Positions 1 through 64,000 of a stretch of DNA of 64,000 bases are shown here, in pieces. Source of the DNA: Mytilus trossulus (Eukaryota). Numbering within the stretch: the first letter of the stretch is position 1; every line of letters starts with the position of its first letter. The notes under the pieces are model-generated. The model did not search any database. It was not told where the DNA came from and saw nothing but the letters and a program-made list of their open reading frames with translations. Where the stretch lies: the NCBI RefSeq assembly GCF_036588685.1, contig NC_086376.1:39370001-39434000 (forward strand), read 5' to 3'. Position numbers and translations under genes: made by a program.

Positions 1-267
1 GAACTTTATTTTATTAAATTAGCAGTACCAAACTTTCATCCGTTTAATATACATTTGATATCGGCTTATATATATAATATCGGCTTATATACAACTCGTC
101 TAAACATGGTTATAATATATTTTAAGAAATAACTCCGTATATATATAACATAAGGCTGAGGTAGTTCGAATACTTTCTATACACTCAATTCGAAATCTGT
201 ATATTGAACAGAAAATATTATTTCACTTTCCAAATTAAAGGGTATATAAACAGCATATAAATAAAGA

Positions 268-560
268 ACAACCAGTGATGGTGCGTGCTACTGATGATGC
301 TCCAGCACAAATACTTCGTTGTTGAGTTGTGAATCTGAAAAAGCCTTACACCGTATAGCTGACTTATATAATCCTTGAAAAATCATTGTATTGTAAATCC
401 TGCGAAAAATGTAACCAAAATTTTCATCTTGGCTGTCATGTGAAAAGTGTTCGGTAAACAGGAATTTGTTGAGTAATGATTCTGAAAACGTATCACACGA
501 TAAAGCCGACTTTAATGAACCTTTCAGAAATCCTTGTAATGTTGTTCATGAAAAAGATGC
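268..560 (+). mobile_element. Degenerate copy of the satellite-carrying HINE/pearl-type element seen intact at 62923-63743
   Basis: Shares CCGTATAGCTGACTTATATAA, CTTGGCTGTCATGTG, GTGTTCGGTAAACAGGAA and TTTCAGAAATCCTTGTA with the ~168-bp unit at 63004-63630; about 1.5 decayed units. Confidence 0.8.
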
Positions 561-1231
561 AACGGAAATATCCATGTACTACATAATTCAAAAGAACTAA
601 CAATATAATCATCACTGTTTGTTTCCACTATAATAGTAAAATTTGCTTGTGTTTACATCGAAGATTTATCATATTTATCTAACTTTTCAAAGTTCTAACA
701 TGTGCTAGACTGATTATGCTAAAAGAGTTCCTCCCTCAAATTTTCATAATGTGAGCATTCGATTGAAAAATGACGCTCATCCTCAACCTTATCAGCTGTA
801 CAATACGATCTGTTTAATATCTGGCATTTTCAATTCTTAATATAATGGGTGAGCATCGATACTTAATTAACACACGAACTTCCTTTCTTAAAATCAATGA
901 TTTTCCCCTTGAAAACTATCTTTAAATGAAAAATAAGCCAGTGTAAAGTTTGCCACAAAACACATAACGTAGTAAGTGTTTACAATTAGATAATATGAGA
1001 AAAACACAAGCAGGACAAGAATGTCATACATTGTCTTAGATTTCTTACTAGTTGTTATTGGCTTTTATACTACACTCGTTCTTTTTGAACAGTAAAAATA
1101 CGTTGACTGTATATTTCTATGTCATAAACAGTCACCGACCAAATATCACTTTTCCTCAAGAATATTTTTGAAAAAAAAAGAAGTTGCCGAAATGTTCATG
1201 TCCGTCATATTTGTTTTTCGTTTTGTTGTAA

Positions 1232-2383
1232 GGCACTGGCTACGGTTACATGGAAATGTAACAATAATAAAAATATTAAGAGACTAATTGCAGAAATGCA
1301 TTGTTGGTTAAGGAACCGATTAATTACGAATGTAACAATATTTATTGAGGCTACGGTTACATGGCGTTATTGTTACATGAAATTAAAAAACAGCAATGTA
1401 TGATGGGGCTAGTAATATGTACTAATGATAATAAAAGTTAGACGCTTATTTTATATACAATATTATATACAATAAAAACATACAATTTCTTGATTTTTTT
1501 ATTTACAATGACAGTTTCTACATATCCAGTCATTGAAGTGGTTTTTGGAGCATGTTCAAGTCAGACAAATTTTTGATGAAACAACTCAAAGCAATATTCG
1601 TATATAGGTATATTGGTTAAAAAAGGGGAAAAAACCAATACTTTGGTTTGGGTGAGCTCCATCTGATTTTGAAATGAAATTACGTCCCCCATGGACGAGA
1701 TTGAGCCCGGAATGGAAACATCATCGTAACATGTACATACAGAAGTTCATAGTATTGTTAAAGTTCACAGTTAGGAAACTTTGCTTTTGATGTATATATG
1801 AAGTTGTAGGTTTGTGTCTTCATATTGTTTCAGTTTCGTTTCAAACGCATCCCAAGTTTTAATGTTTTCACCCAATACAAAATTGGAAATAGGAATCTCT
1901 TCGTCCATTGTTCAAAGTATAATGACAGTTATAAAAGTAGCTGTGCACTTAGATACTTAGAAGGGCACACTTTTCTCAGCCGGAGTTCTCGACAACAAAC
2001 CATCATGAACTATATTTTTCGCCTTTGGCACTACTTATCTGTGGTAAGAAAATCAAAACCATTAATACGTAAAACTATTTTAACACCATTTGCTGAATAA
2101 TGATATTTATTATTTATCATTATAACAAGTATTATTTAGTACAAATGAAGGAATTAACAACAAAACTATAGAAGATTTAAGTTTAATAAATCTAACGTAC
2201 ATTGCTGTTTTCCATGTAACAATAACGCAATGTTACTGTAGCCTCAATAATTATTGTTACATTCGTAATTAATCCGAGAATTAATCAGTTCCTTACCCAA
2301 CTTTGCATTCCGGCAATTAGTCTCCAATGTAACAATAATATTTTTTATTATTGTTACATTTCCATGTAACCGTAGCCAGTGCC
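1232..2383. mobile_element. Non-autonomous Mutator/MULE-like DNA transposon
   Basis: Long TIRs GGCACTGGCTACGGTTACATGGAAATGTAACAATAA...TTATTGTTACATTTCCATGTAACCGTAGCCAGTGCC (inverted similarity ~150 bp); perfect 9-bp TSD TTGTTGTAA at 1223-1231 and 2384-2392. Confidence 0.9.
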
Positions 2384-2815
2384 TTGTTGTAAATCATCAG
2401 TCCTGCACTTCCTTCAACCATTATAAAAGAGGCATATTTTTCTAGATTTTGAAATAAGCTCGGGATATAAAATTGGTATCACTACAAATGAATTGAGTGT
2501 CATCTCTCAGACTATGTCTGATCGATCGCTATTACAAGTGCTGTGTACTGTCTCCGATTTTAGTGGATTCACATTCCCGAACATGATACCGTATTCATAA
2601 TTAGATTTGCTTATCTTTTCTGAGCACATAAAATATCGTCCTAGTTGTCATCTTATTTTTAAGGATCTGGGTATGTATTTGTCTCTCTGTTTTTCTAAAT
2701 TTGACTAACGCTACATTAGTCCCTTATTTCTGCGACAAATTAATCTAAATAAAACTCAAATGAGTGATACAAGGGGTAGAAAGTGTTGCGATCAAAGAGG
2801 GCGTGTAGTGTTATC

Positions 2816-5248
2816 TATGGAACGCCGTAGCTGCCTTATGTGTACTTGTTTTTAGATACGCTTATACTTTTCAATATATGCACATAGTTTTTCTATCTAT
2901 GCACATACTTTCTCTCTATATGCACATAGTTTACTTTATATGCACATAGTTTACTTTATATGCACATAGTTTTTCTATATATGCACATAGTTTTTCTATA
3001 TATGCACATAGTTTTTCTATATATGCACATAGTTTTACTATATATGCACATACTTTTTCTCTATACGCACATACTTGTTCTCTATATGCACATAGTTTAC
3101 TTTATATGCACATAGTTTTTCTCTAAATGCGCATCTGTTACTTATTCGTTTTTAATGCGCGGAGTATACGGTTGCACTTTGAATTAAATCGTTTTTCAAT
3201 TGTGTTCATGTCTCTGGTGGAAACAATGTGTTCTTACAGATGAAATGACCCTATAAGCGCGACTGCAATCGTTCCAGTGCTCGGTTAATACCCTGTTACT
3301 TATTCACTTATAATACGTTTGTTGTACGTTGCACCTTTTAAAAAAAAAAATCAATTGTGCCCATGTTTCTTGGTGTAACAATGTGTTCTTAGAAATGAAA
3401 TGACTCTATTAGCGCGCATGTACCCGTTCCAGCGCTCGGTAATTAACCTGTTACCTATTCGTTACCTATTCACTGATAATGCGTTTGTTGTACGTTGCAT
3501 CTTTTAGAAAAGGATTTTCAATTGTGTCCGTGTCTTTGATGGTAACAATGTGTTTTAAAAAATGAAATTACCCTATTAGCACGCATGTACCCGTTCCAGC
3601 GCTCGGTTAATACCCTGTTACCTATTCACTTTTAATACGTTTGTTGTACGTTGCACATTTTAGAAAAGGATTTTCAATTGTGTTAATGTCTCTGTTGGTA
3701 ACAATGTGTTCTTAAAGATGAAATGACCCTATTATTGCGCACGCACCCGTTCCAGACCTCGGTTAATACCTGTTACTTATTCACTTATAATACGTTTGTT
3801 GTACGTTGCACCTTTTAAAATAGGTTTTTGAATTGTGTCCGTGTCTCTTGTGGTAACAATGTGTTCTTAGAGATGAAATGACCCTATTAGCGCACATGCA
3901 CCTGTTCCAGCACTCGGTTAATACCCTGTTACCTTTTCATTACCTTTTCTTTACCTATTCACATAATGCACCTTGTTTCTGCTTTTGCACATATTTTCCT
4001 TGGAGAACCCTGACAAATATGGTTGAAAATCAAATATGATGAATAAAAGATAAAAATTTGCTCTTCTTAATGAACATTTATCATTGTCATAGAAAATTGT
4101 AGATTAAAGCAATGTCCCTATTTTTTGGTTGCAGCTTTGTGACAAGTACAGCTTTCTCTTAAATGTCAAATTTACTATTCTAATAAATTCAAACTCTGAA
4201 TGTTTACACTGCCATTACACATGGAATATTTAAACAAAATCATCCAAAACGTACAAACAAAAATAAGTCTGAACATACTACACTACACATAAAAAGTATT
4301 GCAAACGTATTATAAGTGAATAAGTAACGAATAGGTAACAGGGTATTAACCGAGCGCTGGAACGGGTACATACGCAGTAATAGGGTTATTTCATCTCTAA
4401 GAACACATTGTTACCACCTGAGACATGGACATAATTGAAAATCCTTTTCTAAAAGGTGCAACGTACAACAAACGTATTATAAGCGAATAAGTATCAGATA
4501 GGTAACAGGGTATTAGCCGAGCGCTGGAAACGGGTACATACGCGCTAATAGGATTATTTCCTCTTTAAGAACACATTGTTTATACCATCAGAAACATGAA
4601 CACAATCGAAAATCCTTTCCTAACAGGTGCAACGTATTAAAAAATGTATTATACGAGAATAATTAACGAATAGGTAACAGGGTATTAGCCAAGCGCTGGA
4701 ACGGGTACATGCGCGCTAATAGGGTCATTTCATCTTTAAAAACACATTGTTACACCAAGAGAAATGGGCACAATTGAATTTTTTTTTAAAAGGTGCAACG
4801 TACAACAAACGTATTATAAGTGAATAAGTAACAGGGTATTAACCGAGCACTGGAACGGTTGCAATCGCACTTATAGGGTCATTTCATCTGTAAGAACACA
4901 TTGTTACCACCAGAGACATGAACACAATTGAAAAACGATTTAATTCAAAGTGCAACCGTATACTCCGCGCATTAAAAACGAATAAGTAACAGATGTGCAT
5001 ATAGAGAAAAAGTATGTGCATATATAGTAAAACTATGTGCATATATAGAAAAACTATGGCATATATAGAAAAATTATGTGCGTATAAAGTAAACTATGTG
5101 CATATAAAGTAAACTATGTGCATATAGAGAAAAAGTATGTGCATATATAGAAAAAGTATGTGCATATATAGAAAAACTATGTGCATATATTGAAAAGTAT
5201 AAGCGTATCTAAAAACAAGTACACATAAGGCAGCTACGGCGTTCCATA
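2816..5248. mobile_element. Foldback-type non-autonomous DNA transposon, IS3EU-like termini, ~1-kb inverted arms made of tandem repeats
   Basis: Termini TATGGAACGCCGTAGCTGCC...GGCAGCTACGGCGTTCCATA; 6-bp TSD GTTATC (2810-2815, 5249-5254). Each arm has a ~21-bp array (TATGCACATAGTTTTTCTATA) then ~156-bp units; ~340-bp unique spacer. Confidence 0.9.
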
Positions 5249-5274
5249 GTTATCCAACTTCGATATATTTCTTT

Positions 5275-6728
5275 ATGTAGTTAATAGTGATGAAACCTCA
5301 CTTCCCTGATACGCGAAATGGGGAACCGACGATCTAGTGAAAGAAGGTAAATCGGTGCTTAGAAAAAATAAATAAAGTAAAAATATAACAGTGATTTAAT
5401 TTTTTTTTGTGGGTTGTTATCCTATGTATATTTCTTGTTAAAACTATGTACATGTTATGCATTTTTTAGAATATTTGTGAAAGAGCAGATATAGTAGAAA
5501 TCTGCCCTTTGAAGCCGTCGACTGTGGTACAAAGAATTGCTGATGTAGGAAGTAGGTGCCATTGTACTATTGTATGTGGATAAAATGAAAACTTGTATAA
5601 ATCTTTATTTGTTTGAATTTGTTTAAAGTGGTTTGTATGTTTATATCTTGTTCTGCTGTCTGATTTAACAAGAAGATCTTTAGGGTAAATTGCTATGTGT
5701 TGGTGTATGATCTTATAGAATACCACTAGTCTTGTTTGTATACGTCTCAGTTCTAATGTAGGCCACTGTAGGTGACCAAGCATGTTTGAGACAGAGCTGG
5801 TATTGTGACATTTATTACATGTGTAGCGAGCAGCTCTGCGTTGGACCATCTCAATTTGGTTGATTTGACTTTTGGTGTGAGGGTCCCAGACGCAAGAACT
5901 GTACTCAAGCTTAGGTATAACTAATGACATGTATGCCCTTTCTTTGATTTTTTGTGATGAAACTTTAAGGTTACGTTTGAGAAAATTCAGTTGTCTGTTT
6001 GCATTAGCTGTTACATTATTGATGTGTTTATTCCATTTTAGATCAGATTGGATGGTTATGCCTAAATATTTTGTAGCTGTTTCAGTTTGGAGGATGTGAT
6101 CATGCAGGATGTAGCCGTGGTTGACTGGTTTCTTTTTTTGTGTAATTCTTAGTATGGAGCATTTGTCTGGATGGAATGACATTAACCATGCAGTCTTTTT
6201 CCCATTGTGCCGCTGAATTTAAATCCTGTTGTAGTTTGGCAGCATCATCTGTGGTTTTGATGTTTCTATAGATGATGCTGTCATCGGCAAATAATCTTAA
6301 GGTGCTGTGTTGTAAATATTCTGGGAAATCATTTATGTAAATAAGGAATAAAATTGGGCCAAGGACAGTGCCTTGTGGCACCCCAGATGTTACCCCAATT
6401 TTTTCTGATTGTTCTCCATCTAGCATGACTGTTTGTGTACGGTTGTGTAAAAAGTCACCAATCCATTCCAAGGTACTATTGTCTATGCCGTAGTATTTTA
6501 ATTTGTAAAGCAATCTTTTGTGGGGGACTTTGTCAAAAGCTTTGGCAAAGTCCATCACAACGACATCAGTTTGTATGTTAATATTGTTGTCTCTTGCAAG
6601 GTCCTGAATGAAAGATAATAGTTGTGTCTCACAAGAGCGTTTTGATCGGAAGCCATGTTGTAAATCATATAAAATATTGGTTTTTTCAAGATGTTCCATT
6701 ACTTGACTAGCTATGATATGCTCCATTA
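5275..6728 (-). mobile_element. 5'-truncated non-LTR retrotransposon (LINE, CR1/L2-group-like) RT fragment, frameshifted
   Basis: ORFs 6726-6100 and 6182-5466: QHGFR, DFAKAFDKV, GVPQGTVLGP, LFADD, KYLGITI, PKLEYSSCVWDP, QRRAARY; small insertion near 6190 shifts frame. 3' boundary approximate. Confidence 0.92.
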
Positions 6729-6873
6729 TAAAAATATGTGAAACTCCAATGTACTAAGACGTATATCCCGCATGGAAAGAATAATTGGGATCAAAACGGA
6801 CAACCACAAGTATTACAGAGACGGAATTGGTCTTTTTTTGAGAAAATTACCCATACACATAAGAAAAGTGCAT

Positions 6874-6991
6874 TGTCGGAATAATGGGTTGTCGGAATAG
6901 TGGGCTGTCGGAGTAATGGGCTGTCGAAATAGTGGGTTGTCTGAGTAATGGGCTGTCGGAATAATGGTTGTCGGACTAATGGGATGTCACC
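6874..6991. repeat. 16-bp tandem array (~7 copies of TGTCGGAATAATGGGY), probably an orphan transposon end
   Basis: Directly visible array ending GGGATGTCACC; no partner arm seen. Confidence 0.8.
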
Positions 6992-7096
6992 AAACATCAA
7001 CCCAACAATGTTAGACCTGTACACTTGCTTTTGCAACTGAACTGAAAGTAATTTTAGATTAAACGGTGTCCTATAGGTTGTCCAGATTTAGAATTG

Positions 7097-7224
7097 CAGA
7101 GGCGGATTTAGGGGGAGGGGACCGGGCCCCCCTTTTGGGAAAAAAATTGGTTGCTTATATAGTGAATCACTGAAGCGTGACTGGAGCGGGCCCCCACTTA
7201 TGAAAATTTCTGGATCCGCCACTG
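7097..7224. mobile_element. hAT-like MITE (CAG...CTG, 5-bp TSD)
   Basis: CAGAGGCGGATTTAG...CTGGATCCGCCACTG; flanks AATTG/GATTG (4/5 match). Confidence 0.75.
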
Positions 7225-7619
7225 GATTGTGATAATTCATGGGGTCATCTAGTGGTAAACAAAGGGTACCAGAATTTGGAGTTAGACTGACCACCCTTTG
7301 AATGACTCAATGCAATAATATTTTATTCGGAATTCTATTTTAAGTTACATTATTACAATTCTGAAGTTAAACTTGAAAGTTACATGTATGTGAATATAAC
7401 TAGTCAGCGTTAGTTCCGTCATCTTTTTTCAACACTTACCAATATTAATTGACTGTTAATAATTTTATATAAGAATTCAAATCATTGTTTATATCTAATT
7501 TCGACAATCCATTTACTTTTCTTTCAGGTATATCTTTTGGGAACAAGTTTCGAGTTTACTTCACTTGAGATTCAAATTTGCCATAAAAACCAATACCAGA
7601 TAAATAAGAATTATAAATA

Positions 7620-10600
7620 ATGAGTGAATTACAAGAAGAACAATTAACTGAGCAACAAACACAAGATGTTCTATGTATCTCATCATCAAGTGACACTGAA
7701 GATGATCAAGACTTTTCAACGGAAGAAGAAACCGAAACTAACGATTTTCAAAATAAAGAATCGATTTTTGCTAAACAAAACCTTACAATAAGAATAAAGA
7801 AAACAAAGTTACATGTTATCAGAGAACAGCTTACAAGAGAATCACCTGTATTTGAAAGAATGCTTCAGAGTGAGTTTCAAGAAAAAGATGCCGAAGAAAT
7901 CACACTTCCTGGAAAACGAGTCGAGGATTTCGTTTACTTTCTGCGATGCACACTGGCTGGCACTGATGATGATTTTACAGGTAGTCAGAAGTTTGGTTGC
8001 TGCCAATTACAGATTTGATTATGTTATTACACATTTTTGACACGAGTTGCTTCCCCTTTTCAATTATAGACTGTTTCTAAACCGGACATGATGTATTATA
8101 TTCAAAGCCAAAGGGATGTTAAATCGGATCCCTCGTGTAGAGAAAGTGCCATACAAAAATAAGAAGTTGTGGTTTGATTGCGAATGAGACAACTATTCAC
8201 CAAATTTGAAATTAAGGTGTGTGTCATGAAGGTACATGATTTGGCGAATTGCTGTCACTATAAAAAATGTCATTTTTCCAGAGGCAGTATAGAGTTTGTT
8301 TCTAGTCATGACATATATTTGGCATTCGACGAAAAACAAACAATAAATTATATTGAACATGATTGTGTACTCATTTTTAAGCTTACATGAGTCGACTATA
8401 TACAACTTAATTGTAAATAACCTTACCAAAACATTTTCACATTAAGACTTTACTAATTTTTCAATCCTCTGTTCAAGTTCACAAGTTCAGTGAATTATGA
8501 AAAAATGCAGGATCAAAACCGTAACCCATGTTTGTTTGTGAATTATTTCGATTCTAATAGGACAAATAAGTTCATTCAAATACTGAAGCCAGGGTGAGTA
8601 TGCCGTGTGTGTAGCTGTTATTTTTTACTCCTTGTTAGAAAAAGCTCAAATATTCTCATAAATCTTTAGCTTGCATTGATTATTTCGTTAATGACCTCTA
8701 GAAAAAATGTGTTTAATTCTCAAACCCAATATTTGCAATTTTTAATTTACGTGTTTTCTCGAAAGCTACCGTCAAATCCAAAATTGACATTTCGTAACGA
8801 AGGAGCTGCCATGTTGACTCGCTGAAAGGCGATCGACATTGCTTGAAAGATCGTCAATGTCGGACTCTTCGGATGACGAATTTATATCTTCTTCTTGATT
8901 ATTTTCCACAAGTAACGGCTCAAACTGATACGGTCGAATATCTAAACTTTGAGAATTGTCTTGTAAACTGCTGTCAACACCGTCCATTGTTTAATTACGC
9001 GAAATGCGATGTACTTCGTCCATATTGAGACATTTTCTCAGCTTGTATCCAGTGACGTCACCACGATCACGTGACCGGTATCTCATTAAAAATCAAAGAT
9101 GACGACAAGCGCTGGATTCTTTGACCATAAAAAGTTATTTTAATGAGGTTTTGACAAGAAAAATTAATTATAATATACTTTTTTACCAATTTGAATTGAT
9201 TAATTAAAAAAAAAAAAAAAAAAAAAAATTGTGTCACGTCTCCTTTAATATGCGAATAATGCAATAGAATAGAAAATAAAACAAAAGAAAACCTACCTCA
9301 GAATTCCATTTTGATACAATATTATACGAATTCGATGGTTACAAAATAGTTTATACTTTTGTGACATAAAATCGTAATATAAATATCAAGCTTATTTTCA
9401 TCCCTCAATGAACCCCCTGATTGTGGCGAAAGTTTTTCATGATGAAATTGACATTGCACAAAATATAGCTGTGTTACTATATTTAGGAAATAAACACAAC
9501 TAGTTGCAGTATATTAATTCTTTTTATCCTGCAATTGGGTGTCCTACTATACAGATACAGCCCTACAGATATCGCTATGCAGTATCTGTATACTATATAG
9601 ATATCGCTTTAAAGCTCCGCCCGCTGGCGGACTGAGTATTGTTTGAACCTGTGTGACCTCAGAATGACTGTGTATTCTAATTGCATTCCAATGACGATGA
9701 CAATTGTCGTTTTCAAATCTTGAATGTGTATGATTGTGTTACAAAATCAACCATGTCAATTTCAGCATGCAGGTTTAGTGAATGTCAAGTCTTAAGCGTA
9801 GGACAACTCGTACACTTCTGTTACAAATTTGACAATGTTTTGTTATTTGTTTTTACTTAGACAATATACGTATAGTGTCTTGAAATATGAAATTTATTTG
9901 TATGAGGCTTAGAAACGGGAAAATGCGAGGTTCTACCGAGCATTTTCCCGTTTCGTGCCGAATACAAATAAATTTCATATTTCAAGACACTATACGTATA
10001 TTGTTTTTATACTGAAATCGAAAAAAAAAATGAAAAATGAAAAAAACATGTAACAAAAATTGTTAAAAAAGTGTTTGGAATTTCCCTCTTGAGGTACCAT
10101 TTTGGGGTATTTCCCTATGAGCATAGTCCAGGTGGTAAGACATTGGCTTATTAAGCGTCGGAATTAGAAAGGGAAAATGAACTTAATTAATAACATTTGA
10201 TAAACATGATATATAAATAACCAATTTGAAGACATAAAAGTTTAAATTGAAAAAAGTTTGACCATTGTTACTTTACGTTGTCATGGTCGTGACGTGATGT
10301 TGTTGATGAAATACAATTAGGAGGCGGGGCTTATATGTCAGTTGGGGTCATTGACGTATAAAGCTAACGTTTATACGTATAGCTTTATCTGTACAGTAAA
10401 CTAGCTGATTGCAGTATAATGTTGAAATTAGTGGTTAACTTGTTATGTTATAAAAGATAATTATTCACCTTGAGCGATGTATTATTGTTGACCATTCGAG
10501 ATTCTTTTTTGCGAACCCGTCTTCAGCGTAATGTGTGATTTTGATATTACTACGCGGGCCTCAATTAAGGGATAATCCCGATTACAAATCGAAAATAAAT

Positions 10601-12044
10601 GCTAAATATGTTAGTTTTTGTTTCTTTCAAAACACAAACGAAATACAGAATGAATTGCAGGATAAAGACAATAACCGTTTAGTGTCTTTAAATATCAGCT
10701 GTATTTGTACTCGGCTCGAAACAGGTGTAGTAGCTCGCTTAAAGCTCGCATACACATTGTTTCCTATCCTCGTACAAATACAGCTGATATTTAAAGACAC
10801 TAAACAGTTATTGTCTATTTATTATGCATCCGAATAAAAACAAAAGTTCTTGTGTCTTTTGTTTTATAACAATTTATAATACAATAAAATCGACAAAGCG
10901 TTTGCAAATAGGTTCAAATACATGTGGATTTACGTGGGAGGTATATTGTAACACCATTATTATGTATATTTCTGAGTCTGCGCTAAGTATAGATATATTG
11001 AGAATTTTCACACTGTTGTTTACAAAGCGAAAGAAGCACGTCATATTAATAGAATTGCAAATTATGTTTATCCGGTAAGTAGTCTAATTCGGTAGGTCAC
11101 ATTCGTGAAAAAGGTAAGGGGATTGTAGTTACGCTACATTGAAGACCTGTTGGTGACCTATGCTGTTGTTTTTTATATGGTCGGGTTGTTGTCTCTTTGA
11201 CACATTCCCCATTTCCATTCTCAATTTTACAACATAACGAACATATCCGATATAATGAAACGGTTATTCCATAATGGTCAACCAACTCGTGATGGCGTCC
11301 GTAAAATTTACGAAGGGATGATTTTGACATCACCATTTGGAACTCTTTGTTTAATAGCTTCCTTGTAAGTAGCAATCCTCTATCAAGAAAGTCATGATAA
11401 GAAATACAAGCCCGGAAATATCGTTTCAATTGGGAGATATATACTCCGTATGCAGGCGCTGCTGGAATGTTGCTACATAGAAATGGAAAATTTACAATTG
11501 GGAAGCTGAAATTATCTCCTTTGTCAGAAAGTCTGCTGCAGTGCTTTTTGCTTTTGTTTAAAAAAAGTGTACAATTTTATTTTATTTTTATTTTGCAGAT
11601 GTGACTGTTCATAAGGTACTTCCTCTTGCGCATGAATATCAGACTAAAAGAACACTTGATAAAGCAGATTTATTTTTGAAGGAAAAATGTGAAACAGAAT
11701 CTGATCATTTATCTTCTCAGCAGATAATCGAAAATATCATAGAAGCAGAACTGTACAATCTACCACAATATTTGGATGCATGTATAAACGTTGCATCCAG
11801 AAAGTACTACCGGAAATTAGTTCAGAATGATCGATTTGAAAATATTTCCATAGAGACAAGGTATAATATCTCTTTGAAACGTTGGGAGGATATCGATACA
11901 ATGTTTGAAAAAACCGGCTTTTTTAAACAGGTAATACAATATGGATACTATTATGAGTCCCCAAAAAAGACTCGTACTCGTGCACCTTCACTTTCATTTG
12001 AAAATGTAGGTGAACAGATGAAGTCGTTCATGCACAACAATTAG
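7620..12044 (+). CDS. BTB/POZ-domain protein, two coding exons 7620-7980 and 11599-12044, 268 aa
   Basis: Exon 1 (acceptor TTTCAG at 7528, acidic N-terminus, LHVIREQLTRESPVFERMLQSEFQEKDAEEITLPGK) ends ACAG|GT in phase 1; exon 2 TTGCAG|AT restores D-VTVHKVLPLAHEYQ, the usual end of a BTB domain. 361+446=807 nt, no internal stop. Confidence 0.9.
8490..9244 (-). mobile_element. Kolobok-like transposon remnant in the BTB intron with an N-terminal piece of a KolX/P2X7-C-terminal-like ORF
   Basis: Terminus reads TTAA|AGGAGACGTGACAC on - strand (TTAA 9245-9248); ORF 8987-8772 has IRPYQFEP followed by an acidic tract and RL. Left boundary not found. Confidence 0.55.
9524..10817 (-). mobile_element. 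Hairpin-ended, TSD-less non-autonomous element, family Y copy 1 (host of a nested insertion)
   Basis: Reverse complement of 23285-24015 apart from the 9858-10419 insert; terminal hairpin 10666-10817; end 9524-9536 TTATCCTGCAATT is the exact complement of 10653-10665. Confidence 0.85.
9858..10419 (+). mobile_element. Hairpin-ended, TSD-less non-autonomous element, family X, nested in family Y
   Basis: ~75-bp-arm hairpin 9858-10006; 3' end GATTGCAGTATAA complementary (12/13) to 10007-10019; absent from the paralogous Y copy, which shows the empty site. Confidence 0.85.
11078..11530 (-). mobile_element. Penelope-like retroelement RT C-terminal fragment
   Basis: Encodes FSFPIVNFPFLCSNIPAAPAYGVYISQLKRYFRACISYHDFLDRGLLLTRKLL; same family as 20448-21170; interrupted by a dispersed repeat at ~11132-11228. 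Confidence 0.8.
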
Positions 12045-13016
12045 ATGTCACTTTTTTGCTGGAAAGCGAAAAATAATTCATACATTTGTTCTGCATCTTA
12101 CATGTCTAATGTACATTGATATGATTGAGCAGGTTTTAGTACTTTTCTATGTAAAAATATTCAATAAGGTGAAATACTGTTTCTTTTATTTGTTTGTGTG
12201 ATTTTTGTTTGTTTGAATTTTTACATCGTTAATTTATTATATGTTGTTCTTGTTCATTGTTTATTGTGTCATTATTATTGTGTTAGTCAGCTTATCGATA
12301 TAAATAAAAGTAGGATTGAAACTCACCAGCCCCTGTCATACTTTCATTTGCTTTTAAGGACTTATGGGTTTGAATGTTGTACAGATGGTTGTCTATTGTT
12401 GATGCTTTTTTTATTTGTATTTGGGATACTGTATTACTTACGTTAACACTTAATCGCTTATTTTTTTCATTAGATTTGTGTAGAAACTATTATATATACC
12501 TAGTAAGCTCATAAAACATATAAATATCATAATTAGTCATGAACTTCTTTTGTCAGATTTGGAATCTAAATCTTGCTTAACTAAACGTTTAACTTAATGA
12601 AATTGATCACTGCACTGGATCACTAGCATGTTGTCATTTAGTCTTAATAAAATATAAGACTAATTAATGTATATATGTATATATATTACTAAAGAAAATG
12701 GGCACGAAACATTCATAGACAAATATCTTACTTTTCTTACACATGCAAAAATATCCAGAGCAAAAATTTCAAAATTTTTCGTTTTTCTTTTTTTCCGGGT
12801 TCTATTGATGAAAGGAATTCAAATGGAGAACACATTTGGATTATTGTGGTTATGCATAATGTAACGAAACTGGGGTTGTTTGTTTGGCATACTGCTTCCT
12901 GAAACCAAATGCGTCTCGCAAATATCATTTACGTGATATGAATTTCTATATACGTATAATTTATTGTTAAAAGGAAAAATAGTGATTTGGCAAAAATGTA
13001 AGTAAGGTAGAGATTA

Positions 13017-13193
13017 GAGGAAGGCAGGACCTGTTTTGGGGCGTCGGGATCGGGTGTTTTTAAGCTCGGGATTTGGGGATTGATCTTTACGGGATCCGGG
13101 AATATATTTTTCGATTTCGGGATATGAATTTCTTTAAATTCTGCATCTCGGGATTTCATGGTTTTAAGCCAGGGATTTCGGGATCAGGACCCC
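13017..13193. mobile_element. GC-rich MITE-like repeat with reiterated CGGGAT motifs
   Basis: GAGGAAGGCAGGACCTG...GGGATCAGGACCCC; right end looks clipped. Confidence 0.5.
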
Positions 13194-13199
13194 AACGAT

Positions 13200-13890
13200 C
13201 GACAACCCCTAATATTAGCCTTAGTCGGTATTAGTCATTTATACATGATTCAAATCCTGCCATTGGCATATTAATAAGGCTCTAAAACAAACCGCTGATG
13301 GATTGTCATAGAAGCATATTTTTAGACTAATAATGGTCTATATATAAGCAGTTACATTTATTTCATGTTTGAAACGGTGAAAATTTTTAATTTTATTTGA
13401 CTTTTACCAAAAGAAGCATTGTTGCAAAGGAGAAGAATAATTGTAGTCGTAGGCCAGAAACACAAATATAATTAAATTTAACGGAAAGGAAACAAATATC
13501 GGACTTTGAAAAAAGGGAGATACCTTTTATGTAAACGACAACCCCTCAAATTAGCCTTAGTCGTATAAGTCATTTTTGACTGTCCCTTTGGTATCTTTCG
13601 TCCCTCTTTTATACATGATTCAAATCCTACCATTGGCATATTAATAAGGCTCTCAAAAAAAAGCACTGATACTTAGTAGATTGTCATAGAAGCATATTTT
13701 TTAGACTAATAATGGTCTATATACATATATAAGCAGTTTCATTTATTTCATGTTTGAAACGGTGCAAATTTTTTAAAGCATTGTAGCAAAGGAGAAGAAT
13801 AATTATGGTCGTAGGCCAGAAACACGAATTTAATTGAATTGAACAGAAAGGAAACAATATCGGACTTTGGAAAAAGGAAGATACCTTTTA
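13200..13890. repeat. Two tandem ~340-bp units
   Basis: GACAACCCCT...TTAGCCTTAGTCG...TACATGATTCAAATCCT...GATACCTTTTATGT at ~13200-13533 and ~13538-13893. Confidence 0.85.
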
Positions 13891-13960
13891 TGTCATTCTC
13901 AATGCATATATAATATCTTTTACAAAAAATCATCCAACAACAGTTCACAAGCTGCATATG

Positions 13961-13986
13961 CCCGCGATATCGCGGGTGTGTTCTAG
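13961..13986 (+). mobile_element. Helitron 3' terminus
   Basis: Perfect 16-bp GC-rich palindrome CCCGCGATATCGCGGG, 6 nt spacer, then CTAG followed by T. Confidence 0.75.
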
Positions 13987-15487
13987 TTATGTTTAAAAAT
14001 ATGAAGGGTGTCATTGGTAAATATTGGTTTATGTTTACGGTTTCTGGTCACAATCTGTTGACCAAAGTTTGTATGAAGGTACTTTGGAGAAACGTTCGTT
14101 GATGGAGTTGGTTGCAGGTCTGTTGAAATTAAATTAGTTAAAATTGCCATATAGTTGGAATCAATTCTATATAAACAAGGATTGATGTTGTTTTCGTGCA
14201 TTGCATTAGATGAAAAAAGCGATAGTCAGTTCACTTGTTAGCGTTTTATTCAACAGTAATTACTTAGTATAGAATATACCAGAGACATACATATTTCTCT
14301 GAGAATCATTTTCTCTTAACATGACAAACAAAGGAAACTGAAGGTTATACTCAACTTTTATATAAAAAGCGAACATTTTTTTAACCGAAAAAAAGTTTAT
14401 GTTCTAACCGACCGTGATCTCGTATCTACGTCTACGCCGGAGCGATGGAAAAATATCATACATAGACCAGAAAACAAAATCTGTACTTTATGTCATGAAT
14501 TTCATGTTTTATTTGTATTTCAGCAGGTTCCCCGTATTATTATATAATTTTTATAGTTTTTCGTGATGGGTGTTACCTTGATTTTCTATCCCTTTTCTGT
14601 TTCTGTTTTTATTTTATTTTCTGTTTTTCTTTTATCTATTTGTTCCTCAACCTTTTGTGAATGAGGCTTGTTTTGTGGACTTTCTTTTTTGTGAATGAGT
14701 CTTGTTTTGTGGACTTTCTTTATATGTTTCCATTCTAACCATTATGTGGAATGTCTCTCTTTAACTTTTATCCTTTGGTTGCACCTTTAAGTGTCAAATT
14801 CTTTTTAATTTGTGGTTGATTTCTGTTATATGCGACATGTTTTGATTGTTGTACTGAGTTTCTTCTGTTAAAGTTGTGAAAATACAGCTTCACGTACAAT
14901 TTAAAAAAAAACGTCTCAAACAAGACAGCCATGTGGCGACCATGGTTGCCCCCGTTACAACATTAAAAAAACCTTAATTAAACAAGTCTTTATATCATCA
15001 TTCCACCAAATAAATTTAGCATTAAGTTTTTATGAGTTAATTTTTGACAAGAAGCCGATTGGACCGACCCTGATAGCCATATATTTCATCAGATTGAACC
15101 CCAAGTAAAACATCAAATGGTCTAAAGAAATCAGTTGGTATGATTGTAATAAAGTTTTCTTCTCTAAAACCACGGGCAAAATGAGGTCAACCATGATAGA
15201 TATATTCTGTATGCTATCACTTTAGTTCTGATAAAAGGCTAGGTTTTGCCTCTTTGGAAAATGTAAAATCAATGTACGAGATTTAGGCTCCTTGTATTCT
15301 GTAGTTGTTTGCATGTTTTTTTTTAAATTCTCTCTCGATAAGCAGAACATTAACATACTAAACATACTAAAAATTAAGATTAATGGCAAATTCTAAAAAT
15401 ATATCATAATTTATTCTGTAAAAATAGGAAATAAAAAATTATAAAAAATCATTTATACAAATATGTGTGGTATACGATGCTCTGTCT

Positions 15488-18348
15488 TTATCCACGGAAT
15501 TCTCGCTTAATTAGTTCAAAATCTGGTAACCTTGCATAGCATCCATTTCTTTCACTGAACTCCTGAAAAAAGTAAAGACAAGGCTTTTTTAGCAGTTGAC
15601 ATTAATGTCTGGTTTACATCCCGGTCAAACAACTCTTTAGAACCTAGCCGTGAATATACCTGTCATGGTTTCCACTGGACATTTAGGAAGCGCAACAAAA
15701 AAATAATTCTAGAAGTTGTGAATTTCATTCAATCTGTTATAGATGCTTACAAACGTAACACTGTCAAATAATCTGAAACAGCTTGACTGGGGTATATTTT
15801 TTATCATCAAATTTTGACTCAGATAGCAGCAGTCAACATTTTTCTAAAAGCTCTTGTAACAAACTACATAGAAATTACTTCTTGACAATACATTAACTAG
15901 TAATTACTAGTAACACATATGTGAAGTGTTTTGTGTTTTAGACAAGTTATTTTTTCCAAGTCACATGACATACTCATGAATATGATGAATGAACTAACCT
16001 GTGGCATGGTAAACTGGTATTTGCTGCTCATTCTTTGTACAACAGTTTGTATTGGTATGACTGTGTGTATCCTACTGTTACTGAAATGAAAGAAAAAATA
16101 TTGTAATTGCGTACGTGATTTTTTGGCATTTTAGAGAATGTTGAATTTTCATCTACCAACACTATTTGTGCGAAATTCTATTCATTTCCCTTATTTCTTC
16201 CCTCCGCTTGCTGTAAATATTCCTGTCATTTCATGCCCGTCTTTTGGTTCGTCCTTTACATAGTAAAATCTTCATTCTTCGTTTTGGCTTTAATATAGTC
16301 TCTCTTATCCTTTTTCTTTCTGTTTTTTTTTTACAATAGTTTTTAATTTTGTGATTCACATTTGCCTTGCAGACAGCCAGTCAGACAGTTAACATTTACC
16401 GTTTGCACTTTTGATGATCGTGTATTGGTTATTTGCTGACTCAAGACATTTGTTATCGATATTTTGAAAACCTTTTGTCTTTTTGTCATTGTTGCGTATT
16501 GGTACATGGAGAGAAAGAGATGTAGGAAAGATGCAAGTGACAGTAAAGTAACAAGAAAATCAAAGGTCAACATACTTCAATGATAATTAACAAATACATA
16601 TTTGACTGTTCATCAGTTCATATGAAAATTACTTACACGGCTGTTAAATCTTGTGTCCTATCATTCACTTGGAATTCAATCATTTTGACTATGTCTTGTT
16701 CAAGCTAAACAAATAGAATTACAAAGGTTATTTAGAAAAGAACTAATGTTAATGAAAATAAAATTAAGGAAAATATTTATCTGTGCAGAATGTTAACATA
16801 ACCTTAGATTATTACACTATAAGTCGTGAGATCTTATCCTATACTGTGCGAGGCAAACTTATTTACATCCTTTCTTGTACCCAGCACCAAAAAGTTGCCA
16901 TACATTTTTCAGTGGTAGTTAAGTAAAAACCTTTGGCGTCAAATGATTCTTACTGTGTTTTGGCATTAAGGTATAATCTACATTTATGTGTGTATATTGG
17001 GTAGAGACGATCGCTGTTGTTACATCCAATAATTGTTCGACAATAAAGTCATACATGTAAGTTTTATCATTATTCTTAATTGTTATATCAAATAAAATGA
17101 TTTTTTTTGTCTACTTTGTATTATGATATGGTGCATATTTACCTTTTTGACAGATGATCTTGTCATGGACTCCTGTTCAAGAAGATTTTGGTATTTTTGT
17201 TCCGTCCTTTTCGCTTGCTTTAATGTTTCCTGAAGATGTTTCTGAACTTTATTTACTGCTTTTCGTGTTGTGCGTTCTTCATGAGCACTTAAATTTTCTT
17301 TTATGTAATCATTTATCTTCTTTGAAGTATCCAACTTGTATGTAACTTTTCTGTTGGCAAGCCAACACACCTGAAATGTTATTTTTTGTTCAAATTCCAG
17401 AAATTAGGATGTCTTATTCAAAGCATTTGTTATCATTAGCATACATTTTTACAAGAAAAATGTTAGAAGGTCAAGACATATGATGAATTTCCTATTTAAA
17501 AAACAATGAATTATGTCCTTATAAACTTCGCTTAAGGGTGGGTTTTTTGGCGGACGGGGGGGGGGGGGGGGGGTTTGGGGGTTGTATCTGTTAGTTTACT
17601 CTTTTTATGGTAACTCTTTAAAGGATTGCATTTGACCATCCCTTTTCTTGAATCTTCAATTTCCCTTTTCTGTTTTATTAAATCTCACATTATTTTTTTA
17701 GTATATTTTACGGGGGAGGGGCTAAAGTGAATGATGATTATTACCTTTTGCTGATCCTGCAATTTCTTGTAAATTTGATTGTGTTTTTTAATCTCCTTTT
17801 CCATTTCTGTAATCTTCTTTTCACATTGCTTGACAATCTTCTTGTCAAACCTACAACAAATAATGTTAAAATATATTTTAACATGATTTAACGAAATTGT
17901 TGATTTCTATCAGTTTTTTAAGTCATCTATAAAATCATTATATATAGAAATATGGAAATGTGGTATGATTGCCACTGCGACAACTATCCACCAAAGTTCA
18001 ACTCGGAAGTGGGTGTGGGCATTTATAGGCAACCGTAATGCATTCAAACATGAGAAAACCCCATATCGTAAGGTCGGCTATAAAACATGAAAATATAATA
18101 CAATTCAATTTAGGCCTAAATCGTGAAACAAAATAGTTCCAAAAATTAAAACGAATTAACCTTGAATGGTCGGAAAAATTATAAACTCCCCGACCCCGAG
18201 AAAACTAATGATTTAGATCTCACAAGCTAAAACTATTTCTCAACTTAGACTAAGCGAATTCTTAAAATACTTACATTCCATTAAAAAAATAACCTATTCC
18301 GTACATCCTTGGAATATATATGGTCATTGTGACATCTGTGGCTTCCAT
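15488..18348 (-). CDS. Coiled-coil protein, probable partial F-BAR family member; exons 18348-18275, 17850-17745, 17370-17143, 16704-16637, 16080-15999, 15562-15488 (210 aa)
   Basis: All introns GT-AG with compatible phases (2,0,0,2,0); 633 nt open frame: ...MFDKKIVKQCEKKITEMEKEIKKHNQIYKKLQDQQKVCWLANRK...FTMPQEFSERNGCYARLPDFELIKREFRG*. Exon sizes and phases match the + strand paralogue. True start and end may lie further out. Confidence 0.7.
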
Positions 18349-19939
18349 TTCTATTATTTTTCTCTGCAAACTGTTGCTGAATCTTTGCGTGTATCTCTTT
18401 TCACGTCGTTGTGAAGGAAAGAGGAGTATGATGGGAAGGGCCGACGTCACAATGAAGACGTCTATCAGTTGGACGTTAAATCAACCCTACAAACTTTGTT
18501 AAAAAGACTGTTTTCGCCCTACAGAATACTGTCACTGGGAGTGAGTGCCTATGTACTGTTTTATTAACACAAACTAACGTTTAACTGGCAGTTGTAACCG
18601 CGGCTAAACATTTTAAAATGAGACGAATATAAGATATTTATACAAAGGCTTGGAAATATCTAGCTTGATGACTTAGAGAATGGAGATGGGAGGAGAAAAC
18701 TCATGAGTATTGTCGAAAATCATTTGATTCAATATTCTTATACCTTTTTTGGTTTGCTCATCGTTCAATGCAGTACGGTGACGTATACTAAGTAGTTGAT
18801 TATAGCTGAAAAAGTTTTGTGTTTGCTCAATTATGCAGGCCGAACGGTGAAATGTACATGTAGTTGACTTTACCGTTTCATTTTGCGTTTGGGTTGTCTC
18901 ATTGTTGATGGCGGTACTGTTACATTTAGTTTTATAAAGCCGCATCATTTATTATGTGTTGGGTTGTTATCTTATTGAAAAGCATACCATATCTTTTTGT
19001 TTTATATTCAAGTAGTATTCATAATTTTGTTTGAAATTATTTTCAAAGACATTTTAACATACCTATGTTGTTGGGTTTTTTTGGTTTTTTTTTATATAAA
19101 AACACGTTAAATGTTTGAAACTAGATTTTAATGTTTCGTTTGTTTTTTATTTTATTTATGTATTGAAATTCTGTTCAGGTTGTTCTCTGACTGCTTATGA
19201 CGTCTTTTTACTAAATCCATTGAATGTTGTATGTGTACTGATTGATATTTTAGTTTTAGATACATGATTTGTTTGTTAGTTGTTATTGGCTTTGAACTAA
19301 CTGACAGTAATAGTACTCTCAGATCTGTACTTTGATAGTGTCTTTTTTTTTGTTATTAGGTATGACGGATGGATATATACCATTCAACGTCATCTCTGTT
19401 TTTTTGTTTGGTGTTTTGCTTTAAATCGTTCTGATGAGCATTTTTCCAACTGATTATTATATTCGGTTTTATGTTGTGCTGTTTCAGGTTAGAGGGATGG
19501 TTGAGCGCTCACATACATGTTAACACGTTCGCTTGCATTCTGTGCCCGTCCCAAGTCAATAGCCATTAGTTCAGTGGTTGTCGTTGGTTCATGTGTGTCA
19601 TAATTGTTTTTTTCGTAAATTTGTTTTTAAATTATAATTTATTGAATTGTTTCTCAATTTTCATGCCACGGCATTTTAAGTATAACGTCTCATGAAACGC
19701 GAAAGACGGCCAGAAACAACAACTTTTTTCATGGATCTAAATTTTGAAATCAGATAATAATTTCTTTAGTTATTTTAAGACGAAATTAGCCAAATAAAAT
19801 CTTCATGATCTTAAAATAAAAAAACAGTATGTTTAGTGATTTTTTAACTCGATGTCTCTGACAATTTTCAAAAAAATAAATTCTAAATGGACAGTAAAGC
19901 CGTCCCATCAGTTCAATAATATTAAATAAAAACACATCT

Positions 19940-20145
19940 CCTGGCAACTAATTACTCCAAATGTTTAGTAGGTACGTAAACAAATTACTCCAACTACTTA
20001 GCAGTTATGGAAAGTACTCCAACTGTTTAGTGGTTCTACAAACTACTCCAAATGTTTTAATAGTATTTACGTTATTCTTTGACTATCGAAATGTTCACAC
20101 ATTTATTGGACGACATGTTCACACATTAATTGGACGACATGTTCT
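19940..20145. repeat. Short degenerate tandem arrays (AACTACTCCAAATGTTTAG-like; 24-bp ATGTTCACACATTAATTGGACGAC)
   Basis: Directly visible; accounts for the spurious 146-aa ORF. Confidence 0.65.
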
Positions 20146-20447
20146 GTCTTTAGTTGCACAACCTTGTGTGATGTCGCAATCTCTGCCAGGTTTTACGGTG
20201 ATGCATTTTAACCATAAACTATTCTGTTCTACTATAGAGGTAGATATTCTTTTTAAAAATTCTGCGTCGGATGTCGCTGTGACATTTTTCTGTCTGTCTA
20301 ATTCTGTTTTAACTCGCTGCAGGTTTGATGTAAGTTCCCTTATTATATTTTTATTTTCGTTTATACAGCAATCATATCCTAAAAAAGAAAATAAGATTTA
20401 AAATATGTGTTTCCTTCGACTAAGTACACAATGTTGTTGTATTGACT

Positions 20448-21170
20448 TAAGAGAGGGACGAAAGATACCAAAGGGACAGTCAAACTCATTAATCGAAAAT
20501 AAACTGACAACGCCATGGCTAAAAATGAAAAAGACAAACAGTAGTACACAGGACACAAAATAGAAAATTAAGGAATAAACAACACGTAACCAACCAAAAA
20601 CTAGGGGTAATCTCAGGTGCTCCTGAAGGGTAATCAGATCCTGCTCCACACGTGGCATCAGTCGTTTTTTACTTACGTGATAACAAATCCGGTAAATAGT
20701 CTAATTCGGTAGGTCACATTCATGAAAGGGAAGGGGATTGAAGTTATGATGTAATGAAAATATCCGATATCATTTGTGAAACGGTTATTCCATAACGGTC
20801 AACCAACTCGTGATGGTGTCCGTAGAATTTACGATGGGATGGTTTCAACTTCACCATTTGGAACTCTTGAATTAATAGCTTCCTTGTTAGCAGCAACCCT
20901 CTATCAAGAAAATCATGAAAGGAAAGCACGGGAATATCGTATAATTGGGAGATATATATCCCGTATGCAGGTGCTGCTGGAATGTTGCTGCTTAGAAATG
21001 GAAAGTTCACAATTGGAAAGCTTAAATCATCTCTTTTGTCGTAAAGTTTTGTTTTCAACCGACCCTCATTGTCAATTTCTCGATTAAGTCGAGATATAAG
21101 GCCGGCTTAACTGTATCTGTAGTATCCTTTATCTCTAGTTCGATGGGATAGATGCGTTTCACATAGTCAT
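20448..21170 (-). mobile_element. Penelope-like retroelement 3' fragment (RT C-terminus plus 3' tail)
   Basis: IYPIELEIKDTTD, LYDKRDDLSFPIVNFPFLSSNIPAAPAYG, frameshifted; tail ends GACTGTCCCTTTGGTATCTTTCGTCCCTCT; tail copy also at ~46315-46475 (+). Confidence 0.85.
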
Positions 21171-21174
21171 TAAA

Positions 21175-21690
21175 GGTGGTATGGGTGTTTTTCACTGTCT
21201 TGGATTTAAAAAAAAAAAATCTTAGGTCCAGATTTTCAATCAAATTAGCTACATTTGTTGCAGGATTGTAGATAACTAATGTGAATTTGCATTTTAAAGA
21301 ACAAATTTCTAAGATTATAACTTAGAAATATTATAATTTTACAAGTGTTGATTATTTTTGCTTGATTTTTAATATTTTTAAATTGGCATTTTAAGGGGGG
21401 CAACTCTTAAATGGAATTTTGCTATTCTGTCTTTTAGAAGTAAAAAACGCACGGTGTCCCTTTTTTGTTTTTGATATTTTCAAAGAATGGTATTTTATTT
21501 TACAATCATATTGTTAAGTTTAGCTGCTAATCACATAATGATGCTTTTTCCTACATATAATCCATACACAATGTGAGCTTGAGAAAATGCATAGTGACCT
21601 ATTATTTTTATCATATTTTGAACATATATCAATTTTGGCAAATTATAATTAATAAATTCGATCATTTTAGATTTAGACTCCCATACCACC
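21175..21690. mobile_element. Kolobok-like (TTAA-type) non-autonomous element
   Basis: TIR GGTGGTATGGG...CCCATACCACC; flanks TTAAA and TTAA. Confidence 0.7.
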
Positions 21691-23284
21691 TTAAAAAGAT
21701 AAAAAAAAAAAGTTGCTTAAATTCTATGTCATTAGTCCTTTAACAGGTGAGTACCTTTGCTGAGTCATTGTTAACCGGTACGGAAAATGTGTTGGAAGAA
21801 AAGTGTATGTTGTCTTTCGGATACTAACTAATTTATTTTGTTTGCTATGAATGCCCTTCTATGCATAATTTGACAAATACAAGTAAAAATTGTTCGATTG
21901 TACGATTTGATATCATTGTAAAAAAATATATATATAACTATAAATTACCTCTCTTCCAAGCCCAATAGTCCGGCCAGCACAAGTTAAAGTATCGGAAATT
22001 GTTCGTCGCAATCCCTGGAACAAGTACATAAAGTACGATAAGTATAACGAATAAAGGTCCCTGAAGACTTGGCATTCTGTAAAAAAAATCACATTGTTAC
22101 AATTTGTTTGGGAAAATTTGCCCTTGAAGTAAATGCGCAACAACAGTTCTTGCATGTGTTTGTAAAACTTTTTGGTTGCATGTGTATATTAAGATTTTTC
22201 TTTCTCTTTCGTCATTTGGAATATGGGAATAGCAATTCTCTATGACATGCGGGTAATAAAAAAAAAACCTACAAGGCGTTTTAAACATTCCAACATTTAT
22301 CATTATTAAACAGTAAATTTACAGAAAATGAAAATACCCATGATATTTCAAGACAGCACAAAATTGACAAATTGGTTGTATCAGTTGATGTTTCCTTTAT
22401 AAATCAGATCAAAAGAAAAAAAAAAACGAATTACCTTGGTTTGCGATCTGTTCCAAGTCAAATTATATAATAATCTAAGTGTGGAATTTATAAAATCCAA
22501 ATGCTATATATCCATATAAATTGCACAATTACTTCCGAAACTTACATCATCATTATCATATGAAGATAAAAACCCAATGAAACATAAGAATTTGTGGAAA
22601 ATCCAAACTTCTCAAAATCACGAGTAAGATAAAACACTGAGAAATAGATAAATAAAACAATACTGTGCGGGTCTGGAGAGGGTTTATAGAGAAGATAACG
22701 ATTGACAAAAGGTGCAGAATGAAGGGTCAAACAATTATAATAGAGAAAAAATAACCAAAATTTAAGAAAATGGAATTATGGGGTGCAAACATATATAGAA
22801 TAGAGAATAATGGGCAAAATAGATAAAGAATAAAAAAAAAACATGGTAAAAAAAAAAGAATAAAGAAATTAGGAACCGCCATATAGACCCTCTAATATAG
22901 ACACAATCATCAGAGGCTTAATTCTGATTAATTTACCCTTTGTTTTGTAATTGCTTATCAAGTTTATTTCTCAAGACTAGGGATAGTTTATATCGTTGTA
23001 GATGCTTTATATCAGCAGACAATGTAAAAAGTGGTTGTGTTTAAGATTTTTAATTAAAATATCTGACCTGATTTTATACACTGTTTAGCTTTTGAATGAA
23101 AGGGCGTATTTAACAATTCACTATGCCTAATGTTTTATAGTTTTGAAGCATGATTCAACAATAAAACACATCTCAATGACATCTCAATAGCGATCATAGT
23201 AAAACGAGTACTTCAAATTTTATATCCGAAGTTACAGTTTAATCTGTTCAGCAGATTATAGTAGTAAGGGCCTGTTAGAATATA

Positions 23285-24015
23285 TAGACAATAACTGTTT
23301 AGTGTCTTTAAATATCAGCTGTATTTGTACGAGGCTACGAGACAAGGTGTATGCGAGCTTTAAGCGAGCTACTACACCTGTTTCGAGCCGAGTACAAATA
23401 CAGCTGATATTTAAAGACCCTAAACAGTTATTGTCTTTATCCTGCAATTAATTCTGTATATTTTTTGTGTTTTGAAAGCCACAAAACTTACATATTTAGC
23501 ATTTATTTTCTATTTGTAATCCCTTGAGGCCCGCGTAGTAATATCAAAATCACACATTACGCTGAAACGGGTTCGAAAAAAAAAAAAAGAATCTCGATTG
23601 GTCAACAATAATACATCGCTCAAGGTGAATAATTATCTTTTATAACATAACAAGTTAACCACTTATTTCAACAGTAAAAACAAATAACAAAACATTGTCA
23701 AATTTGAAACAGAAGTGTACGAGTTGTCCTACGCTTCAGACTTGACATTCACCAAACATGCATGCTGAAATTGACATGGTTGATTTTGTAACACAATCAT
23801 ACACGTTCAATACACGTTCAAGTTTTGAAATCGACAATTGTCATCGTCATTGGAATGCAACTGGAATACACATTCTGAGGTCACACAGGTTCAAACAGTA
23901 CTCTTAGTCCGGCAGTGGGCGGAGCTTTAAAGCGATATCTGTATAGTATACAGATACAGCATATCGATATCTGTAGGGCTGTATCTGTATAATAGGACAC
24001 CCAATTGCAGGTTAA
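23285..24015 (+). mobile_element. Hairpin-ended element, family Y copy 2 (uninterrupted)
   Basis: Hairpin 23285-23436, then TTATCCTGCAATT (23437-23449) complementary to 3' end AATTGCAGGTTAA (24003-24015). Confidence 0.85.
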
Positions 24016-24332
24016 AAGATAATTCATACAGTTCTTCGGCTGTTTCGGTTCTAATACATCCTTGACATTCAAATATTCGGCTTTGAGCGTTATTCATGAA
24101 AGAAAATCACAAGAAACACTTCTGACACATTTTATATCTTTATATAGAGTTGTTTTAAAATTTAAAAAAAATCTTGTTAAAATTATTTTCAAACTTTATT
24201 TTCAAATTACATGTCAGAATTGGCCATGGTTTAAATATGTTGGTGCTGAGAACGTGTCAAAAAAAGTTCACACTAAATATTATCTGTCTCAAGATCTTTC
24301 AATTTTAAAGTGAAACTTTGGTAACATATAAC

Positions 24333-24607
24333 TACGGAAGCGTATTAGCGCCACACATTTTTTTTTTTTTTCCCTATGTTTGCGTTATAACGCAAACCTT
24401 TGCGTTGTAACGCAAACCTTTGCGTTAAACGCAAACATTTGCGTTATAACGCAAATCTTTGCGTTACAACGCAAAGGTTTGCGTTTGCGTTATAACGCAA
24501 AGGTTTGCTTTATAGGTTTGCGTTATAACGCAAAGGTTTGCAAAGGTTTGCGTTATAACGCAAACATAGGGAAAAAAAAAAATGTGTGGCGCTAATACGC
24601 TTCCGTA
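24333..24607. mobile_element. IS3EU-like palindromic MITE
   Basis: TACGGAAGCGTATTAGCGCCACACATTTT...AAAATGTGTGGCGCTAATACGCTTCCGTA; 6-bp TSD TATAAC (24327-24332, 24608-24613); core of repeated TTTGCGTTATAACGCAAA palindromes. Confidence 0.9.
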
Positions 24608-35300: not shown

Positions 35301-38300
35301 CGAAATACTTATCTTCACATTATCATTCACACAGATACAAAATAAATTCAATAACGTCCGTATTTAAACAGGCGGGTCGCTTGACCCAACCCCCTCTTTT
35401 GTGGGAAAAAAATTGTTGATTATATATAGGGAATCATTGGTAATTGTAAGCAATGACTATTTGTTATAAATATAACGTGTTGTACAGAAACACTTCAAAT
35501 TCTTACAAAATTTTTAAAGCTGTTTTAATATCTTCTAAACTTATGTAATTTTCTCCAAAAATATCATCAGTTTTCAGTTTTAATTGAAAATAATATGCAA
35601 TATTTGTTTTGTAGGATTTTATCCAAGCCTCTGAATCGGACGAAAAGTTGTCAGAGATATACTACAAGGAGAGTGACTTTGAAGTACTGGGAAAATCAAA
35701 GATTGAGAAATCTTTGTTTAACAAAACGGAGAGTGGTAAAGGTATAACTCTTCTTTCTTGTATATTTACAATATTTCTGGTATAGCTTTTATTTATATTT
35801 TAAATGGAAAGTAACTCTAAATAAAGAAAATCTGTCCATATATTTCAAATATTTCGTTTCTGAGTAACTGCATATGCATTTACATAGTAGTATCTGTTGA
35901 TTGTTATTTACAGACGAATACAGCTAGATTTATAGTGCAAAGATATTCAAGCTGTTCAAAGCAAGTAAACATATTACTACAATTTAGTTTCATTTATTTA
36001 ATATTTCATTTTAATAATAATTTTAGAAGGCTGTTTCTTTCCCATAAATGGCGGAATTCGAATAAATCCAGTAACACGTGGTGAAAAAAGAAGAGGAATT
36101 ATCAACATCAAAACAGGTTTGTTAAGTATTTACTTTTAGAATGCTTCAACCGACCGATTTTGAATTATATCCCGAACCGAATCGAATCGTTAAATCGATT
36201 TTCATAATAGATATTTTTTTTAAACTGAGAATGCGTTGTTAAAATTTCTGATCACACAAATTCCCTATACCAGTATCCTCCTTCTTCATACAGAAGCAGG
36301 GGCGGAGGATGATCGAACCAAGAGTTTGGAAAACCTACATTTTGAGTGAACCTAATCAAGGATTACTTCATTTAGATAAATTTCCAAATTATAAATCATA
36401 TCAGAATGAGAAGATTTGGTGAAAAAATAAGAAGATGTGGTATACATCTACGTCTCTGACTTATATATATAAATAAGGAGATGAGGCATGATTGCCAATT
36501 TTACTACTCTTATTACTTTAAGCTTGTCAATAAATGAATTCATTTTAGTTTGTAGTATGTATCTTATGTTTTATTTTATAACAACAGGTTACCAAGTGAA
36601 ATTAAAGTTGTCTTTAATGGAAGGAAATATTGGTTTTGGATGGGTCAGACAAAATCTATTCTTTAGAGGGAAGACATGGGGATTTTATTTCCTGACATCA
36701 GAAGATTCACCAACAACATCAACAATAGGTGTGCCATCAGTTTTATCCATTAAAGCTATTCCAACAATTGAAGTTACCGATTGTTCTGACGATTACAGAG
36801 GACAGGGAGATAATCCATGTGTTATAGTCCAGGAAAACGACAAGCATGAAAATTCAGAAAAGAAAGAGCAAGAAGATGCAGTTGTAGTGCCTATGATTGA
36901 GAAACTTATTGCCGAATGTATTGACGAGATTGAACTTGAAGAAAACATATTATTAGTTTGAATTGGAAAAAAACAATTTTAATTTATAAGCCAAATGAAT
37001 GTTTGAATTGTACATATAGTTTTAATTAATCTAATAAAATTTTGTTTCTGTTTTTGAAATCTTAGATTTATATATAAGAATAAAGAGATGTGATACTATT
37101 GTCAGTGAAGCAGCAGTTGAGCCAAAGACCAAAGGACAATGATGTAGAAAAACAACAGATCATTGAACGCTTTCAACAATAAGAAAACGCATATCGTACA
37201 CTAGTACAGTAAGCAAAACAAGACCGTACCATCTTCAACAGCGAGCAAAATCATTCTGCAAAGTATGCAATAAAAGGGCCAAAATAAGAATATCCTGCAA
37301 CATGATCTGCATTTCCGAACGAATGATTACAAAAATGTATGATCACATAAAGACACATTGGTTGCACCTGATGTTTGGGCACGACCCTCCTTTTTTCTTT
37401 CTTTTCTCTCTCTCTCTCTCTATTTTGTTGTTCTTTTAGTGCCAAGATTGTTTAATAAATATTTTTGGAACAAAATTATTTCAAGTGTTCTTAAGCTTGC
37501 TTATCATGATATTTTAGATTTTGCGCAACATATACATTCATTTTATTAAAGCTGAGTGTTTCCGCATAGTTGGATCTATTATATATACGTATCCCATCTT
37601 ATTAAAATTATATCTTGTCTAAAGTTTTGCAGAACATAACACGTTTACAAGTTATGTAATGCTTCACTAGGGTATTTCTTTTAAATAAGTTTGTCTTATT
37701 AATGTTATTTCATTGCTTTACCTCTGAATATCTCAATGATTTCCCGATCAGGATAAAACTAAATTTGCCAGCTATAAAAAGTATTCCTAACATTTACTTG
37801 GTTCTGATTAATTGACTTTGCAATATCTGAGTACCTAAAGTGAAAAACCTTTGAATAAACAACCAATTTTAAGTCTTGAAAAGTGAAGTTTTATACTAAA
37901 TTTCAAATACATGTACAAACATACTATCTCATTTGTGATGCGAACATTCTATGTATTAAAATTCGACAAAGAAAAGGAAAACTTGTTATCAAACAAGTAG
38001 TAACAGCTGGCTTGACTGGAATTTAGAATAATTAATTGTGTATTATTAGAGATATCATCAAAACCCCTAGAGTGTTACATGTACTAAACATTAAAAAGTA
38101 TTTAATACTTGTAAAAACTCCACCAAACAAGCGTTCAATATAAACAATGTCTTGCATAGTTATGCTTATTTTCAGATGTAACTCGATTCAATTTTTTGTT
38201 CCGGATATTATCCGATGCAATACAAATGTGTACACATTTAAAAAAAATAATGCCAAAAACTGAGGGCAAAGCAAGTTATATTTTTAATTTCAGGTCTACA

Positions 38301-39385
38301 AGCTGCTACAATATATGTATGAAACATGACACTAGGTCGACTGAAAGTCCCCGAGAGTATCAACAGCATTGTACTTAGTTACTGTCATGAAAATACGTGT
38401 TTAATATTATTAAAAGTTGCTGTTAAAGAATAGTGGCTATTATTTTAAATAAATTAATATATCTCCCTCACGCAAAGCTTTGTTTCCATGTCTAACTTTA
38501 TATCTTTGTATCATTTTTGGTTTATAGGCTCCACATATTTTAATACGCTTTGGATGTTTCAATATTATGACCTTGCGCATCACGGAGAGACATTTATTGT
38601 CGGAATGCTCCCATCTGGTGCAAAACACTTTGCACCGTTCATGTTATCAAATTTTACTGCAAGTTACAAAATAATCATCAGTCATCAAACGCCCCTAGAA
38701 AGTATAATTTGATGCAAGCAAATGAAGCGGTGACACATGCCTTGAATGGATTTCAGGATTTATTAATTGTAGGCTCAAAACCCCTGGAGTGTAAAATGTA
38801 TAATATAAAGGTAAATGTATACGTAAATCTCCACAAAACAGACATTCAACAGAAACAATTTTGAGAACGTGAGTATTCCTGCTGTATATATATATATTGT
38901 TATTTACTAAACAGAACAAGCGATTCAGACTGCATTCGAAACCATTTAATTTAATCGGATTCTTGTACTTCAACCTTAGTTTTTGTATCTTTTATTAAAT
39001 AACTATTGTAAGCTTATGAGTAATTCCTCTATGTTAAAGCAATATATGATAAACTTGATCCGACTTTCCCTGCATTCTAGTATTCATAAAAGAAACAAGA
39101 AGCAACAAAGATGATGGCCACTATAATACTTTTTTTTAGAATCTAAAGGACTTGGTAATTGCATTGTACGTATGTACCAAAATGAAAAATAACGTTACAT
39201 CAGTAGTTGTATTTCTATTGGTAATTACGTTTTAAACCAAACACTTTATTTTGGTGTATTACACTTTTGAAATTATTCCACAGATTGTTTTGAATTCTGA
39301 AACGGCAATTTGTTGTTGTGTTAGTTGTCAATGAGCCATTTAAATCATTTGTTTTCAGATCTCAATTAAAGCAGAAATAACAGAG

Positions 39386-41306
39386 ATGAAGTTCCTATTG
39401 GCCTTTTTCTTGCTTGGTAAGTTAAGGAAGACATATATATGCGTCATTAACGTAAATAAAACTGCTAAATTTTCAAGAATAAAGTTACATTTTAATGATT
39501 ATTTCAAACTTTAAACTATGACAACTGTTACGAAAACGTATTTCTACATACGGAATTTATAACTTCGTTTTTTTTTCAAAACCAAATCAATAATGAAGTT
39601 AAAGATACAACTCTTCCATCAAACCTTCATAATTTTAAAACAGAGAAGCTCTCACCACGGCAGTATTCTCGCCATTAATGAAATCGATGTAAAGGAAAGT
39701 TAATTTTTGACGGAGAAGTTTAAATTTTTAAAGTGATCAGAATTTTACCATACTAGATATAACTTGAAAAAAGTAAGTTTCCAAATGGATTTAAAAAGTG
39801 ATGACTGACGATCGAAAAAAACTTTTTTTAAGGCTGGTTATATTTGCTTTGAATGATTGTTTTAATTACTAGTAACTAAGTTTTAATTAACAGGATTCTC
39901 GTGTATTCTGGGTGACAAATGTGTTGTGTATAAAGAAGGTGAAACAATACCAAGTCTTCCCACTGGTTCTAGATATGGCAGAACGTGTCATAGTATTTTT
40001 AGAGACAGAAATAATTACTGTGTTGAATGGGATTGTCCTAAAACAGACTGCGCTGATCCAATTGTACCAGAAACAGGTTGTCCCTTTTGTAATGGTAAGT
40101 AAGAGTCGGAATATTTTTATTAGAAAATGTAACTGCATAGCTGGAGTGTGAATGCAGGTTTGCAGAAGGGAGAATAAAGGGGAGATATAAAGAATGGATC
40201 AAAATGGACCAAAATGTAAAGAATAGAGAACATGAGGTTCTAAAATATTAACAATAGAGAATTCTTGGCAAAAAATATTAAGAATAGAGAATAATGGACT
40301 TAATAAATTAAGAAAAATTTCAGAAATGAAGGACACCGATCCAAACACTCCTTTATAAATTTGAAGGAGGCTGAATGTTCATTTCAACAACAAACACAAT
40401 CTCAATTTTAGCGCCTGTAACCTGTCAACGTTACCATTTATTTAAAACTGATGTGGATAGTAGGAATAAAAAAGATGTGGTATGATTGCCAATGAGACAA
40501 CACTCCATAAGATACCATAAATGACACAGGTCACCGTACGGTCTTCATCAATGAGCTCATACCACATAGTCAGGTATAGAAGTCCCAGATGACAAATGTA
40601 AAAAAATTCAAACGAGATAATTATCGGCCTGATTGATATATAAAATAATAAACGAAAAAGAAATATGAGATACAGCAACAAACGACGGTTGTATAACTTG
40701 ACTTCTATTTAATTGTTTTAATTTTGGTATGATTTAAGAACATGTATTTCATAATTTAAAATCCCTTTTTGATATAATTTAATTTTGGATGTAACGCGTC
40801 TTCTGATTGGCTGACGTTATTATGCTATGAGCCCATAGACATAATTTAGTCATGAGACCGTGACGTCAGGAACGTTTTTTCATGGTTTTCTACGGTTTAA
40901 AATGGAATTTAGAATTAAATCATAAGAAATGACTGTAATATTTTTTCTGTCTATTCGAAATAACACAAAAAATTTGGTACACACTGTTAAATAACCTTCA
41001 TTGACAGAAAAAATATTAGTCATTCCTAAATCAATTTCAAATCTAATGTGGAAAAATTTCGAACCCTTTTATCTATGCTGAGTTCATTATTATACACATT
41101 TCCGACAGGGCTGTTCATTGTTACTATATGAGACAAACATAGTTACGAATTATTTTGTTTCAGGTACATGTGTCAATGGAGGAAGAGTATTTAGAGAAGA
41201 CGAGCATTTCACCTGCGATGATGGATGTAATGGATGTACCTGCCACTCGACCACACTTATGATGTGCTACATGCAGGAACCTCCAGAATTATGCAAAGGT
41301 CTATGA
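39386..41306 (+). CDS. Small secreted cysteine-rich protein (VWC/pacifastin-like modules); exons 39386-39416, 39894-40094, 41164-41306; 124 aa
   Basis: MKFLLAFFLLGFSCILG-DKCVVYKEGETIPSLPTGSRYGRTCHSIFRDRNNYCVEWDCPKTDCADPIVPETGCPFCNGTCVNGGRVFREDEHFTCDDGCNGCTCHSTTLMMCYMQEPPELCKGL*; two phase-1 GTAAGT...CAG introns; 375 nt; hydrophobic signal peptide; 14 Cys in the mature part; ATTAAA ~41390. Confidence 0.9.
40773..41027 (-). mobile_element. Hairpin-ended element, family Z, in intron of the Cys-rich gene
   Basis: End TATAATTTAATT complementary to internal AATTAAATCATAA (40913-40925), directly followed by hairpin arms 40926-40951 and 41003-41027. Confidence 0.7.
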
Positions 41307-42454
41307 AGAACAAAATCGAACACTTTGAGAAAAATTCTCTGAGAATGAATATCTCGTTATTCCTGTTATCATATTATTATTCTAATTTCATTAAAAAGTA
41401 GCAGCGACTTTTTCTTAATGTTTTTTTTTTAATTTTTAAATTGGAAATTGTAAGTCAGAAAAATTGTGTGTTGGATTCATGAAAGTGCATACAGGAATGT
41501 TAAACATTCCTAATATTTGTCGATTTTTTTTGGGGGGGGGCGGGCATGGGAGTATTGCATCTTACACAGATTTTGTACGAATTGAAAACTTGGGTATCCA
41601 ACAATAACATTATCAGAAGGACCCTAATTTTAAAAGAACGATGAACAAGGGCAATAAGTAAGTTTCGTTTAAATCCAAGGGAGTACATTTTTATTATACT
41701 ATTGTAGTTGAAGATCTTGGATGCAATAGGTTTGTTGTATGCTAAAGAATTGGAAGTTCTAGTTTAATGTTTGGATTATATTTGGAGACTGAAAATTGGA
41801 TACGTACACCTAACAATCATTGGATATACCAACTAAAGTTGACATATTGCCTAAAATATCTGAGAAAAAGATCTTAACTTAAAACTTTGTATTTACGAAT
41901 AAACCATGAGTATATCAATTAATATCTTAAATTAATTAACCCCGCCACATTCTGTATGTATGTGCCTATTCCAAGCCAGAAAACCTTTAATTTAGTGATT
42001 GTTGTTTGTTGTAGTGTTACATTTTTCATTTTTCGATCATTATTGTATATAAATTAGGCCATAAGTTTTCTCGTTTGAATAATTTTACATTTGTCATTTC
42101 GGAACCGTTTATAGATGACTATGTGGTGTCGGCTTTGCTCATTGTTGAAAGCTATATGGTGACCTACCGCGTTGTTAATGTTTGTGTCATTTTGTCTTTT
42201 TTGAAGAGTTGTCTCATTTGCAGTTATACCACATCTTCTTTATTGTATGCATCCCTCATCAAAACTCTGTTTCCTTGTCCAATTTTTGCTATATATTTCT
42301 GTACCTTGTTTTTTAGTTTATGTATAGGCTCCTCATATTTTAGATTCGCTTTGGATTTTCAAATAATTTGGCTTCGATATTCACCGAAGAGACATTTATC
42401 GTCGAAATATACATATGGTGCCGTTGATGTGAATTTAACTGTAAATTAGCAGTC

Positions 42455-45321
42455 GTCAGTCACCAAACGCCCCGGAAAGTATAATTTGATGCAAGCAAAT
42501 ATATCTATGACAGATGGCTTGAATGGATTTAAAAATTAATTAATTGTAAGCTACTAGTAAGAGATATCATTAAAAACCCTGGAGTGTAACATTTATACTT
42601 TGAAGATAAATGGTTTACGTAAAACGCCACAACAAAATCCCTCATCTGAAACAATTCTGAGAATGTAAGTATTTTTTTTTTATGTTTGCTGTATATACAT
42701 ATTTTGTTATTTACTAAATAGAGCAAAGACACATTCAAAACAATTTAAGCTGAAATTATCCTTGTCCCTCGGTTCTTTTTTTACCTTTTAGACAACTGTT
42801 GTCAGGTTATTGATTCATATTCGAATATTTACTTTCCTAAAATATTTCCTCTGTTTTAAAGTTCAATAAAAGGGATTGAAAATTATGGCTCTTTTGAAAA
42901 CACAATTCTATTAAGAGTACAGACAAACTGATACATTTAGAACAGTTTTAAAGCATAGCCGAACCTAGATATGTACAAGTATATGTAGTCTATGTTTAAG
43001 AAAATTAAAACCTTATTTTGCATTTGGTGTTTCTTGTTAATGCACCCTCTGCAGAAACAAAAACAAAAGGAATAGACAAATCCAGAAAAGTGTATTGTTT
43101 TCTGGAACATAAAATGCATTTAAAATTTAATTATCTTATTCCTGCCATGTCTTATAACTTTTCCAGATGTGCTTGTTTGTCTGTTCTCTGAGTAAAATTT
43201 GTGTTGTAAATGCAGCCATACTAGCCAAAAAGATATGATGAACCTTAAACAATGGGTTTAAGTGTGAAGCAATATATGAAACACCTGGTGCGACTTTCCT
43301 AATAAATCCATTTTTAAATGGGACAATATTCCATACGGAACCCCCGTGGCTGGGTTGTCTAAGTTGTATAACTATTGCAATATGTGCAATAAATTTTATC
43401 AAGACAAAAACAACTATTGTATCACTAGCCCGTCTCAACACTTATGTTGTAAGGTCAATCCCGCGCTTATCAGGTGCACTCGACACACAATGGTAATTAA
43501 ATAGGAGTGACAGTTCTCCTATCGAATGTCGACTCGTAGGTTCATTCCAAGCACTGCAGCTCACTTCGCCAATATAAATTGACCAACACGAAATAGCATA
43601 ATAATTCACATTTATAAAATTCCTCGGTGATAAAATTAAGAAAGTATGAACAAGTATGAACACACTTATGATTCAACTCCTCAAGCACATGTACACTTAT
43701 ATACTTTATTCTTTGTTTGTCTCTATGTTCATACACCTGTTATTGTATGTATGTATCCTGCCCATCAAATATTTAGAATTGAAATTGATAAAGGGATGTT
43801 TTGTACAAGCAAATGAATGGAATGTACAATAACTACGGTTACTAATGACAGAAATCAAAATTAAATATCGCAAGTATTATTAGACTTGAAAACAATTTAT
43901 CATTGAGAAAAAATAATTTGAGATTAATGATGTTTGCTGAGAATGATTGTTTTTGATAACAAAAAAAATTGTATTCACAGGATTCTCGAGTATTCTGGGT
44001 GACAAATGTGTTATGTACAAAGAAGGTGAAACAATACCAAGTCTTCCTACTGGTGCTAGATATGGCAGAACGTGTCATAGTAATTTTGGACACAGAAATT
44101 ATTACTGTGCTGAATGGGATTGCCCCACAACAAACTGCTCTGATCCTATTATACCTGAGACTGTTTGTTCTTTTTGTGAGGATGAGTATATCATATATGG
44201 GTGTGGGTAGTTTTGTGGACTAATGAAAATATCGAGACGCGCTATGGATTTAACAAACATAAATAAAATACTAATATATAAAAAAGCCACGAATGAGGTT
44301 ATCAAGTTTGATATATAACTTTTTGTGCTTCTTTGTGAAATATTTGTGTTTGTTTTTATTGTGATTATTATTATTATATAATGTTTACTGCTGTATCCCT
44401 CTTTTTGACATTTTCACCTTTTAAGTCTGTTTGTTTTGTTCACGCATCGTTGTCAATATTATGAAATTTCATGCGACTGTCACATAAGTGGGAGGTTTAG
44501 CTAGCTATAAAACCACGTGCAAGCCACCAATTTCTAAAAAAAATGGTTTTACTAAGTCAGCAATAGCTATCATTCATACGTTTGATGTGCATAATCTTTT
44601 TATTTTGCAATTTGGTTAGGGGCTTTTTGGTTTGAATTTTCCTCGGAGTTCAGAATTTTGGGGATTTTACTCTTGAATCCATGGGAATCAGCTTATTAGG
44701 ATCTTTGGAAAAAAAGTTCATTATCATACAGTTTGGTACAGAAAATGTAATGCTAGATTCCACTTTCATGCCTTTACATTTCAGAAAATTGTTAATTTAT
44801 TCAGTGCATATAATTCGTTCCTGCGGATAAATTTGCCATTGAAAATCAAGCAAATAAAATCCTTCGCGAAACACCAGAAAATTTCTGATGATGTTTTGAT
44901 AAATAAATATATAGACAAGATATACATGTACCAATCGGAGGAAAATGTATGGATAACTAACTACACATTAAAATTTATTAGGATACTGCCCAATTCAGCT
45001 TAAATTTGAGAGCAAATAAATGGAAACCAGTACGGAAGAACGAAAGGACGCACATACTAAAAAACATAATGCCCCTAAGTTGGGCATACTAAATAAAAAT
45101 TGGACACATTTTAACGCAGCACAGTTTAATTGTTACTGCATAAGCCAAACATAGTTATTAATTATTTTGTTTCAGGTACATGTGTCAATGGAGAGAGTTT
45201 TCAGAGAAGACGAACTTTTCACATTTGATGATGAATCTAACGGATGTATATGTTGCTCTCCTACATATAAGATGTGCTATTTGCAAGAACCCCCAGTAGT
45301 CAATGAAGGTCGTATATTATG
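42455..45321 (+). pseudogene. Tandem pseudogene copy of the Cys-rich gene (upstream region 42455-42800, exons 43981-44181 and 45176-45321)
   Basis: Upstream block matches 38680-39020. Exon 43981-44181 is a close paralogue but its donor reads AT (G|ATGAGT). Last exon has a 2-nt deletion and Cys losses (TGC>TTT, TGT>TCT). No signal-peptide exon found. Confidence 0.85.
43440..43665 (-). mobile_element. Decayed Penelope-like GIY-YIG endonuclease remnant
   Basis: NVNYYAISCWSIYIGE resembles the N-x-x-Y-x-I-x-C...YIGE motif of PLE endonucleases. Confidence 0.45.
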
Positions 45322-47198
45322 AACTTGTACTATCGTTACATATTATTTGAAGCTTGTTAGCGCTACGCGATAAGGCAGATAGTATGAAAAACTGAGCAAA
45401 TAAGCTGAAAAGTGGAAAATTGAATTCAGCATTAATGTTATAGGTTCTAGTATAAGGTTGTTTTATCTGTGGTTACTAGTATCGAGGAAATGATCAAGAT
45501 AAGAGCAAACTTTTATGCACTTATGGTGTCCTTAATCTCATTACAAGTTCATTGTATATATGAAATACAATCACTCACTTAATTGTTGGTTACTGAGTAA
45601 CAGGACATTATCAATAGAAATGAAGGGAAAATCAAAGAAGCATGCTGATTGTGTTTTTCATTTTCTTTGAGAAGGTTTTGTTAGAATTCTTCACATCAAT
45701 ACAAGACAAGTCAAAATAGGGGTGCAAAACTAGAACCAATGGTGATACCTAGCTACTGTCTGTTGAAATAAAACTCCTAGCAAACTGAAAAGATATTATA
45801 TCGTTTAAAAAGTGAAGCGTTTTGATTGAAACATCCACTGTATAATTGTTGGCATCATAAGGGTTCTTCATACGCTGAGATTATTAGTGAACTAATCAAA
45901 GCAAGGATTTGCAAAGTAAAAAATCTTACTGTGCAAATCCTTGATACAAGTTATTGTTACAAATATGAACACGATTTTAATTGTCGTAGACAACGCAGCT
46001 CATTTTGATGAGATGATGTAGTCGATTTGTATTTTTAATGAGTTTATTTTCAATTGAGCATGGGGACAAGTCGTGTAAAGAATAGATACACAAACATTTT
46101 GGCTGGGGATTTGTCTCATTGACATTTATACTCCATCTTCTTATATCTAATAACTGCAAAAATCTTAAGTTTTTATGATTAAAGATTTTGGAGTAGAACT
46201 TCAGAATTTTAAAGAATTCTACTTCTTAATTATTTACATTGGTATGTGATAAATGTATCTCAAATCTTTTGAAGACAATCTCACTGTAGAAAGAATGGCG
46301 GAAAGAACTCTACATGATATCACCCCTAGTGTTTGGTGGGGTTCGTGTTGTATATTTTTTAGTTTTCTATGTTGTGTCATGTGTACTATTGTTTGTCTTT
46401 TTCATTTTTAGCCATGGTGTTGTCAGTTTATTTCCGATTTTTGAGTTTGACTGTCTCTCTGGTATCTTTAGTCCCATTTTAGTAAAATGTTTAGTCAAAC
46501 ATTCTGTTACCCAATAACAGAGCAATCGTTACAAGAATATCTAGACATTCCAAATCATGATTTTTGAACGTAAAACAAATTTGTTAAAGGCTTTGTCTGC
46601 TGGAACATCATTTTACTTTTTAAGAGAGGTTGAAGCATCTGTAACCTCTGTGTAATCCCAATGTTCGATGTCCGTGTGCTCGTTGCACACTGTATATTTG
46701 AAGATTTGTATTAGTAGATTTTCAATGCGCTTCTGCTTACATGACAGAACAGCTTTGGTCAATTTTGTTCATCTGGTTCGAATTTAACCAATTTCTGGTA
46801 TATTCCTCAACTGCATACACCAGTCATTCGAATATCTTACAGTTGATGGGGTTGGGAATATATATTCCTAGCCTTTTGAGAACAACCCTCAATGTTTTTC
46901 ATGGCAAACTATTCTGGGGGTATCCTACTTTTGTATTATCTGCAGAACTATACTTTTTAGGGGACAATACACGTGTGCAATTGGTAGATTTCTTTTTACA
47001 TTCATTTGATTAAATATATCTTATACCATAGTAATTGAAGATATGGGATGTAATAGGTTTGGTGAATGTTTAAGAAATGACAGTTCTATTTTCATGTTTT
47101 GAAGTAATTCTTCAAACCTTCCAGACACGGACATATACAACTCATAATCATTCTAACGCCAAATATGGTTGACCCTTTGCTTGTAGTATCCAATGTTT

Positions 47199-47443
47199 TG
47201 ATTGATCAGAGTCTGGATAATATGATTGATCAGAGTCTGGATAATATGATTGATCAGAGTCTGGATAATATGATTGATCAGAGTCTGGATAATATGATTG
47301 ATCAAGTCTGGATAATATAATTGATCAGAGTCTGGATAATATGATTGATCAGAGTCTGGATAATATGATTAATCAGAGTCTGGATAATATGATTGATCAG
47401 ACAGAGTCTGGATAATATGATTGATCAAAGTCTGGATAATATG
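47199..47443. repeat. 24-bp minisatellite, ~10 copies (TGATTGATCAGAGTCTGGATAATA)
   Basis: Directly visible, near-identical units with two small indels. Confidence 0.95.
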
Positions 47444-50400
47444 AGTTTTCTACTAGCTTGCAGTAATAGTGAGAACTCTCAGATTGGCAATATGTGTTGT
47501 GATAGCTTTTTGTGTTTAGTGTCGATCTGGTGAGTCAAGCCAATTAGAACTTTGTTATTCATTGTGCTGATTCACCAATGTCTCATGTAAGAAGGAAAAT
47601 ATGATTTTGGTTTTATTGTTTGAGTTGATAAATTTTGTAGTTTTCTGTCTATGTTATTTTGGTTTCTGGTGGATAGTTGTCTCGTTTGCATTCACACCTC
47701 ATCCTTTATCAATTGTTACAATGTTTACACTAGTATAAATTAGAAAAGAAAACTAACACTGTGTTTCAATCACTTAATTTATTCTTGCATACTGACAAAC
47801 ATGTGGTCTTGTAAAATTTTAAAGGATTGTATGAACTAGGCAAATAGGATATATACTATTAAATGTTTTAACAACTTTTGGAAACTGAAATTCCTTTTTT
47901 CAAGCCCATAGAATATTGCAATATAAACAACACCTCAATTTCTTCTCATACTGTCCTAAACTGACCGTTATCTTATATTTGTTGTTTAAGTTAACAATTG
48001 TTGTACAGATATGTATTGCTCATTTTAATCATTTACCTGATTACAATTATAACATAAGAAAGTCTGAAACATTTTTTTTTATCATTGTTCTGTTACTTTA
48101 TAGTTTCTATATATATCTTTATTCTCATAAAGCCAATGCATTACATCGGTACAGAGATAACAAATACAACAATAAATATTTACAATATGTACAAAACAAG
48201 CGAGAGAGGTTACAAAAGTTACAAGCCAGGAGTACAAACACTAGTATTTATATTTTTTTTTATAAAAGAACAAAGCTTCTTCAGAACTGATTTTCTTGTA
48301 CTTGACATAAATTCAGAGAATTAAACTATATTTTGCAGTTTTGTTAAATATGCAGTTAAAAACTCTTTTCGTTTTTGATGGAAAAAATTGCATTCAAATA
48401 TAAAATGATATTCGTCACCTATTTGTGTTGTCAATTGTTAAATAGACTGCAAAAGCGGTTTTCTCTGATCACGTTTAGCCATCTTCCTGTTTCAATCGGC
48501 AACTTAGTATTAGTCATTCTAAATCGACAAAAAACAATAGCGTCTTTGAAGTCCAAAAATATTAAAATATTCTTAGAATTCCAAGTTTTTCTTAAAAATT
48601 TTGTAGTTTATACCTTTTGGCGAATTTTGAATGAGGGAATTCCAGTTCTGAATATATTGATCTAGCAATCTCTGCTTTATAACAGTTTTTAACCATTCTT
48701 TATTATTTATCTATTATTCTGTCAAGCCTTCAATCTTTTTCAGGTGAAAAATTTGTACTTAAATTGTGTAGAGTCAAACTCAGAATGGTATACTATACAT
48801 AATGTACTAATTAGAAATTAGTAATTATAAAGAAATGTCTTCTTTCACATAATAATACATGTAATAGAAATAAGATGAATGCGTCTTTCAAAAAAAAAAC
48901 CACATTGAATTCATATTTACAGTCTTACTGACATTAAGCTTTAAAATATTATTACACATGTTAAAAATTAAACAGACACATACATGTATATGTTATCCCC
49001 AAATATAATGGAACATGTTACTGAAAACATAGATGATTAACCAACACACATGTTACATCCGGTTGAGATCCGTAGTTTAGAAATCGGTCAATGGCGGACG
49101 AATGCAAGAAAATTTACAAAAATAAACGATGTTTGACGATGTGTGACAAGTTATTTGGAAGGGAACATTACGTTTATAATGCAATAAATGGATTAAACAC
49201 TTACTGGAGACAACTTGTATCACGTTTAAATGAAGAAACAAACTTATTTAGCCGCCGAAATATAGGTTGATGTACGTTTTCGAGTAACAAGCACCGGAAC
49301 AAGCGGAAATGCACGAAGTGATAACAAGTTGTATTTTTTATCAAATAACCTGCTTCAGACTTCAAAGACAATGCTTCAATCTCTTTTCTTAAGATAATGA
49401 ATCGTTTATGTCTAAAGTTCTTTAATATCAATAAAAAAATTGATGTTTCATCAACTTGGTAAAAATTGAAAATGTCCGATGACGGAAGCGACTGAAAGCG
49501 AGTATCGTCAAGAACAGGGCGACTTCTTTTCGCTTTTGGGGGTCGGGGAAAGCGAAGTGACGGTCGGGAAAGCGACTTCTTCGCCCACTTCGCCTGGTAG
49601 CGTGAGCCCTGATTGTATAAACAGATTTTTAGTCCCTGCAAATTTCAACTTGAACACATTGAAAACAAATTGCTGAATTTTTTGTCCATATCAACAGATG
49701 AACATTAACTGCAGCTGATGAAATCTGACAATTTATTGAAAAAGTACTTCAGAAATGATATTATGTTGTGTATAGAGTCATATTTTTTCCGCCTCTAAAC
49801 CACTAATTTGGTTGCAATGATTTTCATTATGCAGCAATACATGCAGAATAAAGACCCCCATGTAACTAACGGGTCAATAATGTCACAGAGAATCCTTTTC
49901 CAGTGAAGGACTTATCTTGATATTTATAGATCACAACAACGATAGCTTTTTCTTTATCTTTAAAAATTTGCTTTCTTTCTAAACTCTTTTAGTAATTCGA
50001 AAGTTTTTCAATATTGATATAGTAATCTGTATCTCCAGAACTTGTTGTTGGTTTCTGTGCCGAAATAAACTCAGATTCAACCTCATTTTCATACTCGTTT
50101 AGGACACCTAATTCAATAAGGCATTCTCTGAAACCAGATTTCTTATAATCCTCATCTATAGAATCAACAGTAAACGTTTCAAAGTTTAATGCTATCCATA
50201 GAGAAATGATCGTGTCATAATTAATTTTTCCTTTCTGGAAAAAAAGCAAAGGCTTGCTCTGTGCAAGTAAAATATCCTTACTAACATTGTAAAAATTGAT
50301 AAACAAACAATGAGCGGTAACAAAAAATGATGGTATTAGATGATCCTGTAATTGTTTGTTTTGTTTGACAGCAACAAAAGCATTCACAATTGTCTGAGTT

Positions 50401-51459
50401 ATTGTTTCCATGTACTCTTTTTCTGATAAAAGTTGGTGAACTGCTTTATCCTGTATATATGATGGTTCCACTTCTGTTAAACCATTTGAATCAAAGATTT
50501 CTTCAACATCCTGCTCAAGTCTTGCCTTTTTCAAAACAGGTTCACTTTGTTCTTCTAAATTTTCTATCCAATCAATTGCCACCGTTACAACATTTCTGCA
50601 TTTTCTAGTGTTCTTTACAGCTATATCTGCCCTTCCATGCCACAATTTTGTGCATCCTGTAATAAACAAGACATAACTGATACATGTATAACATTTATAT
50701 TAAAAGTGTCATGAATAACCTAACTATTAAGAAATCAAAATGGACAAAACACTTACCCTGGAATATAACAACTGCTACTTTTATAGCAATGTGTCATATG
50801 AGTGCATGCAAACTTTTTCAGGAAAAGGGGTAGGGGGATATAGTGTGTATATTCCATAAGAAGTTTATTCATCTTAAGAAATTTAATGAAATTTTATGAA
50901 TGCATGATCATCTGTTTGTCACATGGAACAGTGGAACCACTCCAGAGGTAAAAAGACCACAATGTCTCCTATTTGTATATCAGAGAGAGAAAAAAAGTAT
51001 AAAAACAAGGTAAAACATTAGGAATAATTATTATATTGAGATATGATAATCTGCATCTTATATGTAATTTGTAAGCCACATGTAAACACAAAATATGAGA
51101 TGCATTGTTGCCACATCAGAGTGTCATTTGTGGCCGATACATTATTAACATTCACATGTTACATGCAAGACTGATGAACTTTGACAAACTTATAAAACTA
51201 TACAAATTATTTTTGAAAAGAATTTCATTGTTAAAATAACTTAAATTTTTGTTTATACAAACATTCTCAACTAGAATCTCAAAACAGTTCACAACTTGCA
51301 GCAAAAATGGATAATTCTAAATGACACCAATTAATCGAATCTCAAAAAATTTATTAAATATGAAGCCTTTAATTTCTGAACAAAGATCAAATGTGAGTTA
51401 ATTATCATATTATAGTACTGTTACCATATATTTATAAATAGATTATTGTTGATCATCTA

Positions 51460-52631
51460 AAAATGGATAATTCTAAATTTTATTTCAGTACCTGCTAGAA
51501 TAATCGTTTTTTCATCAATTCCAAAATCATAAACAACTCTCACCCAGAGCACCAAAACAAATATTTCTGACGTTCGACGACAACAACATTTTAACCTCCT
51601 TTCAAAGAAACACATTTTTTTACATCTTTTTACCCTGTCATCAAATATTTTCTCAAACTGTTCTGTTTTCATTTTTAAGTTTATGTTCATTACTTTCTGT
51701 TTTAGTTCAGATAAATCTTCGAACCTTTGTCCAAGGAGAAAAGATTTGATATGCAGGAATACTGCAAAATCCATTGGCGCTAAGTCAGGGCTATACGGAG
51801 GATGTTTCAGACATTCAAATCTAAGTAAATCAATTTCTAAACTAGATTTCAAAGAAGTGTGGGCCGGTGCATTGTCTTGATATGTTTCTCAGACTGTTAT
51901 GAGAACTTGTGTGTTTCTGTTGGCATTTTTGCAATGTCTACACAAAGTTGATAACTGTCTGCTGCTCCACCTTTTCTGTAAACGTCTGTTTTTTCAGTGA
52001 GGTCGATTCTGGATTCAATGATTTAAACCGACATTTCGCTGCCATTTAGAAAATTTGGTCATTCAAATTTATCAGGTGTACATGTAGTGTCAAGACTATT
52101 GCCGATGTCACAATGAAAGTGTCATGTATTTTTGGTGAATTTTGAAACTAAAAATAACAAAAATACGAAAACACCAGCCTGCATATTGGGTCTCATTGGG
52201 GTCTAAGCGTGACGCGGGATTGCCCATTTTCTTATAAGCGTGACACGTGAAAGTCAAATGATTGTGGCGTGAAAACAGGAAATAAGGTCTTGAGGGACCC
52301 GGGAAATGACAAAAAAATGAGAATTGCTTACATACATAGTGTAAGCAGGATACAGGAATCTGACAAAACAGTAAGCGGGATCCAGGATTGGAACCCCCCA
52401 ATGAGACCCCTGAATGTTATGTGATATTTTTGCCGTGCTCCGGTTCCCTATTGCTAATATTTATATGAAGTAAAATTTATTATTTTGCATTTAAAATTGG
52501 ACAAATATCATGAATATTGATATTGCACTAGGATAAAGTACAGGATTACAAATATATGCAAAAATATTTCCCCTAATATGCTATTTTTATGCAGACTGCA
52601 GCTTGTCCACAAACTTCATGGACAGCCCTTG
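51460..52631 (-). mobile_element. Mariner (D,D34D) transposon remnant
   Basis: QDNAPAH...HPPYSPDLAPMDF with 34 residues between the Asp residues; end TA|CAAGGGCTGTCCATGAAGTTTGTGGACAA at 52633-52603; other TIR not found. Confidence 0.88.
52188..52409. mobile_element. MITE nested in the mariner remnant
   Basis: TIR GGGTCTCATTGGGG...CCCCAATGAGACCC. Confidence 0.75.
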
Positions 52632-53777
52632 TACACTAGTCATTTTGGGGGCTCTTTATAGCTTGCTGTTTGGTGTGAGCCAAGGTTCTGTTTTGAAGGA
52701 CATTCTTTGACGTATAATGCTAAAAAAAGTACCTTTACAAAATTGAAAGTTGTCTCTTTGGCACTCATACATCATCTTCTTATATCTATGACATATAATA
52801 ATGTAGTACTCTGTATAAGATTTCTAAATCGTCTTTAGTCTATTTATTGAGTTTGTTATATGGCATTTTATTTTCCCAATTTTTGGCCAAAAAAATGCTG
52901 AGAAGTTTCAATAAATTTATTCTTTAATTATTACGGAGATATAAAGCAATAACTGTTGACTGATTGAATACTGCCCTCACTGATAACAATGGAAGAGTCT
53001 GCTGTTACAAAAAAATGTAGAATTGGTCATTCTATTTAAGATTTAATCTAGTTTTATCCGTTAAATATAAATTGGTATAGAGGTGCCCAAATAAGTTCCA
53101 TAGATTTTTTTTAACTGTTAATGAGGAATGCATGTAGGCTAGCTATAGACAAATGTTTTCCCAATAAATTTTGTTTGTAACTGCAAGTTTACAAATTGAA
53201 ATAGACAGCAGAAAACAGAGCTCTGCTAGACTTACCGAAATTTGTGTTGCCTGTATTAACACTTTCGACACAATATGGACATTCAGGTTCTAGATTAACA
53301 TTCTTCATTGAAGACTTTTCACTTTTGTAGGCTAAACTATCAGCAATAACTTCACCTTCAAATAACAGAGGAGTGAAAAGATGTACTGCTAAAACAGCCT
53401 GAATATCTTCCTTTTTCAGTTTTTCTGATGTCATTGTCATTTCTCTCAGACATTCAGAGCGATGTGTTCTTTGAAAGAGAAAAATAAATATTACAACCTT
53501 AGTCTCATGCCAAAATGGATTATAAAGTTAACTACATGTATGTCCTCATGATTCTTGGTTGTTCATCTGGTATCCATCATTTTTAATATTCGGAGGAAAA
53601 AACTTTTTTTTATTATAAATATAAATATTATAAATGGCTTATTGAAGTTATAGTAAAATTGTTACTTTTTGTGGTAAATAGTATCCAGTGCTTACTTCAA
53701 TGTCTGTACACCCTCCAAAACGTAGTACAGGGACTTAAAAATTATGGTCATTCGTTCAATCTGAGACAGTTTTCCGT

Positions 53778-53920
53778 GGCCTATATTTAGTCCAATTAAT
53801 TATGCTGTCTTGGAAGGCTAGTTAAAATTTTTGCTTTGACGCCTTCCTGAGACTCTAAAGCGTCAAAGAAAAAAATATAATAGCTTTTCAAGATGTCATA
53901 ATTATTTGGATTAGGCCTAT
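53778..53920. repeat. Imperfect ~65-bp-arm hairpin in intron 1, probably another hairpin-ended element
   Basis: TCCAATTAATTATGCTGTCTTGGAAGGCTA...CTTTGACGC / GCGTCAAAG...TAGCTTTTCAAGATGTCATAATTATTTGGA. Confidence 0.65.
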
Positions 53921-54427
53921 ATTCAACTTACAAATTAATCTAATTTTTAATGGATTAACTAAATAATTAAATTAAGATTACCTTCATCAAAACCCCTCAA
54001 AAAGTCTTCAAGACATCGAATAGTGTTTTGTTTGAAAATGTCAACACTGTCTGTTTTCTGTGTTTCTACTAGTAAATCGATGAATGCTCCTCTGAACAAT
54101 TCACAAATAGACTTTCCGACAACTTTGGGTTCTTTGTTATTGGCAAAGTCTACCCATGTGTCTGTTGAAAAAACATGAAACTCATGTGCGTTGCAGCCCT
54201 GAATATCTAAGTTCACGAATGCCGTCGACCACAAGTTACTTTTTTAAAGATCTCCTAAGAAATCATTTTTAATAAATCTTTGTAACAACTTTGCCATGTT
54301 TGCCATCGCCTTTCGTCTTTATTACCTTTGTTTTGGATGGGGAATACAAGTAACGGGGAAAGAATTCAATGCCTTTACATGCAATCACATTCATCATGTC
54401 CTAGACTACTCCATTATTCGGAGCACC

Positions 54428-55545
54428 CTTCTTCTTCTTCCAGTTAAGCGGCCGCAATCAACTGTCTGATTATTCTGCCACTGTGTGTTGCGCATGAAAG
54501 TCCAAAGAAAGTTTAATCATATTTACATTACGTGAAAGTTAAAATCCTATATACAGCTGCTCATCAAAAACAAGTGTTACTGTCTATTTTGTAAGCCGAG
54601 CCTTGAAGCATTCAAGACTCGGAGCGGTGGTAGTGGAAAGTGGTAAGGCATTCCATTCCCGTATAGATTTTGGGTAGAATGACATTTTCCTTATATCTGT
54701 TCTACAAAGAGGAACCTGGAAACATCCACTCCTAGTTGTTCTTGATGCTCGGCTTGTTGGAATTAGCCTAGATGTTGCATCTATATTTACTAGGCAGTTA
54801 GTAATTTTGTACATCATGCACATCCTTGTTGTTGATCTCCTCTCTTCTAGTTGTTGCGATTCGAGTTGCTTTATCATGGCATCTACTGATGATGTGTTAC
54901 GGTATTGGTTGGTAACATACCTAGCCCCTCTGCGTTGTACCATCTCAATTTTTTTCTTGTTGTTTTGTTGATGGGGGTCCCAGACTGCACTTGCATATTC
55001 TAGTGTTGGTCTGACTAATGACTTGTATGCATTTTCTTTTAGTTGTTTGTTATTGATATTAATATTTCTTTTTGAAAACCCAATAGTTTTATTTGCTTTT
55101 TGGCAGATGTTATGTACATGGGTACTCCAATTTAAATCTGAGCTGATTGTAACTCCGAGATATTTTGCGTCTGATACTCTCTCCAGTATGTGGCCATGAA
55201 GGATATAATCTTTTGTGATTGATTTTTTTTTCTTGCTGATGGTCATGACATTGCATTTGTCTGCGTTGAACTTCATGAGCCATCGTAGTTCCCAGTCTGA
55301 TAATTTGTTCAGATCCTCCTGCAGTGTTGTGGTATCTGCATCGGATGTTATTGTTAGATAAATTATTGTGTCATCGGCAAACAATCGTGTTCTGGATCGG
55401 ACCCCCTCTGGCATATCATTAATGTAGTAGAGGAAGAGTGCTGGTCCAAGGACTGAACCCTGTGGTACACCTGATTCTACATCAATGAAGCCAGAGCTTA
55501 CACCTTCAACCACTACTGACTGTTGTCTACCACTTAGGAAAATAG
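54428..55545 (-). mobile_element. 5'-truncated LINE (same broad group as 5275-6728) with (GAA)n tail
   Basis: SGVPQGSVLGP, LFADD, KYLGVTI, RPTLEYASAVWDP in an open frame to the stop at 54584; 3' UTR ends in GAAGAAGAAGAAG at ~54428-54440. The first ~45 aa of the listed ORF are flanking DNA. Confidence 0.92.
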
Positions 55546-55878
55546 AAGCGAAGGTACATTGGAATCGGTGTGTCGATGAGTTATGAATAATGTTCCCTAT
55601 AATTGATTTGTTATCGCCCTCTCCCCCAAAAAAATATGGAGGGTACAAAATTTGAAAATAAATAATTAAGCTCTTCATCATGCCATGATCATATACAAGG
55701 ACTAAAATTGTGATTGAAAGATGCGCGTTGCGTCTACAAAAACGGACGCATCAGTAATGCTCATATCAGATAAGACAAGCTATAATTTACAATAAAGGCT
55801 AAATAAAGTAAGTTTAATCGTGGAGACCACATGTCGTTTTATTTATACCTGGAAGATTTTAACATGTTTAATAGATTA

Positions 55879-57516
55879 GGGACTGTGCAATATTTATCTG
55901 AGGGTGGGGCCGGTGCAAACATGGACGGGGCACATACTTTTTTTATGCAAATTATGAGCGGGGCGACAAGGTTTTTTTAAGAAACATTTGGCGGGGCGCA
56001 CACTTTTAAAACCCCTTTGCGTGTGCATAAAAAATAATTAAATCAGAGTAAAAAAGATTAAAACTATTTATTAAAATCAAATTAAATAACAGCACATTTA
56101 ACATATCGATGGCTTGAGATAATGTTAGTTCATATACTTATATATTATCTGAATGCAACATGTTTAAAGGTCTAAATGTTCTTTTCAATACATATATTTG
56201 TGATTTCTGTGAGAAAAAAATAACTTAAAAAAAAAAAAACACAATATAATCTAAAACAAATTAGCCTAATACAGTGCTTCAATATATTTTTGTGTGTTTA
56301 TGCTTTTAATTATCATTTAAAAAAATGAAATACTGACCAACATATAAATGTATAAAATGTTCATGTACAATGTATATACAACCTATTTGTACACATGTAC
56401 ATGTATATTGAACTCACATTTTTGTTTATAAAAGTAAAGGAGAATCAAAACATTAAACTCAAATGTATTAAAATGAAAAAAAAAGAATGTTGAAACTAAA
56501 ACAATGTAAAATAAGAAAAATAAATGTTTGGCACTTTAAAAAAATATCAAATTGCTTTTAATACAGTACATTATTATTATCTGTATAAATAAAATATCTG
56601 GAAAACTATTAACAATGGTTTGTAAATTAAACATAACATCACATATGGAAAATAAATGCTTAAACTTTAATAAAATAACAAAATTAAATTCTTAAACATT
56701 AAAAGAATTACAACTTAAATTTGGGTTGTGTAAATACCACTAGAGGATTGAACACATAGCTATTTGACTGATAGTTTGGAATTAGCTTCAGAAAATGTAC
56801 AGTTGTTCTTTAATAGCAAAGCAAAGCAAGAAAAATTTGAAACTAAAATATGAAAAATAAATGTTTGTCACTTTTAATTTTAAAGAAAGTATAAAATTAC
56901 TTACATAAAAATTAAGGATTTTCTTCCTCAGGCATAGATAATTCCTCAGCCTCATTTGGGATACTTTTTGGTATTTTTGGTCCTCAAACTCTTCAATTTT
57001 ATACTTGATTTGGCTATTTTACAATTTTTTAAAATTTATATAGTTTTGTCAATATCTCAAAATAAATACTTCTTCAAAAGTTTATAAAAATTAGTAAAAA
57101 TGTTGGGTAAACCCTTATTAAAGTTGAATTTCATAATTCCAAGGAAAGTATATCATGTATATCAATGAATATAAAAAAAATGTATAGAAACATTCTAGTG
57201 GCAGTATAAAATATTATTTTCAAAACACAATTAAAATGTGTTATAAAATCTTTATAATATTGAAATATATGCATTTGAGTTGATATATTAACTCTGATAT
57301 ACATGTGTTATTGAATGTTGTGCATTTGAGTTAAAAAATATCATGTTTCCATATGTGTGTTTTATTTTTTTCAAGCGGGGCAAGGACTTTTTTTGTAATT
57401 AATTTAAGCGGGGCAGGAACTTTTTTTTAAATAAATTTTGGCAGGGCATAAAGTTTTTTTTTAATAAATATTTGCTGTACACCGGCCCCACCCTCAGATA
57501 AATATTGCACAGTCCC
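55879..57516. mobile_element. Non-autonomous Zator- or PIF/Harbinger-like DNA transposon
   Basis: 37-bp perfect TIR GGGACTGTGCAATATTTATCTGAGGGTGGGGCCGGTG; 3-bp TSD TTA; subterminal GCGGGGC repeats; very AT-rich interior. Confidence 0.88.
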
Positions 57517-57737
57517 TTAACTGTTCCCAGTTTATATTAAAAAAAGTCGCGGATTCCAACGCGTGTGCTTTCCACGAACTAATTTATATATGTTGTGTGC
57601 AGATTATCTTTGATCAGAATATAAAGGGATACCAATAAAGTAGTATATACAAAAGATATATTGAATAACACCCCTCCCCTCCAAAAAACAAAAATGTTTA
57701 TAATGCAGTTAAAAATACTTTAAAAAAATACCATGTG

Positions 57738-57890
57738 CAGGGGCGGATGCAGGAATTTTCGAAAGGGGGGGTGCTAACCCAGGGCAAAGGGGGGGGGGGT
57801 GCAAAACATATGTCCCGATACAAATGCATTGATCGGCAAAAATAAAGGGGGGTGCGCACCCCCGGAACCCCCCCTCTGGATCCGCCACTG
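57738..57890. mobile_element. hAT-like MITE with 5-bp TSD
   Basis: CAGGGGCGGATGCAGG...CTGGATCCGCCACTG; TSD ATGTG both sides. Confidence 0.9.
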
Positions 57891-58929
57891 ATGTGTCCCA
57901 CAGCTATATATAAGGGGGGGCAAGGGGTTTAACTGTTATGCTGTTATGGGGCAATTTAATTCTTTGTTATCTGTTATTTTGAAAATATATTTGCTGTTAG
58001 CTGTTATTGTCTTATTCTTTGTTATCTGTTATTTTGAAAATATATTTGCTGTTAGCTGTTATTGTCTTATTCTTTGTTATCTGTTATTGTGATAATGTAT
58101 TTGCTGTTAACTGTTATTATAATTAGAATGTTAGCTTTTTTTTTACAGTCAATATTCGGTATAAATTGAAGATCATTGGACATTGGGGTCTTCCACTACT
58201 AATATGTTTGTCCCATATTCAGAGAAGGACTCCATTAAGTGAGGTCCAGGACAATTCAAGTATATTATCTTATGATTATCCTTTGCAATAAATTCCATAT
58301 TTTTTTTATGAATGTGTATTTAGAATTATCTTAACTTTTTGTATGGGAATAATGTTTCTTGTTTTCCGTACGAACATATTACAATTAAAACAATTCTTAA
58401 TATGACAAAAAGGAAAACATATGGCCAGGAATATCTGACAAGGACCTCAATTAAGGACTAGGTCCTAACAACCACTTAACCTTTTATATAATATGGTACA
58501 TAGACTAAGCTCTGTGATTCTTTTCAAAGCAAAACCAAATGCATTGTGCAATGAAAGTTCCAACCATATACTTGGGTCTGAAGCTGCAAATAACTCATTA
58601 CAAACAAAGATTTTTTTCGTTTCAAGCCATTGTTTCCCTACTAAACTATGTATTCTACTTACTAGTACACTTGGTACAATCAAAAACCTCAGCTGATAAA
58701 AAAATGTTCAAATAAGGCCTTTGAAAATAGTTGAATAAATTGCTTTTAGAGTGTCAAAATTCGTTCGAAGTACTTGATAAATTGCATGCTTATAATTTGT
58801 GCTTTTGATTTTTCCACCCTATATACCACTTTGCCTCATAGTCTTATTAAAAAAAATTCACACACCTCATTAAATAGTCATTTAGAAAAAGTCAGAATAT
58901 TCAAACTCTTTTAGGTCATTTATTTTTAT

Positions 58930-59542
58930 TAGCAACAAAGGGAGCTTCAGTCAATATATATAAACAATACACCAACATTTCATGTGAACTGCTGAAAGCA
59001 TTTTTGAGTTGGTTTTGAAATCTAGAAAATACCACCGTTTTCAAATGAATAAAATCCATCAGCTCAATAACATAAAATCTCAAAATAATGAAAATTAAAA
59101 GGGAGTTTACAACAATAGATATAAACATTTCAGCAAAGTTTCATGAGAACTGCTGAAAACAATTTTGTGTTAATGTCTGAAAACTGGAAAATCCCCCCTT
59201 TTTAATTAATAAAACCCGTTAACTCGGAAACGAAAAATCTAAAATTTATAAAAATTAAAAGTGACTTCATGTTAATAGATATAAACAATTCACCATAATT
59301 CCTTGCTTTGTGAAAGCATTTTTGAGATATTATCAGAAAACTGAGAAAAACCACCAATTTTATTGAATAAAAACCCATTACCCAGAAACTTAAAATCATA
59401 AATTTATAAAAAAAAAAACAACCCAAAAAGGAAACTCACGTCAATAGATTTGGTTAAAGAGTTTTTGAGTTAATGTCAGACATGTTGACAACAGACGGAC
59501 AACATTATACCATAATACGTTCAGTAAACGAGCGTATAAAAA
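58930..59542 (+). mobile_element. Decayed HINE/pearl-type element with ~3 tandem ~160-170-bp units
   Basis: Repeated AATAGATATAAACA / CATTTTTGAG / AATAAAACCC units, ACAGACGGAC microsatellite and terminal ATACG...CGTAT hairpin. Confidence 0.65.
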
Positions 59543-59579
59543 ATGTTATAATATATTGAGTAGTAATTTAAACAGATTC

Positions 59580-62388
59580 TAGATACAGAAAAAAATATTC
59601 TAGATACAGAAAAAAAAATGCAGAAAAAACAAAAAGAAAGTTTTTAAGGCAGATATTTTAGAACAGTTAGAAACTCTTCATGAGGACAATCCAAAATTAT
59701 ACTGGGGATTGATTAATAAGTTACAGGACAAAAATCATGATTCTTCAGTTAACAATATATCACCATCTGATTGGCTTCATCACTTTCAAGATTTAAATAA
59801 GGTTAATGATAATTTTTTAGATAGGGTTAAACATCTTGAGGAGAGTTTAGAATCTGCAGAGATATCCCCGAAATGTTTTAATGAATTAGATTTTGTAATA
59901 ACTGATAATGAAATTATCACTGCCATCTCAAAATTAAAGTGGAATAAATCCCCTGGCTTGGACAATATTACAAATAATATGATTAAATGCAGCCAAAGTA
60001 TTTTAGTTGGTTGCTTCAAAAAAATATTCAACTCTTGTTTGAGTAATGGCATTTATCCTGAAAAATGGGCAGAAGGATATATAGCACCCTTACATAAGGC
60101 TAATGATATTCTTGATCCTAATAACTATCGTGGTTTGACCATAACTAGTTCAATAGGAAAATTGTTTAATTCTATTTTAAATTCCCGACTAGACAAATTT
60201 CTAGTCGAACACAAAATAATTGATGGCTGCCAAATTGGCTTCACAAAAAAAGCTAGGACCTCTGACCACATGTTTGTAATCAAGACAATCATTGATAAAT
60301 ATTGTAATAACCCTGGTGGTAGACTATATGCCTGCTTTGTTGACTTCAAAAAGGCCTTTGATACTGTTATTCACACTGGAATCAAATTGAAACTACTAGA
60401 TATTGGGGTGGGATCTTCTTTTTACAACATCATCAAAAGCATGTATGAAGTAAGTAAATCTTTTGTAAAGGTAAATGAAAACTTAACAAATTCCTTTTCA
60501 ACGCACCTGGGGGTGAAACAAGGAGACAATTTGAGTCCAAACCTCTTCAAGATCTTTATTAATAATTTGACAAACTATTTAAAACACTCTGAAGACCCAG
60601 TTTCAATAAATGATCAAGATTTACACTGCCTTATGTATGCTGACGATATTGTTTTATTGTCAACATCTCCGAATGGTTTGCAAAAAAAATTGGACATTTT
60701 GCAAAATTACTGCAATGATTGGTGCTCAAGTGTGAATACAAACAAAACAAAGGTTCTTATATTCAACAAGGCAGGTAGATTGATTAACAAATATGATTTT
60801 ATGCTAAATGGTGTAAAACTAGAGTGTGTTAAAACATATAAATATTTGGGTATACATTTTTGTGCATCTGGCTCCTTTACAGTAGCCCAGGATGAATTGT
60901 ATAAAAAGGCTCTAAAAGCCTATTTTAAGTTATCTAAAGATTTTTTATCCTTGCATCCTTCAGTCAAAACAAGCATGCATGTTTTTGATCATACCATCAA
61001 ACCCATCTTGCTATACAGCTGTGAGATATGGGGTGCCTTTAATCCTATGTCGTCTAAATATAGAAATGGAATTTTTTCATTTGACCATATTTATTTTAAA
61101 TAACCTGCTGAAAAACTTCATACTAAATTCTGTAAATTTATTCTTGGAGCTCCAAAAAAAAGCACCAATTTTGCAGAATTAACTGAGTTGGGAAGACTAC
61201 CAATATATTTTAACATGATTAAAGCAATGACTAAATACTATTACAGATTAGAAAAGTCAGACACTAACTTTCCATTGTTATACAATGCATTTATAGAATC
61301 AAAGAAATTGTATGAGTCAAAGAAACCATCATGGCATATGTCATCTGAAAAACTTCTTTAACTGATTAATAATTATCAAATACCCTCAGACATGGCTAAA
61401 CCAATTGACAACAGAAAACTAGGAATTGCCATGTTAAAAGATTGGGAAAAGAATCTCAAAACTCACTCAGAAGGAAAGCTTTGCACATATGTTACGTTTA
61501 AAGTCAATTTTGGTTTTGAAAAATATCTTGATATTGTTAAAAAATTTCAAGATAGACGGAGTCTAACAAGATTTCGCATATCTGCTCACCATTTACTTAT
61601 AGAGAGAGGTAGATATAGTAATACTCCCCGACACAATAGAATATGTAAGAGATGTTGTAGTAATGAGGTCGAAGATGAAACACTTTTTCTTTTTAACTGT
61701 GATAGTTTATCAGATCAAAGGAAAGACATGATAACAATGATAAATAATTGCTGCAAGAATTTTCAATATCTTGACCCTAAACAAAAACTGATATGGTTAA
61801 TGAATAATGAAGATGAGAATTTATTATCAGAATTATGCATGTTCATTAAGAAATATGAAAAGTTTTAATGGGATTTATTTCCCTCTACTACTTGTAATTT
61901 GAACTTTTGAACTCTAGAGCACCGTCCCTTGATGAATATTGTCCAGTAGCAATGTTAACCCTTGCAATTGTGCATTAGTCATGAGGAGAATCACTATTGG
62001 AGTAATCTCATGTATCTGTAGCTAGTTCTGAAGGATCCCCCCTTGATGACCTTTGCATTGTTGTGATGAAGTCCCTCACTACTGTGCACTGGTCATGAGG
62101 AGAACTACTGCAGATTGAGATACTATATTCCCGGTTCTATTTTTGCTATTTTTTAGTTTCCGTATTTTAAAATAAACTTAATATCATATCCTTTTAATAT
62201 TAAATCGGCCTCATTGCACTCAATGTCTCTTACTATAATTATATCCTACATTGCTCATATTATCAATTTATTATTTGTGTATTAATTATTGTGTATTTCA
62301 CTAATGTTTATATAATCATTGTATTATGATGTTTTTGTATCTTGCCTGACATGATTGGAAAAATAAATAATGTCTAATGTCTAATGTC
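59580..62388 (+). mobile_element. 5'-truncated LINE, RTEX-like, with (TAATGTC)3 tail
   Basis: KSPGLD, NYRGLT, QIGF, FVDFKKAFD, GVKQGDNLSP, MYADD, YKYLG; frameshift near 61100; C-terminal RFRISAHHLLIERGRY..CKRC..EDE; AATAAA then the tandem tail 62368-62388. Confidence 0.93.
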
Positions 62389-62922
62389 AAAAAAAAAAAA
62401 GATACATAGATTAATACTAAAAACATAGTCATAGAAAATGGAATGCATTACAAAGGATTTATATCCGTAATAAGAAATACTGATTTGTCAAAGACCGGAT
62501 TATTTTAATATTTTATTTAAGTACTGTTATCTGTATTTGTCCATTTTAATTCCTTGTTATCTGTTTTGAGCCAAATCAATTTGCTGTTTTGCTGTTATTG
62601 GGACCCCCTTGTCCCCCTCATATATTTATCACTGAATACCGAACTGAACAAATGCTTAACGTTAAAAGAAGGAATGATGTTCACGGGTTTCTCCCATTAC
62701 ATGTCTCTCACTTTGAACAACCCGGCCTTTGGTCAATTATAAATTATCCCAAAAGTGTGACCAATACATGTAACACTGTCACAGAAAGAGGTATATTCAC
62801 TACTGGTATTTTCGATTTTGAAATAATTGTTGGACAGTTTGAACAGTTTTTTTTTTTTAGAGCGGCCAAATATTGAAGTGGCTTTTATAATTTGGCACAC
62901 GAAAGCGTGTCTATCGTGAACT

Positions 62923-63743
62923 AACAAGTGAAACTGCGAGCTACTGCTCACTGATGATACCCCCGCCGCAAGTGGATAATATTAATAGTGTAAAAATATG
63001 CAAGTGTTCGGTAAACAGGAAGTTGTCAAGTGATCAATCTGAAAACGCATCACACGGTATAGCTGACTTATATAAATCCTGAACCAAATTTCAGAAATCC
63101 TTGTATTGTAGTTCCTGAGAAAAATGTGACGAAAATTTTCTACTTGTCTATCATGTGTAAAATCATACAAGTGTTCGGTAAACAGGAAGTTGACAAGTGA
63201 TCAATCTGAAAACGCATCACACGGTATAGCTGACTTAGATAAACCCTGAAACCAAATTTCAGAAATCCTTGTATTGTAGTTCCTGAGAAAAATGTGACGA
63301 AAAATTTTCAACTTGGCTATCATGTGTAAAATCATTCAAGTGTTCGGTAAACAGGAAGTTGTCAAGTGATCAATCTGAAAACGCATCACACGGTATAGCT
63401 GACTTAGATAAACCCTGAAACCAAATTTCAGAAATCCTTGTATTGTAGTTCGTGAGAAAAATGTGACGAAAATTTTAAACTTGGCTGTCATGTGTAAAAT
63501 CATTCAAGTGTTCGGTAAACAGGAAGTTGTCAAGTGATCAATCTGAAAACGCATCACACGGTATAGCTGACTTAGATAAACCCTGAAACCAAATTTCAGA
63601 AAGGGTGGATGTGTAGTTCCTGAGAAATATGTGAAGAAAGTATCATGGGACGGACTGACTGACGGACGGACTGATGGACGGACGGACTGACGAACAGACA
63701 GAGGTAAAACAGTATACCCCCCTTTTTTAAAGCGGGGATATAA
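62923..63743 (+). mobile_element. HINE/pearl-type (Helentron-associated) element with ~3.7 tandem ~168-bp satellite units
   Basis: Units start 63004, 63171, 63340, 63508; followed by (GGAC/TGAC)n microsatellite 63648-63700 and terminal hairpin TATACCCC...GGGGATATA. Confidence 0.88.
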
Positions 63744-64000
63744 AAAGCGGACACATCGGATCGTCTACCTTATACAGGCGATAATTAATGTAAAACCTTT
63801 ACTTACGATATCTGTCTTATTTCGTATAACACTGGCCGCCAAAGAAACTCTTCTTTTAATAAATAGATATAAGAAGGTATGCCAAGGAGACAACTTTCCA
63901 TTCAAGCCACAATTTGTAAAAGTAAACCTTTACAGGACGAAGTACGGCCTTCAACACAGAGCATTTGTTCACACCCTACATCAAGCTTTAAAGGACCAAC

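Follow-up and report, generated by a model that had tools for sequence, protein, structure and literature searches.

The three families of non-coding elements that the first-pass annotation had described in the window (the whole 64,000-nucleotide stretch of Mytilus trossulus DNA analysed here, contig NC_086376.1, positions 39,370,001 to 39,434,000) share one end design, and two of them have partners that carry a tyrosine recombinase (YR) gene. This design, written A-loop-A'-B'...B, consists of a long terminal hairpin (A and A'), a short segment B' that follows it and a complementary segment B at the far end, and it was present in X, Y and Z, as had been claimed. Judged from their sequences, families X and Y arose by deletion from CryptonA YR transposons and carry no genes, since YR elements with identical ends were found for both and these gave no match to reverse transcriptase (RT), DDE, HUH or helicase families. 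Family Z, placed solely by its design and its target, is likely to be another CryptonA deletion derivative. The families had been taken as unrelated to one another; this is not so for X and Y, which are 74% identical across their first 161 bases, corresponding to the hairpin region.

The X copy of the window (9857-10419, plus strand) is a non-autonomous CryptonA element inserted without target site duplication (TSD) into a copy of Y, and its ends are those of the YR-coding elements at loci L220 and L221. Its hairpin (9861-10004), established by folding and alignment, contains two tandem GA/GA mismatches. It is followed by B' (10007-10019), in which 12 of 13 bases are complementary to the far end, and the last 13 bases of the element, fixed by sequence and by aligned copies, form B (10407-10419). 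Copy 1 of Y (9524-10818, minus strand), within which X is inserted, has the ends of the YR-bearing element at locus L231, with its hairpin at 10666-10816, B' at 10653-10665 and B at 9524-9536. Copy 2 of Y (23284-24015, plus strand) has the hairpin at 23286-23436, B' at 23437-23449 and B at 24003-24015. The Z copy (40774-41030, minus strand) retains B' (40911-40923) and B (40774-40786), and 46 bases are missing from its left arm. The host of Y copy 1 is family W (8539-11048, plus strand), which is also non-autonomous, is older and follows the same design; most of the hairpin is missing from this copy, and its ends are similar to those of YR families F6 and F8. Three elements are nested at this locus, X in Y and Y in W, and the empty site of the Y copy 1 insertion was present in other W copies, with no TSD. 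Mutual insertion of this kind appears frequent, as a Z copy was also seen within YR family F11 (L167, L168, L208 and L212).

The boundaries first proposed for X, Z and the two Y copies were adjusted to these positions. The terminal sequences are TTAGAC...GTATAA for X, ATAGAC...GGATAA for Y and TTAAGG...AATTAT for Z, so that the formula (T)TA...TAA given earlier is only approximate, Y beginning with ATAG and Z finishing with TTAT. The hairpin arms, previously put at 25 to 75 bp, are of 64 to 69 base pairs in full-length copies of X, Y and Z, the window copy of Z being short by the missing 46 bases of its left arm. Other observations were made in the window: a contig spanning the whole Y(X) insertion (9524-10818) in two of four DNA runs, with a short side of only 20 bases, which may represent an allele free of the insertion or a different W copy; a MITE-like element (24333-24607) whose terminal inverted repeats enclose a tandem array of 20-base units; a short palindromic element (53788-53913), of which a look-alike that is abundant genome-wide lies within the X partner's intron; and a large fold-back element with long inverted arms made of 21-base and approximately 155-base repeats (2812-5252).

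In the 1.3-Gb genome, the first-look candidates numbered 1303 for X, 1283 for Y and 2159 for Z, of which 40 were scored per family. The ends were fixed in 30 of 30 X loci and 30 of 30 Y loci, and the boundaries thus proved stable across copies, as the first-pass annotation required; both end motifs of Z were found in 19 of 30 loci, with two near-duplicates set aside. When duplicated loci were dropped, a set of 76 copies was obtained (29 X, 28 Y and 19 Z). Paralogous empty sites were available for 15 of these 76 copies; 13 were clean, which bears out the claim that no TSD is made, one had four extra bases in an AT run and one was uninformative.

A search with the DUF3504 domain gave 150 scored matches out of 341 candidates, and we examined 100 stretches around DUF3504 matches and 20 others reached via follow-up searches. 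Locus L220 holds a 3851-base element bearing both X ends, which are identical to those of X. This element codes for a predicted two-exon tyrosine recombinase with DUF3504 and Phage_integrase domains, in which the R, K, HxxR, H and Y residues are intact, and which matches a 527-amino-acid database protein, named Mytilus, at 99%. Further genomic copies of the X partner are present, and the catalytic columns of its recombinase were invariant in 32 relatives. In one run, presumed to be RNA, a contig bridges the predicted intron, the short side being just 29 bases. In the X partner at locus L221 (1705-2787), the contigs of three runs omit 1081 bases that are bounded by GT..AG when read on the strand opposite the recombinase gene; this gap may correspond to an antisense transcript spliced over exon 2 or to a deletion derivative. 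For Y, locus L231 contains a 3109-base element with identical ends in which the YR gene is broken. Among the 122 long YR loci, the 11 loci of the X-partner family and 30 short loci, no coding partner of Z was found. The long YR elements with the same ends for which a search had been proposed were thus recovered for X and Y, and none for Z.

The 60 open frames of at least 110 amino acids from 24 elements all lacked matches to the RT, DDE, HUH and helicase families (60/60), which agrees with the earlier proposal that no DDE or Rep/Hel protein would be encoded by autonomous partners. The GCR1_C domain was also sought at the C-terminus of the partner YR and gave no match. The CryptonA label of the partners is carried by their DUF3504 domain. 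X, Y and Z had been proposed to be miniature parasites of a DIRS/Crypton-like machine whose only requirement was the geometry; the non-autonomous state, the tyrosine recombinase and the Crypton side of this proposal (CryptonA, DUF3504) were retained for X and Y, DIRS templating was not, no RT being found, and geometry is not the sole requirement, since X and Y also retain the end sequences of their partners. Near-identical head-to-tail arrays of full-length YR elements were observed at L136, L137, L150, L174 and L216, and inverted pairs of YR elements at L149 and L169.

The 122 long YR loci fell into 27 multi-copy clusters and 25 singletons. The full plan was found in 19 of the 27 multi-copy clusters, 3 of 27 had a hairpin and no scored far end, and 5 of 27 had no hairpin at their shared boundaries. 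With 4 of the 25 singletons, 23 families were scored. B' matched the far end of its own family at 10.78 of 12 bases on average and the ends of other families at 6.95 (506 cross-family pairs), in a set where some families are sisters, where the ends of three singletons were chosen via the match itself and where F11 was kept at its score of 7 with its end placed three bases short. A match of at least 10 of 12 bases was obtained for 21 of 23 own ends and for 10 of the 506 cross-family pairs, and the observed sum over own ends was reached by none of 100,000 permutations. The geometry was thus upheld as a shared rule, B and B' co-varying across families. The terminal hairpin is of 38 to 82 base pairs across families, and comparison of the X and Y hairpins showed 15 compensatory pairs, 48 unchanged pairs and 1 broken pair, so that A and A' covary between these two families.

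In these elements B' adjoins A' and is in register with the junction that would form if the two ends were joined. A'B' had been thought to be the exact complement of this junction; the junction strand is in fact two bases longer in X, Y and Z, and a bulge of one to three bases is usual between the two strands. The element's own site contains, in X and Y, TAA and ATA separated by seven bases on the junction strand and five on the internal strand, and the spacing is the same in Z.

In tests on other organisms, a scan of genomes returned two contigs, L289 and L290, one with the full plan and the other too short; these Crypton-bearing contigs lie within two metagenome-assembled bacterial genomes and are probably animal contamination. 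The YR-coding contig with the same plan, from a metagenome-assembled genome, has stacked GA/GA, is single copy with ends placed from the plan, and is probably a eukaryotic contaminant. A metagenome scan for the plan found one short locus only, and a viral scan gave seven weak matches, none with a hairpin.

We favour, with some confidence, the view that X, Y and Z move as one folded DNA strand, by a single-strand recombination like that of integrons and CTX phage. The wider proposal, that animal CryptonA is a eukaryotic single-strand YR system, parallel to bacterial integrons and CTX phage, in which the two ends and an internal complement of one folded strand make up the recombination site and which copies itself by one-strand exchange into TAT-N6-ATA, seems to us only slightly favoured. 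A folded single strand is suggested by the presence of GA/GA on one strand, by the free orientation of the gene and by the one-sided spacer in TAT^N6-ATA. The two-by-two internal loops of the hairpins of 24 families were GA/GA in 19 of 26 cases and GA/AA or AA/GA in 5 of 26. Folding of the opposite strand gave TC/TC in 18 of 24 cases and GA/GA in none, which shows that the bias is in the sequence and is not an effect of the energy model. An apex of the form GA-stem-loop-stem-GA was present in 22 of 26 rows, and its TC version in 0 of 26; Z does not follow this rule. The YR gene shares the strand of the hairpin in 5 of 23 elements and occupies the opposite strand in 18, and this independence of gene orientation from the hairpin strand argues against an RNA fold or a bias tied to the mRNA. 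Tandem GA mismatches stack unusually strongly in DNA (PMC8163305), and GNA/GNNA mini-hairpins are far stabler in DNA than in RNA (PMC13037366). In 13 of 24 families the loop was predicted to be C-GNA-G or C-GNNA-G, and one of these motifs occurred at the apex in 17 of 24.

Several results count against the single-strand model. The GNA/GNNA mini-loop is absent from X and Y. Z breaks the apex rule and has no coding partner among the YR loci examined, and 5 of the 27 clusters lack a hairpin at their shared boundaries. The energy of the whole hairpin favours the GA strand by only about 0 to 5 kcal/mol, and does not do so in F2. Folding of the naked strand gave expected B-B' pairs of 12.5 for Y, 4.1 for X and 0.7 for Z, good for Y only, and the B-B' pairing of Y was equal on the opposite strand.

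Pooling of the 76 sites gave the target TAT^N6-ATA, i.e. inverted half-sites about six free bases, with counts, out of 76, of 59 for T-3, 72 for A-2, 44 for T-1, 39 for A+7, 60 for T+8 and 44 for A+9. The element is positioned at the left edge of the spacer, the entire six-base host spacer remains to its right, and its first four bases are invariant in X and Y. A spacer of the element on the right side was seen in no aligned copy. Tyrosine recombinases cleave at the edge of the spacer. A single exchange made on the GA strand and followed by replication would give the observed pattern. Two exchanges over unmatched spacers would also give swapped or host-derived spacers, and none was seen; a spacer left on one side only could also arise from a two-strand exchange if mismatch repair then favoured one strand. 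The idea that pairing with the internal complement sets the first base of the target was rejected, as it fits Y and not F6 or F14. Tandem B|A junctions (in X, Z and F4) were likewise discarded as proof of a circle, being explained by insertion at the end of an older copy.

From these patterns we infer the folding, the single-strand excision, the one-strand integration and the replicative resolution of the following scheme. The strand A-loop-A'-B'...B would be exposed, probably at a replication fork; A would pair with A' and B with B', so that the two ends would lie on a single uninterrupted partner strand and a double-stranded recombinase site would form. The recombinase would cut the exposed strand at both ends and exchange once to release a single-stranded circle, whose B|A junction would pair with A'B' around the small bulge, while the element would be retained on the other strand and the copy number would rise as a result. 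The folded circle would then recombine with an AT-rich TAT-N6-ATA target by a one-strand exchange at the spacer's left edge; resolution of the integration junction would fall to replication, and no duplication would remain.

A rather unlikely alternative is that the elements move as classic Cryptons, by a double-stranded circle and two strand exchanges, A' and B' being extra binding sites or an extruded cruciform that helps to synapse the ends. The double-stranded circle is the published model in the Crypton parts of two sources (PMC3212892; PMC13565253), and the target has an ordinary YR geometry, the usual one being inverted repeats of 11 to 13 bases around 6 to 8 bases (PMC3212892). The clean excision of CryptonF seen in Chlamydomonas (PMC9977147) also fits it and counts against a strict copy-out model, which does not predict it, though CryptonF is another Crypton group. 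Binding sites, however, require neither arms of 60 to 80 base pairs maintained by compensatory change nor GA/GA on one strand only, and two exchanges predict the host-derived or swapped spacers that were not seen. It is improbable, though conceivable, that a single-stranded stage exists in which the hairpin is mainly a priming or protection signal, the strand then becoming a double-stranded circle that recombines normally. Nuclease-resistant GNA/GNNA mini-hairpins do occur at the origins of single-strand phages (PMC13037366), and the mini-loop was found in 17 of 24 apices, yet X and Y amplify without it, and the register of B' with the junction (at least 10 of 12 bases in 21 of 23 families) would be left unexplained.

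We consider reverse transcription of an RNA copy in trans, with the internal complement as template for the ends, very improbable, despite the resemblance of the geometry to the internal complementary region of DIRS (PMC13465315). The partners have no RT, the left end is stably unlike the internal complement (a two-base difference), gene orientation is independent of the hairpin strand and the loop between A and A' was never inverted (0 of 76 copies), an inversion that duplex recombination of inverted sites would also produce. Literal DIRS-style templating of the ends was rejected, because templated copying would erase this difference at the terminus and the fixed arm mismatches, and both persist. 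Least credible of all is a Helitron2/Helentron-type rolling-circle element, which has a similar outline, with asymmetric repeats of 8 to 15 bases beside a terminal hairpin (PMC3627910), and makes no TSD either. The target here has inverted half-sites around six bases, and Helitron2 is ruled out for X and Y by their partners with identical ends, which code for a YR and not for RepHel. Movement as one folded strand is the reading that we retain.

The end rule makes the mechanism directly testable, since it supplies well-defined substrates, a candidate enzyme that is intact and mutations that can be rescued, and it provides a structural rule by which Crypton ends can be located and repeats without genes classified; a compact recombinase that places single-stranded circles without duplication would be a possible tool. 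In its treatment of Cryptons, a 2026 review states that their transposition was never demonstrated and assumes a double-stranded circle (PMC13565253). The copy number increased in the sole study described as catching Cryptons move (PMC9977147), which simple excision does not explain.

The elements resemble CryptonA as described in PMC3212892 by their single DUF3504 YR gene, the lack of RT and of a TSD, and the abundance of deletion derivatives sharing both ends. They differ by their terminal hairpin of 38 to 82 base pairs, their far-end complement and their palindromic target, as the description of animal Cryptons in PMC3212892 gives them no terminal repeats, direct or inverted. We read this statement as concerning ordinary terminal repeats, the hairpin and the far-end complement being an overlooked or variant feature. 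The Eulor5/6 consensuses start with a long hairpin, and a mention of the hairpin may hence already stand in database notes. Eulor5/6 were tied to salmon Cryptons via their termini (PMC5753468), the passage on fungal CryptonA in PMC13465315 reports no clear repeats, and that on Cryptons in PMC12130899 no conserved structural features. No description of this end architecture was found in the literature searched, Repbase and Dfam lying outside the search. This is a known family with an apparently undescribed end design, and the single-strand route proposed for it is known in bacteria and not shown for Cryptons.

Comparison with other systems showed that DIRS elements share the internal sequence complementary to the joined ends, the YR and the lack of TSD, and differ in that RT, RNase H and gag are absent here and the ends are not templated by the internal copy. 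IS200/IS605 elements share strand-specific hairpins, the lack of TSD and a single-stranded circle (PMC13565253), and Helitron2 asymmetric inverted repeats and the lack of TSD (PMC3627910), but both use HUH enzymes while the partners here are YRs. The closest likeness in the proposed reaction is with attC (IntI) and the CTX attP (XerC/D), where a YR acts on a folded single strand chosen by its unpaired bases, with one exchange and replicative resolution (PMC3458562; PMC3442271). These systems are bacterial and attC is one local palindrome, whereas the Crypton site, in the reaction that we infer, would be built from both ends laid on the internal strand.
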